Origin: Alphaproteobacteria bacterium
GTDB taxonomy: Bacteria > Pseudomonadota > Alphaproteobacteria > CALKHQ01
Direction: 5' to 3'
Assembly: GCA_965227515.1 (NCBI GenBank)
Contig: CBDDFZ010000002.1
Coordinates: 800,001 to 864,000 of the forward strand
Length of the DNA stretch: 64,000 bases
Shown: one piece after another, positions 1 to 64,000 of the stretch
How positions within the stretch are numbered: position 1 is the stretch's first letter
Layout: every line of letters begins with the position of its first letter
The notes under the pieces: model-generated
Database searches by the model: none
What the model was told of the DNA's origin: nothing
What the model saw: the letters and a program-made list of their open reading frames with translations, nothing else
Translations under genes and position numbers: made by a program

Positions 1-785
<785 letters not shown>

Positions 786-1019
786 GGATGAACAGGGGTC
801 CGAAACGTGAAGGCTGGCGCGCGTGGGCGGCGGCAGCAAAGCCCGCGTGATACAGGCTCGGGCGGCTACATGCCAGTGCTATATGGGCGCTGGCGGCGCG
901 AACGTCCAATGGCGGGAGATCGGCTGGGGAAACGCCCGACGCGGACGGACCCTGCGGCCAGGGTCCGTCGCGTGGCGCTCAGGCGGCAGGCGCCGTTGGC
1001 CGGCGCCGCGAATGGCCGA

Positions 1020-1397
1020 TCAGTTGGTGGAGCAGCGATACGAAATCCGGATCTTGCCGCTGCATTCGTTCACGCCCGCCAAGCAGGCGGCGTTGGCGGT
1101 CTCCTGGGCGGCGAGGCGAATCGATTCCACCACCTGCCCGTCCTGCCAGCCCCACGACACCTGCATGGTGTGGGCGCACTGGTTGGTCAGGTTCCAGCTC
1201 CACTGGGTGAAGAAGCCGGTATCGCCCTGCACAGGCTCGGTCGGCAATTGCTGCATGGTGATGCAGCTCGCGCCATTGGGCTGGCGCAGGCTGCAGAGGA
1301 TGCGGTCCTGGCCCAGGGCGGACCCGGCCATCGCCGCGGAAACGGCCAGTGCCGCTGCGGCCACGGTGCAACGTTGCCAGGTTGAAGAGGTCGTCAT
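1020..1397 (-). CDS. Small secreted Cys-rich hypothetical protein
   Basis: MTTSSTWQRCTVAAAALAVSAAMAGSALG signal peptide; 6 Cys in the mature region; fills the gap between ggt and carB on the same strand. Confidence 0.65.
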   Translation of the reverse strand: MTTSSTWQRCTVAAAALAVSAAMAGSALGQDRILCSLRQPNGASCITMQQLPTEPVQGDTGFFTQWSWNLTNQCAHTMQVSWGWQDGQVVESIRLAAQETANAACLAGVNECSGKIRISYRCSTN

Positions 1398-1532
1398 GGG
1401 TTCCCCCGTTTCTCGATTGAACTGTGGTGCGGGTGCAAAGCTACCCCTCCCCGGCGCCACCGGTAGACGCTCACGCGGGCGCCCCGTCCGTATTTCAACG
1501 CATAAGTCGGCGAGATGTTACCGTGCAACGGT

Positions 1533-3350
1533 TCATTCCCCAACCACCAAGCCTTCGCGGCGCGGGTCGGCGCCGCCGATCAGGCCGTCCTCGGTGACCA
1601 TGATGGCGTGCAGGCCGCTGTTCAGGTCGCGCACGTTGACCTCGTGGCCCATCCCGACCAACGCGGCCTCCAGGTCAGCCGCCGCCGTGCCGGCTTCCAG
1701 GTCGGTGCCGCCATTGCGGTTGACGATGTGGGGCAGGGTGACGGCGGCCTGCGGGTCCATGCCCCAGTCCACCATCGCCACGACCGACTGCACGACATAG
1801 CCGATGATGCGGCTGCCACCGGGCGACCCGGTGACCGCCAGCAGGTCGCCGTCGGCGTCGAAGATCATCGTCGGCGACATCGAGCTGCGCGGCCGCTTGC
1901 CCGGCTCGACCCGGTTGGCGACCGGGCCGTCCGCGCCCTCGGGCCGGAACGAGAAGTCGGTGAGCTGGTTGTTCAACAGGATGCCGTGCACCATGACCCG
2001 CGATCCGAAGCCGCTTTCGATGGAGGTCGTCATCGACACGGCATTGCCATCGGAATCGACGATGGAAATGTGGCTGGTTGACGGCAGCTCGAAACTCTCG
2101 CCCGGCAGATAGAGCCAGCCGTGCTGCTCCGGCGGCGTGCCGGCTTCGGCCGGCCCCATGGACTTGGCCGGATCGATGAGCTGGGCGCGCGACATCAGGT
2201 AGGCCGGGTCGATCAGGCCGTCGACCGGCACGTCGACGAAGTCGGCATCGGCGACGTAGAGCCCACGGTCGGCGAACGCCAGCCGACCGGCCTCCGCCAG
2301 CAGGTGCGCGGCCTCCGCTGACAGCGGATCGAGCGAGGCCAAGTCGAAATGGTCCAGGATGCCGAGCATCTGCAGGGTCGCGATGCCGCCCGAGGTCGGC
2401 GGCGGCATGCCGCAGACGCTGAGGTCGCGGTAGGGCGCGCAGAGCACGGTGCGCTTGACCGCCTGGTAGTCGGCCATGTCGTCCAGGCTCAGCAGGCCGG
2501 GATTGTCCGGCACGTTGCGCACCGCCTGCACGATGTCGAGCGCGATGGTGCCACCATAGAACGCATCGGCGCCCTCGCTGGCGATGTCGCGCAGCAGGCC
2601 CGCGTAGAGCGGATTGGTCAGGATCTCGCCGATGGGCCGCGCCTCGCCGCGGTCGTCGTAGAAATACGCGCGCGCGGTGTTGTAGCGGCTGAGGTGCTCG
2701 TCCGCCGCCACCAGTTCATGCAAGCGCGGCGTGATCGCAAACCCCTCCGTCGCCATCGTGATCGCCGGCTCGAACAGATCGGCCCATGGCAGCTTGCCGT
2801 GATCGGCGTGGGCCATTTCCATCATGCGCAGCAGGCCAGGCACACCGACCGAGCGGCCGCCGACCACCGCGTCCCAGAACGGCAATGGCTCGCCCTCGTC
2901 GTCCAGGAACAGGGTCTCGTCGGCCTCCATCGGCGCCTTCTCGCGGCCGTCATAGGCGTCCACCTGCCCCGTCGCGGCGTCATAGGCGAGCAGGAACGCG
3001 CCGCCGCCGAGACCGGACGACTGCGGCTCAACCAGATTGAGCACCAGTTGCACCGCGATCAGCGCGTCGACCGCGCTGCCGCCCGCGGCCAGGATCTCGG
3101 CGCCGGCGCGCGAGGCGGCCGGGTTGGCGGCCGACACCATGTAGCTTTCGGCGGTCACCGGATCGCGGGTGGTGAAGCCGGTGGCACCCTCGGGCGGCGG
3201 TGCTTCCTGCGCCAATGCCACGCTGGACCAGGCCATCGCCAGCGCCGCCACACCGGCGGCCGCGGCCCGTTTCCATGGCTCGTGCGACACCACCACCGGC
3301 GGGTTCATCGCCGCCCACGTCACAGCAGTTTCTGGTGTTGTCATGGCCAT
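1533..3350 (-). CDS. ggt: Gamma-glutamyltransferase (exported)
   Basis: GGSAVDA, EPQSSGLGGG, YDGREKAP, catalytic TSHISIVD, LNNQLTDF, PGKRPRSSMSP, GSPGG, GGADPRREG. Start set at ATG 3350 with GGAG RBS; the longer track ORF is antisense shadow of the A2M gene. Confidence 0.95.
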   Translation of the reverse strand: MAMTTPETAVTWAAMNPPVVVSHEPWKRAAAAGVAALAMAWSSVALAQEAPPPEGATGFTTRDPVTAESYMVSAANPAASRAGAEILAAGGSAVDALIAVQLVLNLVEPQSSGLGGGAFLLAYDAATGQVDAYDGREKAPMEADETLFLDDEGEPLPFWDAVVGGRSVGVPGLLRMMEMAHADHGKLPWADLFEPAITMATEGFAITPRLHELVAADEHLSRYNTARAYFYDDRGEARPIGEILTNPLYAGLLRDIASEGADAFYGGTIALDIVQAVRNVPDNPGLLSLDDMADYQAVKRTVLCAPYRDLSVCGMPPPTSGGIATLQMLGILDHFDLASLDPLSAEAAHLLAEAGRLAFADRGLYVADADFVDVPVDGLIDPAYLMSRAQLIDPAKSMGPAEAGTPPEQHGWLYLPGESFELPSTSHISIVDSDGNAVSMTTSIESGFGSRVMVHGILLNNQLTDFSFRPEGADGPVANRVEPGKRPRSSMSPTMIFDADGDLLAVTGSPGGSRIIGYVVQSVVAMVDWGMDPQAAVTLPHIVNRNGGTDLEAGTAAADLEAALVGMGHEVNVRDLNSGLHAIMVTEDGLIGGADPRREGLVVGE

Positions 3351-3479
3351 GTCTCCCGGGGGTTGCAACCGCCATGATATCCCCCTCAACCGTGCGATTC
3401 CATCGTGATGCGAACATGATTTGGACGCATTCACTGTGGTAGGTTCCGCAAAACATTGGGGCCGAACTGGAGGCAAGCC

Positions 3480-6400
3480 ATGCAAGGCTTTGGAACTCGA
3501 TTCGTTGTCGGCGTTGTGGCGTTTGTTGTGCTGTGTGCCAGCGTTGTCAGCCAGGCGCTCGCGTTCGAATCGCCGCGTCTGACGGCGCAGGCGTCGTCCT
3601 ATCGCGACACCTTGATCTCGACGATGGCCGACGAGGATCCCGCCGACTACGGCAGTGTCGACCAGTTGCTCAGGCAGGCCCGGCTGGCGGTGCGCGAGCA
3701 GCGCTATGGCGACGCCATCGACTATTTCGAGTTCGCGGCCGGTTTCGGCTCCGACGACTTCGGCACCTGGTTCGGCCTTGGCGATGCCTGGATCGAGTGG
3801 GGGCGCCCCAACGAGCGGGCGCTGGCCGCGTTCCTGAACGCCTATCGCGTAGCACCCGGCGCGCCGCAGCAGTTCGAGGCGCTGATGAACATCGCCATGC
3901 TGCTGGAGAATGGCGACGAGTGGGACCTGGCCATCGATGCCTATCAGGCGGCGATGGACCTGGAGCCCAACCCCGACCTGGAGGAGCGCCTGGCCTTCCT
4001 GCGCCGCGAGTACGGGTTCCGCGTCTACTACACCGACGTCTATGCCGAGCGCGACAACCCCCAGGTCTGCGTCCAGTTCTCCGACCCCCTGTCCAGCCGC
4101 AGTTCGTTTGAGTATTCGGATTACGTGCGCATGGAGCCGGAAGCCCCGATCGAGGTGAGCGCCAACGGCCCGCAATTGTGCATCGACGGGCTGGCCCATG
4201 GCGGCACCTACGAGCTGCGCCTGCTGGCCGGCCTGCCCTCCGGCGCCGACGAGGCGCTGTTCGAGGACTACGACTACACCTTCGACATTCCCAACCGCGA
4301 GCCGACCGTCGGCTTCCGCGGCAATGCCTATGTGCTGCCCCGTGGCGGCGAGGGCACGCTGCCCCTGGCCACCGTCAACGTCGACAACGTCGACATCGAG
4401 GTGCTGCGCATCAACGACCGCAACCTGATCGAGCAGATCGTGCGCGGCCGTGTCGGCTCGTCCATGGACGGCTACGACATCGACGAGATCGCGTACACCG
4501 CCGGCGAGTCGGTATGGACCGGCGACATGGCGGTCGATGAGGTCCTGAACCGCGAGGTGGTGACCGGCGTGCCGATCGGCGACGTGATCACCGACCCTGA
4601 ACCCGGCGTCTATCTGGTGGTGGCGACCCGCACCAAGGACGACGACGAGGACTATTACTACTACGAGACCCGCGCCACCCAGTGGGTGATCATCACCGAT
4701 ATCGGGCTGACCACCTTCATGGGCGCCGACGGCCTGACCGTCGCCGCGCGCTCCCTGGAGACCGGCCTGCCGTTGGCCGGCGTGTCGATGGACCTGATCG
4801 CGCGCAACAACGAGGTGTTGTCGAACGCGGTCACCGACGACGAGGGCCTGGCCCACTTCCCCAGCGGCTTCACCACCGGTGAGGGCGGCCGCCGCCCAGC
4901 CGCGGTGCATGCCCTCGGTGCTGGCGACTTCGCGTTCCTGTCGCTGGTCGGCAGCGCGTTCGACCTGTCCGACCGTGGTGTCGGCGGGCGCTGGATGCCG
5001 GGGCCGCTGGATGCCTATCTGTACACCGAGCGCGGGGTCTACCGGCCCGGTGAGACGGTCTACATCACCACGCTGCTGCGCGACGCCGATGCGATGGCGC
5101 TGGACAACGTGCCGCTGACCGTCAGCCTGATCCGGCCCGACGGTGTCGAACTCGACCGCCAGACGCTCAGCGACCTGGGCGGCGGTGCCTATGTCTACGA
5201 CTACGATCTGTCATCGGCCGCCCGTTCGGGCACCTGGACGCTGCAGGCGTTTGCCGACCCCGAGGGTGTCGCCATCGGCTCGGTGACCTTCCAGGTGGAA
5301 GACTTCGTGCCGGTGCGCATCCGCGTCGACCTGACGCCGGAGGAAGAGGTCCTGCACGCCGAGTTGCCCTCGGTGATCGAGATGCAGGCCGACTACCTGT
5401 ACGGCGCGCCCGCTGCCGACCTGCCGGGTGAGGCCACGATCCTGCTGCGCCCGGCCTACACCCCGTGGCCGGACTATGCCGACTTCAGCTTCGGCATGGT
5501 GCAGGAGAGCTTCGAGCCGGTGCGCGAGCCGCTGCCGGTGCCGAACACCGATGCCTCCGGCCTCAGCCGCATCCAGGTGGCGCTGGCGAACATGCCCGAC
5601 ACCACCCTGCCGCTTGAGGCGGTGATCCGCGCCTCGGTGTTCGACATTTCCGGCCGCGCGGTGAACGCCAGCGTGGTGCTGCCGGTGCGCAGCGAGCGCC
5701 CGGCCATCGGCATCCGCTCCCAGTTCGGTAACCGCACCGACGTCGATTCGCCGGCCATGTTCGACCTGGTCGCGCTGGATGGCGACGGCCAGCCGGCCGC
5801 CCTGTCTGGCGTGCGCTACGAGCTGGTGCGCGAGAACTATCAGTGGCTGTGGTACTGGAACGGAAACTGGGACTACGAGCTGGTCGTCTACGACACCCCC
5901 GTCGAGGACGGCGGCATCGACCTCGCCGCCGGTGAGATCGCGCAGCTCAGCTTCGACGTGAGCTGGGGCCGCTATCGCCTGGACGTCTATGACGACGAGA
6001 CCGGTGCCGCGTCCAGCTACCGCTTCTATGGCGGCTGGTGGTCGCCGCCCAGCCAGTCGAACACGCCCGACGATCTGGAAGTCGCGTTCGACCAGGAGAG
6101 CTATCGCATCGGCGAGACCGCCCGCATCTCGGTAACGCCCGCCTTTGCCGGCGAGCTGCTGCTGGTGATCGCCAACGACGACGTGATCGACACCTTGAAC
6201 GTGTCGATGCCCGAGGACGGTGCCGTGATCGAGGTGCCGGTGACCGAGGACTGGGGCGTTGGCGCCTATGCGCTCGCCACGCTCTATCGCCCCGGCGCCG
6301 CCGCCGACGATACCCGCGGTCCCGGCCGGGCCATCGGCGTCTCGTGGATGTCGGTCGACATGTCCGAGCGCACGCTCGACGTGGCGATGGACGTGCCGGA

Positions 6401-8693
6401 CGTGGTGCGCCCGCGCCAGATCCACAATCTGGAGATCGCGGTCGACGGCTTCGACCCCGGCGAGCAGGCCTATCTGACGCTGGCCGCGGTCGACGAGGGC
6501 ATCCTGCTGCTCACCCGCTTCCAGTCGCCCGATCCGGTCGACTACTACTACGGCCAGCGCAATCTGGGCGTGGAGGTCGCCGATCTCTATGGCCGGCTGA
6601 TCGAGTCGGAAGGCCGGCGCGGCGAGCTGCGCTTCGGCGGTGACGGCGAGGAGGAAATCCTCGACGAGCAGTCCGACACCCCGCCGGTGCGTACTGTGCG
6701 CACCGTGGCGCTGTTCACCGGCGTGCTGGAGGTGGGGCCGGAAGGCACCATCACCGTGCCGCTGGACATCCCCGACTACAATGGCGAGCTGCGGCTGATG
6801 GCCGTGGCTTGGACCGCGGACTCCGTGGGGTCGGCCGACGCTGCGCTGACCGTGCGCGATCCTGTCGTCAGCGAGGTGACGCTGCCGCGCATCCTGGCAC
6901 CCACCGACGTCGCCGACATCGTGGTGGCCTTGCACAACGTCGACGGTGCGCCTGGTATCTATCAGGCGACGCTGGAGACCGAGGGGCCGATTGCGCTCGA
7001 CGGTCTCGGCAGCTTCGAGGTCGAGCTGGGTGAGGACGCCCGGCACCGCGAGCCGATGCTGCTGGCGGCCGACACCGTCGGCATCGGCGAGCTGACGCTG
7101 ACGGTGACCGGCCCGGACGGCTTCGCCATCGAGCGGTCGTGGCAGATCGCGGTGCGCCCGTCGCAGCCGTTCGTCACCGACCGCATCGCCGGCCTGCTGC
7201 ACCCGGACCAGACGCTGATCGTCAGCGACAGCCTGTACAGCGAGTACCTGCCGGGCACGCCGGAACTGGCGGCGAGCTTCAGCTCGCGGCCGAACTTCGA
7301 CGTGCCGGGGCTGGTGCGCGCGCTCGACCGCTACCCGTACGGGTGCGCCGAGCAGATCGCCAGCCGTGCGATGCCGCTGTTGTACCTGGCCGAGGTGGCC
7401 GAGGCCTGGGGCGACGACGACGAGCAGCCGCGCAACGTCGACAACCGCATCCAGCGGGCCATCGGCCAGCTGATGTCGAAGCAGACCTGGTCCGGCGCGT
7501 TCTCGCGGTGGAATCCGTTCGGCTACGAGGACCCGTGGCTGACCGCTTACGTGCTCGACTTCCTCACCCGTGCCCGCCAGGAAGGGTTCGAGGTGCCGGA
7601 GCGTGCCTACCAGCGCGGCATGGACTGGCTGGCCGAGCACGTCAGCCAGTACGACACGCGGTCGAACTGCCGCCCGTCCGGCGCCTATGCGCTCTACACG
7701 CTGTCGCGTGCCGGCCAGGCCGACATTGCCGACCTGCGCTACTACGCCGACGTCTGCCTGCACGACTTCGACTCCTCGATGTCGCGCGGCCAGCTTGGCG
7801 TGGCGCTGGCGGCCTATGGCGACATCGAGCGTGCCGAGGAAGCGTTCGACCAGAGCTACCAGCCGCGGCTGACCGGCGTCTCGCTGCAGGACTACGGGTC
7901 CGAGCTCAGGGACCAGGCGGCCCTGGTGGCGCTGATGGCCGAGGCCGGCTACCGCGACGAGGCCATCTATGAGATGGCCGAGCAGGCGGCGGCCGAGTTC
8001 AACCGCCAGCGCTACACCAGCACCCAGGAGCAGATGTGGCTGCTGATGGCCGCCCATGCCCTGCTGGAAGGCCAGGAGGACATGACGCTGGCGCTGAATG
8101 GCGTGCTCAACCCGCCGACCACGTCGGTGCTCGACCTGATCCCCGATGCCGAGCAGTTGGCGGCAGGGCTGGTGGTGGAGAACGCCGGCGAGACCATCGT
8201 GCGCCGCACGGTGACCATCCGCGGCGTGCCGATTGCGCCGCGACCGGCGGAGGCCAACGGCTTCGAGATCGAGCGCAGCTACATGCGGCCGGACGGCACG
8301 CCGTTCGATCCCGCGGTCGACACGCTGACCCAGAACGACCTGCTGGTGGTGATCATCGACGTCAACCCGCTGGGCGACTTCGAGCACGACATGCTGGTCG
8401 TCGACCTGCTGGCCGCCGGCCTGGAGATCGAGAACCCGCGCATCGGTGAGGCGCGGGGCCTTGAGGACATGGTCGACGACCTGCAGATCAGCCGCTACCT
8501 CGACCACGTGGAGATGCGCGACGACCGCTATGTCGCCGCCATCGACACCGACGAGGCCGAGCGGTTCGCCTATCTGGTGCGCGCCGTCACCCCCGGCAAC
8601 TTCGTGCTGCCCCCCGCGTTCGTGGAGGACATGTACACGCCGGAGCTGAACGCCCGCACCGAGATGGGCCGGCTGATCATCGAGGCGCCGTGA
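3480..8693 (+). CDS. yfhM: Bacterial alpha-2-macroglobulin with N-terminal TPR-like region
   Basis: About 1740 aa; LYTERGVYRPGETV, LAAVDEGIL, thioester motif YPYGCAEQ, RDDRYVAA, VEDMY; GGAGG RBS before ATG 3480; followed by pbpC. Confidence 0.95.
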   Translation: MQGFGTRFVVGVVAFVVLCASVVSQALAFESPRLTAQASSYRDTLISTMADEDPADYGSVDQLLRQARLAVREQRYGDAIDYFEFAAGFGSDDFGTWFGLGDAWIEWGRPNERALAAFLNAYRVAPGAPQQFEALMNIAMLLENGDEWDLAIDAYQAAMDLEPNPDLEERLAFLRREYGFRVYYTDVYAERDNPQVCVQFSDPLSSRSSFEYSDYVRMEPEAPIEVSANGPQLCIDGLAHGGTYELRLLAGLPSGADEALFEDYDYTFDIPNREPTVGFRGNAYVLPRGGEGTLPLATVNVDNVDIEVLRINDRNLIEQIVRGRVGSSMDGYDIDEIAYTAGESVWTGDMAVDEVLNREVVTGVPIGDVITDPEPGVYLVVATRTKDDDEDYYYYETRATQWVIITDIGLTTFMGADGLTVAARSLETGLPLAGVSMDLIARNNEVLSNAVTDDEGLAHFPSGFTTGEGGRRPAAVHALGAGDFAFLSLVGSAFDLSDRGVGGRWMPGPLDAYLYTERGVYRPGETVYITTLLRDADAMALDNVPLTVSLIRPDGVELDRQTLSDLGGGAYVYDYDLSSAARSGTWTLQAFADPEGVAIGSVTFQVEDFVPVRIRVDLTPEEEVLHAELPSVIEMQADYLYGAPAADLPGEATILLRPAYTPWPDYADFSFGMVQESFEPVREPLPVPNTDASGLSRIQVALANMPDTTLPLEAVIRASVFDISGRAVNASVVLPVRSERPAIGIRSQFGNRTDVDSPAMFDLVALDGDGQPAALSGVRYELVRENYQWLWYWNGNWDYELVVYDTPVEDGGIDLAAGEIAQLSFDVSWGRYRLDVYDDETGAASSYRFYGGWWSPPSQSNTPDDLEVAFDQESYRIGETARISVTPAFAGELLLVIANDDVIDTLNVSMPEDGAVIEVPVTEDWGVGAYALATLYRPGAAADDTRGPGRAIGVSWMSVDMSERTLDVAMDVPDVVRPRQIHNLEIAVDGFDPGEQAYLTLAAVDEGILLLTRFQSPDPVDYYYGQRNLGVEVADLYGRLIESEGRRGELRFGGDGEEEILDEQSDTPPVRTVRTVALFTGVLEVGPEGTITVPLDIPDYNGELRLMAVAWTADSVGSADAALTVRDPVVSEVTLPRILAPTDVADIVVALHNVDGAPGIYQATLETEGPIALDGLGSFEVELGEDARHREPMLLAADTVGIGELTLTVTGPDGFAIERSWQIAVRPSQPFVTDRIAGLLHPDQTLIVSDSLYSEYLPGTPELAASFSSRPNFDVPGLVRALDRYPYGCAEQIASRAMPLLYLAEVAEAWGDDDEQPRNVDNRIQRAIGQLMSKQTWSGAFSRWNPFGYEDPWLTAYVLDFLTRARQEGFEVPERAYQRGMDWLAEHVSQYDTRSNCRPSGAYALYTLSRAGQADIADLRYYADVCLHDFDSSMSRGQLGVALAAYGDIERAEEAFDQSYQPRLTGVSLQDYGSELRDQAALVALMAEAGYRDEAIYEMAEQAAAEFNRQRYTSTQEQMWLLMAAHALLEGQEDMTLALNGVLNPPTTSVLDLIPDAEQLAAGLVVENAGETIVRRTVTIRGVPIAPRPAEANGFEIERSYMRPDGTPFDPAVDTLTQNDLLVVIIDVNPLGDFEHDMLVVDLLAAGLEIENPRIGEARGLEDMVDDLQISRYLDHVEMRDDRYVAAIDTDEAERFAYLVRAVTPGNFVLPPAFVEDMYTPELNARTEMGRLIIEAP

Positions 8694-8711
8694 GGTGACG
8701 CATCTGAAATG

Positions 8712-8851
8712 CGTCATCGCGAGCCGGCGCCATTCGGCCAACCGGATGGTTGGCCGGACGTTGATGGGGCCGGCGTGGCGATCCAGGCGATTGCGCGGAC
8801 TGACCGCAAGTCGCACTGGATTGCCGCGTCGCTCCGCTCCTCGCAATGACG
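8712..8851. repeat. CGTC-tagged palindromic intergenic repeat
   Basis: CGTCATCGCGAG...GCGATCCAG...CTGGATTGCCGCGTCGC...CTCCTCGCAATGACG; same core as copies at 12191 and 36937. Confidence 0.85.
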
Positions 8852-8860
8852 GTGGGTAGC

Positions 8861-11005
8861 GTGAAAAGCAACCCCTCCCGCATCCGCCGCTGGCTGGCGC
8901 GGCTGTCGTTCGCGACCTTCGTGCTGGCCATCACGGCGGTCGGCGCGGCGGCGATCCTCGACCGGCTCTACCCGCCGGTGCTGGACCGCTATCTCGACCG
9001 CTCGGCCATGGTGCTGGACCGCGACGGCCAGGTGCTGCGAGCGTTCACCAGCGCCGACGAGATGTGGCGACTGCCGGCGACGCGCGACGACGTCAGCCCC
9101 GCCTACATCGAGCTGTTGCTGGCCTATGAGGACCGGCGCTTCGACTGGCATCCGGGTGTCGACCCGCTGGCCGTGGTCCGTGCCTTCGGCCAGATGCTCG
9201 GCGCGGGGGAGGCGGTGTCGGGTGCCTCCACCATCACCATGCAGGTCGCCCGCCTGCTGGAGCCAAGGCCGCGCGACCTGTGGGGCAAGCTCGCCGAGAT
9301 GGGCCGCGCGTTGCAGCTCGAATGGCACTACAGCAAGGACGAGATCCTTGCCATGTATCTGACGCTCGCCCCCTATGGCGGCAATCTGGAGGGTATCCGC
9401 GCGGCGTCGCTGGCCTATTTCGGCAAGCCGCCGGACACGCTGTCGCTGGGCGAGGCGGCGATGCTGGTGGTGCTGCCGCAATCGCCGAACCGATGGCGCC
9501 CCGACCGCGACATGGATGCCGCCATCGCCGCCCGCGACAAGGTGCTGGCCCGAGCCTACGCCTATGGCGCGATCACCGAGACCCAGATGCGCGAAGCGAT
9601 GCAGGAGCCGCTGCCGGAGACGCGGGTGGCGATGCCGTTCCGCGCCGCGCACCTGGCCCAGACCCTGATGCTGGAGGACGACGGCGCCATTGCCGGCGCG
9701 CTGGCACCGGTGATCCGTACCACCATCGACGGCGGCCTTCAGGACGCGGCGGAGGGGCTGGCCGCCCAGGCGCTGGCCGACCTGGACCCGTTCGCCAACG
9801 TCGCGGTCCTGATCGTCGACAACCACACCCGCGAGGTGCTGGCCTATGTCGGCTCCGGCGATTTCTTCGACGACACCCGCGAGGGGCAGATCGACCTGGT
9901 GCAGGCGATCCGCTCCCCCGGCTCGACCCTGAAGCCGTTCATCTACGGCATGGGGTTCGAAGACCTGCTGATCCACCCGCAGACCTTGATCGACGACCAG
10001 CCGGTGCGCTTCGCCGACTACGACCCGCACAATTTCGACGGCGGCTTCCATGGCCGCATCACCATCCGCGAGGCATTGCAGGCGTCGCTGAACGTGCCGG
10101 CGGTGCGCATCCTCCACGCGCTGGGGCCGTCGCGGCTGGCGTCGCGGCTGGAGGCGTGCGGCATGGACCTGCACTTCCCCGGCAACGACCCCGAGACGCC
10201 GCTGCCGTTGGCCCTGGGCGGCGTCGGGGTGTCGCTGTTCGACCTGACCGGCGCCTATGTCGCGCTGGCCAATGGCGGCGCCGGGGGCTGCGACCTGGCG
10301 GTGACCGAGGCCGAGCGCACGCTGGTGGCGCCGGAACTGCCGCGCGAGCTGCTGTCGCCGGCCGCGGCCTGGTACGTCGCCGACATCCTGGCCGATGCCC
10401 CGGTGCCCGATGCGGAGATCAACCCGGCGTTCGCTGCCCGCACCCAGCGCGTCGCCTACAAGACCGGCACCTCCTACGGCTACCGGGACGCCTGGGCCAT
10501 CGGCTACAACGCCGACGTCACCATCGGGGTCTGGGTCGGCCGGCCCGACGGCAATGCCAGCCCGCAGCGCACCGGGCGCGATACCGCGGCCCCGCTGCTG
10601 TTCCGGCTGTTCGAGCTGATGCCGGCGCCGCTGGTCGATGTGGTGCCGCCGGCACCGCCGGGGGTGATCGACCGGCTGACCGACGACGTGCCGGCGCGGC
10701 TGGTGGAGTTCGGCGCGCCGCCGCGCGCGCCCGGGCAGGCCGGGCTGGTCGACGCCCATCACGATCTGCGCATCGACTTCCCGGTCGACGGCTCCACCAT
10801 CGAGCTGCCGCCGGCCGCCGCGGTGCTGCCGCTGGTGGCGTACGGTGGTGTGCGCCCGCTGCATTGGCTGGTCAACGGGGTGCCGATCGATGCATCCTCT
10901 GTGGCACGCAATGTGGCCTGGACGCCGGAAAGCGGCGGGCAGGTGCGGATCACGGTGGTGGATGCCGATGGCAACAGCGCGAGCGCGCAAGTCTGGCTGG
11001 AGTAG
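8861..11005 (+). CDS. pbpC: Penicillin-binding protein 1C
   Basis: Transglycosylase EDRRF..HPGVD and GASTITMQVARL; transpeptidase STLK, SLN, KTGTS; directly after A2M. The track start ATG 8846 lies inside the repeat, so GTG 8861 is preferred. Confidence 0.93.
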   Translation: MKSNPSRIRRWLARLSFATFVLAITAVGAAAILDRLYPPVLDRYLDRSAMVLDRDGQVLRAFTSADEMWRLPATRDDVSPAYIELLLAYEDRRFDWHPGVDPLAVVRAFGQMLGAGEAVSGASTITMQVARLLEPRPRDLWGKLAEMGRALQLEWHYSKDEILAMYLTLAPYGGNLEGIRAASLAYFGKPPDTLSLGEAAMLVVLPQSPNRWRPDRDMDAAIAARDKVLARAYAYGAITETQMREAMQEPLPETRVAMPFRAAHLAQTLMLEDDGAIAGALAPVIRTTIDGGLQDAAEGLAAQALADLDPFANVAVLIVDNHTREVLAYVGSGDFFDDTREGQIDLVQAIRSPGSTLKPFIYGMGFEDLLIHPQTLIDDQPVRFADYDPHNFDGGFHGRITIREALQASLNVPAVRILHALGPSRLASRLEACGMDLHFPGNDPETPLPLALGGVGVSLFDLTGAYVALANGGAGGCDLAVTEAERTLVAPELPRELLSPAAAWYVADILADAPVPDAEINPAFAARTQRVAYKTGTSYGYRDAWAIGYNADVTIGVWVGRPDGNASPQRTGRDTAAPLLFRLFELMPAPLVDVVPPAPPGVIDRLTDDVPARLVEFGAPPRAPGQAGLVDAHHDLRIDFPVDGSTIELPPAAAVLPLVAYGGVRPLHWLVNGVPIDASSVARNVAWTPESGGQVRITVVDADGNSASAQVWLE

Positions 11006-12002
11006 CCTTCTCGCGGGCCTCATGCTCGCCGGCCTGATGCTCGCGGGCCTGATGCTGGCGGGCGGCAGCGCGTCGGCGGCGGAGCTGTTCCAGCTTCCGG
11101 TCGACTGCACGCCGGGCGAGGATTGCTGGATCGCGCAGTATTTCGACACCGAATCGGGGGTCGAGGCGGCCGACCATCTGTGCGGCGTCATGACCTATGA
11201 CGGCCACAACGGCACCGATTTCGCGATCGCCAACTACCGCCGCATGGCGGACGGCGTGTCGGTGCTGGCGGTCGCACCCGGCGTGGTGGTCGGCGCGCGC
11301 GACGGCATGGTCGATTTTCGCGGTCCGGCCAACCCCCAACGCGTCGAAGGCCGGGGATGCGGCAACAGCGTGGTGATCGACCATGGCGACGGCCTGGTCA
11401 CCCGCTACTGCCATATGCGCAACGGCTCAGTCACGGTGGCATTGGATGATCAGGTGGCGGCCGGCGACGTGCTGGGGCTGGTCGGACAGTCCGGGCTCGC
11501 CGACTTTCCGCACTTGCATTTCACCGCGCAATTCAACGGCGTCGATTTCGATCCGTTCACCGGCCTGCCTGCCGACGGCTGCGGCTTGGCCGGCCTGGGG
11601 CGGTGGGACCCTGCCGTGGCGGTCGACCTGCCATACTTTGCCGCCGTGCCCTATACCGCCGGCTTCGCGCCGATGGAACCGCGGGCCGAAGACGCGCAGT
11701 TCGGCCGGTTCGCCGACGTGATCATCCTGGAGACCGACCTGGCGTTGATGCTGTGGGTCGACCTGTTCGGCGTCAGGGCGGGCGACAGCGTCGCCATGCA
11801 GATCACCGCCCCCGACGGCAGCGTGTTCGCCACCGAGACGTTTCGGATGGATGGCGACGAGGCGGCGCAGTTCCAGCACATCGGCCGGTTTCGCGGCGAT
11901 GCGCTCTGGCCGACCGGCGATTACCTCGGCACGGTCACGGTGACCCGCGCCGGCGACGGTCACGTCTGGACCACCGAGACAGCCGTGACGGTGGTCGAGT
12001 AG
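10962..12002 (+). CDS. M23 family metallopeptidase (exported)
   Basis: HNGTD (HxxxD), YCHMRNGS, VGQSG..FPHLHF (HxH); overlaps the pbpC stop; hydrophobic N-terminus. Confidence 0.9.
   Translation: MPMATARARKSGWSSLLAGLMLAGLMLAGLMLAGGSASAAELFQLPVDCTPGEDCWIAQYFDTESGVEAADHLCGVMTYDGHNGTDFAIANYRRMADGVSVLAVAPGVVVGARDGMVDFRGPANPQRVEGRGCGNSVVIDHGDGLVTRYCHMRNGSVTVALDDQVAAGDVLGLVGQSGLADFPHLHFTAQFNGVDFDPFTGLPADGCGLAGLGRWDPAVAVDLPYFAAVPYTAGFAPMEPRAEDAQFGRFADVIILETDLALMLWVDLFGVRAGDSVAMQITAPDGSVFATETFRMDGDEAAQFQHIGRFRGDALWPTGDYLGTVTVTRAGDGHVWTTETAVTVVE
11010..11063 (+). repeat. 15-bp tandem repeat (about 3.6 copies) encoding LAGLM in the M23 signal peptide
   Basis: CTCGCGGGCCTCATG CTCGCCGGCCTGATG CTCGCGGGCCTGATG CTGGCGGGC. 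Confidence 0.85.
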
Positions 12003-12075
12003 CAGCAGCGTTGCGACTGACCTCTCTTTCTTTCTCTCACCGTCATCAACACTGTTGATCGCTTCCAACCACTAT

Positions 12076-12163
12076 CGTCATGCCCGCACTTGTTGCGGGC
12101 ATCCACGTCTTTGGATCGGCCGACGACAAGTCGTGGATGGTCGGGACAAGCCCGACCATGACG
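12076..12163. repeat. CGTC-tagged palindromic repeat dimer, second subfamily
   Basis: CGTCATGCCCGCACTTGTTGCGGGCATCCACG...CGTGGATGGTCGGGACAAGCCCGACCATGACG: head-to-head hairpin dimer. Confidence 0.85.
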
Positions 12164-12190
12164 ATTGTAAATGATTTCAATGAGTTTCAC

Positions 12191-12319
12191 CGTCATTGCG
12201 AACCCTAGGGCATGCCCCCTGGACAGGCGCCGCGAAGCAATCCAGGCGTTTTCTATGTCGTTGTTACCATTGCTCTGGATTGCCGCGTCGCGCCGTTACC
12301 GGCGCTCCTCGCAATGACG
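12191..12319. repeat. CGTC-tagged palindromic intergenic repeat
   Basis: CGTCATTGCGA...GCGAAGCAATCCAG...CTGGATTGCCGCGTCGC...CTCCTCGCAATGACG. Confidence 0.85.
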
Positions 12320-12361
12320 GCAAGATGAGAGGATGGCAGCCATTCAATCACCCCGGGCATT

Positions 12362-13159
12362 TCACCCGCCGTGTCGTCCGGCGAACCGGGCAACATGGGT
12401 GACGGCGAACAGGGCTGCGGCCGTCACCACCATGGTCGGCCCGGTCGGGCTGTCGGCGGCAAACGAGATGCCGAGGCCGCCCAGGGCCGCAACCACGCCG
12501 ATGGCGACCGCCAGCAGCGCCATCGCCTCCGGCGTGCGGGTCGGCGCGCGCGCCGCCGCCGCCGGCACGATCAGCATGGCGGCAATCAGCAGGGCACCGA
12601 CCACCTTGATCGCCACCGCAACGGTCAGCGCCAGTGCCACGGTCAGCACGAGCTGCTCGCGGCGCGGGTCGATGCCGCTGGCGACGGCCAGGTCGCCGTC
12701 CAGGCTCGCCGTCAGCAATGCCGACCAGCGCCACGCCAGCAGCGCGAGCACCGCCGCGGCCCCGCCCCAGATCACCGCCAGATCGGTTTTGCTGACCGCC
12801 AGGATGTCGCCGATCAGGTAGCTCATCAGGTCGACACGCACGTCGGCCATGAACGACACCGCGACCAGGCCGGCGGCGAGCGCCGTGTGCGACATCACGC
12901 CCAGCAGCGTGTCGGTTGCCTGGCCCCGGCCGCTGAGGGCGGCGACCAGCAGCGCCATCATCAGCGCCACCGCCACCACGCCCACGTAGATCGAGATCGA
13001 GAACCCAAGAGCCACGGCCACGCCCAGGATGGCGGCGTGCGCGGTGGCGTCGCCGAAATAGATCATCCGCCGCCACAGGATGAAGCAGCCCAGCGGCCCG
13101 GCGGTCAGCGCCAGGGCGACGGCGGCCAGGCCGGCGCGCACCATGAAGTCGTCCAGCAT
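12362..13159 (-). CDS. znuB: Zinc ABC transporter permease
   Basis: GPLGCFILWRRMIYFGDATAHAAILG, YLIGDILAV, KVVGALLIAAMLIVPAAAAR. Confidence 0.95.
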   Translation of the reverse strand: MLDDFMVRAGLAAVALALTAGPLGCFILWRRMIYFGDATAHAAILGVAVALGFSISIYVGVVAVALMMALLVAALSGRGQATDTLLGVMSHTALAAGLVAVSFMADVRVDLMSYLIGDILAVSKTDLAVIWGGAAAVLALLAWRWSALLTASLDGDLAVASGIDPRREQLVLTVALALTVAVAIKVVGALLIAAMLIVPAAAARAPTRTPEAMALLAVAIGVVAALGGLGISFAADSPTGPTMVVTAAALFAVTHVARFAGRHGG

Positions 13160-13923
13160 CAGGCCGCGGCCCCGTCATCGTTATGGTGATCGTGACCGTG
13201 GCCGTGGTCATGACCGTTAGATGGGTCGTGAACGTGGTCGTGGTGATGCTCGTAGAGCGCGAACGCATCGCGCCCGAACAGCGCCCGGTATTCCGGTGCG
13301 GCGGTCACGAATGTTGGGGTGCCCTGGCAGCAGATATGGCCGTTCAGGCAGATCACCCGGTCGGACGCGCCCATCACGACGTTGAGGTCGTGGCTGACCA
13401 GCAGCACCGCGCAGCCCAGGTCGTGGCGCACGTCCGCCAGCAACCGGTAGAAGGCCGCGATCGCCGGCTGGTCCAGGCTCTGGGTCGGTTCGTCCAGCAC
13501 CAGCAGATGGGGCCGGTCGGCCAGCGCGCGGGCCAGCAGGACGCGCTGCAACTGGCCGCCGGACAGCGTTGCCATCTGCTGGCGCTCCAGCCCGTCGGCG
13601 CCCACGCGGGCCAACGCGTCGGCAACATCCTTACGCGGGCGCCGACGGGGCAGGTTGAGGAACCGCTCGACCGTCATCGGCATGGTCGCGTCGACGGCCA
13701 GCCGTTGCGGCACGTAGCCGATCTTCAGGCCGCGCATGCGGCGCAGGCGGCCGCCGCTGGGCCGCAGCGCGCCGATAAGTGCGCGTACGAAGGTCGACTT
13801 GCCAGCGCCGTTGGGGCCGACCACGGTCACGATCTCCGACGGCTCGATCGTGAAGTCGACGTCGTGCAGCACCCGGCGCCCGCCGGCGTCGACCGCCAGG
13901 GATGCGGCTGTGAGCAAGCTCAT
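13159..13923 (-). CDS. znuC: Zinc ABC transporter ATP-binding protein
   Basis: GPNGAGKST, LSGGQLQR, LDEP, VICLNGHICCQGTP, His-rich tail. Confidence 0.95.
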   Translation of the reverse strand: MSLLTAASLAVDAGGRRVLHDVDFTIEPSEIVTVVGPNGAGKSTFVRALIGALRPSGGRLRRMRGLKIGYVPQRLAVDATMPMTVERFLNLPRRRPRKDVADALARVGADGLERQQMATLSGGQLQRVLLARALADRPHLLVLDEPTQSLDQPAIAAFYRLLADVRHDLGCAVLLVSHDLNVVMGASDRVICLNGHICCQGTPTFVTAAPEYRALFGRDAFALYEHHHDHVHDPSNGHDHGHGHDHHNDDGAAA

Positions 13924-13947
13924 GCGCGAAAGCCCCTATGAAGTTCC

Positions 13948-13970
13948 GTGATGTTATAATATAACATTTC
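13948..13970. promoter_or_regulatory. Zur box between divergent znuC and znuA
   Basis: Perfect palindrome ATGTTATA-A-TATAACAT (13951-13967) followed by TTC; matches the proteobacterial Zur consensus GAAATGTTATA-W-TATAACATTTC. Confidence 0.92.
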
Positions 13971-14009
13971 TTGCTCTGACAGAGGCCGCGACGCGTGGGA
14001 GTTTTCGGA

Positions 14010-14996
14010 ATGGGGGCAAGATGGGCGTTGGCGCCATGGGCTGCAATGGTCTTGGTCGCCGGAACCGCATTGGCGGGCCTTGCGGGGGCCAGCGCTGCCC
14101 GGGCAGAGGGGCCGTCGGTCGTGACCGATATCGCGCCGGTGCAGTCGTTGGCGGCGACGGTGATGGAGGGGGTCGGCACGCCGACCCTGATCCTGCCGCC
14201 GGGGGCTTCTCCGCACGGCTATGCCATGCGCCCGTCGGAGGCTGCAAGCCTACAGGACGCCGATATCGTGTTCTGGGTCGGCCCAGCGCTGGCGCCGTGG
14301 CTGGCGCGCGCCATCGACAACCTGGCGCCGGATGCGCTCGTGGTCGAGCTGATGGCGGTCAAGGGCGTGAAACTGCTGGCGTCGCGCGTCGAGCACGCCC
14401 ACATCGCCGACGGCCACGGCCATATCGAGGCCCATGATGGGCACGATAACGGCCTGCAAGGCCGCGCCGCCGTGGACCCGCACGTCTGGCTGGATCCGGT
14501 CAATGGCATCGCCTGGCTCGACGCCATGGCCACGGCCCTGTCGGAGGCCGACCCGGCCAATGCCGAACGCTACCGCGCCAATGCCGAAGCGGGGCAGGCG
14601 GCGCTGCAGGCCTTGACCGACGACATCGCGGCCCGGTTGGCGCCGGTGGCCGGCTTGCCGTTCGTGGTGCGGCACGATGCCTTTCACTACTTCGAGCATC
14701 GCTTCGACCTGGGCAGTGCCGGCGCGATCGCACTCGGTGACGCCGTGGCACCGGGGCCGGCGCGGCTGGCCGAGGTCGTGACCCTGGTCCGCGACCGCAA
14801 CGTCACGTGCGTGTTCACCGAGCCCCAGTTCGACGAGGGGCTGGCCGAAACGGTGGCCGAGGGCAGTGGGGCCAGGATCGTGGTGCTGGACCCGCTGGGC
14901 ACCGCGCTGGAGCCGGGTCCCGCCCTCTATGGGCAGTTGTTGGACGACATGGCCGATACAGTGGCCGGGTGCCTGTCCGGCTCAGGCGCTCACTGA
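14010..14996 (+). CDS. znuA: Zinc ABC transporter substrate-binding protein
   Basis: Signal peptide, GASPHGY, His-rich loop, DPHVWLDP, HDAFHYFE, CVFTEPQF, LDPLG. Confidence 0.94.
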   Translation: MGARWALAPWAAMVLVAGTALAGLAGASAARAEGPSVVTDIAPVQSLAATVMEGVGTPTLILPPGASPHGYAMRPSEAASLQDADIVFWVGPALAPWLARAIDNLAPDALVVELMAVKGVKLLASRVEHAHIADGHGHIEAHDGHDNGLQGRAAVDPHVWLDPVNGIAWLDAMATALSEADPANAERYRANAEAGQAALQALTDDIAARLAPVAGLPFVVRHDAFHYFEHRFDLGSAGAIALGDAVAPGPARLAEVVTLVRDRNVTCVFTEPQFDEGLAETVAEGSGARIVVLDPLGTALEPGPALYGQLLDDMADTVAGCLSGSGAH

Positions 14997-15997
14997 CCGG
15001 CCGGATTCACCGTCAGGTCGACGACCAGCGGCAGGTGGTCGGAGCCATTGGGGGCGCCCACCGTCACGTCGCGGACGGCAACGGATGAGTCGACCAGCAC
15101 ATGGTCGATGGGAATGCCGAACCAGCCGAACATCGAAAGCCAGGTCGCAACATAGCCGTAGCCGTCGGCGGCATTGCGCAGCTCGGTGGCCTCCATCAGG
15201 TCGTTCCACAGCGGCGAGTACGGCGTGGTGTTGAAGTCGCCCAGCATGATGGTGGGGTGTTCCGCGTCCGCCACCGCCTCGGCCATCGCCTCCAGATAGC
15301 GCCGGCGTACCGACATATAGCGTTCGCGGATCGGATAGGGCGGGTGGACGGCAATCACGCTGATCAGCCGGCCGTCGATCTCGATCTCCGCGGACGGGAA
15401 GACCAGGCCGAAGCCGCGGCCGTCGCGGATGTCGAAATGCTGGATCGGGTGCCGGCTGAGCAGGATGACGGACTGGTGGTACTCCCAAATCAGCGGCGCC
15501 GCGTAGGGATAGAGCTCGATCAGTTCGGCCGGCGGGTCGTAGGACCACGGCGTGGTCTCCTGTAGCGCGATCACGTCTGCGTCGTAGGCTTTGATCTGCT
15601 CCAGGACCTGGCCGGGCGTGGGGTTGTTGGAGAGCATGTTGATCGAGGCGATGCGCAGCTCCAGCCCGTCGTCGGCCGCGGCCGGGCCGCCGGACGGCAG
15701 ATAGGCGGGCGCTAGCCACCAACCATGAACGGCCATGCAGGCAATCGTCGCCAGGGTCGCGATGCGCCGCCGGCAGGGGATCGCGAAGGCCAGGACCACC
15801 AGACCGATCAGCACGTAGTGCATCCGGAAATGGGTCAACAGGTCGAACGGCCACCAGGTCCGGGCGAAGAACGTCAGCGCCGTGGCCCCGAGCAGGCACA
15901 GCATCACCAGTTCGACCGGCGGCCACACCAGTTCGCGCCAATCGAGGCGTCGGCGGCGGGCCGGCCGTGCGTCGATGGTCTGGTCGGAGGCTGTCAC
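14990..15997 (-). CDS. Membrane-anchored endonuclease/exonuclease/phosphatase family protein
   Basis: N-terminal TM helices; DVIALQE, GDFNTTP, IDHVL, GSDHLPL. Confidence 0.88.
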   Translation of the reverse strand: MTASDQTIDARPARRRRLDWRELVWPPVELVMLCLLGATALTFFARTWWPFDLLTHFRMHYVLIGLVVLAFAIPCRRRIATLATIACMAVHGWWLAPAYLPSGGPAAADDGLELRIASINMLSNNPTPGQVLEQIKAYDADVIALQETTPWSYDPPAELIELYPYAAPLIWEYHQSVILLSRHPIQHFDIRDGRGFGLVFPSAEIEIDGRLISVIAVHPPYPIRERYMSVRRRYLEAMAEAVADAEHPTIMLGDFNTTPYSPLWNDLMEATELRNAADGYGYVATWLSMFGWFGIPIDHVLVDSSVAVRDVTVGAPNGSDHLPLVVDLTVNPAGQ

Positions 15998-16271
15998 GTG
16001 TCGATGCTGCCTGTTGGGGGACGAACGAGTGCGTGGTGCGCGGTCAAGGTGCCGAAATTATGGCGCCCGGCGTCATCAGTGTGCCTGGCAATGGTGTCGG
16101 TCGCGTAAAGGCCGGGCGGTGGTTGGCTTGGCGCCACCATGACGGCGGCCAGCCGATGCGGTTATACCAGTCCCGCCATGACGGGCACGCGAATCGCGCC
16201 TGGGGAAGGACGCAGCATGAGCATGCGACGCGCAACAGCAAGGGGATGTGGGCGTTGAGGCCGCGGTCGTG

Positions 16272-17579
16272 ATGCGCGCCCTGGTGAGACTTGGCGACCT
16301 GCTGGAGCGCGCCAACATCTGGATGCTGGTCGGCCTGACCGTCCTGGTGCGCGCGCTGGTGGCGGTTTTCGCGCCGGCGTTTCCCAACCTTCCCGATGCG
16401 CTGGCGTACAGCCAGGGCGCCCAGCAATTGTGGGCCGCCGGCCAGATCGTCGACAACAATACCCTGCCGGTCTATCCGCTGTTTCGGCTGATCACGGGCG
16501 ATGGGGTGGCGACTCTGATTGCCGAGTTCCTGCTCTCGGGCCTGTGCGCATGGCTGCTCTTCCTGCTGGCGCAACAGCTCGGCGGCCGGCGGTTGGCCGG
16601 TGTGCTCGCCGCGCTGGTCTGGGCGATCTACCCGATGGCGGCGTTCTATGCCGTGGTCGGGCTGACCGAGAACTTCTTCGTCGCCTTGATGCTGGGGGCG
16701 ACGGTGCTGCTGTACCGCCGCAGCTACTGGGCGGCATCGCTGCTGCTGGTGCTGGCCGGCCTGACCCGTGGATCGGTGGAGATCGTCGGCCTGCTGATGG
16801 TGGCATCGGCGGCGGTCATCGTGCATCGGGAGCGCTGGGCCGTCACCGGGCGCGCCGTGGCCGTCTATGTGGCGCTGTACGTCGTGCTGTCAGCGCCCTG
16901 GTGGTGGCACAACTACGAGAAGTTCGGCGTGTTCGAGCGCACGACCCTGGCCGACGGCGTGGTGCTCTATGCCGGCAACAATCCGTTGAACTGGTCGGGC
17001 GGCGGGGTCGGCGACACCGCCAACGCGCCGCCGGACTTCGACATGGCGCAGTTCGACCATCTGCTGGGCGACCCGGTGGCGCGGCGCGACGCACAGGTGG
17101 CCGCCGCGATGGACTTCATCTCCGAGAACCCGGATCGGTTCGTCGAACTGGCGTGGATCAAGTTCCTGCGCTTCTGGCGGCTGACGCCCTTCACGCCCGA
17201 CTACCAGGTGTGGTGGATCGATGCGCTGCTGATCGTCAGCTACGGCCCGGTCCTGGCGTTCGCGATCTGCTATCTGGCGGTGTTCGGGTGGCGACGGTTC
17301 TGGCACCTGTCACCGGTTCTGGGGTTCATCGCCTTCGTCATGCTGGTGCACATGGCGACCATCGCGTCGATCCGCTACCGCTTCCCGGTCGAGCCGTTCC
17401 TGATCGTGTTCGCCGCGATGTTCGTCGACCGCGTGTGGCCGCGCGGCAGGTCGGACGATGGGACCTACGAGGCGAGCTTGGCGTCCGCACCCGCTTCGGC
17501 GCGGGCGTCGGCACCGTCGTCGGCATCGTCGTCGGGAATGCCGGCCAGTACCTCCGGCCAGCCCGACCAGGGGCCATAG
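16272..17579 (+). CDS. ArnT/PMT-like (GT-C fold) membrane glycosyltransferase
   Basis: Multi-TM; PDALAY, PVYPLF, LTENFF, PWWWHNY, LYAGNNP, RYRFPVEP. Confidence 0.78.
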   Translation: MRALVRLGDLLERANIWMLVGLTVLVRALVAVFAPAFPNLPDALAYSQGAQQLWAAGQIVDNNTLPVYPLFRLITGDGVATLIAEFLLSGLCAWLLFLLAQQLGGRRLAGVLAALVWAIYPMAAFYAVVGLTENFFVALMLGATVLLYRRSYWAASLLLVLAGLTRGSVEIVGLLMVASAAVIVHRERWAVTGRAVAVYVALYVVLSAPWWWHNYEKFGVFERTTLADGVVLYAGNNPLNWSGGGVGDTANAPPDFDMAQFDHLLGDPVARRDAQVAAAMDFISENPDRFVELAWIKFLRFWRLTPFTPDYQVWWIDALLIVSYGPVLAFAICYLAVFGWRRFWHLSPVLGFIAFVMLVHMATIASIRYRFPVEPFLIVFAAMFVDRVWPRGRSDDGTYEASLASAPASARASAPSSASSSGMPASTSGQPDQGP

Positions 17580-19342
17580 ACCTCGCGCTCGAACGTCTCG
17601 GCATCGATCGGCTTGGAGACGAGATAGCCCTGGGCGTACTCGCAGCCCAGACGGCGCAGCTCGCGCGCGATCTCCACGGTCTCCACGCCTTCCGCCACCA
17701 CGGCCAGGCCCAGACTGTGCGCCAGTTCCATCGTGGAGCGGACGATTGCCGCATCATGGGTGCGTTCGATCATCGGGCCGACGAATGCCTTGTCGATCTT
17801 CAACTCGTGAACTGGCAGCCGGGTGAGATAGGCGAGCGACGAGTAGCCGGTGCCGAAATCGTCGATGGAAAGCCGGATGCCGGTTTCCGCCAAGGCATGG
17901 GCGACCGCCAGCGCGGTATCGGCATCGTGCATGACCGCACTTTCCGTCACCTCAATGGTCAGCTTCTCCGGCGGGATGTTGAGGGCGCTCAGATGCTCGG
18001 CGACGTCCTCCGCCAGCGCCACGTCATACATCATGCGCGCCGACAGGTTGATGGCGACGCCCATGTCGATATTGCGCCGCCGCCAGTCGGCCATCTGCGC
18101 GCAGGCCGTCTCCAGTGTCAGCCGGGTCAGGTCGTTGATCAGGCCCGTGCGCTCGGCCTGGATGATGAACTCGTCGGGTGAGATGTGGCCGAGCTTCTCG
18201 TGGTGCCAGCGCGCCAGCGCCTCGGCGCGCTGGACGCGGCCGCTGGCGAGGCACAGCTTCGGCTGGTAGTTGAAATAGATGTCGGCGTTCTCGATCGCGC
18301 GCTTCAGTTCGCCGGTCAGGGTGAGATGGCGGATCGAATTGTGGTCGGCGGAGGCGTCGTAGACCGAGACGGTGTGTCCGTTGTCCTTGGCCAGATACAT
18401 CGCCACGTCGGCGCACTTCATCAGGCCGCTGTCGTTGGTGGCATTCTCCGGGTGCAGGGCCACGCCGATGGAGCTGCCGATGCTGATCGACAGGTCGCGC
18501 AAGGTGAATGGGCGCGCGATCTCGGCGCCGAACCGCTCCGCCATCGCCGAGGCGGAGTCCGCGTCCGGGCAGTCCGGCAGGATGATCGCGAACTCGTCGC
18601 CGCCGAGCCGCGCCACGATTTGATTGGGCTTGGCCAGATTTGTCAGCCGCCGGGCGACCTGGCACAGCAACTCGTCGCCGACATCGTGGCCCAGGGTGTC
18701 GTTGATGTCCTTGAACCGGTCCAGGTCGATCAGCAGCAGCGAGAAGCCGGTTGGCCCGGTGCCGGCATCGACTTCCGCAATCAGCCGGTTCAGGTGCGCG
18801 CCGAGACTTGGCCGGTTGGGCAGCTTGGTCAGCGCATCGTGATTGGCCTGGAACTCCAGCCGGCGCTGCTGGGCGCGGCGCTCCGAGATGTCGCGCAGCA
18901 CGACGACCGTGGACCGTTCGCCGCCGGCATCGGTGCGGTTGATCGCGTATTCCACCGGGAATGCGCGTCCGCCCAGGCTCCTGGCGTCGGTCTCGTGATA
19001 GCTGCTGTCGTCCGCCGCACCTTCGGCCTGCGCTGCCAGCCGCACCGCGACGGCAGGCAGGATCTCGGCCAGCGGAATGTCTTCGGGCGCGCGCTCGCCC
19101 ATTTCGAACAGCTTCGCTGCCGACTGGTTCGCCGCGGCGATCCGTCGTTCGGAGTCGATGATCAGGATGCAGTCGAAGGTGGTTGCGAAAATACCCGACA
19201 TCACCGCATCGGACCGGCGCAGCCGCACCGCCCGGTTGGCCGCGATATCGGCGTTGCGGTCCGAGATCATCACCCGGTAGCGCTGCACATATTGCTGCAA
19301 TGCGTTGCCGCGTGAGGCGTTCTTGAAGGAGTTTGAGAACAT
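17465..19342 (-). CDS. PAS-GGDEF-EAL diguanylate cyclase/phosphodiesterase
   Basis: PAS ending RDISER; HDALTKLPNR, DLDRFKDINDTLGH, RLGGDEF; YQPK, AEALAR, EVTES, IDDFGTGYSS, KID, AEGVE, QGY. Start at ATG 19342, 23 nt after the HerA stop. Confidence 0.93.
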   Translation of the reverse strand: MFSNSFKNASRGNALQQYVQRYRVMISDRNADIAANRAVRLRRSDAVMSGIFATTFDCILIIDSERRIAAANQSAAKLFEMGERAPEDIPLAEILPAVAVRLAAQAEGAADDSSYHETDARSLGGRAFPVEYAINRTDAGGERSTVVVLRDISERRAQQRRLEFQANHDALTKLPNRPSLGAHLNRLIAEVDAGTGPTGFSLLLIDLDRFKDINDTLGHDVGDELLCQVARRLTNLAKPNQIVARLGGDEFAIILPDCPDADSASAMAERFGAEIARPFTLRDLSISIGSSIGVALHPENATNDSGLMKCADVAMYLAKDNGHTVSVYDASADHNSIRHLTLTGELKRAIENADIYFNYQPKLCLASGRVQRAEALARWHHEKLGHISPDEFIIQAERTGLINDLTRLTLETACAQMADWRRRNIDMGVAINLSARMMYDVALAEDVAEHLSALNIPPEKLTIEVTESAVMHDADTALAVAHALAETGIRLSIDDFGTGYSSLAYLTRLPVHELKIDKAFVGPMIERTHDAAIVRSTMELAHSLGLAVVAEGVETVEIARELRRLGCEYAQGYLVSKPIDAETFEREVYGPWSGWPEVLAGIPDDDADDGADARAEAGADAKLAS

Positions 19343-19365
19343 CTGGGGCGCTCGGGCGCTTGTCG

Positions 19366-20988
19366 TCAGCGCGCCAGGCGCCAGCGGCTGACCAGATCGC
19401 TCATGAAGTCGCCGTCGCTGACGTCCGACTGCCAGGCGGATGTGAACGACGCCGTGCCGCTGCGCGGTCGCTTCTCCGGCGGAAGCTCGTCGAAGCGCAT
19501 CCGCAGCGGCACCGCCACGCCTTCGCCGAGCGCGATCGCCTCGCCGTTCAGCAATGACGGCAGCAGGTCGAGCAGGCCGCCGCTCCAGTCCGGCATGCCG
19601 CCGCGCACGAATTCCTGGTCGGTGCGGCTGGTCAGGCGCATGGAGAACACGGTGTTGCACTGGGACAATGCCTGAATTGCCAGGTCCGACGGCCGCTGGC
19701 TGACGATGCCGAGCGACAGGCCGTACTTGCGGCCCTCCTTGGCGATGCGCGACAGGGCGCGCTTCGTCGGCTCGAAGCCCAGCCGGGTCTGCTCGGGGAT
19801 GTAGCGGTGGGCTTCCTCGCAAACCAGCAGGATCGGCATCGCACGGTCGCAGAAGAACGCAAAATCGAAGGTCAGCCGCGCCAGCACCGAGACGACGATG
19901 TTGATCACCTCGGACGGGATCGATGACATGTCGATGATGGTGATCGGCTTGCCGTCGACCGGCACCCGGAACAATTGCGACAGGATGGCGGCCATGTTGT
20001 CGCGCAGCGACAGCCCGGTCGGGAACATGAACCGGTAGCGCGGGTCGGCCTTGAACGACGACAGCTTGCCCTTCAGGCGCATGTATGGCGTCAGGGACTC
20101 CGCCTTGTCCAGCCGGCCCATCTCGTCCTCGAGCGCCTTGAACACGTCGGAGATGCGGTAGGGGACGGGCGAGTCCACGGTGAGCTGGCCGCCGGCCTTC
20201 TCGTCGTTGCCGACGAAATTGCGCTTCGCGGCGACGATCAGCTCGGACAGGATCGAGACTTCGGCGACAGCGTCCTGCTCCGGTGACTGGATCTGCATCA
20301 CCGCGGCCGACAATTCCTCAAGATTGAACAGCCAGTACGGCAGTTTCAGGTTGGTGACGTCGATCAGTTCCGCCATGTCCTTGAAGGCGGCGGCGTACTC
20401 GTTGTGCGGGTCCAGCAGCACCACGTGCGCGTTGGGGTTCGCCTCCAGGATGCGGTGCAGGATCAGCGCCGTGGCGCAGGACTTGCCGGTGCCGGTCGAG
20501 CCGAGCACGGCGAAGTGCTTGCCGAGCAGGTCGTCGGGCGCGGCGCAGGCCGGGATGGATGGGTCGTGGAACACCCCGCCCAGGCGGATCGTCGCCTTGT
20601 CCGGCAGGCTGTAGACGCGCGAGATATCCTCCGACGTCGCGACCATGACCGGTGCGCCGACCGCCGGCAGATGCGACACGCCGCGCTGGAACTTCATCTC
20701 GCCATGGCCGGGGGAAGACTTGGGGGATTCGCCCAGCAACTCCAGCTCGGCAAACACGAAAGTGGACTGGTCGGGGTCGACGCTGGGAGTCGGCATGGTG
20801 ACACCGGTCACCAGACCGAAGATCCAGGTGTCGCCGGCCGAGATGCGTGCCAGCATGCCGGCCCGCAACGCCGTGTCGCTGCCGGGTGCGGCCTCGTCGT
20901 CCAGCAAGACGACCACTTCCGAACCGGTGATACTGGCGACGCGACCGACGATCATTTCGTCGATGGCACGTGCCGCTCCGCCATCCAT
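19366..20988 (-). CDS. HerA/FtsK-superfamily ATPase (DUF87/HerA-like) with N-terminal HAS-barrel-like domain
   Basis: VGRVASITGS beta-rich N-terminus; KHFAVLGSTGTGKS (Walker A), LLDPHNEY, LVCEEAHRY (Walker B), RIAKEGRKYG and SQRP (arginine finger); GGAG RBS. Confidence 0.9.
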   Translation of the reverse strand: MDGGAARAIDEMIVGRVASITGSEVVVLLDDEAAPGSDTALRAGMLARISAGDTWIFGLVTGVTMPTPSVDPDQSTFVFAELELLGESPKSSPGHGEMKFQRGVSHLPAVGAPVMVATSEDISRVYSLPDKATIRLGGVFHDPSIPACAAPDDLLGKHFAVLGSTGTGKSCATALILHRILEANPNAHVVLLDPHNEYAAAFKDMAELIDVTNLKLPYWLFNLEELSAAVMQIQSPEQDAVAEVSILSELIVAAKRNFVGNDEKAGGQLTVDSPVPYRISDVFKALEDEMGRLDKAESLTPYMRLKGKLSSFKADPRYRFMFPTGLSLRDNMAAILSQLFRVPVDGKPITIIDMSSIPSEVINIVVSVLARLTFDFAFFCDRAMPILLVCEEAHRYIPEQTRLGFEPTKRALSRIAKEGRKYGLSLGIVSQRPSDLAIQALSQCNTVFSMRLTSRTDQEFVRGGMPDWSGGLLDLLPSLLNGEAIALGEGVAVPLRMRFDELPPEKRPRSGTASFTSAWQSDVSDGDFMSDLVSRWRLAR

Positions 20989-21066
20989 GGCTGCTCCAAT
21001 TATCGGCTCGCGCGAAATGAAAATATATGGGGGGGGCGCGTGCCCCTTCGCGCTGTCTGAATTCTC

Positions 21067-21092
21067 CTAAAATGTACCTAAAACTCTATTAA
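21067..21092 (-). promoter_or_regulatory. Putative tandem CtrA-type site upstream of the HerA-GGDEF/EAL operon
   Basis: CTAA-AATGTAC-CTAA-AACTCTA-TTAA on +, i.e. TTAA-N7-TTAG-N7-TTAG on the coding strand, in an AT-rich island. Confidence 0.5.
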
Positions 21093-21136
21093 ATGGGCGG
21101 CGGAACGGGTTGCCGGCGGCTGGGTCGGAACCGCGC

Positions 21137-22096
21137 TCAACGCCGGACCGCGCGCGGGTCCAATGCGTCCTGCAGGCCATCGCCCAGGAAGTTGAACGCG
21201 ATCACGGTGACGAAGATCGCGAGCCCGGGGAAGATCGCCAGGGTCGGCGCGCGCGATGCGTATTCCTGCGCGTTGGTCAGCATCCCGCCCCAACTCGGGA
21301 TCTGCGGCGGGATGCCCAGGCCCAGATAGCTGAGCACGCTTTCGGTCAGGATGATGCCGCCGATCGACAGCGTCGTTGCCACCACCAGCGGCGAGATCGC
21401 GTTCGGCAGCACATGGCGCCAGATGATGCGCGCGTCGCTGGCGCCCAGCGCCTTGGCCGCGCGCACGAATTCGCGCTCGCGCAGGGAAAGCGTCGCGCCA
21501 CGCACGAGGCGGGCGACGGTGGTCCAGCCGAACAGGCTGATGATGATGATGATCCGCCACACCCCGGCGGACTCGTCGCTGGCGATATCGGCCGGGATGC
21601 CGAGCTTGGTCAAGTCCAGGGCGGCCAGGATGATCAGTACCGGCAGCAGAGGCAGGGCGATCACGCCGTCGGTGATGCGCATCAGGAGGGAGTCCGTGCG
21701 CCCGCCGTAGTAGCCGGCGACGACCCCGATGACGGCGCCGATCACACTGGCCACCAGCGCCGACATCACGCCGACGAACAATGAGATCTGACCGGCCTCC
21801 AGCATGCGCACGAACACGTCGCGCCCGGCGGCGTCGGTGCCGAGCAGGTGCTCGTCGGACGGTGCCGCGTACTGGTTGAACAGGTCGACGGTATAGCCGT
21901 CGTGGCCGACCCAGGCCGCGAACAGGGGGGCTGCCAGCGACAACAGGGCCATGATCACGATGACGACCAGGCTGATCACGGCGGGCGGGTGGTGCAGGAA
22001 GCGGCGCCAGAACCCCTCGCGCATCAGCACGGCGGTCGCATCGGGTGCGGCTGCGTTGGCGCGGCTGAGTTCGGAGTGCATCTGCGCCATTGTCAC
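21137..22096 (-). CDS. Peptide ABC transporter permease (OppC/DppC-like)
   Basis: HLLGTDAAGRDV, EFVRAAKALGAS, HVLPNA, SWGGML, FNFLGDGLQDALDPR. Confidence 0.93.
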   Translation of the reverse strand: MTMAQMHSELSRANAAAPDATAVLMREGFWRRFLHHPPAVISLVVIVIMALLSLAAPLFAAWVGHDGYTVDLFNQYAAPSDEHLLGTDAAGRDVFVRMLEAGQISLFVGVMSALVASVIGAVIGVVAGYYGGRTDSLLMRITDGVIALPLLPVLIILAALDLTKLGIPADIASDESAGVWRIIIIISLFGWTTVARLVRGATLSLREREFVRAAKALGASDARIIWRHVLPNAISPLVVATTLSIGGIILTESVLSYLGLGIPPQIPSWGGMLTNAQEYASRAPTLAIFPGLAIFVTVIAFNFLGDGLQDALDPRAVRR

Positions 22097-23046
22097 TGCA
22101 GCTTCACGCGTGGGTCGAGGTAGCTGTACGCGAGATCGGCCATCAGATTGGCCAGCAGGATCGCCACTGTCGTAAGCAGCAGGGCAGCCAGCGCCAGATT
22201 GTAGTCATTGCCCATGATGGCGTCATAGATCGTGCGGCCCATGCCGGGGTAGGAGAACACCTGCTCGGTGATCAGCGCGCCGGAAAACAGGGTGCCGAAG
22301 TCCAGCGCCATGATGGTGACGATGGGGATCATCGCGTTGCGCAGCGCGTGGTTGCGCACGACGCCCAGTGTCGAGAGGCCCTTGGCACGTGCCGTGCGCA
22401 CATAGTCCTGGCGCATCGCCTCGATCATCGCGGCGCGGGCGTGGCGGGTGTAGACGGTCAGGCTCGCCACCGTCAGCGCCATCACCGGCAGCACCTGATA
22501 GCTCGCCCAGCCCAGGAAGCCGTCGCGGGCGATGGACCCGCCGCCGGAGGGCGGTAGCAGGTGCCATGTCACCGAGAACAGCAGCATCAACAGTAATGCG
22601 AGCCAGAACGACGGCACCGAGATGCCGGCAAAGCAGAGCAGGTTGACGACGTAGTCGGTGATCGATTGCGGCTTCAGCGCCGCCGCGATGCCGGCGGGGA
22701 TCGCGATTGCCAGCGCCAGCACGAAGCTGAGGCCGAGCAGGATCATCGTGTTGCCGAGGCGAGGCAGCAGGATGTCCATCACCGGTACGCGGTAGGTGCG
22801 GGAATAACCGAACTCACCCTGCAGCAGGTCGCTTGCCCAGTTGGCGTAGCGCACGACCAGGGGCTGGCCCAGGCCGTAGCGTTCCTTCAGCCGCTCGGCA
22901 TCGGCCGCGGTCAGGTCCGGGTTCGACTGCACCATGACGTCGATGGGGTCGCCGGGCATCAGCCCGATCAGCACATAGATCAGGAACGAGACGATGACGA
23001 CGAGGGCGACGACGCCCAGCAAGCGCCTGGCCAGATAGGCGTACAT
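22093..23046 (-). CDS. Peptide ABC transporter permease (OppB/DppB-like)
   Basis: MPGDP, DYVRTARAKGL, HALRNA, EQVFSYPGMG, YSYLDPRV. Confidence 0.93.
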   Translation of the reverse strand: MYAYLARRLLGVVALVVIVSFLIYVLIGLMPGDPIDVMVQSNPDLTAADAERLKERYGLGQPLVVRYANWASDLLQGEFGYSRTYRVPVMDILLPRLGNTMILLGLSFVLALAIAIPAGIAAALKPQSITDYVVNLLCFAGISVPSFWLALLLMLLFSVTWHLLPPSGGGSIARDGFLGWASYQVLPVMALTVASLTVYTRHARAAMIEAMRQDYVRTARAKGLSTLGVVRNHALRNAMIPIVTIMALDFGTLFSGALITEQVFSYPGMGRTIYDAIMGNDYNLALAALLLTTVAILLANLMADLAYSYLDPRVKLQ

Positions 23047-23091
23047 GCGCGGCGGTGCGGTGCGATGCGTGGGCTGCGGTGAGACGCGGCC

Positions 23092-24777
23092 CTATTCGGC
23101 GCGCCGCCAGTTCTCCACCCACAGCGTGCTCGGCCCCATGTGGCCGGTCGGCGTTATCCCTTCCAGCCACGGCGCCATCACGAACGGCTGTGCGCGGAAG
23201 TAGAGCGGCAGTACCGGTAATTCCTCGGAGTAGATCACCTGCAGCCGGTCCCACAATTCCTGCCGGGCCGGCTCGTCGCACACGACCTCCAGATCGTCGA
23301 TGATCTGGTCGACCTCGGTGTTGGTGAAACCGGTGTAGTTCTGGCCCGCCCAATTGTTCTCCTCGGTCGGGACCATGGTGGAGTGCAGCGTGGTGCGGGG
23401 AATGTTGTTGGGCGCGCTGATCCAGGCGAACATCGCCATGGAGTCGAACTGGCGCTGGCCGATGGTCTGGCCGAACAGCACCCGCGCCGGCTCGTTCTTG
23501 ATCCGCACGTCGACGCCGACGTCGCGCCACTGGCTCTGCAGCACCTGCTGCACCAGCTCGCGAGTGGTGTTGCCGGCGGTCGTCATGATCGTCAGCGTCA
23601 TCTCGTCGCCGGCGGCATTGGTGCGGACGTCGTTGCCCGGTTCCAGGGTCCAGCCGGCCTCGTCCAGCATCTGGGCGGCGAGTTGCGGATCGTAGGGGTA
23701 GATCGGCACCACGTCGTTGTAGACTGAGTCCAGCGGGTTGATGTTGGAATGCGCCACCGGCTGCTCGCCGGCGAAGAGCTGGGTGGAGATCGCCTCGCGG
23801 TCGATGGCGTGCAGCAACGCGCGGCGCACATTCAGGTCAGCCAGGATCGGGTTTTCCAGGTTCAGGTCGACGTGCTCGTAGAGCAGGGACGGCTGGTAAA
23901 CGATGGCGTAGTCGTCGCCGTGCGCCTGCTCGAAGGCCAGGGTCTGGTCCAGCGACAGGCCGTCCTCGCCGGCGATGTAGTCGATCTCGCCGGCCAAGAG
24001 ATTGGCCTCCATCGCGGGGGTGCTCTCGATCACCTTGAAGCGGATGGAGTCGAAGAACGGCGCCTCGCCCCACCAGTGGGGGTTGCGCTCAAGGTAGATG
24101 TTGGCGCCGGGCTCGATCTCGACCACGCGATAGGGGCCGTACCAGAGCGCCGCGTTGGCGGTGTCGGTGTCGTAGAGGTTGCGCTCCGGATAGGCCTCGG
24201 GTGCTGCCTCGAACACCTCACGCTCCAGATGTGCGGGGATCAGGTCGAAGTTGTTGATGCCCTGGTAGTTGCAGCTGACGTTGTCGGTCTGCAGGGTGAA
24301 GGTCTTGTCGTCGACAACTTCGATATCAACGATGTCGTTGGCGAACAGCTCGAAGTTGATGACGCCGGACTGCGGGTGCCGCCCGACCTCCCAGGTGTAC
24401 ATTACATCCTCGGTGGTGATGGGCGTGCCGTCGCCCCACACAGCCTCGGGCAGCAGGGTATAGGTCACGGCCCAGCCTTCGCCGCCGCCAAGCTCCTCGG
24501 GAATCTCGCGCACCTCGGCGCGGCCGTTCTCCTCCGTCGGCAATTCGGTGCAAAGGAAGCACATCAGCTCCCAGTCGGTACCGTACTCGGTGATCGGCCG
24601 CCGGGTCATGCCGTGCACCAGCGATTGCACCACGTGCGCTTCGGTCAACGGGTTGAAGCTGGACGGGTATTGCCCCACGCCGATCACCAGCTCGCCATCG
24701 GCCATAACCCCGGAAGCACCCCCGGCGATTGCCGCGGTCATGGCGGTGGCGGAAAGGATGGATCGGCGGATCGTCAT
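23092..24777 (-). CDS. Peptide ABC transporter substrate-binding protein (family 5)
   Basis: Signal peptide, WGDGTPITTEDV, GPYRV, VRRALLHAIDRE, LPVLPLY. Confidence 0.92.
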   Translation of the reverse strand: MTIRRSILSATAMTAAIAGGASGVMADGELVIGVGQYPSSFNPLTEAHVVQSLVHGMTRRPITEYGTDWELMCFLCTELPTEENGRAEVREIPEELGGGEGWAVTYTLLPEAVWGDGTPITTEDVMYTWEVGRHPQSGVINFELFANDIVDIEVVDDKTFTLQTDNVSCNYQGINNFDLIPAHLEREVFEAAPEAYPERNLYDTDTANAALWYGPYRVVEIEPGANIYLERNPHWWGEAPFFDSIRFKVIESTPAMEANLLAGEIDYIAGEDGLSLDQTLAFEQAHGDDYAIVYQPSLLYEHVDLNLENPILADLNVRRALLHAIDREAISTQLFAGEQPVAHSNINPLDSVYNDVVPIYPYDPQLAAQMLDEAGWTLEPGNDVRTNAAGDEMTLTIMTTAGNTTRELVQQVLQSQWRDVGVDVRIKNEPARVLFGQTIGQRQFDSMAMFAWISAPNNIPRTTLHSTMVPTEENNWAGQNYTGFTNTEVDQIIDDLEVVCDEPARQELWDRLQVIYSEELPVLPLYFRAQPFVMAPWLEGITPTGHMGPSTLWVENWRRAE

Positions 24778-24917
24778 GGCTCACCCCTGCGCAGTGGTCA
24801 TTGTTGCGGCTGCGGTCGCCTGGCCGGCGACCGCCGCTTCCGTCATGATCCCGTAATAGCGCGATTGGGGCGAGCCGTCACATCAGTTGATCGGCATGAG
24901 ATCCGTCATCCTGGAAC

Positions 24918-25763
24918 TCAATGCGCCATCAGCACCGGCACGGTCATCGACTGCAGGATGGTGTGGCTCGCGCCGCCGAACACCCACTCGCGGAAGCGGG
25001 AGTGGCCATAGGCGCCCATCACCAGCATGTCGATGCCCTTGTCGGCCACCCAGGACAGCAATGCCTCGCCGATGCCGATATCCGGTTGCGGCAGCGCCTC
25101 GACCTCGCATTCGATCCCGCGGCGGGCAAGGTGCAGGGCCAGTTCGGCCCCCGGCACGCCATCGAAGGCGCTTTCGTGGCTGCCCCCCGGGCCTGCGAAC
25201 GAGACCACGTGCACACGCTTGGCTGCCGCCAGCAGCGGCGTGGCGGTGCCGACGGCGCGCGCGGCTTCGCGCGATCCGTTCCAGGCAATGGCGACTTCGT
25301 CGCCGACATGCGCCTGCTGGCCGGCATAGGGGATCGTCAGCACCGGCCGGCCCGACGACATCACCAGATCCTGCCATATGTCCACGCGATCGCGCTGGCC
25401 GCGCTGGGGTTGGCTGATAACAGTCAGGTCGCCGACGCAAAGGAACTGAACCGCCGGATCGTGCCTGAACCCGCCGAAGACGCGAACGTCGTAGGCGAGG
25501 CCGGTGTCCTTCATCCGGGTATCGAATGCCTGCCCGGCAGCCTCCGCATCGGTCTCAACCGCGCGCTCGGCCGACGTCACCAGTTCGGCGCTGATGGCCG
25601 CGTCGGTCACCATCGGCATCGAAATCTGCGGCCGGATGTACACCCCGGTCAGGTGCGCTTCATGGCGTTGGGCCAGCCGCACCGCGTAGTCGACCGTCGC
25701 GGATTGCGCGTCGTCACTGTCAATGATGACGTTGATATCTTTCAGACCGCCATATGTCGCCAT
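24918..25763 (-). CDS. Universal stress protein (tandem USP domains)
   Basis: SGRPVL, AWNGSREAARAV, LVMGAYGHSRFREWVFGGASHTIL..PVLMAH. Confidence 0.92.
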   Translation of the reverse strand: MATYGGLKDINVIIDSDDAQSATVDYAVRLAQRHEAHLTGVYIRPQISMPMVTDAAISAELVTSAERAVETDAEAAGQAFDTRMKDTGLAYDVRVFGGFRHDPAVQFLCVGDLTVISQPQRGQRDRVDIWQDLVMSSGRPVLTIPYAGQQAHVGDEVAIAWNGSREAARAVGTATPLLAAAKRVHVVSFAGPGGSHESAFDGVPGAELALHLARRGIECEVEALPQPDIGIGEALLSWVADKGIDMLVMGAYGHSRFREWVFGGASHTILQSMTVPVLMAH

Positions 25764-25940
25764 GGTCGTGCCCCTTCTTGTTGTGCGTCCGAATCAAACG
25801 TTGTCACCGCCGCGGCAGGACGCAAGACGCTCAGCAGCGCCTTGTTGTCGCAATCCGTCAAGCAATCGTTGTCAGATATTTTACCAGAAACCATTGTAAG
25901 GACCTGATACTGAAAGCTGTTGGATAGCGCAGACCCTGCC

Positions 25941-27224
25941 ATGAAGACGCGTGTGCATGCCGTGACCGAGAAGACGACCACCGCCAACACCACCGACTAC
26001 CAGGCCGCGTTCGCTGCCGCGGTCGAAAATATCCGCAATGAGGGCAACTACCGGGTGTTCGCGGATATCGAGCGACACGCCGGCAGGTTCCCGTGCGCGC
26101 GCTACCACGGCACCCAGCAGAATGACGATCTGGGCACCGTCGGCGCCGAGGTGACGGTGTGGTGCTCCAACGACTATCTGGGCATGGGCCAGCATCCGGC
26201 GGTGCTGGAGGCGATGATCGACGCGGTGCAGCGCTGCGGCGCCGGCGCCGGCGGCACCCGCAACATTGCCGGCACCAACCATTTCCACACCCTGCTGGAG
26301 CGCGAGCTGGCCAGCCTGCACGGGGCCGAGGCCGCGCTGCTGTTCACCTCCGGCTACGTCGCCAACCAGGCGACCCTGTCGACCCTGGGCAAGCTGCTGC
26401 CGAACGCCGTCTTCCTGTCGGACGCGCTGAACCACGCCTCGATGATCCACGGCATCCGCGACAGCCGGTGCGAGAAGCAGGTGTTCCGGCACAACGACCT
26501 GGACGACCTGGAGCGCCGGCTGGCGGCGCTGGACCCGGCGCGGCCGAAGGTGATCGCGTTCGAATCGGTCTACTCGATGGACGGTGACATCGCGCCGCTG
26601 GCCGCGATCTGCGACCTGGCGGACAAGTACGGGGCCATGACCTATCTGGACGAGGTCCACGCGGTGGGCATGTACGGCGAGCACGGCGGCGGCGTTGCCG
26701 AGCGTGACGGCGTGCTCGACCGGCTGACCATCATCAACGGCACGCTCGCCAAGGCGTTCGGCACCATCGGCGGCTATATCACTGGCAGCGCGGCCCTGGT
26801 CGACGCCATCCGGTCCTACGCGCCGGGGTTCATCTTCACGACGGCCCTGGCGCCGGTGATGGCGGCCGGCGCGCTCGCCAGCGTGCGCCACGTGCGCATG
26901 TCGCCGGAACTGCGCGTGGCCCATCAGGAACGCGCCGCCACCCTGAAGCGCAAGCTCGCCGCGGCCCACCTGCCGGTGATGCCGTCGGAAAGCCATATCG
27001 TACCGGTGCTGGTGGGCGACCCGGTGCGCTGCAAGCAGGTGACCGACATCCTGATGGATGAGTTCGGCATCTACGTGCAGCCGATCAACTATCCGACCGT
27101 GCCGCGCGGGACCGAGCGGCTGCGCCTGACGCCGAGCCCGCTGCACGACGACGCGCTGATGGACCGGCTGGTGGCCGCCCTCAGCGAGATCTGGGCGCGG
27201 CTGGAGTTGCGGCCGGCGGCCTAG
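25941..27224 (+). CDS. hemA: 5-aminolevulinate synthase
   Basis: [51 protein letters not shown] (PLP Lys), INYPTVP. Confidence 0.96.
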
Positions 27225-27251
27225 CAACTCGCCCGGTGTGTCCGCCGTCGC

Positions 27252-27282
27252 TTGACTTAACGTAAGTCCATTCTTACATAAT
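27252..27282 (+). promoter_or_regulatory. Sigma70-like promoter with overlapping inverted-repeat operator for the ArsR gene
   Basis: TTGACT (27252)-17 nt-TACATA; GTAAG-N6-CTTAC palindrome at 27262-27277; no RBS, so possibly leaderless from ATG 27287. Confidence 0.55.
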
Positions 27283-27631
27283 GGCGATGGACGCTGCCCT
27301 GAAGGCCATTGCCGACCCGCAACGCCGCGAAATTCTGCGTTTGGTGCACGACCGTGAGCTGACGGCCGGTGCGGTCGCCGGCCATTTCAGCGTCAGCCGA
27401 CCGGCCATTTCCCAGCACCTGCGGGTTCTGATCGATGCCGACCTGGTTTCGGTGCGGCGCGAGGGGACGCGCCGGTACTATTCCGCGCGCGTTGACACGG
27501 TGGACAATCTGAAACGCTTCCTGGACCGGTTCTGGGAGCACAAGCTCGACAAGCTGAAAACCGCGGCGGAGGCTGCGGAACGTGCCAAACGGTCCGGCGG
27601 ACCGGCGGCCGCGAACGAGGAGGACGACTGA
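27281..27631 (+). CDS. ArsR/SmtB family transcriptional regulator
   Basis: IADPQRREIL, VSRPAISQHLRVL, RREGTRRYY. Confidence 0.92.
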   Translation: MAMDAALKAIADPQRREILRLVHDRELTAGAVAGHFSVSRPAISQHLRVLIDADLVSVRREGTRRYYSARVDTVDNLKRFLDRFWEHKLDKLKTAAEAAERAKRSGGPAAANEEDD

Positions 27632-28098
27632 TGTCGGACATGGCAGCAGCGGACGCCGATGCCGGCGATGCGGTGGTGCGCGAGATCTGGGTCGCGGCAA
27701 AGCCGGACACGGTGTTTCCGTTCCTGACCGACGCCTCCAAGATCACCGAATGGATGGGCGAGAGCGCCGAGATCGACCCACGGCCTGGCGGCAAGTTCCG
27801 CGTTGCCGTTCACCACAATTCAATCGCCAGCGGCGAGATGATCGAGATCGACCGGCCCAAGCGGGTTGTGTTCTCCTGGGGCTGGGAGGGCGGCGAGATC
27901 GTGCCGCCCGGGGCGAGCACGGTCGAGGTCACCCTGACCGACGAGAACGACGGCACCCGGGTCCGCCTGGTCCATCGCGGCCTCAGCGGCGAGCCGGCCA
28001 AGCAGCACGGCATCGGCTGGGCGCATTATCTGGAGCGGCTGGGGATCGCGGCCGGTGGCGGCGATGCGGGGCCCGATCCCTGGAACAAGAAAGACTGA
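27631..28098 (+). CDS. SRPBCC/AHSA1 domain protein
   Basis: DPRPGG, VFSWGWE, STVEVTL, GTRVRLVH, GWAHYLERL; translationally coupled to ArsR. Confidence 0.9.
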   Translation: MSDMAAADADAGDAVVREIWVAAKPDTVFPFLTDASKITEWMGESAEIDPRPGGKFRVAVHHNSIASGEMIEIDRPKRVVFSWGWEGGEIVPPGASTVEVTLTDENDGTRVRLVHRGLSGEPAKQHGIGWAHYLERLGIAAGGGDAGPDPWNKKD

Positions 28099-28104
28099 CC
28101 GCCT

Positions 28105-28731
28105 GTGTCGGACTATCTGCCGGAGCTGTTGCTGGCTTGGTCGATCCAGTGGATGGGCGTCATATCGCCTGGGCCGAGCGTGGCACTGTTGTTGGGCGTG
28201 GCCACCACGCAGGGGCGCGCCGCCTCCATTGTGACTGCGTTCGGCATCGCCTGCGCGTCCATCGTCCTGTCGCTGGCGACGGTCCTGGGTATCACCGCCG
28301 CGTTCGCGCAGGTCGCCGATATCATGACGGTGATCCGCATCGTCGGTGCGGCCTATCTGGCTTGGCTGGCCTACAAGGCGTTTCGCCGCGCGGCCACGCC
28401 GCCGCAGATCGGGGCAGTGGCCATGCCCGCGCGCAGCGCGTGGCGCACCGGCCTGACCGGCTTTGTGCTGCAGTTGTCCAACCCGAAAGCGATCTTTTTC
28501 TGGTTGGCGATCGCGGCGGTCGGCGGACTGGCCACGGCACCATGGCCGGTTATTGCCGTGTTCGTCGTGATTGCGTTCGTCAACTCGTTCGTCGGCCACG
28601 GCGCCTATGCGTGGGTGCTCTCCTCGGCGCCGATCCGCAAGGTCTACGACCGCATTCGTCGTTGGATCGACGCCACGCTCGGCTGCTTTTTCGCGTTCGC
28701 CAGCTACAAGCTTGCGACCGAGAAACTCTAA
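28105..28731 (+). CDS. LysE/RhtB family exporter
   Basis: ISPGPS, GAAYLAWLA, QLSNPKAIFF. Confidence 0.9.
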   Translation: MSDYLPELLLAWSIQWMGVISPGPSVALLLGVATTQGRAASIVTAFGIACASIVLSLATVLGITAAFAQVADIMTVIRIVGAAYLAWLAYKAFRRAATPPQIGAVAMPARSAWRTGLTGFVLQLSNPKAIFFWLAIAAVGGLATAPWPVIAVFVVIAFVNSFVGHGAYAWVLSSAPIRKVYDRIRRWIDATLGCFFAFASYKLATEKL

Positions 28732-28737
28732 ACAGCG

Positions 28738-29349
28738 CTACCGGCTGGCGATGGTGGCGGCCGCCGCGCCCATGGCGGAGGCACCGACCCGGTTGGCGAT
28801 GCGCATGGCGCGCGGGGTGCGCAGCAGCCGGCGGGCCTTGTGCGCCAGCGCCACCCAGCTTAGGTCTACCACGGCCAAGCATGCCAAGGTGGCCATCGCG
28901 GCGATGGCCCAGTCGCCGACCGTGACCGACCCAAGGTCGATCAGCGTCGGCAGCAGCGCCAGGTAGAAAACCACGATTTTCGGGTTGCCCAGGGTCAGCG
29001 CCATGCCGGCCGCGAACATCGACCAGCGGGCGCGCCGCTGCGGCAGGGCCGGCGCATCGGGCTCCGGTCGCTGGTGCCACATCTTCCACGCCAGCCAGCA
29101 TAGATAGGCGACGCCGAGGTATTTCAGGATCACGAACCCGGTGTGGAACGTCTCGGCGAGCGTCGACAGCCCGGCCATCGCCATGGTCAGCCAGATCACC
29201 TCGCCCAGCCACATCGCCGCCAGGAACGGCGTGACGTCGCGCCACCCCCGGGCCAGCACCCGGGCGACCAGGGCAGCCACGCTGGGGCCGGGGCTTCCGG
29301 CGTTCAGCAGCAACGCGACGCAGAACAGGGCGAGCGACAACGGTTCCAT
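28738..29349 (-). CDS. LysE/RhtB family exporter
   Basis: SPGPSV, KYLGVAYLCWLAWKMW, LGNPKIVVFY. Confidence 0.9.
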   Translation of the reverse strand: MEPLSLALFCVALLLNAGSPGPSVAALVARVLARGWRDVTPFLAAMWLGEVIWLTMAMAGLSTLAETFHTGFVILKYLGVAYLCWLAWKMWHQRPEPDAPALPQRRARWSMFAAGMALTLGNPKIVVFYLALLPTLIDLGSVTVGDWAIAAMATLACLAVVDLSWVALAHKARRLLRTPRAMRIANRVGASAMGAAAATIASR

Positions 29350-29485
29350 GGCCGTTACCCATAGAACCCGCCCGCGCGACGATCAATCGGTGATTGCTCA
29401 GGTCGGCCCGTGCCTCGATTGACTTGCGATGCGCCATGCCCCACCCTGCCGGGCGAGACCCAATCCCAACATTTCGCAGATTCCG

Positions 29486-30094
29486 ATGGCGAACGGGCAG
29501 ACCAAACGGGCCGAGGCCGATCCTGCGCTGCTGCCGTCCCAGGCGCTGCGGCTGGCCGCGCTCGGGCCGCTTTCGACCGGGCCGCGCGTCTATGCCGACC
29601 TGGCGAGCGAGGTGCATGAGTTCGCCGCGGCACTGGCGGGACCGTCGCGCGAGACCCTCAGCCTGCCGCTCGACATCATGCGCTATGAGGGCCTGATCGA
29701 GGGCGAGGGCGGCCCGTCGGCGCCGGTCTCGATCACCAAGGCCGGCGAGGAAGAGCTGCACCGGCTGTTGCGTGCGCCGCTGCGCAAGCCATCCGGCGCG
29801 TTCAACAAGCTGTGGCTGGCGCTGAAGTTCCGCTTTCTGGAGCTGTTGCCGCCGGACGAGCGGATCACCGAGATCGACATGATCATCGCGATCTACGTCG
29901 CGGAGATCGACATGCTGGCCGGCTTGCGCCAGCGCGCCTTAACCGGCGAGGGCCATGTCGGTGGCTGGCTGGACCTGGAGATCGCCGAATGCGGGGCGCG
30001 GCTGGCGTGGTGCCGGTCGCTGCGCGCGCGGCTTGCCATGGACCCGGAGTGTGCGGCGCCGCCGCAACCGGAAACGGTGGCCGACGAGTATTGA
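29486..30094 (+). CDS. Hypothetical protein, PadR-like winged helix plus helical C-terminus
   Basis: LRLAALGPL..GPRVYADL, YEGLIE, ITKAGEEEL, LKFRFLELL resemble PadR architecture. Confidence 0.6.
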   Translation: MANGQTKRAEADPALLPSQALRLAALGPLSTGPRVYADLASEVHEFAAALAGPSRETLSLPLDIMRYEGLIEGEGGPSAPVSITKAGEEELHRLLRAPLRKPSGAFNKLWLALKFRFLELLPPDERITEIDMIIAIYVAEIDMLAGLRQRALTGEGHVGGWLDLEIAECGARLAWCRSLRARLAMDPECAAPPQPETVADEY

Positions 30095-30115
30095 GGCGCC
30101 GAAACTAGCCTTTTT

Positions 30116-30261
30116 TGTCATCCTCGGCCGAAGTCCAAGTGTCATTCACTTGGACGAAGCGCCGGCACTTGGACGAAGCGCCGGGGATCCATTTCCGCTA
30201 TCGCGCGAATCCTGACATGGATACTCGACGCTCGGCCTGCCGGCCTCGGTCAAGTATGACA
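30116..30261. repeat. GTCAT...ATGAC-bounded palindromic element with internal 19-bp direct duplication
   Basis: TGTCAT...ATGACA ends; hairpin GTCCAAGTG-TCATT-CACTTGGAC; CACTTGGACGAAGCGCCGG twice (30147-30165, 30166-30184). Confidence 0.7.
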
Positions 30262-30297
30262 ACATAGTGGGACAGCGAACGGGCCTGGGAAACTCAC

Positions 30298-31602
30298 TCA
30301 GAACTCGATGGTGAGCTTTTCCTCGGCGCGGGCCTGGCCCTCGGCGATCTGCTCGTCGCTCAGCAAGTCGTTGAGCTGGCTCAGCGCATCGAAGGCATTC
30401 GGCACGCCGGCATCGGTCGCCACCCGCAGCCAGGCATAGGCCTCCACCGGGTCCGCCTCCACACCCTGGCCGTTGGCCAGCATCAGCCCCAGGTTCAGCA
30501 TCGCCGGCGGATAGCCCTGCACGGCCGCGCTGTTGAACAGGGCAAAGGCGACCAGGTCGTCCTGCACCACGCCGTCGGCCTGCAGGTATTTGAGGCCCAG
30601 GTTGAACTGTGCGGCGGCATAGCCGGCGTCGGCCGCGCGCTGATACCAGCCGACGGCTTGGCCGGAGTCTGGCGCGGTGCCGAGGCCCAGATCGTAGGCG
30701 CGACCGAGGTTGTTCATCGCGGTCAGGTCGCCCTGCGCGGCGGCGGCCTGCCACCACGTGAACGCGGTCTCGTGGTCGGCCCGTTCGCTCGCCAACTGCG
30801 CGAGGGACAATTGCGCGGCAAGGTCGTCGGCGGACGCGGCCTGTTCCAGCCACATGACGGCGGCGTTGGCCTGGCCGTCCTGCTTCAGCAGCATGGTGCC
30901 CAGGCGCGACATGGCTTCGACGTCGCCCTGCTCGGCGGCGGCGGTGTACCAGCGGATCGCGCCCGCGGTATCGCGCGGCACCGCCTCGCCGCGTTCGAGC
31001 AGCTTGCCGAGCGCGACCTGGGCGTCGACCAGCCCGCCCTCCGCCGAACGCACGAGCCAGTCGCGCGCCGCCTCCGCATCGCGCTGGTCCAGCGGGCCAG
31101 CCAGCAACAGGCGGGCCAGATTGAACTGCGCCACCGCATCGCCTTGGTCGGCCGCACGGGCGTACCATGTCGCGGCGGCGTCCAAATCGGCGGCGACCCC
31201 GCGCCCGTCCTCATACATCGCGCCCAGCGCGGCCTGCGCCGATGCGATGCCCTGCTCGGCCGCGGCGGTGTACCAGCGGAGCGCCTCGCCGTCGTCGACC
31301 GGCCCACCGTCGCCATTGGCCAGCATCACCGCCAGATTGTGCTGGGCGACGGCGCGGCCCTGCTCGGCGGCGGCCAGATACCAGCGCCGCGCCTCGGCTA
31401 GGTCGATGGCCGTTCCGGCGCCGGTGGCGTAGGCATAGGCCAGTTCGAGCTGCGCATCGGCGAGCCCGCGCTCGGCCAGAGCCGCGAGTTGGCGGAAGCG
31501 ATCGGCGGCATCGCTGTCGCCATCGGACTGCGCTTGTGCGCCGGCGGTCGCCACGATGGCCGAGAGCAGCACGGCGACGGACAGGAGGAGGCGCGCGATC
31601 AT
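30298..31602 (-). CDS. Secreted Sel1-like repeat protein
   Basis: Signal peptide plus about 9 repeats of WY..AAEQG...AQ.NL. Confidence 0.92.
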   Translation of the reverse strand: MIARLLLSVAVLLSAIVATAGAQAQSDGDSDAADRFRQLAALAERGLADAQLELAYAYATGAGTAIDLAEARRWYLAAAEQGRAVAQHNLAVMLANGDGGPVDDGEALRWYTAAAEQGIASAQAALGAMYEDGRGVAADLDAAATWYARAADQGDAVAQFNLARLLLAGPLDQRDAEAARDWLVRSAEGGLVDAQVALGKLLERGEAVPRDTAGAIRWYTAAAEQGDVEAMSRLGTMLLKQDGQANAAVMWLEQAASADDLAAQLSLAQLASERADHETAFTWWQAAAAQGDLTAMNNLGRAYDLGLGTAPDSGQAVGWYQRAADAGYAAAQFNLGLKYLQADGVVQDDLVAFALFNSAAVQGYPPAMLNLGLMLANGQGVEADPVEAYAWLRVATDAGVPNAFDALSQLNDLLSDEQIAEGQARAEEKLTIEF

Positions 31603-32225
31603 GGCGCATGCTCCTGCAAGATGTCTGCCGCGGCGGCCAGATCGTCAGGAGTGTTGATGTTCAGGAAGGGGTCGAACGGCCGGTTCTCGAACGCTGCGAC
31701 CGCGACGCGGTAGGTGCCGGTCCAGGCATCCACCTTGCGCACGCCATGCTCGACGACGGCGGCGCGCAACGCGTCGGCCAGGGCCAGCGGCCACAGGCCG
31801 AACACCGGGTGTGTGCGGCTGCCGGACGACACGGTCGCCATGTCGGCGTCCGATCCCACCAGTGCGGCCATGCGCGCGACCAGGTCGCGGGGCAGGAACG
31901 GTGCATCGGCGGCGACGCTGGCGACGTAGCGGGGCCGTGGCGCCGTCTCGGCGGCCCACATCAGGCCGGCCAGGATGCCGGCCAGCGGGCCGGCGAAACC
32001 CTCCAACGGGTCGGCGACCACGGGCAGGCCGAACGCGGCGAAGCGCGCCGGGTCGCCATTCGCATTGATCGCGATCCGATCCACCTGCGGGCGCAGCCTG
32101 TCGATGACATGGGCCAGCAGCGGCCGTCCGCCGAGCGACTTCAGCGCCTTGTCGCCACCGCCCATGCGCCGCGACAGTCCGCCGGCAAGCACGATGCCGC
32201 ATATTCCAGTTTGGTCTTCTTGCAC
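31599..32225 (-). CDS. mobA: Molybdenum cofactor guanylyltransferase
   Basis: VLAGGLSRRMGGGDK, GPLAGI, DAPFLP, HPVFGLW, FLNINTPDDL. Confidence 0.95.
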   Translation of the reverse strand: MQEDQTGICGIVLAGGLSRRMGGGDKALKSLGGRPLLAHVIDRLRPQVDRIAINANGDPARFAAFGLPVVADPLEGFAGPLAGILAGLMWAAETAPRPRYVASVAADAPFLPRDLVARMAALVGSDADMATVSSGSRTHPVFGLWPLALADALRAAVVEHGVRKVDAWTGTYRVAVAAFENRPFDPFLNINTPDDLAAAADILQEHAP

Positions 32226-32508
32226 AGCGGAGCCGAGGGTGGTGCGCAGGGCCGAGATCAGTGTGCCGGCGGGCTCATGACCGCGTCCGCAACCGTGCGC
32301 ACGTGGCGGGGAGGTGAGCCGACCGCCGGATTGAGAGGGGCGAGACTAAGCCTGAAAATTCACGAATTTGTCAAGAAAGGCCGGCGGGACGAGATTTCTT
32401 GAACATCATGCCAAGCCTGGACATGGATGCGGACTGGTGCCGGCCGGCGCCAAATCGGTTAGGGTGCCAGCCCTTTTCCCACCCGCAACCCGCACAGGAT
32501 TCAGACGC

Positions 32509-32691
32509 ATGGCCGCCAACTCGGATTGGTTCAGACCGCTCTACAGGCGTGTCATCGTGTTCTCGTTGTGCCTGGCGGGCCTGCTGGTCGAGGTCCTGGT
32601 GCTGCAGGAAGAGATCTGGACCTATGTCTGGGGCGGCATCACTGCCTATGCGGCCTACGACTTCTTCCTCAGCGGCAAATATTCCGGCTGA
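32509..32691 (+). CDS. Small two-TM membrane protein (DUF3329-like)
   Basis: WFRPLYRRVIV..C followed by two hydrophobic helices; AGGA RBS. Confidence 0.6.
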   Translation: MAANSDWFRPLYRRVIVFSLCLAGLLVEVLVLQEEIWTYVWGGITAYAAYDFFLSGKYSG

Positions 32692-32866
32692 CCCTTTGCA
32701 CCTGCCGGCGCACGCGAATGTTACGGTCAAGTGACCGCAGTCACTGCGTGCCCAATTGAGGTCCCATTTCCGCCCCCGAAGCGCCGGATGGGATGAGACA
32801 TACGGTTCCATGCAGAACAACGGCGGCCCCATCGCGTGCGGGCCGCCCTCGAGAAGGAACCGCACC

Positions 32867-33073
32867 ATGTCCTACCGTCACCTGATTCTGGGCCGCAGCA
32901 TCGTGGCGCACCAGCCCGCGGACACCCGTCGCGGCGATGCGCGTGCCGAAACCTCCTATCGCACTGCCGACCAGGAGCGCTTCGACGAGATGGTCCGCAT
33001 CGTCCGCCGCAACCGCGTCGTACAGCCGATCGCGGCAACCACGGGCGGCGCCGCGTTCCCGCGCCAGGGATAA
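32867..33073 (+). CDS. Small hypothetical protein
   Basis: AAGGAA RBS before ATG 32867; GC3-rich codons; 68 aa. Confidence 0.45.
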   Translation: MSYRHLILGRSIVAHQPADTRRGDARAETSYRTADQERFDEMVRIVRRNRVVQPIAATTGGAAFPRQG

Positions 33074-33157
33074 AGCATCGCACTTCTTTCGCGTGCGCCA
33101 TGCGTCTACCATGCCTGCCCGGCCCACACGCGGCTGCAACAGGCATGGTGAACCCTG

Positions 33158-33997
33158 GTGGCACTGACTGACGACCAGATCGCGGCGTTCGAGCGCGATG
33201 GCTTCCTTGTCCTGGAACGCCTGATCGACCCTGCGGCCTGCGACGCGCTGCGGGCGCGGGCGGACGACCTGGTCGACGCCTTCGACCCCGGGCCGGTGGC
33301 GGCGGTGTTCTCCACCACCTCCCGGGTGCAGGACCGCGACGACTATTTCCTCGGTTCCGGCGGCGACGTGCGCTTCTTCTTCGAGGAAGACGCCTTCGAT
33401 GGCGACGGCGCGCTGACCCGCCCCAAGGCCCAGGCGCTGAACAAGTTCGGCCATGCCATGCATGATCTGGACCCGGTGTTCGACCGGTTTTCGCGCCAGC
33501 CGCAGATCGCCGAGACGGTGCGCGCGCTCGGCTACGCCGACCCCCTGCTGCTGCAATCCATGTACATCTTCAAGCCGCCCCACATCGGCGGCGAAGTGGT
33601 GCCGCACCAGGACGGGACCTTCCTTTATGCCGCGCCCAAGCCGGTGCTGGGCCTGTGGTTCGCGCTGGAGGACGCCAGCCGCGACAATGCCTGCCTGTGG
33701 GCGTTGCCGGGCGGCCACCTGGGCGGCCTGAAAAGCCGCTATGCGCGCCATACGGACGGTTCGACCGATATGACCGTGCACGACGCCACGCCGTGGGACA
33801 CTACGGGCGGCGTGGCTCTGGAGGTGCCCAAGGGCACCATGATCGCATTGCATGGCCTGGTGCCGCACTGGAGCGGCCCGAACCGGTCGGACAAGTCGCG
33901 CCATGCCTACACGCTGCATCTGCTCGACGCATCCGCCGACTACCCGGCCGACAACTGGCTGCAGCGCCCGCCCGGCATGCCTCTGCGCGGGTTCTGA
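33158..33997 (+). CDS. Phytanoyl-CoA dioxygenase family (PHYHD1-like) 2OG-Fe(II) oxygenase
   Basis: FERDGFLV, NKFGHAMH, QSMYIFK, HQD, WFALEDA, H.S.PNRS..SRHAY. Confidence 0.92.
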   Translation: MALTDDQIAAFERDGFLVLERLIDPAACDALRARADDLVDAFDPGPVAAVFSTTSRVQDRDDYFLGSGGDVRFFFEEDAFDGDGALTRPKAQALNKFGHAMHDLDPVFDRFSRQPQIAETVRALGYADPLLLQSMYIFKPPHIGGEVVPHQDGTFLYAAPKPVLGLWFALEDASRDNACLWALPGGHLGGLKSRYARHTDGSTDMTVHDATPWDTTGGVALEVPKGTMIALHGLVPHWSGPNRSDKSRHAYTLHLLDASADYPADNWLQRPPGMPLRGF

Positions 33998-34020
33998 CCA
34001 GCGTGACGGCGGTGCGAGCG

Positions 34021-34608
34021 ATGGCGCGATCTTGGGTTGCGGGGCTCTGCCTCGCGCTGGCGTCGGTCCCGGCACTGGGAGAGGACTTCTCCGCCAATTC
34101 CGTCGCGCAGAGTTGGGGCCTGACATCCGAGCAGAAGGCACGTTTCGAGGCCACGGTGGTCGACGTCTTGTGCGAGGTCGCCGGCGACTGCGTCGAGAAC
34201 TGCGGTGGTGGCGAGCGCCTGCTCGGCTTGCTGCGCAGCGCCGACAACGTGCTGGTGCTGGCCTCTCGCAATGCGCAGCAACTGTTCACCGGCGCGGTGC
34301 ATGACCTGCTGCCGTTCTGTGGCCAGCGGGTCGTTGTTGACGGCTTGTTGATCGGCGCGCCCGACCAGATCGCGATGCCGGTCTACGAGGTCCAGATCGT
34401 GCGCCCGGTCGACCAGACGCGGTGGGTGCCGGCGACCCGCTGGACCGAGGTTTGGGCGACCCTCTATCCCGACGCGGCGGCGCAGGCCGCGGCGACCCAC
34501 GAATTCTGGTTCCGGCACGACCCGCGTGTGCAGGCCTTGATCGCGCGCGATGGCTATCTGGGCCTGGGGCTCGATGTCGACGCCGCATTCATCGACGGGA
34601 TGTACTGA
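34021..34608 (+). CDS. Exported Cys-motif hypothetical protein (paralog of 35211..35813)
   Basis: Signal peptide; VVDVLCEVAGDCVENCGGG; WFRHDPRV..LIARDGYLGLG. Confidence 0.8.
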   Translation: MARSWVAGLCLALASVPALGEDFSANSVAQSWGLTSEQKARFEATVVDVLCEVAGDCVENCGGGERLLGLLRSADNVLVLASRNAQQLFTGAVHDLLPFCGQRVVVDGLLIGAPDQIAMPVYEVQIVRPVDQTRWVPATRWTEVWATLYPDAAAQAAATHEFWFRHDPRVQALIARDGYLGLGLDVDAAFIDGMY

Positions 34609-34728
34609 CCCGACCGATTAGCGCTGGCTCCCGGCACTCTCACATCTGTGTTGTCAGCCGTGATTTGCCGTGCCCACTGCCCGACAGTACCGTTCTGACA
34701 CGGGACGACGGACAGGGAGACGCGCAAC

Positions 34729-35211
34729 ATGCGCAGGCTCGATATTTCGAAGTTGAAGCGCGGTGGCGTTGCGGCGGCGGTCGCCGTGATGGGCGCCGGC
34801 GCGGCGGTGCTGCCGGCACACGCCGAGGAGCGGGTGCAGGTCACCGGCGAGATCATAGACACCTGGTGCTACCTCTCCGGCGTGATGGGCGGCCCGGACG
34901 CGGTGGTCGGCTCCGCCCACCACACCTGCGCGCTGTGGTGTGCCGCGGGCGGCATTCCGGTCGGCGTGCTGGGCGATGACGGCACCGTCTACATGGTGCT
35001 GAAGCTGGGCAACGGCGACGACGCGATCACCGGCGGCGATGCGATCCTGGAGATCCAGTCCAACCGGATCACCGCCGACGGCACCCTCTACGAGCGCGAC
35101 GGCATCAACTACCTGGTGGTCAACGACGTGGTCGCCAACGAGGGCATCACCAACCTGTCGCACGAGACCTTCGGCGTGGTGCCGCCCTTCGCAATTCCGG
35201 CGCCGGAGTGA
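34729..35211 (+). CDS. Exported Cys/His-motif hypothetical protein
   Basis: GGGAG RBS, signal peptide, GEIIDTWCY...HHTCALWCAAGGIPVG. Confidence 0.82.
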   Translation: MRRLDISKLKRGGVAAAVAVMGAGAAVLPAHAEERVQVTGEIIDTWCYLSGVMGGPDAVVGSAHHTCALWCAAGGIPVGVLGDDGTVYMVLKLGNGDDAITGGDAILEIQSNRITADGTLYERDGINYLVVNDVVANEGITNLSHETFGVVPPFAIPAPE

Positions 35212-35813
35212 TGGCCATGACATTCACGACGAAGCATTCGCTGCGCGGCGCGGTCGCGGCGCTCGGTACGGTGGCCTTCGCCACTGCGGCGACGGCGCAG
35301 GACTTCTCCGCCAATTCGGAGGCCAATGGCTGGGGCCTGGCATCGGAGCAGAAGGCCCGGTTCGAGGCGACAGTGGTCGACATTCTGTGCGAGCTGGCCG
35401 GCGACTGCGTCGACGACTGCGGCAACGGCGATCGCCAGCTCGGGCTGCTGCGCAGTGCCGATGATGTGCTGGTGCTGGCGGCGAAGAACACGCAGCCGAT
35501 CTTCACCGGCGCGGCCCAGGACCTCGCTCCCTACTGCAACCAGCTTGTGGAAGTGGACGGACTGCTGATCGGCCCGGCCGATCTGACCGCGATGCCGGTC
35601 TACCAGGTGCAGGTGATCCGCCCGGTCGGCGAGAGCGAGTGGAGCAAGGCCAACCGCTGGACCGAGGCCTGGACGGCCGCCAACCCGGAAGCGGCCGGCC
35701 TGGACGGGCCTTGGTTCCGTAACGACCCGCGGGTGAACGCGCTGATCGCGCGCGACGGGTTCCTGGGCCTGGGCGAGGCGGTGGACGCCGCCTTCATCGA
35801 GGAGTGGTTCTGA
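35211..35813 (+). CDS. Exported Cys-motif hypothetical protein
   Basis: Signal peptide; VVDILCELAGDCVDDCGNG; TGATG coupling to both neighbours. Confidence 0.85.
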   Translation: MAMTFTTKHSLRGAVAALGTVAFATAATAQDFSANSEANGWGLASEQKARFEATVVDILCELAGDCVDDCGNGDRQLGLLRSADDVLVLAAKNTQPIFTGAAQDLAPYCNQLVEVDGLLIGPADLTAMPVYQVQVIRPVGESEWSKANRWTEAWTAANPEAAGLDGPWFRNDPRVNALIARDGFLGLGEAVDAAFIEEWF

Positions 35814-36514
35814 TGGCGCGCATGAACCTGATCGTGCCCGCCGCATTGGGCCTTGCGGTGTCGTGCGTTGCCGTGGCCGCCGCCCACGACGGCGTCGTTC
35901 ACTTCTCCGAGGAAGAGGCGGCGCGCCACGAGGCGCAAGGCGGTGAGGCCTTCGAGGTCTTCGACGCGGCGACCGACGCGCCCGGCGCCGAGAGTGGCGC
36001 GGGCATTCCGGATGGGCCGGCGCTGCCGTTCCCGGTGCAGATCGAGGCCAGGTTCGACCTGATCGACCACAACGGCACGCCGCGCACCCAGGAGTCGTTC
36101 CCCGGCAAAACGCTGATGGTGTTCTTCGGCTACGCCAACTGCGATTCCATCTGCTCGGTTGCCCTGCCGCGCATGGCACAGGCGCTCGATCTGATGGGCG
36201 CGACGGCGGCCAACGTGCAGGCGGTGATGATCACGGTCGACCCGGCCAACGACACGGTCGCGGCAATGCAGGACAAGATGCCGACCTTCCATCCCGACCT
36301 GCTGGGGTTGACCGGCGATGCCGCAGCCCTGCAGGCCGCGTATGACGCCTTTCAGGTGGAGGTGAAGCAGGTGACGACGCTCCCGGATGGGCAGCCGGTC
36401 TACGCGCACGGCTCGTTCGTCTACCTGATCGGGGCCGATGGCACGCTGCTGACGGTGCTGCCGCCGATCCTCAGCTCCGAGCGTATCGCCGAGCTGGTGG
36501 AGCACTACCTCTGA
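35813..36514 (+). CDS. SCO1/SenC family copper chaperone
   Basis: FFGYANCDSIC (CxxxC), ITVDPAND, YAHGSFVYL; N-terminal HDGVVH after the signal peptide. Confidence 0.92.
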   Translation: MARMNLIVPAALGLAVSCVAVAAAHDGVVHFSEEEAARHEAQGGEAFEVFDAATDAPGAESGAGIPDGPALPFPVQIEARFDLIDHNGTPRTQESFPGKTLMVFFGYANCDSICSVALPRMAQALDLMGATAANVQAVMITVDPANDTVAAMQDKMPTFHPDLLGLTGDAAALQAAYDAFQVEVKQVTTLPDGQPVYAHGSFVYLIGADGTLLTVLPPILSSERIAELVEHYL

Positions 36515-36541
36515 GGCTTCTGAGGGCGACGGCGGTCGGCG

Positions 36542-36748
36542 TCATGCGGTTGCGGCGACCTCCACGTTGGCAGGTCGTCGCTGACCGCGCCGTGCCCACA
36601 CACGCTCGTGCAGAGTGTAGGCGACGGTCTGCACCGCCGGCTCGATGATGCCGATGCCGAGCGCGATCGCCCAGTCGCCGGATAGCGCATACGCCACGGC
36701 GATTGCCACCAGCAGGTGCATCGTCGCGTAGCTCGTCGTCTTCGCCAT
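36542..36748 (-). CDS. DUF2061 family small membrane protein
   Basis: KTTSYATMH...ALGIGIIEPAVQTVAYTLHERVW. Confidence 0.85.
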   Translation of the reverse strand: MAKTTSYATMHLLVAIAVAYALSGDWAIALGIGIIEPAVQTVAYTLHERVWARRGQRRPANVEVAATA

Positions 36749-36936
36749 GAACCGCATCTCGCAACTCCCAAGTCTGGCGCCGAGCCCTGCCTGGCCGGCA
36801 CACCCGATCGCAATGAGTGTTTTGCAATTGCGACGCATTCTCATTTAGGGGTTTGCGCACTGTCTGTCAATGGGTGGTGACCACGCGATGATGAGGGATT
36901 GATGTCTTCGATAATGGTGCCGCCGGTCCCCACGGG

Positions 36937-37042
36937 CGTCATTGCGAGCGCAGCGAAGCAATCCAGGCGTCAGCCGTGGCGGTTTCAATGATGTTCTGGA
37001 TTGCCGCGTCGCGCCGAAGTCTCGCCGCTCCTCGCAATGACG
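36937..37042. repeat. CGTC-tagged palindromic intergenic repeat
   Basis: CGTCATTGCGAGCGCAGCGAAGCAATCCAG...CTGGATTGCCGCGTCGC...CTCCTCGCAATGACG. Confidence 0.88.
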
Positions 37043-37096
37043 GCTGATCGGGAAGTCGGCCCCAGCATTGACGTGCCGTCGGCGGTGAGGACAAAC

Positions 37097-37130
37097 AAAA
37101 AAGCCCTCCCCCGCGGGTGCGGGGGAGGGC
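37097..37130 (-). terminator. Rho-independent terminator of the small heat-shock gene
   Basis: 12-bp stem GCCCTCCCCCGC/GCGGGGGAGGGC followed by a U6 tract on the minus strand. Confidence 0.9.
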
Positions 37131-37196
37131 GGTTGCGTCAATCAGACCGCGTCGAGCACGGTGCCATTGCCATTGCCGTTGCCGTTGCCGGTGCGG

Positions 37197-37667
37197 CTAG
37201 GCAGCCTTCTTCTGCTCGATGGTCTTGGTGTCGCGGCCGGTCTCGTCGCCGGTGCGGATCGAGATCGTGCGGGGCCGCTTGGACTCCGGAATCTCGCGCT
37301 CCAGGGCAACGTAGAGCATGCCGTGCTCAAGGCGGGCGTCACCGACCTTGATGTCGTCGGCCAGATTGAACTGGCGCTCGAACGCACGGTTGGCGATGCC
37401 GCGATGCAGGAAGGTCCGGCCCTCGGTCTCGTCCTCGGACTGGCCCTTGATCACCAGGGACCCGTCCTGGACGGTCATCGTCAGGTTCTCGGGCGAGAAG
37501 CCGGCGACCGCGACGGCGAGCTCATACTCGTTCTCGTCGGTCTTGACGATGTTGTAGGGCGGATAGCTGGACTGCTGGCCCTGCGCCGCTGCGGAATCGA
37601 GCAGGCGGGTCATGCGGTCAAAGCCGATGCTGGAACGGAAAAGCGGGGAAAAGTCGACAGTACGCAT
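37197..37667 (-). CDS. ibpA: Small heat-shock protein (Hsp20, IbpA-like)
   Basis: DFSPLFRSSIGFDRM, SYPPYNI, AVAGFS, FLHRGIANRAFERQF, IPESKRPRTISI. Confidence 0.93.
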   Translation of the reverse strand: MRTVDFSPLFRSSIGFDRMTRLLDSAAAQGQQSSYPPYNIVKTDENEYELAVAVAGFSPENLTMTVQDGSLVIKGQSEDETEGRTFLHRGIANRAFERQFNLADDIKVGDARLEHGMLYVALEREIPESKRPRTISIRTGDETGRDTKTIEQKKAA

Positions 37668-37766
37668 CTGTACAGTCCTCCAAGAAGCAACTGAGATGTC
37701 AAATGGCCCCCGATGGTTCGGCGAGCCGGTTCACGCGATCGACCCGTAGCCGGCATCGATCGACAG
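37665..37766 (-). ncRNA. ROSE-type RNA thermometer in the hsp20 5' UTR
   Basis: 3' hairpin CAUCU-CAGUUGCU-ucuugg-AGGACUG-uac-AGAUG (37698 to 37665): the UUGCU motif pairs with SD AGGA and the AUG is sequestered. Confidence 0.8.
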
Positions 37767-37772
37767 CAAGCG

Positions 37773-37801
37773 ATATGGGAACGGGCCGGCCCCGATTCAA
37801 G
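37773..37801 (-). promoter_or_regulatory. RpoH (sigma32) promoter
   Basis: CTTGAA-N16-CCCATAT on the minus strand, about 105 nt upstream of hsp20. Confidence 0.85.
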
Positions 37802-37932
37802 ACCCCGGTGATGCTGTGATTTGGCATCCAGATGAGGATTCGGCATACTGGCCCCACATGCCCTGCTGGATCGGGGGACCGCCCATGCGGGGCGGCCAGG
37901 ATTGGGGATGATGGCCAGGACGGTGCAGGACG

Positions 37933-38331
37933 ATGAGTGAATCGCCGCTGTTTTTCAGCAAGCTCTACGACGAGACAATGGCGCAGCTTTGCGAGGCGCG
38001 CGACCTGATCGGCCGGCGCATGGGCGCCGATGCGTCGCTGCCGATCCCCGTGAGGCTCGCGTACAGCCGTGAGACCATGCGCCTGAGCACGCGCCTGACC
38101 AGCGTGATGGCGTGGCTCCTGATGCAGCGCGCGGTGATCGAGGGGGAAATGTCCGCGGCCGATGCCGCCAAGGACGAGCACCGTCTGGCCGGTCGCGACC
38201 TCTGCCTGGAGGGTGCCTGCGCCGAGCACGACGAATTGCCGGCGGCCCTTCGCGCCTTGCTCGACCAGAGCCATGGCCTCTACCAGCGCGTGGCGCGGCT
38301 CGACGACATGGTGGCAAGTCAGGCTGGCTGA
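37933..38331 (+). CDS. rcdA: DUF1465 family protein, RcdA-like regulator of CtrA degradation
   Basis: LYDETM, AYSRETMRLSTRLTSVMAWLLMQRAV.EGEMS, LYQRVARLD. Confidence 0.82.
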   Translation: MSESPLFFSKLYDETMAQLCEARDLIGRRMGADASLPIPVRLAYSRETMRLSTRLTSVMAWLLMQRAVIEGEMSAADAAKDEHRLAGRDLCLEGACAEHDELPAALRALLDQSHGLYQRVARLDDMVASQAG

Positions 38332-38374
38332 TAATTGCCGCCAACCCTTGCGTCCAACAACCCAGCGGGGGTGA

Positions 38375-39984
<1,610 letters not shown>

Positions 39985-39988
<4 letters not shown>

Positions 39989-40728
39989 TCGGCCCCATCG
40001 AGCTGGTGGCAGGCGCGCACCTGCGCGTTGAACCGCTCCAGGAACCCGGCGTTCATCGCCAGGAACGCGGGATCGAAATAGACACCGAGGCGGTACCGGC
40101 TTTCGTCGCGATTGACCCATGGCACCGGCTCCAGCTTCATCTGGCTGGTGACCTGGGCCATGCGGTTGGTCGACGCCAGGACCGCCTGCACCCGATCGTG
40201 CTGCAGCAGGTGTGCGAGCTGATCGGCCGACCGGACCGCGGCCGCCACCGTATAGCCCTGCTCGTTCAGCCAGCGGCAGGCGCCGGAATCGACCACCGCG
40301 CCGACGATGCCGAACATCTGGAAGTCGGCCGTATTGGGGTCGAGATCGGCGCCGTCCGGGACGAACCAGGCCCAATCCTGTGCCAGCAATGGCACCGACA
40401 TGGTCGCGATCTGGTGGATGTCGTCCTCGGTGATCTCGGTGATCACGCCTTCGGCCTGGCCGGCCCGCATGGCGCCGAGCGCGCGTCCCAGCGGCAGGTA
40501 TTCGATACGGAACGGCTGGTCCATCCGATCCATCGCGCATCGAACGACGGCGATGTCCTGCCGGTCCTGGGCGCCGCCGTTGGCAACTTCAAAGTGTGCG
40601 AAGCCCGAAGGGCGCGTCAGCAGCAGCAGTTCTTCCGCCGGGTCTGCGCTGCCGGGCCCTGTCATCGCCGATACCACCAAAGCAGAGGCCAGGCTGGTAC
40701 GCGTCAACCAAATCATCTCTTTCCTCAT
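39985..40728 (-). CDS. Periplasmic substrate-binding protein (family 3-like)
   Basis: Signal peptide; YLPLGRAL..MRAGQAEG, DRVQAVL, FLERFNAQV. Confidence 0.65.
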
Positions 40729-40840
40729 CCCCGGGTCGACGCGTCGAGCGACATACCTGAAGCTGTGTAGTCGGTGGCCGGCCGTTGAATCAGCCGACGG
40801 ATCGGGGAACCCCGGCTGGCGCCGGGGGGCCCGTTTGCGG

Positions 40841-43018
40841 TCAGTTGCAGATCGCCTGCTCCGGAGAACCGGTGTCGGCGACGGCCGGCGTCAGCACGCA
40901 CGATGCCTCGGCCAGATAGGCGCAGCGGAACTCACCCATGAAGCCGCTGTCGAAACACCGGCCGCGATCCAGCCCAACCATGTTGCGGAAGCTGACCGAC
41001 GCAACCGTACCGCCCTGCGCATCGCAGTTCAGGCGGGCCGTCGTTTCGGCCTGGGCCTTGGCGGCCAGCAGCACATTGGTCGGGTTGAAGCCGGAGTCCT
41101 CGCCGATGCCGGAGGTCTGCACCAGCTGCGGTGGTTGCGGACGCACGCCGATGGTGCACGTGCCGTATGCGCGGGCGTTGCGGTGCAGGCGCTGTTCCTG
41201 GGCCACCGTCAGAAGGCCGGTCTCCGGCTCGCCGAGTTGGCGCTGGAACACGCGGATGGCGCTCTCGGTGCCCCAACCGGTGCGGCCGTCGATCGGCATC
41301 AGGTAGAGGCCGAGTTCGCCCAGCGAGCGCTGGATGCGCACCATCTCGTTCCACGACCGCTGCGGCGGCGCGAAGGCCACGACCATCGCGCTGCCGGTCT
41401 CGGTCAGGCTGGCGATGTCGGCTTCCAGCCCGTCCAGGGCCGCGATGGCGAACTGGTCCAGGCCGTCGGGCGTGGTGGCGTCGGTCACCTCGACAACCAT
41501 GGCACCGATGGCCAGCGCCGGGCCGACCAGCATGGAGCGCGCCGGCGCATCCACGTCCACCTCGACCTCGTTGCCCTGGAAGCCGGCGGGCGGCTCGATC
41601 CAGTCGCCCGAGGCGTCGATGGTGGCGGAGCCAAGACGCGGCAGCAGCGCGAGCTCGGACAGCGCGGGCGGCGTCTCGATGGGCGTGTCCAGGATCTCCG
41701 CGGTGGCGCTCTGGACCGGATCTGCGGCCTCGACGATCTCCTCCACGGCGGTCTCGGCAACCGCGTCTTCGGCAATTGCGTCTTCGGCAACCGGGTCTTC
41801 GGCGGCCGTATCCTGGACGATGACCGGTATGTCCGGCACGGCCGGGATTTCGACCTCGGCAACCTCGATTTCAGCATCCGGCACAGGGATCGCGATCTCC
41901 GCGAACGTGCTGAATGGCACGTCCGGTTCGCTCGCCACCGATTCCGGCGTCACCGTCTCGACGGCCACGCTGATCGACGGATCGCCGCCGAGCGCGTCAA
42001 GCCTGGACCGCGCGAGGTCGGCATAGAGGCCTTCCGGAAAACGGGTCAGGTAGGACGCGAAGTAGTCGGGATTGTCCGACCCCTCGATTGCGGTCCAATA
42101 GATCAGGTCGATCACCTCCGGCGCGACCGGCTGGTCGGCGCTGGCGGTGCCGGACAGCAGCGCCTCCAGGTCCAGGGCGCCGGGTGCCGGCGCGGCGTCG
42201 GCGCGCTGCGTGAACACGTCGGAGGCCGCATTGAAGTAGAAGCTGCCGACAACATCGGCGGCCACCCAGGGCACCTGGGCATGGTTCGTCTGGGCCATCA
42301 CCGTGCGGGCAACGGCATTGAACGTGGTCACCACGTCGATGCCCGGCGCGGTCAGCCAGTTGACCAGCGCGGACGTGAACGGGCTGTGTGCGCCGTCGGT
42401 CTCGTTCGTGGTGTGGCCAGGGGTTACAGCCGACACGACGATGAAGCCGCGGTCCGGCTCCAGGGCGGCGATGCCGGGGCCCACCTCGACGGTGCGGCCG
42501 CGTTCCTGCGCCGCGCGCGCCAGCAGGCGCGGCAGCTCGTTGCCGCGGGAGGCGTCCAGCAACACCACGCCCAGGTCGGGCGCGGCATCGCGCACTTCGC
42601 GCATCACCAGCGAGAGCTCGATGGCCTCGTAGGGCAGATCGCCGGAATCGCCGATGGATGCCGAGGTCGGCAACAAGAAGTTCTCGCCGCCGAACTGCAC
42701 CGCATGGCCGCTGTAGTAGAACAGGGCCAGTTCGGCATCGGTGGCGGCGTCGCCAAAGTCGCGCAAGGCGAGCTGCATGTCGCCGACGGCGCCATTCAGC
42801 ACCAGCGAGACCTCGAATCCGAGCGATTGCAGGGATGTCGCGATTGTGCTCGCGTCGTCGTAGGGCTGGGCGAGCGGAGCCAGTTCGACATAATCCTGAT
42901 TGCCGATAACAAGCGCCACTCGGCGTGCCGGGTCCGCCGCAGCGGAACTGGCCACCATCACGGCAGCCGCCACAATCCCGACCAATTGTGTACCTAAGCG
43001 TGGGTCCAACAAGGCCAC
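40841..43018 (-). CDS. Secreted caspase-like (C14) protein with Cys-to-Ser substitution, acidic linker, PG-binding domain and Cys-rich tail
   Basis: RRVALVIGNQDY, FYYSGHA, LLDASRGN (canonical LDACRNN), HSPFTSAL, QVPW; PGBD IDGRTGWGTESAIRVFQ..L..TG; AGGAGG RBS. Confidence 0.85.
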   Translation of the reverse strand: MALLDPRLGTQLVGIVAAAVMVASSAAADPARRVALVIGNQDYVELAPLAQPYDDASTIATSLQSLGFEVSLVLNGAVGDMQLALRDFGDAATDAELALFYYSGHAVQFGGENFLLPTSASIGDSGDLPYEAIELSLVMREVRDAAPDLGVVLLDASRGNELPRLLARAAQERGRTVEVGPGIAALEPDRGFIVVSAVTPGHTTNETDGAHSPFTSALVNWLTAPGIDVVTTFNAVARTVMAQTNHAQVPWVAADVVGSFYFNAASDVFTQRADAAPAPGALDLEALLSGTASADQPVAPEVIDLIYWTAIEGSDNPDYFASYLTRFPEGLYADLARSRLDALGGDPSISVAVETVTPESVASEPDVPFSTFAEIAIPVPDAEIEVAEVEIPAVPDIPVIVQDTAAEDPVAEDAIAEDAVAETAVEEIVEAADPVQSATAEILDTPIETPPALSELALLPRLGSATIDASGDWIEPPAGFQGNEVEVDVDAPARSMLVGPALAIGAMVVEVTDATTPDGLDQFAIAALDGLEADIASLTETGSAMVVAFAPPQRSWNEMVRIQRSLGELGLYLMPIDGRTGWGTESAIRVFQRQLGEPETGLLTVAQEQRLHRNARAYGTCTIGVRPQPPQLVQTSGIGEDSGFNPTNVLLAAKAQAETTARLNCDAQGGTVASVSFRNMVGLDRGRCFDSGFMGEFRCAYLAEASCVLTPAVADTGSPEQAICN

Positions 43019-43096
43019 CTCCTCCTAGAAGCTGACCGGCCGCATCGAGAAAGACGATGCTGGGATGCCATCAGTCGAAGGTTGGGTTCGTTCTGG

Positions 43097-43144
43097 TAAA
43101 CGAAGAGTTAACACCAAGATTAATGTCACGTTTAATTCCCTTAA
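43097..43144. promoter_or_regulatory. TTAA half-site array / putative CtrA-type site in the divergent promoter region
   Basis: TAAA-N7-TTAAC (43097-43112) plus TTAA at 43120, 43132 and 43141. Confidence 0.45.
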
Positions 43145-43325
43145 TGTCTAGCCGCGATGCCCGGCGCTCCAGGGGTTGCTCCATCGGGCGATCCAGGGCC
43201 GGCACTGCGCGTACCCTCGACGTCCCGGCGTCGACAACGCTATGGTGCGCCGCGACGCGGGAACGAGGTCGGCCGGGCGGCGACCGTCCGGCAGAAGTTG
43301 GTTAAGGATTGGCTGCGACTGGACC

Positions 43326-45344
43326 ATGATCATGCACAGACGGCTGAACTGGCGCACCGGCGGTATCTTGTTGATGGCCGCGGTTTTCCTGGCGATATTC
43401 CAGGCCCCGGCCTTGGCGCAGAACTGCACGCAGAACCAGGTGCAGCTCTCCCAGGCGCTGACCGATTCCGAATCCGCGCTGGTGCAGGTCCGCCAGTCGC
43501 TCGATGCGTTCGGGCGCGATCTGATCGGGCCGCGCGACGGCCCGCTGGACGCCAGCCAGGTCAGTGCGGTGACCACCCAGATGGACGCCTACGTTAACGC
43601 GTTGACGTCGTTCGAGGGCCAGGTGCGCCAGTACGTGCCGGCCTGCGGCCCCGGCTTCGCCGCCGACGCGGACCGCCTGAGCGGGCTGATCGGCGACTTC
43701 CGCGCGCAGCGGGAGCGTGCCGACCGGCTGTTGGCCGACCACACCGCCCTTGTGCAGTCGGGCGAGCCGGCGATGAGCCAGGGCGAGATGGAAGCCGTGC
43801 AGCTCGCGCTTGCCGCGCTGGGCCACTACAACGGCGGCGCCGATGGGCGCTTCGGTCCCGGCACCCGTGGCGCCATCTCCGCCTTCCAGGCCGCGCAGGG
43901 GCAGCCGCAGACCGGCTACCTGACGCCGGATCAGCGCCAGGCCCTGCTGACCCAGGCGGCGCAGACCAATCAGCCGCCGAACCCCAACACATCGGACCCG
44001 AATACGCCGGTGCCTGGCACGCTGCCGCCGGCACCGCCGGTCGCCGACAATCCGCCGCCGGCGCTTGACCCGCAGACCGCCCAGATCTGCCAGCAGAACA
44101 CGGCGGAGGTGGAGAACGCGGTCACCCAGGCCAGCACCTTCCGCCAACAGATCACCGCGCGGGTCAGCGCATTCCGCACGGCGACGCGCGGGCCGCGGGT
44201 GCCGGAGATCGACGAGGACGAGGGCACGCGCATCATCTCGGAGATCGACAGCTACGTGCCCGCGCTGGAGAACTTCCAGCAGCAGGCGGGCGCGGTCGCC
44301 GGGCAGTGCGGTGCAGCGTTCGACGACGCGCTGTCGCGCCTGGGCAGCCAGATCGACGGGCTGCGCTCGCAGCGCCAACGCGCCGGTGTCGTGGTGGATG
44401 CGCTGAACACCCTCCTTGCCTCCGGCGAGCCGCCGATGGACGAGGAGACCATGCAGGACGTGCAGACCGGGCTGAAGGCGTTGGGCCACTATGGCGGCCC
44501 CATCGACGCGCTGTTCGGCTCCGGCACCAGGCGGGCGATCAGTGCCTACCAGACCCAGATCGGCCAGCCCGCCACCGGCTACCTGACTGCGGCCCAGATC
44601 ATCGCGTTGCGCGATGCGGCGGCCCCGGCGCCGACTCCGACGCCCACGCCAAACCCGCCGACACCGACCCCCACTCAAGATCCGCCGCCGAACCCGCTGC
44701 TCTCCGGCACGTCCGGCAACAACGCCGGCACCTCCGGCGGGCAGACGCCGGTGGTGCAGGTGCGGGCCGAACTGGCCGAGGCCCTGTCCCAGAAATCGGC
44801 ACCGCCGCTGATGTCGAGCGGTGGCGGCTCATCCGGGCTGGCGCTTGAGGATGCGCTGCATTGGCTGACGGCAAACCAGCCGCAGCGGCTGATCGACGAG
44901 CGGGCGAGCCTGGTTGGCGAGATCTATCTCGACAACGGGCCGGACACGGTGGCGATGGCCGATGCGCACGTGCTGATCGCGGAGGCCTATGCCCAACTCG
45001 GTCTGTTCGGCGATGCGGTCTATCACGCCGAGCGCGCCGGCGAGGTGTGGGTGGACGCCGGCGGCAGCGCCGAGGCGGATCGTGCCCGCATGCTGGCGCA
45101 GATCGCCACCATGCGGCTGGCCCGCGCGTTGACCCGCGCCGACGATGCGACGATCTCCGGCGCCGAGTTCGACCAGATCCTGGCCTATCTGAACGAGGCT
45201 CGTAACGCGGCGTCGCAGGCCCTGCCAAGCGACGATCCGCTGCAGGCGGCGATCGTCGACAGGCTGGCCGATCTCCATGTCGCGGCAGGCCGTTCGGCCA
45301 GCGACAGCGCGATCCGCAGCTCGATCTCGGCCCGCTACGGCTGA
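43326..45344 (+). CDS. Secreted protein: two (helical bundle + PG-binding) repeats, Pro-rich linkers and a C-terminal TPR-like domain
   Basis: Signal peptide; two PGBD motifs LGHY.G..D..FG.GTR.AISA.Q...GQP.TGYLT; clear internal duplication. Confidence 0.85.
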   Translation: MIMHRRLNWRTGGILLMAAVFLAIFQAPALAQNCTQNQVQLSQALTDSESALVQVRQSLDAFGRDLIGPRDGPLDASQVSAVTTQMDAYVNALTSFEGQVRQYVPACGPGFAADADRLSGLIGDFRAQRERADRLLADHTALVQSGEPAMSQGEMEAVQLALAALGHYNGGADGRFGPGTRGAISAFQAAQGQPQTGYLTPDQRQALLTQAAQTNQPPNPNTSDPNTPVPGTLPPAPPVADNPPPALDPQTAQICQQNTAEVENAVTQASTFRQQITARVSAFRTATRGPRVPEIDEDEGTRIISEIDSYVPALENFQQQAGAVAGQCGAAFDDALSRLGSQIDGLRSQRQRAGVVVDALNTLLASGEPPMDEETMQDVQTGLKALGHYGGPIDALFGSGTRRAISAYQTQIGQPATGYLTAAQIIALRDAAAPAPTPTPTPNPPTPTPTQDPPPNPLLSGTSGNNAGTSGGQTPVVQVRAELAEALSQKSAPPLMSSGGGSSGLALEDALHWLTANQPQRLIDERASLVGEIYLDNGPDTVAMADAHVLIAEAYAQLGLFGDAVYHAERAGEVWVDAGGSAEADRARMLAQIATMRLARALTRADDATISGAEFDQILAYLNEARNAASQALPSDDPLQAAIVDRLADLHVAAGRSASDSAIRSSISARYG

Positions 45345-46324
45345 CCGGAACTGGCAGGACCGGCCGTCGTTTCGGCGTAGACCAGCGCCGCGGCGGCCAG
45401 GTCCTCCAGCGCGCAGCCGACCGACTTGAACAGCGTGATCTCGTCGGGTGCGCCGCGGCCCGGGTGGTCGCCGCGGCATAGCTCGGCGAGTTCCGCCGCG
45501 ATGGCGTCCTCCCCGATCAGCCCGTCTGCGATCGGCCGGCAGATGTCGCCGGCCTCGGCCAGACAGCCGGCACGGGTATCGACGAAAAGGGTCGCGCGGC
45601 GCACCGCCGTATCGTCGGCCTCGCGCATGTCGGGCCGAAACCCGCCCACCAGGTCCAGGTGCGTGCCGGGGCGCAGCCACTCGCCATGGATCAGCGGATC
45701 GGTGCTGGACGTGGCGCACGATATTATGTCGGCACGGCCAGCAGCCGACGCCAGATCGTCGACGATCTCGATGTGGAGTCCTTCGCCGGCAAGATCGGCG
45801 GCCAGCCGCTCGGCGCGGTCGGCGCCACGGTTCCACAGCAGGACCTGCCTGATCGGGCGCACGGCGGCATGGGCGCGCACCAGGTGCGGGGCCAGCGCGC
45901 CGGCCCCGACCATCAGCAGCACCGACGCATCCGTCCGGCTGAGATAGGAGGAGGCGAGCGCGGAAGCGGCCGCGGTGCGGCGCACGGTCAGTGCCTCGCC
46001 GTCGATCACCGCGCGCATGGCGCCGGTCGGGCCGTCCATCAGCGCATAGAGCGCGTGCACCGAGGGCAGGTTGCGGGCCGGGTTGCCTGGTACGAACGTC
46101 ACCAGTTTGACGCCGATGTCGACGTCGGGCCGCCACGCCGGCATCAGCAGCAGAACCGACGGCGCCTCTTTGTCCGATGGCACGGTGTGGTTGTGGCGGA
46201 CCGGCGCCTGGACATCGCCGGCAGCGAACGCCGCGCGCAACGCCTCGATGGTGCGCTCCGGCTGCAGAACGGCGGCAACCGCGGCACCGTCTATCATCCG
46301 CAGCGGAGGATTGGCGTCTCCCAC
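45335..46324 (-). CDS. Ornithine cyclodeaminase / mu-crystallin family protein
   Basis: LLLMPAW, GVKLVT, LTVRRTAAASALA, GAGALA, FKSVGCALEDLAAA. Confidence 0.92.
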   Translation of the reverse strand: MGDANPPLRMIDGAAVAAVLQPERTIEALRAAFAAGDVQAPVRHNHTVPSDKEAPSVLLLMPAWRPDVDIGVKLVTFVPGNPARNLPSVHALYALMDGPTGAMRAVIDGEALTVRRTAAASALASSYLSRTDASVLLMVGAGALAPHLVRAHAAVRPIRQVLLWNRGADRAERLAADLAGEGLHIEIVDDLASAAGRADIISCATSSTDPLIHGEWLRPGTHLDLVGGFRPDMREADDTAVRRATLFVDTRAGCLAEAGDICRPIADGLIGEDAIAAELAELCRGDHPGRGAPDEITLFKSVGCALEDLAAAALVYAETTAGPASSGQP

Positions 46325-46357
46325 GGGTGCGCGGTCCGGCCTAGGAAGTGAATCGGG

Positions 46358-46747
46358 TCAGCGGGCCAGCACAGGCAGCAGGTTGCTGTCTTGTGCGCGG
46401 GTGCGCAGCGGCAGGGCCGACGTCGGCGGCGCGGGTGGCGGCGGATCCTGTGCCTCGGTCGCGGCTCCGCGAGCGCGCAGGGCGGCGATTTCGTCGCGCA
46501 GATCCTCGATCTCCCGGCGCCGCGCCCGTGCCCGCCGCCGTGCGCCGGCCGACGAGAAGAAGGCGGCAATCGCGCCGATGATGAAACCGATCAGCACCGC
46601 GGCCGCGAACCAAGCATAGAACGGCAGCGTCATCTGCCATGCCAGCGGCCACAGCTTGACCGTGGTGTCGAACGTGTTCGACAGCGCAAACGCCACCCCA
46701 ACCGCCAGCAGCGGCAGCACGATGATCAACGAGATGATGAAGTGCAT
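46358..46747 (-). CDS. lapA: Lipopolysaccharide assembly protein A domain protein
   Basis: FALSN, two TM helices, basic coiled coil; lies directly downstream of ihfB, the usual context. Confidence 0.78.
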   Translation of the reverse strand: MHFIISLIIVLPLLAVGVAFALSNTFDTTVKLWPLAWQMTLPFYAWFAAAVLIGFIIGAIAAFFSSAGARRRARARRREIEDLRDEIAALRARGAATEAQDPPPPAPPTSALPLRTRAQDSNLLPVLAR

Positions 46748-46833
46748 GGCAGGCCCTTCCTCGACCGGATTCACGGGCCGGACTATAGCACGGTTGCGAT
46801 GGTGGAAGGTGCGGCCCGTCGGCCCGGCGAAGC

Positions 46834-47118
46834 TCAGCCCTCGCCGTTCACCCGCTCGCGCAGTTCCTTGCCGGTCTTGAAGAACGGGATGTACTTGTCC
46901 TCCACCTCGACCGATTCCCCGGTGCGCGGGTTGCGGCCGATGCGCGAAGCCCGGTGCTTGACCGAGAACGCGCCGAAGCCGCGCAATTCCACCCGGTCGC
47001 CGCGGGCCAGCGCGTCGCTGATTTCGTCGAATATGGTGGCCACGATGCGTTCGACGTCGCGCTGGTACAAGTGAGGATTGCGCTGAGCCAACCGCTGGAT
47101 GAGTTCAGACTTGGTCAT
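46834..47118 (-). CDS. ihfB: Integration host factor beta subunit
   Basis: [40 protein letters not shown]. Confidence 0.97.
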
Positions 47119-47477
47119 CGGATACCGGTATCACCCTAACCACCGTTCAGACGGGGCGACGATTGATGGGCCGCCCGCATCAGGCGCGCCCCGCCGCGCT
47201 GTCACCACCCTGGTGAAATGGTGTCGCACAATTGGGGTGTCGCGCCGGAATCCGGGCGGTAGTTGTCGCGGCCGACCGCGTCTCCTGCAACGCTGCCGGC
47301 ACGGCAACCAAAATCGTGCCACGTCGCCGTTCCGCGGTCAACACTAAGTATATGCTTTGTTTGGGTTTTTCTGGCGGGGGCGAAAATCCGCCCGCCCGGA
47401 CGCGCGTGACATTGCATTTGTGCGACAACCCCGGCAGTCTGCCGGCGCCGTTCGACCGACCGGGACTTGGCCCGAAA

Positions 47478-47966
47478 ATGACCCGCCTGGACAGTGTGAT
47501 CAACCGATTGCAGGCGCAGCGCGCGTGCATTGACGATGCCGTGCGCCGGATCGCCGGGATGGACGGTTGCGTGCTGGAGCTTGGGCTCGGCAACGGGCGC
47601 ACGTTCGACCATCTGCGCGACCGCCTGCCGGGCCGCGACATCTACGTGTTCGACCGCTTCGTGAGATCGCACCCCGACAGCACGCCCGACGAGGCGCACC
47701 TGTTCCTGGGCGACTTCGACGACACCCTGCCGCAGGCCGCTGCCCGGCTTGGCCGCACCGCGGTGCTGGCGCATTGCGACTTCGGCAGCGGACGCCCGGA
47801 AGTCGACGCCGAGATGGCGAAACGGCTGGTTGGGCTGTTGCGGCCGCTGCTGGCGCCCGGCGCCATCGTGCTCTCCGACCAGCCGTTGATTCTGGACGGT
47901 GGCACGCCGCTGCCACTGCCGGACGGCGTGGCGTCCGGCCGTTACCAGATGTTCCAGGCTAGCTGA
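47478..47966 (+). CDS. Class I SAM-dependent methyltransferase-like protein
   Basis: RLDSVINRLQAQR, VLELGLGNGRTFDHLR, HCDFGSG. Confidence 0.82.
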   Translation: MTRLDSVINRLQAQRACIDDAVRRIAGMDGCVLELGLGNGRTFDHLRDRLPGRDIYVFDRFVRSHPDSTPDEAHLFLGDFDDTLPQAAARLGRTAVLAHCDFGSGRPEVDAEMAKRLVGLLRPLLAPGAIVLSDQPLILDGGTPLPLPDGVASGRYQMFQAS

Positions 47967-47976
47967 ACCCGAACAG

Positions 47977-48651
47977 CTATTTCCAACTCACGATCTCGTC
48001 CAACGGCTTGCGCTGGATGTCCGGCACCCGCGCATCGTCCGCCGGGTAGCCGACGACCAGCAGCAGGAACGGCTTCTCGTTCGCCGGCCGCTCCAGGATC
48101 TCGTTCAGGAAGCCCATCGGGCTCGGCGTGTGGGTGAGGGTGGCGAGCCCGGCCCGGTGGAGGGCCGTGATCAGCATGCCGGTGGCGATGCCGACGGACT
48201 CCGCCACGTAGTAGTGCTTCACATTGCGCCCGTCGGGCAGGGTGCCGTGGCGCTCGGCGAGGATCGCGATCAGCCAGGGTGCGGTCTCCAGGAATGGCTT
48301 TTCGGCGTCGGTGCCCAGGGGCGCCAGGGCTGTCAGCCACTCCGTGCTCGCCCGCTCGGCATAGAACGCGCGTTCCTCCTCTTCGGCCGCGACCCGGATG
48401 CGCGCCTTCACCGCCGCGTCCGATACCGCCACGAAGTGCCAGGGCTGCATGTTGGCGCCGGATGGCGCACTGCCCGCCGCGCGCAGTGCCTGCGCGATCA
48501 ACGTGCGCGGCACCGTCCGGTCGGAGAAGTCGCGCACCGTGTGGCGCAGGTGCAGGTGGTCGGCGAATGCGGTCGTCGCGGCGACCGCTTCGTCCGGCGC
48601 GGGCCGGTCGACGGCGGGCAGCGGAATTGTCTTGGGTGCAAGGGCGGTCAT
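47977..48651 (-). CDS. Nitroreductase family protein, iodotyrosine deiodinase-like
   Basis: [74 protein letters not shown]. Confidence 0.85.
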
Positions 48652-49547
48652 TGCGGCTCCGATTGTTGCAGCAGCCAGTCGCGGAAGCGCGCGATCTTGG
48701 GCCGCTCGGCGGTCGCGGGCGGGCAGACGATCCAGTAGGCGAAGTCGGCGGGGATGGCATCGGCCAAGGGGCGCACCAGCCGCCCGTCCGCCAGGTCGAG
48801 CGCGGCGAGCGCGCTCCGCGCCAGCGCGACTCCTTGGCCGGCAATGGCGGCGTCGATGGCAAGACTGGTCTGGTTGAACACCGGGCCGTGGTCGAGGTCG
48901 AAACTTGCCGGGTCGGCGCCCACCGCGCGCAGCCAGTGCGGCCAGCCCTCGCGGCTGCGGTCGTGGATCAGCACGAAGCGCGCGAGGTCTGCGACGGAGG
49001 ACAGCCGGTCCCCGGCGAGCAGGCCGGGGCTCGCCACCGGGAACATCTCCTCCGCGCAAAGCCGGGTGACATGGAGGTGGGGCCATTCGCCGTCGCCGTG
49101 GCGAATGGCGACGTCGATGCCGTCACCGCTAAACGTGACGTGCTGCATGGCGGCGGATATGCGCAGATCGAGGTCGGGATGCGCCGACGTGAACGCGCCG
49201 AGCCGGGGCACCAGCCACTTGGCGGCGAAGTTGGGCGAGCAACTGACGGTCAGGATATTGCCGGTGTCCTGCGGGCGCAGGGCCTCCGCGCCCGCCCACA
49301 GCCGATCCAATGCCGCGCGGGCGAACGGCAGATAGGTGCGGCCCGCCGTGCTGAGCACGATGCCGCGCGCCTCCCGCTCGAACAGGCGGGCGCCGAGGCG
49401 CGCCTCCAGCTCGCGAATGCGGTGGCTGACCGCGCCCTGGGTCTGGCCCAGCTCCGCCGCAGCGCGGGTGAAGCTGGCCAGCCGCGCCGCTGCCTCGAAC
49501 GCGCGCAGCGCGCCGGTCGATGGCAGGTGCCCGGACTGGTCAGTCAT
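48648..49547 (-). CDS. LysR family regulator (GcvA/AmpR-like)
   Basis: [47 protein letters not shown]. Confidence 0.93.
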
Positions 49548-49649
49548 TAAAAATTCTCATGCTCTGGTGAATTGTTTTGGCTTTAATGCAGACTAGTTGG
49601 CCGCCAACATATTAGCAATGTTGAGATGAGCGCGGCGGGGTGAGTGGCG

Positions 49650-50393
49650 ATGACAATGCAATCGATCGGTGCGGATGCGTTGGGCGCGGCAATCGGCCGG
49701 CCCGATGCACCGCTGATATTCGATGTCTGCCGAGCCGAGAAGTTCTGCGCGCACGAGCGGGTCATTGCCGGCGCGCGCTGGCGCGATCACATGATGACCG
49801 ACACGTGGGGTCCGCAAGTGCCGGCCGGTGCCGAGGTCGTCGTCTATTGCGTCCACGGCCACAATGTCAGCCAGCTTGCCGCAGCGCGCTTGCGCAATCT
49901 GGGGGTCCGCGCAAGGCACCTGGACGGCGGCATCGAGCACTACCTCTCGCTGGGCCATCCGTCGGTGCTGCGCCGGCCGCACCCGCATGGCGCGACCGAC
50001 CGCGCCAGCCGGTGGGTCACCGCGCCGGGCGGCGGCGTGGACCGGCTGGCGTGCTGCTGGTTCATCCGGCGGTTCCTGGATCCGGCGGCCGCGTTTCACG
50101 TCGTGGAAGGAGAGTGGGTGGCGGACGTGGCAGAGGAATTGGAAGCTGCTGCCTTCGGGTGCAGGGACGCGCTGCCCGATCTCGGCGCGATGATCGCGCA
50201 CTACAGTATCGAGGTTGACGCGTTGCATGAGGTGGCCGGCGCACTGTCGCGCCCGGAGGCCGGCATTGCCGCTATTCTGGCTGGGCTCGCCTGCCTCTAC
50301 AAGGATGACAGGGTGCTGATGGCCCAGGCGATGCCGGTGTTCGACGGGCTTTATGCCGAGGCGCAAGCCGTCGCGTCACGGGCGGCGGCATGA
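49650..50393 (+). CDS. chrB: ChrB-like protein (rhodanese domain plus divergent ChrB C-terminal domain)
   Basis: VVYCVHGHNVSQ, LDGGIE, RWVT....VDRLACCWFIRRFLDP, PEAGI..ILAGL. Confidence 0.75.
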   Translation: MTMQSIGADALGAAIGRPDAPLIFDVCRAEKFCAHERVIAGARWRDHMMTDTWGPQVPAGAEVVVYCVHGHNVSQLAAARLRNLGVRARHLDGGIEHYLSLGHPSVLRRPHPHGATDRASRWVTAPGGGVDRLACCWFIRRFLDPAAAFHVVEGEWVADVAEELEAAAFGCRDALPDLGAMIAHYSIEVDALHEVAGALSRPEAGIAAILAGLACLYKDDRVLMAQAMPVFDGLYAEAQAVASRAAA

Positions 50394-51697
50394 GCGATCT
50401 CCCCACTTTCGGCGAGGCGTTCCGCACGTTTGCGCGCATCGGCGTGCTGTCGTTCGGCGGCCCGGCGGCACAAATCGGCCTGATGCACCGGGTGCTGGTC
50501 GACGAGAAGCGCTGGCTCAGTGAGCCGCAATATCTCAGCGCGCTCAGCTTCTGCATGTTGCTGCCGGGGCCCGAGGCGATGCAGCTCGCGACCTACGCCG
50601 GCTGGCGCCTGCATGGCGTGCGCGGCGGGCTTATGGCCGGGCTGATGTTCGTGCTGCCGGGCGCCTGCCTGGTGCTGGCGCTGGCGATGATCTACGCCGC
50701 GTTCGGCAACGTGCCGTTGATCCAGGCGCTGTTCCTGGGCGTGAAGGCGGCGGTGGTGGTGATCGTCATCGAGGCGCTGCTGCGGATCGGCAAGCGGGCA
50801 TTGAAATCCACCGCGCACCGGGTGCTGGCCGGGCTGTCGTTCGTCGCGATCTTCTTCTTTTCGCTGCCCTTTCCGTTGGTGATCGCCGTGGCGGCACTGG
50901 CCGGGGCGATGCTGGCGTGGCGGCGGGGAGGGGGCGCCGCGCCGGTAACCACGTCGGTGCGGGTCCGCCCTTGGGCGACGGTCGCCACCGTGCTGATCTG
51001 GCTGGCGGTGTGGGCAGCACCGTTGGCCGCCATAGCGCTCGTCCTGGGGCCGGACCATGTGTTGGCGGAGATCGGCCTGTTCTTCTCCAAGCTGGCGGTG
51101 GTCACCTTCGGCGGCGCCTATGCCGTGCTCGCCTACATGGCCCAGGAGGTGGTGCAGCTCTATGGCTGGTTGTCGCCGGGCGAGATGATCGACGGCTTGG
51201 GCCTGGCGGAGACCACCAACGGCCCGCTGATCCTGGTCACCGAGTTCGTCGGCTATCTGGCCGCACACCATTCTGTGGCCGGGCAGGGCGGTTCGACCGT
51301 GCTGATGGCCGTGCTGATGGGGGCGGCCGGTGCGGCGGTGGCGCTGTGGGCGACGTTCGCGCCGTGCTTCCTGTGGATCTTCGCCGGCGCGCCGTACATC
51401 GAGCGGCTGCAGCACGCGCCACGGCTAACAGGTGCGCTCAGCGGCGTGATGGCGGCAGTCGTCGGCGTGGTGCTGAACCTGACGGTATGGTTCGCGCTCC
51501 ACGTCTTCTTCGCCGAGGTGACGCTGGAGGAGGTGGGGCCGCTCACCCTGTGGACGCCTGACGTCGAGACCGTCGACTGGCTGGCGGTGGTGCTGGCGGT
51601 GCTCGCCGGCGTGGCGCTGCTGCGGTTCCACCTTGGGCTCGCCTGGACGCTGGCGCTATCTGCCGTGCTTGGCCTGGCCTGGAGCCAGGTTGGGTAA
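50390..51697 (+). CDS. chrA: Chromate ion transporter (long-chain CHR)
   Basis: SFGGPAAQIGLMH, LPGPEAMQLATY, TFGGAYAVL, AETTNGPLI. Confidence 0.94.
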   Translation: MSDLPTFGEAFRTFARIGVLSFGGPAAQIGLMHRVLVDEKRWLSEPQYLSALSFCMLLPGPEAMQLATYAGWRLHGVRGGLMAGLMFVLPGACLVLALAMIYAAFGNVPLIQALFLGVKAAVVVIVIEALLRIGKRALKSTAHRVLAGLSFVAIFFFSLPFPLVIAVAALAGAMLAWRRGGGAAPVTTSVRVRPWATVATVLIWLAVWAAPLAAIALVLGPDHVLAEIGLFFSKLAVVTFGGAYAVLAYMAQEVVQLYGWLSPGEMIDGLGLAETTNGPLILVTEFVGYLAAHHSVAGQGGSTVLMAVLMGAAGAAVALWATFAPCFLWIFAGAPYIERLQHAPRLTGALSGVMAAVVGVVLNLTVWFALHVFFAEVTLEEVGPLTLWTPDVETVDWLAVVLAVLAGVALLRFHLGLAWTLALSAVLGLAWSQVG

Positions 51698-51737
51698 GCT
51701 CGGCCTCCTCCTGAACATCCCGTGACCTTGGCAACAG

Positions 51738-52586
51738 TCAACTGCCGATGGCATCGCCCCGCCGCACTATTTCATCCAAGTCGATTCCGATACGCCCACA
51801 GTCTTCCGCACCTTCGGCTTGCATATTGCGCCACCGGGCAGTCGATCTGAACTGTTCTGTCATAGTTGTGAGGATGTCCGCCGACTCTTGAGAAGCGGCG
51901 TTGAAGATCGCCAAGAACGCATCATGTCCGACGCCATTCTCGTTCGACGCTCTTATAAATTCCTGCTGGGCGTATGCCACAATCGGATCCGTCTTTGCCT
52001 CATCGTCAATAACAAGCACAAGACCGAAGATATAGGTGTATGTGACCTTCAGGCACTCATGCAGCACCCCTTCGAAATACACGCGCGCCGCCGCCGCCTG
52101 TTCTTCCGGGGAAGACCCAGCGATGCTATCGCCCATGCGCACGATCTCATCGAGGTCCATCCCGACTTGTTGGCAGGTGCGCGTGCCCTCGGCGCGCATG
52201 GTTTGCCAACGAGATGTCGATCTGAATGTCGTCGTCATTGTTGTGAGTGTCTCGACCGCCTCATCGAGGGCAACGTCGAGCGCAACCGCATACTCCTCGA
52301 ACGTCAGTCCTTGCTCGCGCCCAACTCTATCGAGTTCACTGTCGAGGTGATCGCGAAACGGGTCTGTCTTTGAACGATCGTCAATAAGTACCGTGACGCC
52401 AATGGCGTACACATAAGACACGACCATACATTCATGCAGGGTGCCGTCTTCCGCGGCAGGTGAGGTTGCGGCCGTGCTGGCTGCAACTGTGCTAGCTGCG
52501 GTCGAGCTGGCGGAAGAGGTTCCGCGTTGGTTGCATGCCGACAGTGCAAGGACTGCAACAAGAGCGCACACAATCGAAATCTTCAT
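51738..52586 (-). CDS. Lipoprotein with two internal ~110-aa repeats and atypical composition
   Basis: Lipobox LSAC, S/T/A linker, two LHEC...KTDP...FRST.RW..M.AEG...C...G.DLDEIVR.GD.I units; visibly more AT-rich codons. Confidence 0.75.
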   Translation of the reverse strand: MKISIVCALVAVLALSACNQRGTSSASSTAASTVAASTAATSPAAEDGTLHECMVVSYVYAIGVTVLIDDRSKTDPFRDHLDSELDRVGREQGLTFEEYAVALDVALDEAVETLTTMTTTFRSTSRWQTMRAEGTRTCQQVGMDLDEIVRMGDSIAGSSPEEQAAAARVYFEGVLHECLKVTYTYIFGLVLVIDDEAKTDPIVAYAQQEFIRASNENGVGHDAFLAIFNAASQESADILTTMTEQFRSTARWRNMQAEGAEDCGRIGIDLDEIVRRGDAIGS

Positions 52587-52759
52587 AGAAATATCTCTCC
52601 CCCAATGCACTGAAGGTCTTCGCCCGATATGGAAAAGTTATCAGGAGGGCAAAATGACAGCCAGCACAAACCGTCAATAGAATCGTACAGCCGGTTTTTC
52701 ATACGAGTGTATGTATTTGTGAATTGTTCCGGCGGAGTGCTCTTGCGCCGGAGCGGTTA

Positions 52760-53659
52760 CTAATTTGCCTTGGATCGCCACCATTTGGTGATGCGGCCGC
52801 CAAGGGATGCGCCGGTCAGCTCCACCGCGATGGCGACCGCCCGATAGAGGCCGGCGATGTCGATGCCGGTCTCATACCCGGCGGACTGGAACAGGTGCAC
52901 CAAATCCTCGGTGGCGACGTTGCCGGCAGCACCCGGCGCGAACGGGCAGCCCCCAAGGCCGCCGACCGAGCCGTCGAAGTGGCGGATGCCGAGATCGGCC
53001 GCGGCCCAGGCATTGGTCAGCGCCATCGCCTGGGTGTCGTGGAGGTGGAGGGAGAACCGGTCCGCGCCCCAGCGTTCGACCAGGGCAGAGATCAGCGCGC
53101 GCACCTGTGCCGGGTTGGCGGCGCCGATGGTGTCGGCGATGGCGATGTCGCCAGCCCCGGCATCCAGCATGCGCTCGACCCAGGGCAGCACCGCCTCGGC
53201 CGGCGTCGGACCGTCATAGGGGCAGACCAGGGCCGCCGACAGATAGACCCGGCTCGCCACGCCCTCGGCGCGGCAACGCTCCAGCAACCCCTCATACTCG
53301 GCCGCGGAGTCCGCGACCGTCTTGTTGATGTTGGCGGTGTTGAAGGCGTCGGTCACCGCCAGCACCATGGCAATGTGGCGGGCGCCAGACTCGCGCGCCC
53401 GGTCGTAGCCGCGCGCGTTCGGCACCAGCGCCCAGTATTCGATGTCGGACCGGTGCGGCAGGCCGGCGAACACGTCCGCGCCGTCGGCCATCTGCGGCAC
53501 CGCCTTCGGCGACACGAAACTGGCCGCCTCCAGTGAGCGCACACCGGCCGAAAGCAACGCCTCGGCCAGCCGCAACTTGCCCACCGTCGCCACCTGTCGG
53601 GGCTGCATCTGCAGCCCGTCGCGCATCGCCACGTCAGTGATCAGGATGCGCTCGGCCAT
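52760..53659 (-). CDS. hmgL: Hydroxymethylglutaryl-CoA lyase family
   Basis: RDGLQ, SFVSPKAVPQMAD, ADTIG, LHLHDT, GLGGCPFAPGAAGNVATED. Confidence 0.9.
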   Translation of the reverse strand: MAERILITDVAMRDGLQMQPRQVATVGKLRLAEALLSAGVRSLEAASFVSPKAVPQMADGADVFAGLPHRSDIEYWALVPNARGYDRARESGARHIAMVLAVTDAFNTANINKTVADSAAEYEGLLERCRAEGVASRVYLSAALVCPYDGPTPAEAVLPWVERMLDAGAGDIAIADTIGAANPAQVRALISALVERWGADRFSLHLHDTQAMALTNAWAAADLGIRHFDGSVGGLGGCPFAPGAAGNVATEDLVHLFQSAGYETGIDIAGLYRAVAIAVELTGASLGGRITKWWRSKAN

Positions 53660-53697
53660 GGCGGCGGCGGGCGTGTCGCGGGCTCACACCTCCGAGG

Positions 53698-56028
53698 CTA
53701 CTCGGCGGCGGCGGGCACCTTGGCCTGCTGGATCGCCTCCCAGATCGCCTGCGGCGTCGCCGGCATGTCGATCCGGGTCACACCGACGTCCATCAGCGCA
53801 TCCAGGATCGCGTTCATCACCGACGGCGGCGCGCCGATGGCGCCGGCCTCGCCGCAACCCTTGATGCCCAGCGGGTTCGACGCGCAGGGGATCTCGTTCC
53901 AGCGGAAGCTGATGTTGGGCGAGTAGTCGGCGCGCGGCATGCCGTAGTCCATGAACGAGCCGGTGACGAGCTGGCCGTCGTCGTCGTAGACGGCGTGCTC
54001 CATCAGCGCCTGGCCCAGGCCCTGGGCGATGCCGCCGTGCACCTGGCCGGTCAGCAGCAGCGGGTTCACCACCTTGCCGAAGTCGTCGACCACCGTGTAG
54101 CGCAGGATCTCCATGGCGCCGCTGTCGGGATCGATCTCGATCTCACAGACGTGGCAGCCGTTCGGGAAGGTGAAGTTGTCCGGGTTGAAGTCGGCGTCGG
54201 CGGCAAGCCCTTCCTCTTCGCCGGGATTGCGTTCCTTCCACGCCTTGGCGACCTCGAACACGCCGGTCGAGCGGTCGGTACCGGCGATTACGTAGCGCCC
54301 GTCCTTGAACTCGATGTCGGCGACCGCGGCCTCCAACAGGTCGGCGGCCACCGCCTTGCCCTTCTCGATCACCTTGTCGGAGGCAATCTGCACCGACGAG
54401 CCGCCCACCGGCACCGAGCGCGAGCCACCGGTCATGGAGCCGGACGGCATCCAGTCGGTGTCGCCCTGCTTGACCGTGACCTGCTCGAAGTCGATGCCGA
54501 GCCGCTCGGCGACGATTTGCGAGTACGCGGTCTCGTGGCCCTGGCCGTTGGACTGGGTGGTGACGATGGCGGTCACCGTGTCGTCGTCCTCGAAGATCAC
54601 CTTGGAGGGCACGTTCGGCGCACCGCCGCAGACCTCGATATAATAGGCGAGGCCAAGGCCGCGGAGCTTGCCGTTGGCCTTCGACTGCGCCTTGCGGGCT
54701 GCGAAGCCGTCCCAGTCGGCATCGCTGATCGCATCTTCCAGATTGCGCTGGAAATCGCCGCTGTCGTAGGTGAGGCCGAGCACCGACGAATACGGCATCT
54801 GCGACGACTTCACGAAGTTGCGGCGGCGGATTTCCGCCGGGCCAAGGCCGGTCTCGCGGCCGATCTTGTCCATCAGACGCTCGATCATGTAGGCCGCTTC
54901 CGGCCGGCCGGCACCGCGATAGGCGTCCACCGGCACGGTGTTGGTGAACACGCCCGTCACGTGCACGAAGGCGGCCGGGATGTCATAGGTGCCGACATGC
55001 ATGCCCTTGCCGGCGCCGGTCGGAATGAACGGGCCGAAGGTCGACAGATAGGCGCCCAAATTGGCGGTGGTGTTGACCCGCAGGCCGATGATCTTGCTGT
55101 CGGCATCCAGGGCGGCGGCAACGTTGGTCACGTGGTCGCGGCCCTGCACGTCGGACATAAAGGATTCGGAGCGGTCGTTGATCCACTTCACCGGGCGGCC
55201 GAGACGCTTCGACGCCCACAGCACGAGGAACAGCTCCGGGTAGAGGAAGATCTTCATGCCGAAGCCGCCGCCGACGTCGGGGCACAGCACCCGCAGCTTC
55301 GACGGATCGGTGCCCTCCAGGAAGCTGCCGAGCAGCAGGTCCTTGATCAGGTGCGCGCCCTGGGACGAGCTGTAGAGCGTCCAGGCATCGTCGTCGGCGT
55401 CATAGCTGCCGATCGCGCCGCGCGACTCCATGGAGTTGACGACGACCCGGTTGTTGACCAGGTCCAGGTCGATCACCCGGTCGGCTTTGTCGAACGCGGC
55501 GCTGGTCGCGGCCTCGTCGCCATCGACCCACTTGAAGGCGATGTTGTTCTTGGCCTCGTCCCACACCTGCGGCGTGCCGGCGTCCGCGGCGGTCGCGGTG
55601 GCCGAGGCGGCGGGCAGGATGTCGTAGTCGATCTCGATCAGGTCGGCGGCATCGCGGGCCTGGGCCATGGTTTCGGCGACCACGGCGGCGATGGCGTCGC
55701 CGACATGGCGCACATGGTCGGACACCAGAATGGCGCGCGGCGGCGTGTATTGCTTGGTGTCGCCGACATCTTCCAACTGCACCATGCACGGCACGTTGGG
55801 CACCTTGTCGTCGGCCACATCCTTGCCGGTCAGCACCGCGACCACGCCCGGCGCGGCTGCCGCCTCTGACGTGTCGATGCTGGTGATGCGGGCATTGGCA
55901 TGCGGCGAGCGCAGAATGAACACGTGGGCCTGGTTATCCAGGTTCACGTCGTCCATGTAGCGGCCGGTGCCGGTGAGAAAACGCTGATCTTCCTTACGTA
56001 CGACGGCCTGTCCGACACCAAATTTCAC
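53698..56028 (-). CDS. Xanthine dehydrogenase family Mo-binding subunit (form II CoxL-like)
   Basis: RKEDQRFLTG, DVGGGFG, AYRGAGRPE, GQGHET, GQVHGG, KGCGEAG; GGAGG RBS. Confidence 0.9.
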   Translation of the reverse strand: MKFGVGQAVVRKEDQRFLTGTGRYMDDVNLDNQAHVFILRSPHANARITSIDTSEAAAAPGVVAVLTGKDVADDKVPNVPCMVQLEDVGDTKQYTPPRAILVSDHVRHVGDAIAAVVAETMAQARDAADLIEIDYDILPAASATATAADAGTPQVWDEAKNNIAFKWVDGDEAATSAAFDKADRVIDLDLVNNRVVVNSMESRGAIGSYDADDDAWTLYSSSQGAHLIKDLLLGSFLEGTDPSKLRVLCPDVGGGFGMKIFLYPELFLVLWASKRLGRPVKWINDRSESFMSDVQGRDHVTNVAAALDADSKIIGLRVNTTANLGAYLSTFGPFIPTGAGKGMHVGTYDIPAAFVHVTGVFTNTVPVDAYRGAGRPEAAYMIERLMDKIGRETGLGPAEIRRRNFVKSSQMPYSSVLGLTYDSGDFQRNLEDAISDADWDGFAARKAQSKANGKLRGLGLAYYIEVCGGAPNVPSKVIFEDDDTVTAIVTTQSNGQGHETAYSQIVAERLGIDFEQVTVKQGDTDWMPSGSMTGGSRSVPVGGSSVQIASDKVIEKGKAVAADLLEAAVADIEFKDGRYVIAGTDRSTGVFEVAKAWKERNPGEEEGLAADADFNPDNFTFPNGCHVCEIEIDPDSGAMEILRYTVVDDFGKVVNPLLLTGQVHGGIAQGLGQALMEHAVYDDDGQLVTGSFMDYGMPRADYSPNISFRWNEIPCASNPLGIKGCGEAGAIGAPPSVMNAILDALMDVGVTRIDMPATPQAIWEAIQQAKVPAAAE

Positions 56029-56363
56029 CGCATCCTCCGTTCATATTGTGTGGCTGCCCGGCAATGGCGCGACAGCCAATGGCGCGAGGGAACAGCCGCG
56101 GCGGCGTCGGTTTTCGAAGTCGACCGACCGCCGAGTCTCCAGCAGTCCCTCATGTTCATGTCCCACTTAGTTTAGCGCATTAACCGCGCGCGTGAATACG
56201 CCGAAGCGCGGCGTGCCGCCGCGCCGCGCGCTGGCGCGCTTTCCGGTGCCACCGCCGGCAATGCCGCTCAAATTTTATCTGTGTTTATCGAAAATAATAA
56301 TCAAGTGAATGTGGAATGTTTGTCAAGTATGTAGATAATAATGTAAGAACAGTCGTGTAATTA

Positions 56364-56378
56364 TTAAGCGCTATTTAA
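56364..56378. promoter_or_regulatory. CtrA-type box upstream of the BTLCP gene
   Basis: Exact TTAA-GCGCTAT-TTAA (TTAA-N7-TTAA) within the AT-rich tract at about 56270-56400. Confidence 0.65.
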
Positions 56379-56401
56379 AAGGTCGCAGGTAAAACAATCT
56401 C

Positions 56402-57163
56402 ATGTCTGCGATGAAAAACACACCGAACACGATCCGGTACTCACGGCTCGATCGCGTTCTCCGCCGGGCCGCCACGGCCCGCCCCGCCAACACCGTGCGC
56501 CGGCTCGTTGCCGCCGTCGCGGTTGCCACAGCTACCCTCACGGGGCTTGCCAGCACCGCACAGGCCGTCGACCTCATGGCCTCCGCCCCGCCGCTGTTCG
56601 GGTCGCAAGGCACGCCGTCCCCCGACGTCTCCCAGTTCACCAAGTGGACCCGGATGCTGGCCGCCTTCCAGACCGAACGCGCCCAGGCCGAGCAGCCCTG
56701 CGCCGGCGGCGACTGCAAGCTGCAGCAGTGGCTGGTCTATGTGGAAAGCCTGCGCGGCTTGGACCGCTTCAGCCAGATCGTCCAGGTCAACACCCGGATG
56801 AACTCGGCCGCCTATATCGAGGATGCGCGCAACTACGGGGCCAGCGACTACTGGGCCACCCCAGGCCAGTTCTTCACCCGCTCCGGCGACTGCGAGGACT
56901 ACGCCATCGCCAAGTACATGACGCTGCGCGAGCTCGGCTTCTCAGACCGCGACATGCGCATCGCCGTGGTCCACGACACCCAGCTCAACCTCGTGCACGC
57001 CATCCTCATCGTCTATCACAACGACGAGGCCTACGTGCTCGACAACCAGATCGACCAGGTCGTGCGCGCGTCCTCCATAAGCCACTACCGCCCGTACTTC
57101 AGCCTCAACCAGACCATGTGGTGGCGCCACGCCGGCAGCACCGCCGTCGCAACCAGCTCCTGA
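56402..57163 (+). CDS. Transglutaminase-like cysteine peptidase (BTLCP/LapG, C93)
   Basis: DYWATP, GDCEDYAIAKY, HAILIV, VLDN (Cys-His-Asp triad); export signal. Confidence 0.92.
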   Translation: MSAMKNTPNTIRYSRLDRVLRRAATARPANTVRRLVAAVAVATATLTGLASTAQAVDLMASAPPLFGSQGTPSPDVSQFTKWTRMLAAFQTERAQAEQPCAGGDCKLQQWLVYVESLRGLDRFSQIVQVNTRMNSAAYIEDARNYGASDYWATPGQFFTRSGDCEDYAIAKYMTLRELGFSDRDMRIAVVHDTQLNLVHAILIVYHNDEAYVLDNQIDQVVRASSISHYRPYFSLNQTMWWRHAGSTAVATSS

Positions 57164-57286
57164 TCGGGAACCGCTTGGACTGTGCCAGCCCTCTGCTCTA
57201 CCCGGCCACACACGAGAGTATCCTGCTGGGTGGCCGGGTGGGGGAGAGGGCCGGTGCCGACTTGAATGAAGAACCATTCTTGGCGC

Positions 57287-58201
57287 CTATGACCGCCATG
57301 TGAGCATCGGCCGCGACAAATGCAGGCCACGCATCGCAGGCGAACAGGCAAGCAAACGCCGCCGATGGGCGAGCAAAGGCGCCACAAGAAAGGGCAGTGC
57401 CGACGGGCGCTGCCCTTTCTTACGTGCGGCCAAACCAATCGTTGGCGCTACGGAAGCACCGGCCAGACCGCAAGCATGGCGATCGCGGGTTATTGCGCCG
57501 GCCAGCGGGACCGGCGCCCTGAACACATCCGGGTTTTGCGGGTCGGCGACATAGGAGAGGCGCAGAAGAATCCGCGGCTGGGCTTCCGCAGCCCCTTCGG
57601 CGGCCTCGCTCGATGGGGCAAACGGGGTCTCGCGAACAGAGAGCGCAATGCGCCGGCCGTCCGCATCGCTGGCGGTGAACAGCACGACCGTGCCACCCGG
57701 CAGTGCCAGATCGCGCGCGATGTTTTCCGGCGCGTAGGGCTGGGCGGCCAGGAAGTCTCGCAGAATGGTGGCGGTCGCGTTCAGTCCGTCGGTCGTCGAC
57801 GTCTCGCTCGACCAGACCAGGGTTACCTCGATCAGGCCGTGGCTGCTGTGCCCGAACACGAACGTTGCGTTCACCGGCCCGCCGTCGGGGACCAACTCGG
57901 CCAGTTCGGCGCGCAGCACGACCGTCTGCTCAATCCCATTGATCGCGCGGGCAATCGCACCTTCAGCGACGTCGAACTCGGTGGCCAGCACCGTGCGCAC
58001 CGCCGCCTCGTCCATACCGAACAGGGCGCCGCGAAAGCCATCTATCCGCGCAGGCGCTTCGGGCTGTGCCGCACTGTCGTCGTCGGAGATCTGCTGGTCG
58101 CCGGTGGGGCCGGCGGCAAGTCCAGGCAGGGGCGCGAGCATGGCACCGCCGAGCAAGGCGAGCGCCAGGGCCCGTGCCGCCATGGAATGGGGCAGGTGCA
58201 C
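57287..58201 (-). CDS. Exported hypothetical protein; the last ~70 aa are doubtful
   Basis: Signal peptide, IDGFRGALFGMDEAAV, LRLSYVADPQNPDVF; the tail reads through a terminator. Confidence 0.65.
   Translation of the reverse strand: MHLPHSMAARALALALLGGAMLAPLPGLAAGPTGDQQISDDDSAAQPEAPARIDGFRGALFGMDEAAVRTVLATEFDVAEGAIARAINGIEQTVVLRAELAELVPDGGPVNATFVFGHSSHGLIEVTLVWSSETSTTDGLNATATILRDFLAAQPYAPENIARDLALPGGTVVLFTASDADGRRIALSVRETPFAPSSEAAEGAAEAQPRILLRLSYVADPQNPDVFRAPVPLAGAITRDRHACGLAGASVAPTIGLAARKKGQRPSALPFLVAPLLAHRRRLLACSPAMRGLHLSRPMLTWRS
57386..57421. terminator. Bidirectional intrinsic terminator
   Basis: AAGAAAGGGCAGTGCC-GACG-GGCGCTGCCCTTTCTT between convergent transcription units. Confidence 0.75.
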
Positions 58202-58247
58202 GGGACCCGGCAGGGGACGTGGCGGGCCGGCGGGGACGTCGCCGGAC

Positions 58248-59978
58248 CTAGAACCGGGTCAGGATGCTCAGATAGCCGCGGGTATCGGGAATGGCGACAT
58301 TCTCGATGCTGCTATCGCGACCGATGCGATGCGCCAGTTCGAGATTGACGGCAAAATTGTCCAGCACGTTCAGCCGCACGCCAGCGCCCACCGAGTTCAA
58401 GGTGTCGTTGGGCCCCGGGGCCGCGCCTTCCGCCTGCGAGATGTTCCAGACGATGCCGGTGTCCCAGAACGTGTAGATCTGGTAGCTGTTCAGGTACATG
58501 CCGATGTCGTCGTCCGGCGACAGGTTCTCGCCATACTGCAGCTCGAACTTGGCGGCCAAGCCGTGATCGCCCGTGATCTCGCTGCCGTCGTAGCCACGGC
58601 CGAACTCGGCGCCACCGACGCCGAACTCCTCGCTGGCCAGCAGGGCCGTGTTGGCGACCTGCGCCGACGCGGCGACGAACAGGTTCAGGCCGGGGGCCAG
58701 CTGCTGCAGGCGCGAGGCGTCGATCTTCAGTGAGGTGAAGGTGCCGCTGCCTTCCGGACGCGACAGGTTGGGGTCGTCGGAGTCGCTGGCGCCCAGGACC
58801 GGAATGCCCTGGCTGATCTCAGCGGCAACCACGTTGACGCCCAACAGGTCGTCGACGAAGTCATACTGGCCCGACAGCCGCACGACGCGCAGGCTGTCGT
58901 CGCTGAACATCACGTTCGCGGCTTCGGACTGGAAGTCGTTCCACTCGATGCCACCGGAGGCGAACAGGTTCTCGCGCCGCGAGCGAATGAAGGGGTGGGT
59001 CACCGAGATGGAGTTGCGGAACGACCGGCTGTCGACGTCGAACGGCTTCAGCGAGGCACCGGGCTCCGAGAACGAATAGCTGGAACTGATGCTGATCTCG
59101 GTGCCTTCGCCGCCGATCGGCAGCGTGGCGGCCGCTTCGCCGTAGAACAGCTCGCTCCAGTCCACCGATACCGCGCCGGTCAGGTTAAATTCCTCATACA
59201 GGCCCGCCACCGAGTTCAGGCCGACGCCGGCGGTGCCGATCCACTCGCCGACGAACCGGGAGCTGCGGTTGTCGATGCTGGCGAAGCCGTCGAAGTAGTC
59301 GTGCTCCATCACGATGGTCAGGTCGGACGCGCCCGGCACGTTGGCGGACGCCTGCAGAACGCCATTGGCTTCGGCGCCGGCCAGATCGCTGGCCAGCAGC
59401 AGATAGCGCTCCAGCGTTTCGCTGCGCAGCGGCCGGTCGGCCTTAATGCTCTCGGCATACGACTCGAGGATGCTGATATCGCCGCCGATATCGCCCTCGA
59501 TATTCACCTGGTCGACGTAACCTTCCACCGCCTGCAGCACAACAGTGCCGTTGTTGATCTCCTGCGGCGGAACCACCGCGCGCGACAGCACATAGCCGGC
59601 ATCGCGATACAGCGCGGTCACCTGGGTCGCGATCTCATAGATCGTCAACAGCGACACCTCGGTGCCGACATACTGGTCCGCGATGGCCATGAGATCGGCG
59701 TTGCTGAAGACGGTGGAGCCTTCCAGCGAAATGCCGTTGAGCATGAAGGTCACCTCGTCGGCGCCGGCGGGGGCGTCGATATCGGGTGCCTCGGTCGGTG
59801 CGGCGTCGGGGTCGGAGAGCGGTTCTGGCAGTCCGGGCTGGAACTGTTCGTCGACGCGGCCGGGTTCGGCCGAGCCTGGCACGGCCGGCGGCGCCTGGCC
59901 GAACGCGCCGGTCGCCGACGTCAACATGGCCAGCGCCGAAATTCCGCCAATCAATGTCGCTGAAGACAATTGAATCAT
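58248..59978 (-). CDS. ShlB/FhaC/HecB family (TpsB/Omp85) outer-membrane protein
   Basis: Signal peptide; POTRA (LYRDAGYVLSRAVVPPQ..VEG); GRGY loop motif; C-terminal Phe (LTRF). Confidence 0.92.
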   Translation of the reverse strand: MIQLSSATLIGGISALAMLTSATGAFGQAPPAVPGSAEPGRVDEQFQPGLPEPLSDPDAAPTEAPDIDAPAGADEVTFMLNGISLEGSTVFSNADLMAIADQYVGTEVSLLTIYEIATQVTALYRDAGYVLSRAVVPPQEINNGTVVLQAVEGYVDQVNIEGDIGGDISILESYAESIKADRPLRSETLERYLLLASDLAGAEANGVLQASANVPGASDLTIVMEHDYFDGFASIDNRSSRFVGEWIGTAGVGLNSVAGLYEEFNLTGAVSVDWSELFYGEAAATLPIGGEGTEISISSSYSFSEPGASLKPFDVDSRSFRNSISVTHPFIRSRRENLFASGGIEWNDFQSEAANVMFSDDSLRVVRLSGQYDFVDDLLGVNVVAAEISQGIPVLGASDSDDPNLSRPEGSGTFTSLKIDASRLQQLAPGLNLFVAASAQVANTALLASEEFGVGGAEFGRGYDGSEITGDHGLAAKFELQYGENLSPDDDIGMYLNSYQIYTFWDTGIVWNISQAEGAAPGPNDTLNSVGAGVRLNVLDNFAVNLELAHRIGRDSSIENVAIPDTRGYLSILTRF

Positions 59979-60396
59979 TGAACTTGCCCCACCATAGCCC
60001 TCAAACGATTCAAGCGGTCAGTGCATCGGCGTGGCCGCACAGGCCTGGAAACACCGCAGATCGTTACCGTCGCGAAATGACCGGTGCCGGCATTGCAACG
60101 AACCGTTCAACCGTCACCCTTCCGGATCGACCTGACTACCTGACGACACGCCTCGCGCGCGCGTCCCGAAATACTGGACCTTCTCGAATCTCATTCGTCC
60201 CAAAGCTTTCATCTTTGAATAAGCATGTCTTGTCAATTCCCGTGTCGCGCGCAAGTGGTGGGGTGTTGCGCGCGGGGCACACTATAAGTGGCTGAAAATC
60301 ATGCATACATAGGCGGCCATGCCGGCGCCTGTGGCGCTTGCGCAACGGTCGAGCAACGCGCACACCCGGCCCTATGGTCGCCCCTATGGCCGCCCC

Positions 60397-61575
60397 CTAT
60401 GGCCGCGGCGTCTCGGTCGCGGCACTCAGGGCGGCCAGTGTCGCCGGGTCCAAGGCGCCGGTCGGGGTGAGGCCGTTTTCGGCCTGGAATGCCTTTAGCG
60501 CGGCGCCGGTATTGGGGCCATAGATGCCGTCGGCGGGGCCGGGCGCATAGCCGGCCGCCGAAAGTTGGGCCTGGGCGTCGGCAACGTTTGGCGATGGCCG
60601 CGGATCCAGCACCAGCACGCCGCCGAGGGCCGACCCCAGCGCCCGGCCGTCGGGCAGGTGGACCACCGCTGCAACCAGCCGTCCATCGCAGATGATGGTG
60701 GTCTGGGTCAGCGCGGCATCGGCGGGCAGGTGCGGCAGGTTGAGCCAGGTGGCGCCGGAGAGCGATGTGGCGATCGTGCGCCATGGCGTCTCCTCGGCGA
60801 TGTAGATCGGAGCACCGCAGGATTGCGCGCCGAAGCGAAACCCGCCGGTGGTGAGGCGGACGTCCAAGCCCATCAGCGGCGGCACGAACCGCCCGACCTG
60901 CGACCAGCTCGCGTGCTCTGGCGAGGCCTGATAGTCGACGGCCTGCCAACGCCCCGACAGCGCAGGGTCCCGGCCGGCATCGCGGCCCAGTTGGGCGAGG
61001 GCATCCGCGGCGCCCTGATGACCGGACTGCGCCGCGGCCAGGAACCAGCGCATGGCGGCATCCAGGTCGCGCTCAACACCGACCCCGCGCACCAGTTGCA
61101 CGGCGAGGTTGTACATGGCGCGCGCGGCGCCGCGTTCGGCAGCCTGGGTGTAGAGGTCGATGGCGCGCGCCAGATCGGCCTCGACGCCATCGCCAGTCTC
61201 GTACTGGACGCCGAGATTGAACAGCGCCTGCGGGTGGGGGTTCGGTGGTGCCGCAGCGCGCTCGAACCAGGCGGCCGCGGCTGCGGCATCGGCATCGGCA
61301 TCGCGGCCAAGCCCCTGGGCGAGCATCAGGCCGACAAGAAACGCGGCATCCCGGTCGCCGGACTCGGCGAGCGGCTGCAACGTCTCGAATGCCGTGGTGT
61401 AGTCCTCGGCCTCCAGGGCCTCTCGCCCTGCCGTCAGGGTATCTTGCGGCTCGGCGGATTGGGCCTGTGCGGTCGACCAGGCGGCGGTCGCCAGTACGAT
61501 CACCACGACTGCGGCGGCCAGGCTGATCTGCAACAGAGGCGCGGATGCCCTGGCCGACCAGGCGGGGCGAGCCAT
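60397..61575 (-). CDS. Secreted Sel1-repeat protein with C-terminal PG-binding domain
   Basis: Signal/TM; 3-4 Sel1 repeats; GYAPGPADGIYGPNTGAALKAFQAENGLTPTG. Confidence 0.88.
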   Translation of the reverse strand: MARPAWSARASAPLLQISLAAAVVVIVLATAAWSTAQAQSAEPQDTLTAGREALEAEDYTTAFETLQPLAESGDRDAAFLVGLMLAQGLGRDADADAAAAAAWFERAAAPPNPHPQALFNLGVQYETGDGVEADLARAIDLYTQAAERGAARAMYNLAVQLVRGVGVERDLDAAMRWFLAAAQSGHQGAADALAQLGRDAGRDPALSGRWQAVDYQASPEHASWSQVGRFVPPLMGLDVRLTTGGFRFGAQSCGAPIYIAEETPWRTIATSLSGATWLNLPHLPADAALTQTTIICDGRLVAAVVHLPDGRALGSALGGVLVLDPRPSPNVADAQAQLSAAGYAPGPADGIYGPNTGAALKAFQAENGLTPTGALDPATLAALSAATETPRP

Positions 61576-61905
61576 GGCTGTGGGAGGTGCGGCGCGTGGC
61601 CGCACACGGTGCCGCCAGCCGGGCCAAGTCAACGGAGCGTTCATGCTCCGGGCTTATATCATGGTGGATATTGATTGGCGCGGTGCAGTGTGCATCCGCC
61701 TCAGGTGCCCCAAACCCCAAATGACCGAACCGGCTGCCCGTACCGCCCGTGCTAGCGGAAGGTCGGACAGCCGGCTGGCCATGCATTCGGGCGGCGCAGG
61801 ATGAAACTGGGGAAGGGCGCGCCGACCGACTTTTTTGATATGCGGTCCAATCGACCGCGCCGGGAAGGTTAGAAGTCCCGGCGCGGCGTGCTTGGAGAGT
61901 TTGGC

Positions 61906-62112
61906 TTAGGCGCCCGAGCCCGTGCCGGTACCGGTGCCGGAAACAGCGCTGTCCAGCTCGGTCGAGACGGTGGAGAACATGGTCTCCAGGCTGTCGCCCA
62001 TGGTGGCCAGGGCGCCGATGGCGGCGACGGAGACCAGGGCGGCGATCAGGCCGTACTCGATGGCGGTGGCGCCGTCTTCGTTGGCAGCGAACTTCTTGAA
62101 CAGCTGGATCAT
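61906..62112 (-). CDS. flp: Flp family type IVb/c pilin
   Basis: NEDG-ATAIEYGLIAALV prepilin motif; GAGGAG RBS. Confidence 0.95.
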   Translation of the reverse strand: MIQLFKKFAANEDGATAIEYGLIAALVSVAAIGALATMGDSLETMFSTVSTELDSAVSGTGTGTGSGA

Positions 62113-62175
62113 TTTCTTGCTCCTCAGCACAGGTGATTCGGTGTGTTTCGATGACCCGATAATGCACCGGAAGTT

Positions 62176-62191
62176 CTAAAGGTGTGTTAAC
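62176..62191 (-). promoter_or_regulatory. Putative CtrA site upstream of the flp pilin
   Basis: GTTAA-CACACCT-TTAG on the coding strand (one mismatch to TTAA-N7-TTAA) in AT-rich DNA. Confidence 0.55.
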
Positions 62192-62503
62192 GCGGAAGTA
62201 TAAATTGATACAATTCGAACAATCCAAAAGAATACGATCTGTCTAATCAAAATATATCTGCATTTTATATTTCGGAACTTGTCTCAAATTTTATGCAAAT
62301 TGGATCGGACACGCGGCTGGTATGCGGCGTTGCGCGGTGGCGCCGGTATTGGTTGGAAGGCGGCTTTGGCCCGAGAGATCGATGCTCCGCCGCAATTGGT
62401 CCGGCCGCACCGTCTCGAATCTTGTCGCCGCCGCGCCCTGCGCGTACGCTGGCTGCTCATTTCATATTCAATTCACCTGATCCTATTTCGAAAGGTCATA
62501 TCC

Positions 62504-63622
62504 ATGTCGGAGATCTATTTCGCCACCAATCGATCCTACAATCGCAGGGGGCCGCGCCCGCCGGAATGGTTCGGGGAGGATTTTCACCCGGACGGGCCCT
62601 ACTACTACCGGGTTGGAAGAGCGCAGGTCCGCCGCGAGGGCGATGACTACCGCCTGCTGGCCATCGACGTGGAGCCGGAACGCAAGGAGCGCAAGCCGCG
62701 GCGCGATGTCGACCCAACCGACGTCACGGCGGAAGCCGGGATCGCTGCCTCGATGACGGTGAGCACTGTGGACAGGTCGGGCGCCATCGTCGGCAGCGCC
62801 AAGTTGTTCGAAACCCTGCGCCGGCAGCTGCTTCAGGACGGCCGCCACATCATCGGCTACATCCACGGGTTCGCGAATTCGTTCGAGAACAGCATCCTGC
62901 GCGCGGCGCAGCTTCAGTCCGAATACCGGGTCGACGGCATCGACCCGATCGTGTTCGCGTTCTCCTGGCCGTCCGACGCAAGCATGACGCCGTTTTCCGC
63001 CTATCGCAGCGACCGGCAGGATGCGAAGGCATCCGGCATCGCGATGGCGCGGGCGATGATGCGGCTGATCGCGTTCCTCCGCGACCTCGACCCGCCGGAG
63101 CGCGAAGACCAGGGCGGGGGGCGTGTGCAATGCGCATGTCCGATGCACCTGGTGGCGCACAGCATGGGCAACTGGGCGCTGAGGCACGCCATCGCGGGGC
63201 TGGCGGAGATGCTGAACACCCAGCAGTTGCCGCGCCTGTTCGACAATGTGTTCCTGATGGCCGCCGACGAGGACAACGACGCCCTGGAGCACAGCTACAA
63301 GCTGAGCCTGTTGGCCCGGCTGGCCCACCGCACGCACGTCTATTATGCATCCGACGATCGGGCGCTCCACATCTCGACCGAAACCAAGGGCAACTCGGAC
63401 CGGTTGGGGGCCGATGGGCCGCGCAATTTGGCGCTGGCGGACGAGCGCTTTTTCGCGGTCGACTGTTCCGACGTGTCCAGCACGTCCACCACGCACTTGC
63501 GCCACCAGTACTACCGGCTGCGTCCGGAGGTGATCGAGGATGTGCGCAGGGTGATGGCCGGCCAGCCGCGCCCGCACGAATTGAGGATCGGCGAACGGCG
63601 CTGGCGCTTGCGGCCCGAATAG
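62504..63622 (+). CDS. Alpha/beta hydrolase (DUF900-like)
   Basis: IYFATNR, YIHGFAN, FSWPS, VAHSMGN, D.AL, H.YY. Confidence 0.88.
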   Translation: MSEIYFATNRSYNRRGPRPPEWFGEDFHPDGPYYYRVGRAQVRREGDDYRLLAIDVEPERKERKPRRDVDPTDVTAEAGIAASMTVSTVDRSGAIVGSAKLFETLRRQLLQDGRHIIGYIHGFANSFENSILRAAQLQSEYRVDGIDPIVFAFSWPSDASMTPFSAYRSDRQDAKASGIAMARAMMRLIAFLRDLDPPEREDQGGGRVQCACPMHLVAHSMGNWALRHAIAGLAEMLNTQQLPRLFDNVFLMAADEDNDALEHSYKLSLLARLAHRTHVYYASDDRALHISTETKGNSDRLGADGPRNLALADERFFAVDCSDVSSTSTTHLRHQYYRLRPEVIEDVRRVMAGQPRPHELRIGERRWRLRPE

Positions 63623-63642
63623 CGTGAGCGGGCGTGCAAGGC

Positions 63643-63671
63643 TTGCCATTTGCGGGCGGCATCGCTATAAG
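63643..63671 (+). promoter_or_regulatory. Sigma70 promoter of rpmI
   Basis: TTGCCA-17 nt-TATAAG, with the alphaproteobacterial GCTATA-type -10. Confidence 0.7.
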
Positions 63672-63786
63672 CCCGCCTTTCCAAATCGATCGCCCGGCCC
63701 GGCACGATCATGTGCCCATTGGGCATGCCGCGGCGGTTTTCGCGCGGCGCCGTTCAGGCGCTGGCCACACGAATAGGAGTGCGAAA

Positions 63787-63984
63787 ATGCCCAAGATGAA
63801 GACGAAGAGCAGTGCCAAGAAGCGGTTCAGCTTCACTGCGACCGGCAAAATCAGGCACAACGCGGCCTACAAGCGGCACGGCATGCGCAAGCGTCCGCAG
63901 AAGATGATCAGGCAGACGCGCGGCACCGAGATCCTGGCGCCCTGCGATGCCAAGTTCGTGCGACGCTTCCTGCCCAACGGCTAG
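63787..63984 (+). CDS. rpmI: 50S ribosomal protein L35
   Basis: [22 protein letters not shown]...KRHGMRKR; AGGAG RBS. Confidence 0.97.
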
Positions 63985-64000
63985 CCGGTTCCAGCGACGG

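What the first reader, a model, noticed from the sequence alone, without database searches (positions are those of the whole stretch)
17465..21092. HerA-like ATPase coupled to a PAS-GGDEF-EAL enzyme: possible ATPase-gated c-di-GMP signalling module
Seen: a 540-aa HerA-type ATPase with intact Walker A/B and KEGRKYG/SQRP motifs is followed 23 nt later by a cytoplasmic PAS-GGDEF-EAL protein with both catalytic signatures intact. That protein has an extra ~45-aa N-terminal helical segment (LQQYVQRYRVMISDRNADIAANRAVR). The pair has its own AT-rich upstream region with CtrA-like sites. Known: characterised HerA proteins partner with NurA or with Sir2/nuclease defence effectors; neither is adjacent here. 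Inference: the hexameric ATPase may dock on the N-terminal helix and control c-di-GMP output, making this a signalling rather than a DNA-processing use of the HerA fold.
Basis: partly seen in the sequence, partly recalled or inferred. Interest (0 to 1): 0.75.

Follow-up and report, generated by a model that had tools for sequence, protein, structure and literature searches.

The report
HerA ATPase paired with tagged signalling enzymes
A ring-ATPase of the HerA family sits next to a c-di-GMP enzyme here, and across Alphaproteobacteria its close relatives are always paired with sensor-less signalling enzymes that carry one special N-terminal helix, which suggests that the ATPase serves as their input device.

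Summary
A 540-aa HerA-fold ATPase (19366-20988, minus strand) is followed 23 nt later by a 625-aa helix-PAS-GGDEF-EAL protein (17465-19342). All catalytic motifs are intact.

In a tree of 126 HerA relatives, a well-supported subclade of 35 rows contains the window's gene. Thirty of those 35 have a signalling enzyme next door: 20 small sensor-less histidine kinases, 3 GGDEF-EALs and 7 PAS-GGDEF-EALs.

The kinases and some GGDEF-EALs share a roughly 40-aa N-terminal tag (SLLxRYxxQLG...). In 401 alphaproteobacterial genomes, all 15 full-length tag matches lie within 1.6 kb of this HerA gene. None occurs elsewhere.

The window's N-terminal helix is a diverged copy of this tag. Profile-profile comparison gives P 4e-5, and a bridging protein aligns collinearly from residue 1.

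The closest solved relative is the Paenibacillus SIR2-HerA complex. Its HerA clamps the effector's N-terminal helix between two beta-barrel domains, and complex formation activates it.

Most likely, then, the HerA ring docks the tag and gates the signalling enzyme. Docking itself is not shown. I rate this a new variant of the HerA-plus-effector theme. Interest is about 0.72.

The parts
19366..20988 (-). HerA-family ATPase, 540 aa. It belongs to the signalling-linked subclade of an alphaproteobacterial HerA clade.
   Evidence: AlphaFold2 model pLDDT 90.9. Foldseek TM 0.77-0.82 to SIR2/HerA and HerA-DUF4297 chains. Tree placement.
20641..20952 (-). N-terminal beta-barrel (HAS) domain of HerA, residues about 13-116. 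Inferred docking surface.
   Evidence: Strands 13-116 in the model. Four of the 7 subclade-specific conserved positions (16, 24, 62, 66) lie here. In the Paenibacillus relative this domain brackets the effector's N-terminal helix.
20479..20502 (-). Walker A, GSTGTGKS (residues 163-170).
   Evidence: G163, T165, G166, G168, K169 and S170 are invariant in 61 sequences.
17465..19342 (-). Helix-PAS-GGDEF-EAL protein, 625 aa. Both catalytic signatures are intact.
19181..19342 (-). N-terminal segment, residues 1-54 (helix 14-54). A diverged copy of the HerA-associated tag.
   Evidence: Helix. hhalign against the tag alignment: probability 70%, P 4.1e-5, and the reciprocal HMM ranks tag proteins next. 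Collinear from residue 1 with tag-bearing P0106. The only such segment in the genome.
18872..19174 (-). PAS domain (residues 57-157).
   Evidence: Pfam PAS_4, 9.5e-08.
18374..18847 (-). GGDEF domain (residues 166-323).
   Evidence: Pfam GGDEF, 1.1e-42. Coordinates confirmed.
17609..18310 (-). EAL domain (residues 345-578).
   Evidence: Pfam EAL, 3.4e-71.
19343..19365 (-). 23-nt intergenic spacer between HerA and the GGDEF-EAL gene.
   Evidence: No terminator-like site.
20989..21136 (-). 148-nt region upstream of HerA. It holds a GGAG 7 nt before the ATG and one CtrA-like site with 1 mismatch (21078-21092).

Best explanation
The two genes form a functional pair. The HerA-fold ATPase, presumably a hexamer like its solved relatives, binds the N-terminal helix (tag) of the PAS-GGDEF-EAL protein. 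The likely site is between neighbouring N-terminal beta-barrel domains. This would set the oligomeric state or helix geometry of the enzyme, and so its c-di-GMP synthesis or hydrolysis. In sister lineages the same ATPase subclade is paired in the same way with a sensor-less histidine kinase, or with a GGDEF-EAL in which the tag runs straight into the catalytic-domain linker helix. The ATPase would therefore act in trans as the input module of enzymes that lack a sensor of their own.

Shown here: the gene pair, the intact motifs, the conserved linkage, the exclusive tie between tag and ATPase, and the fold.

Inferred: docking, the docking site, the direction of control, and what the ATPase senses (DNA or nucleotide state are guesses).
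For: 1. **Linkage in the tree.** In a FastTree of 126 HerA rows, a subclade with 99% local support holds 35 rows: 20 with a tag-kinase next door, 7 with a PAS-GGDEF-EAL, 3 with a tag-GGDEF-EAL and 5 with none. The window groups with its 3 family relatives and a Defluviicoccus MAG (99%). None of the other 91 rows has a tag-bearing or PAS-GGDEF-EAL partner. Two of them have an untagged signalling gene next door: L128, a membrane kinase, and L139, an EAL-only protein.
2. **Even sample.** In 401 alphaproteobacterial genomes drawn evenly, I analysed 50 clade loci. Thirteen have a tag-kinase immediately upstream on the same strand, 2 have a convergent tag-GGDEF-EAL, and 5 have a PAS-GGDEF-EAL (4 downstream on the same strand, 1 divergent).
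3. **Tag exclusivity.** The tag profile A4 (21 sequences) gave 14 full-length matches at E <= 1.3e-14 and one at 1.4e-3 in those 401 genomes. All 15 lie within 1.6 kb of the HerA match. No genome without the HerA has one. All other matches cover only the generic coiled-coil half of the model.
4. **Tag repertoire.** Against 1.84 billion representative proteins the tag profile found 112 proteins: 65 kinase-type, 7 GGDEF(-EAL), 2 tag-PAS(-GGDEF), 7 generic internal matches, 1 odd and 30 domain-less fragments. No other output class appeared.
5. **The window's helix is a diverged tag.** hhalign of six PAS-GGDEF-EAL N-termini against A4 gives probability 70% and P 4.1e-5, in register. An HMM of those six N-termini, searched against 1267 N-termini, ranks six canonical tag proteins directly after its own members (E 4.8e-4 to 0.12). 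P0106 carries a canonical tag followed by PAS and GGDEF. It aligns with the window's protein at 35% identity, collinear from residue 1. SLL..Y occurs in 17 of the 1267 N-termini: 14 tag proteins, the two PAS-GGDEF-EALs L035 and L152, and one unrelated protein.
6. **Uniqueness in the genome.** Of the 11 GGDEF matches in this genome, only the HerA-adjacent one carries the segment. The next hit has E 0.82.
7. **Negative control.** None of 80 metagenome loci with tagless PAS-GGDEF relatives holds a HerA or a tag.
8. **Structural precedent.** The closest solved relatives are anti-phage HerAs (8wiv at E 1.5e-116; TM 0.77-0.82). [quoted passage not shown] Complex formation activates both enzymes (PMC11472057: abstract passages, section 23).
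9. **Subclade-specific residues.** Four of 7 subclade-specific conserved positions lie in that barrel.
Against: - No direct evidence of binding exists.
- The kinase-derived tag HMMs do not detect the window's helix. A first hhalign with 5 sequences was weak (P 0.004, probability 8%).
- The PAS-GGDEF-EAL linkage rests on few lineages, probably one origin plus L152. L152 sits on a long branch with odd composition.
- A helix in front of a PAS domain can simply be a PAS N-cap or dimerisation helix.
- Five of the 35 subclade members have no partner. Three genomes of family f37 show no tag anywhere.
- In three genomes the tag-GGDEF-EAL is convergent to HerA, so co-transcription is not general.
- Related genomes are not independent, so the counts overstate the number of independent events.
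- The enrichment of subclade-specific positions in the barrel is marginal. I calculated about P 0.03 by hand (binomial); no tool produced that figure.
- FastTree with SH-like support was the only tree method that finished. The maximum-likelihood run timed out.
Confidence: 0.55

Rival explanations
1. The pair is a variant anti-phage defence system of the HerA-plus-effector type. The signalling enzyme (c-di-GMP turnover, or a kinase) replaces SIR2 or DUF4297 as the effector. The HerA ring senses phage DNA.
For: - The best PADLOC hit is a defence-system HerA model (1.1e-119).
- The closest solved structures are all anti-phage HerAs.
- Distribution is patchy in some families: f4 1 of 4, f14 1 of 4.
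- The docking logic would be the same as in SIR2-HerA.
Against: - NCBIfam anti-phage HerA models score far below their cut-offs: 278.7 against 850, and 150.5 against 800.
- Neighbours are housekeeping genes (ABC transporter, HtpG, ValRS, NADH dehydrogenase subunits, DegP), not defence genes.
- The gene is present in all sampled members of several families (f1 3 of 3 plus the window, f10 3 of 3).
- HerA groups mostly follow family labels in the tree, which fits vertical descent.
- The effector has no PADLOC hit.
Confidence: 0.15
2. The two proteins bind, but control runs the other way, or the tag is a substrate. Either the signalling enzyme uses its tag to recruit or regulate the HerA motor (for example by placing c-di-GMP turnover or kinase activity where the motor works on DNA), or the ATPase threads or unfolds the tagged N-terminus to switch the enzyme off.
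For: - The element shared by the partner types is the tag, not the catalytic output. The data therefore show coupling but not its direction.
- In SIR2-HerA, complex formation also stimulates the ATPase and helicase activities of HerA (abstract of PMC11472057).
- A basic, disordered stretch precedes the tag.
Against: - In the kinases and the PAS-less GGDEF-EALs the tag runs straight into the helix that leads to the catalytic domain. That is the usual route for input-to-output signalling.
- These enzymes have no other sensor domain.
- No solved HerA is known to me to thread proteins. This is recalled, not tested.
Confidence: 0.17
3. There is no functional coupling in this genome. The HerA is a DNA-processing motor, the GGDEF-EAL is an ordinary PAS-regulated enzyme whose N-terminal helix is just a PAS N-cap or dimerisation helix, and the adjacency is inherited synteny.
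For: - The same-strand HerA/PAS-GGDEF-EAL arrangement is seen in one small branch (window, 3 family relatives, L035) plus L036.
- The kinase tag HMM does not detect the window's helix.
- The helix has low model confidence.
Against: - The branch is nested in a subclade where 30 of 35 members have a signalling partner.
- The helix is homologous to the tag by profile-profile comparison and by a bridging sequence.
- It is unique to the HerA-adjacent protein among the 11 GGDEF matches in the genome.
- Tagless PAS-GGDEF relatives are not next to HerA in 0 of 80 loci.
- No NurA partner for a repair role was found in the genome.
Confidence: 0.13

Closest known systems
SIR2-HerA anti-phage system (Paenibacillus sp. 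453MF, PDB 8wiv/8wld; E. coli Nezha, 8j4u/8su9)
   Same: The HerA is the closest solved relative by sequence profile (E 1.5e-116, aligned over residues about 6-292 and 367-604, including the C-terminal W...WR tail) and by fold (TM about 0.78). It is a two-gene module of a HerA ring plus an enzyme. The effector is held through its N-terminal helix between two HerA beta-barrel domains, and assembly activates it (PMC11472057).
   Different: The partner here is a PAS-GGDEF-EAL (or a histidine kinase in sister lineages), not a SIR2 NADase. The gene order is HerA first. The context is a chromosomal housekeeping neighbourhood. The NCBIfam anti-phage HerA cut-offs are not reached.
DUF4297-HerA anti-phage system (PDB 8xau/8xav, 9c1m, 8ziq)
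   Same: Second-closest solved HerAs (E 7.6e-115 to 5e-100; TM 0.75-0.82). The effector docks on the HAS domain of the HerA hexamer, and assembly brings effector domains together to activate them (PMC11291478, passages read).
   Different: The effector there is a PD-(D/E)xK nuclease that is held through its C-terminal domain and a hook, not through an N-terminal helix. No nuclease gene is adjacent here.
HerA-NurA DNA end-resection machine (archaea, Deinococcus/Thermus)
   Same: The same ATPase family and domain order (4d2i at E 2.2e-39, 9x1l at 5e-51).
   Different: No NurA gene is adjacent, and none was found in the genome. Similarity is much lower than to the anti-phage HerAs.
KaiC-SasA/CikA (hexameric ATPase feeding a histidine kinase). 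Recalled from general knowledge, not tested here.
   Same: As an analogy only: a hexameric RecA-superfamily ATPase acts as the input for a kinase that binds it through an N-terminal module.
   Different: Unrelated ATPase family and unrelated docking domain. No sequence or structural link was tested.

Membership tests
HerA family (FtsK/HerA superfamily; Pfam PF01935) | Central HerA/DUF87 ATPase domain above the Pfam gathering score | tested here: met
   139.9 bits against a cut-off of 23.2.
HerA family (FtsK/HerA superfamily; Pfam PF01935) | Three-part fold: N-terminal beta-barrel (HAS), RecA-like core, inserted helical bundle | tested here: met
   Model pLDDT 90.9. Full-length Foldseek matches to solved HerAs, TM 0.66-0.82.
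HerA family (FtsK/HerA superfamily; Pfam PF01935) | Walker A and Walker B motifs and conserved arginines intact | tested here: met
   Read. Invariant in 61 relatives.
HerA family (FtsK/HerA superfamily; Pfam PF01935) | Hexameric ring, with DNA translocation | not testable with these tools
   A hexamer exceeds the size limit of the complex tool. No experiment was possible.
SIR2-HerA / DUF4297-HerA anti-phage systems | Adjacent SIR2 or DUF4297 effector gene | tested here: not met
   Neighbours are OppC upstream and PAS-GGDEF-EAL downstream. No such gene stands next to HerA in any of the 9 relatives' loci scanned.
SIR2-HerA / DUF4297-HerA anti-phage systems | HerA reaches NCBIfam's curated anti-phage HerA score | tested here: not met
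   NF042944: 278.7 bits against 850. NF042943: 150.5 bits against 800.
SIR2-HerA / DUF4297-HerA anti-phage systems | Protection against phage | not testable with these tools
   Needs a plaque assay.
HerA-NurA repair complex | NurA nuclease gene adjacent, or at least present in the genome | tested here: not met
   No PF09376 match in the genome (99.67% complete). The control search rang in 7 of 14 genomes.
Bifunctional-type GGDEF-EAL c-di-GMP enzymes | GGDEF and EAL domains with catalytic signatures (GGDEF; EAL, DDFGTG, EGVE, QG) | tested here: met
   Pfam 1.1e-42 and 3.4e-71. Motifs read and invariant in the alignments. Enzyme activity was not tested.
HerA-associated N-terminal tag (family defined here, alignment A4) | Full-length match to the tag profile (SLLxRYxxQLG... 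followed by a helix) | tested here: inconclusive
   Not detected by the kinase-derived HMMs. Detected by hhalign (probability 70%, P 4.1e-5) and by reciprocal HMM ranking. Collinear with tag-bearing P0106.
HerA-associated N-terminal tag (family defined here, alignment A4) | The gene lies next to a HerA of the signalling-linked subclade | tested here: met
   23 nt downstream. Subclade placement at 99% support.

The most novel reading that the evidence does not exclude
A subclade of HerA ring-ATPases has been taken over from DNA-processing or defence roles to serve as a trans-acting sensory input for bacterial signal transduction. It would read some state, perhaps DNA ends, foreign or translocating DNA, or the ATP/ADP ratio. 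It would pass that state on by clamping a dedicated N-terminal tag on sensor-less histidine kinases and c-di-GMP enzymes. That would be a new class of input module for two-component and second-messenger signalling.
Probability: 0.35. Interest if true: 0.85.

Novelty: new variant of a known kind. Interest (0 to 1): 0.72.

Why it matters
Many histidine kinases and GGDEF/EAL enzymes have no recognisable sensor, and how they are controlled is an old open question. This case offers a concrete, testable answer for one group. The proposed input device is a dedicated ring-ATPase encoded next door, recognised through a roughly 40-residue tag. The known HerA-plus-effector principle (assembly on the HerA ring activates the partner) would then extend from phage defence and DNA repair to ordinary signalling. 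The tag also gives a simple sequence handle for finding partners. The experiments are easy to design: tag deletion, barrel mutants, a Walker A mutant, and kinase or c-di-GMP assays with and without HerA. Full-text searches for HerA together with histidine kinase, c-di-GMP or GGDEF listed no paper on such a module. I saw only listings and abstracts, and most subscription journals are not in that library.

Tried and rejected
- **Complex prediction** (window HerA with alignment A5, plus residues 1-55 of the GGDEF-EAL with alignment A6). Verdict: no answer, score 0.00, controls not run. This is no evidence either way. A 1:1 design cannot show a helix held between two protomers.
- **The look-up of sequencing runs for RNA**. 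No RNA holder is listed, so co-transcription remains untested.
- **Whole small-kinase alignment A3 against 401 genomes**. Not discriminating: 260 genomes matched through the generic kinase core, and only 5 candidates per genome were scored. I draw no co-occurrence figure from it.
- **The search for homologous proteins on residues 1-55 and 1-165 of the GGDEF-EAL**. The results were self, one orthologue (P0004, nearly identical to the L025 protein) and two unrelated PAS kinases. The family is rare in that collection.
- **Metagenome scan with P0106**. A generic GGDEF pattern dominated it, and P0106's own contig was not recovered. I used it only as a negative control.
- **Tag profile against PDB sequences**. 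Nothing relevant was found (best E 0.67).
- **Maximum-likelihood tree with treekit defaults**. It did not finish in 300 s, so I used FastTree instead.
- **Loci left out.**
  - Matches in G390 and G083 (E 7e-168 and 2e-153) were not fetched.
  - G370 and the split match in G315 were also not fetched.
  - Distant HerAs (G056, G023, G348, G316, G187; E 1e-84 to 1e-95) were not analysed. Their loci L032 and L033 are AT-rich, and my GC3-based gene caller failed on them.
  - L070 had no gene called.
  - Of 129 collected HerA sequences, 3 were dropped before the tree (shorter than 450 aa, or duplicates).
- **Rejected idea:** that the 452-aa convergent ORF (16221-17579) is a partner. It is not conserved next to HerA in the three family relatives.
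- **Gene calls.** Gene calls in all loci come from my own longest-ORF plus GC3 heuristic. Start codons are approximate, and some opposite-strand ORFs are spurious (for example cluster c8 over the Alph_Pro_TM gene).


Full report
**1. What is in the window**

On the minus strand, ORF 19366-20988 encodes a 540-aa protein.
- It matches Pfam DUF87/HerA central domain at 1.7e-40.
- It matches a PADLOC HerA model over nearly its full length at 1.1e-119.
- It stays far below NCBIfam's curated scores for anti-phage HerA (278.7 against 850) and for repair HerA (126.1 against 970).
- Walker A (GSTGTGKS), Walker B (LLVCEE), KEGRKYG and SQRP are present. Most of their residues are invariant in 61 relatives.

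Its stop codon is followed by 23 nt and an ATG at 19342. The 625-aa product has a PAS domain (57-157), a GGDEF domain (166-323) and an EAL domain (345-578). The GGDEF, EAL and DDFGTG signatures are intact. An AlphaFold2 model built on 6 sequences predicts one long helix, residues 14-54, in front of the PAS domain, at low confidence (pLDDT 55-65).

Upstream lie three genes of an ABC importer (SBP_5, OppB-like, OppC-like). Downstream lies a convergent ORF of about 450 aa with no Pfam match. No terminator-like site occurs anywhere in 17000-21400. One CtrA-like site with one mismatch lies at 21078-21092.

**2. Fold and nearest solved relatives**

The HerA model is confident (pLDDT 90.9, pTM 0.90). 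Foldseek's best matches are the HerA chains of the SIR2/HerA complex (8wld, 8wiv) and of HerA-DUF4297 complexes (9c1m, 8xav, 8zit), with TM 0.73-0.82. HerA-NurA and E. coli Sir2-HerA score lower.

A sequence profile of 61 relatives gives the same order: 8wiv at 1.5e-116, 9c1m at 7.6e-115, 8xau at 1.1e-101, E. coli Sir2-HerA at 2.2e-54, and archaeal HerA at 2.2e-39. The alignment to 8wiv runs from the barrel to the C-terminal tail.

No NurA match was found in the genome.

**3. Is the linkage to signalling genes conserved?**

- *Occurrence of the clade.* HerA orthologues (40-61% identity) occur in 10 of 61 related genomes. At least 591 places in the one-genome-per-species collection encode a relative.
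- *The 79 best loci with a called HerA gene*. About 45 are Sphingomonadales with a fixed TauE, Alph_Pro_TM, HerA order. Eight have a roughly 300-aa soluble histidine kinase (HisKA plus HATPase_c, no sensor domain) immediately upstream, often overlapping the HerA start. Two have a GGDEF-EAL gene downstream on the same strand: L035 a PAS-GGDEF-EAL, and L036 a tagless form with a degenerate GGDEF motif. One has a convergent GGDEF-EAL.
- *Even sample of 401 alphaproteobacterial genomes* (56 with a match at E <= 1e-60). I fetched 49 loci and add the window, which makes 50 of the 52 matches with E <= 1e-150. G390 and G083 were left out. Thirteen have the small kinase immediately upstream on the same strand. 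Two have a convergent GGDEF-EAL without a PAS domain. Five have a PAS-GGDEF-EAL: the window and its three family relatives downstream, and L152 divergent. Two more have an unrelated signalling neighbour: L128, a membrane kinase, and L139, an EAL-only protein.
- *Tree.* In a FastTree of 126 HerA rows, all these partners fall into one subclade with 99% local support. It holds 35 rows: 20 kinase, 7 PAS-GGDEF-EAL, 3 GGDEF-EAL and 5 without a partner. The window lies inside it, next to its family relatives and a Defluviicoccus MAG.
- *Paralogues.* Three genomes (G156, G343, G288) carry two HerA paralogues, one from this subclade and one from outside it. This suggests the subclade has a function of its own.

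**4. The N-terminal tag**

*Definition.* The small kinases share a conserved N-terminus: a basic stretch, then SLLxRYxxQLGxhhERRxxExAL, running as a helix into the HisKA domain.

*It recurs on a second output.* An HMM built from ten kinase N-termini alone finds the N-terminus of the GGDEF-EAL next to HerA in L037 (E 2e-12). It later finds those of L121 and L137 as well. The same tag therefore sits on two different outputs.

*It is exclusive to HerA neighbours.* The tag alignment A4, searched over the 401 genomes, gave 14 full-length matches (E <= 1.3e-14) and one weaker match (G098, 1.4e-3). Comparing coordinates between searches shows that all 15 lie within 1.6 kb of the HerA gene. Every other match covers only the second, generic coiled-coil half of the model. 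Genomes without this HerA have no full-length match.

*Repertoire in the large library.* Against 1.84 billion representative proteins the profile found 112 proteins. By Pfam (my count) they comprise:

| Class | Proteins |
|---|---|
| Kinase-type (two with a receiver domain) | 65 |
| GGDEF or GGDEF-EAL | 7 |
| Tag-PAS or tag-PAS-GGDEF | 2 |
| Large proteins with internal generic matches | 7 |
| Odd fragment | 1 |
| Short fragments without a domain | 30 |

No chemoreceptor or other output class appeared.

**5. Is the window's helix this tag?**

- *Direct detection fails.* The kinase-derived HMMs do not hit it, nor anything else in the six-frame translation of the genome. A first hhalign with 5 sequences was weak (P 0.004).
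- *First positive result: profile-profile comparison.* With six PAS-GGDEF-EAL N-termini against the 21-sequence tag alignment, hhalign gives probability 70% and P 4.1e-5, in the expected register.
- *Second positive result: reciprocal search.* An HMM of those six N-termini, searched against 1267 N-termini of all genes called in my loci, ranks six canonical tag proteins directly after its own members (E 4.8e-4 to 0.12).
- *Third positive result: bridging sequences.* The library search found P0090 and P0106. They carry a canonical tag followed by a PAS domain (57-156) and a GGDEF domain (from 168), the same layout as the window's protein. P0106 aligns with the window's protein at 35% identity, collinear and ungapped from residue 1 to 60.
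- *Supporting detail.* Two PAS-GGDEF-EALs next to HerA (L035, L152) keep the exact SLLxRY start. That motif occurs in only one unrelated protein among the 1267.
- *Uniqueness.* Within this genome the segment occurs once, on the HerA-adjacent protein, among 11 GGDEF matches.
- *Control.* Eighty metagenome loci with tagless PAS-GGDEF relatives contain no HerA and no tag.

I conclude that the window's helix is a diverged member of the tag family. This is probable, not proven.

**6. How it most likely works**

The precedent comes from the closest solved relative. In Paenibacillus SIR2-HerA, the effector binds mainly through its N-terminal alpha1 helix, which two HerA beta-barrel domains bracket. 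Barrel mutations abolish the complex and the defence. [quoted passage not shown] In DUF4297-HerA the effector also docks on the HAS domain, and assembly brings the nuclease domains together (PMC11291478, passages).

By analogy, I propose that the ring of this HerA subclade clamps the tag helices of its partner. Both kinases and diguanylate cyclases depend on the geometry of a dimeric N-terminal helix. Clamping would therefore be a direct way to switch them. Consistent with this, 4 of 7 positions that are conserved in the subclade but different outside it lie in the barrel. That enrichment is marginal.

In the window's protein a PAS domain lies between the tag and the GGDEF domain, so a second signal may be integrated.

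What the ATPase itself senses is unknown. DNA or nucleotide state are guesses from the family's known activities.

**7. Rivals**

- *A defence-system variant (0.15).* This fits the sequence kinship. It does not fit the housekeeping neighbourhoods, the sub-threshold NCBIfam scores, or the family-wide presence.
- *Coupling with reversed direction, or the tag as a substrate (0.17).* The data cannot exclude this.
- *Plain synteny with a PAS N-cap helix (0.13).* The tag evidence and the subclade-wide pattern argue against it. However, the PAS-type linkage itself rests on few lineages.

**8. Limits**

- No binding, activity or transcription data exist.
- The complex prediction gave no answer.
- No RNA run is listed.
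- Gene calls in the loci are heuristic.
- The tree is FastTree only, with several long branches (L152 among them).
- Related genomes are not independent.
- The papers cited were read as passages or single sections, not in full, and no supplements were consulted.
- Full-text searches for HerA with histidine kinase and Alphaproteobacteria, with c-di-GMP and ATPase, and with GGDEF listed nothing that describes such a module. I judged this from titles and abstracts only.

**9. Verdict**

The pair is best seen as a new variant of the HerA-plus-effector theme, with signalling enzymes as partners and a dedicated N-terminal tag as the probable docking element. Interest is 0.72.

Noticed in passing
window 21137-24780 (-): An ABC importer operon (SBP_5, OppB-like and OppC-like permeases) has no ATPase gene in the row. 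It lies directly upstream of HerA here and in all three family relatives (L023-L025). Whether HerA is read through from it is unknown.
   Followed up: partly
L045-L113 (about 45 loci), e.g. L097:5038-5802, L071:4049-4963: In Sphingomonadales the HerA of the sister clade always follows TauE (PF01925) and Alph_Pro_TM (PF09608) on the same strand. This triad is conserved and unexplained, and it has no signalling partner.
   Followed up: partly
window 16221-17579 (+): This ORF of about 450 aa has high GC3 (0.89) and no Pfam match. The protein atlas places it near PMT_2-like membrane glycosyltransferases, which is a lead only. Its 3' end overlaps the 3' end of the GGDEF-EAL gene by about 115 nt, in convergent orientation.
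   Followed up: partly
window 43097-43134 and 56364-56378: Two CtrA-like sites (1 mismatch each) lie 8 nt apart in the divergent region between the genes ending at 43024 and starting at 43152. A perfect TTAA-N7-TTAA lies just upstream of the gene starting at 56393. The window holds 5 such sites, against 0.4 expected.
   Followed up: no
G156 (L121, L134), G343 (L117, L122), G288 (L152, L145): Three genomes carry two HerA paralogues of this clade. One has a signalling partner and one has none.
   Followed up: partly
L036:3281-5149: The gene after HerA here is an EAL protein with a degenerate GGDEF motif and an Ala/Pro-rich N-terminus without the tag. It is a different partner form, or a decayed one.
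   Followed up: no
L029, L118, L123 (family f37): These members of the signalling-linked subclade have no partner, and the tag search found no tag in their genomes. In L029 a TraB/PrgY/GumN-family gene follows HerA.
   Followed up: partly
P0058, P0091: Two tag-bearing kinases are hybrid forms with a receiver domain, and P0058 also has an Hpt domain. This hints at a phosphorelay downstream of the tag-kinases. Their genomic context is unknown.
   Followed up: no
window 12362-14996: A znuABC-like zinc uptake cluster: ABC-3 permease, ABC ATPase and a divergent ZnuA. An Exo_endo_phos family gene lies at 14990-16057 (-).
   Followed up: no
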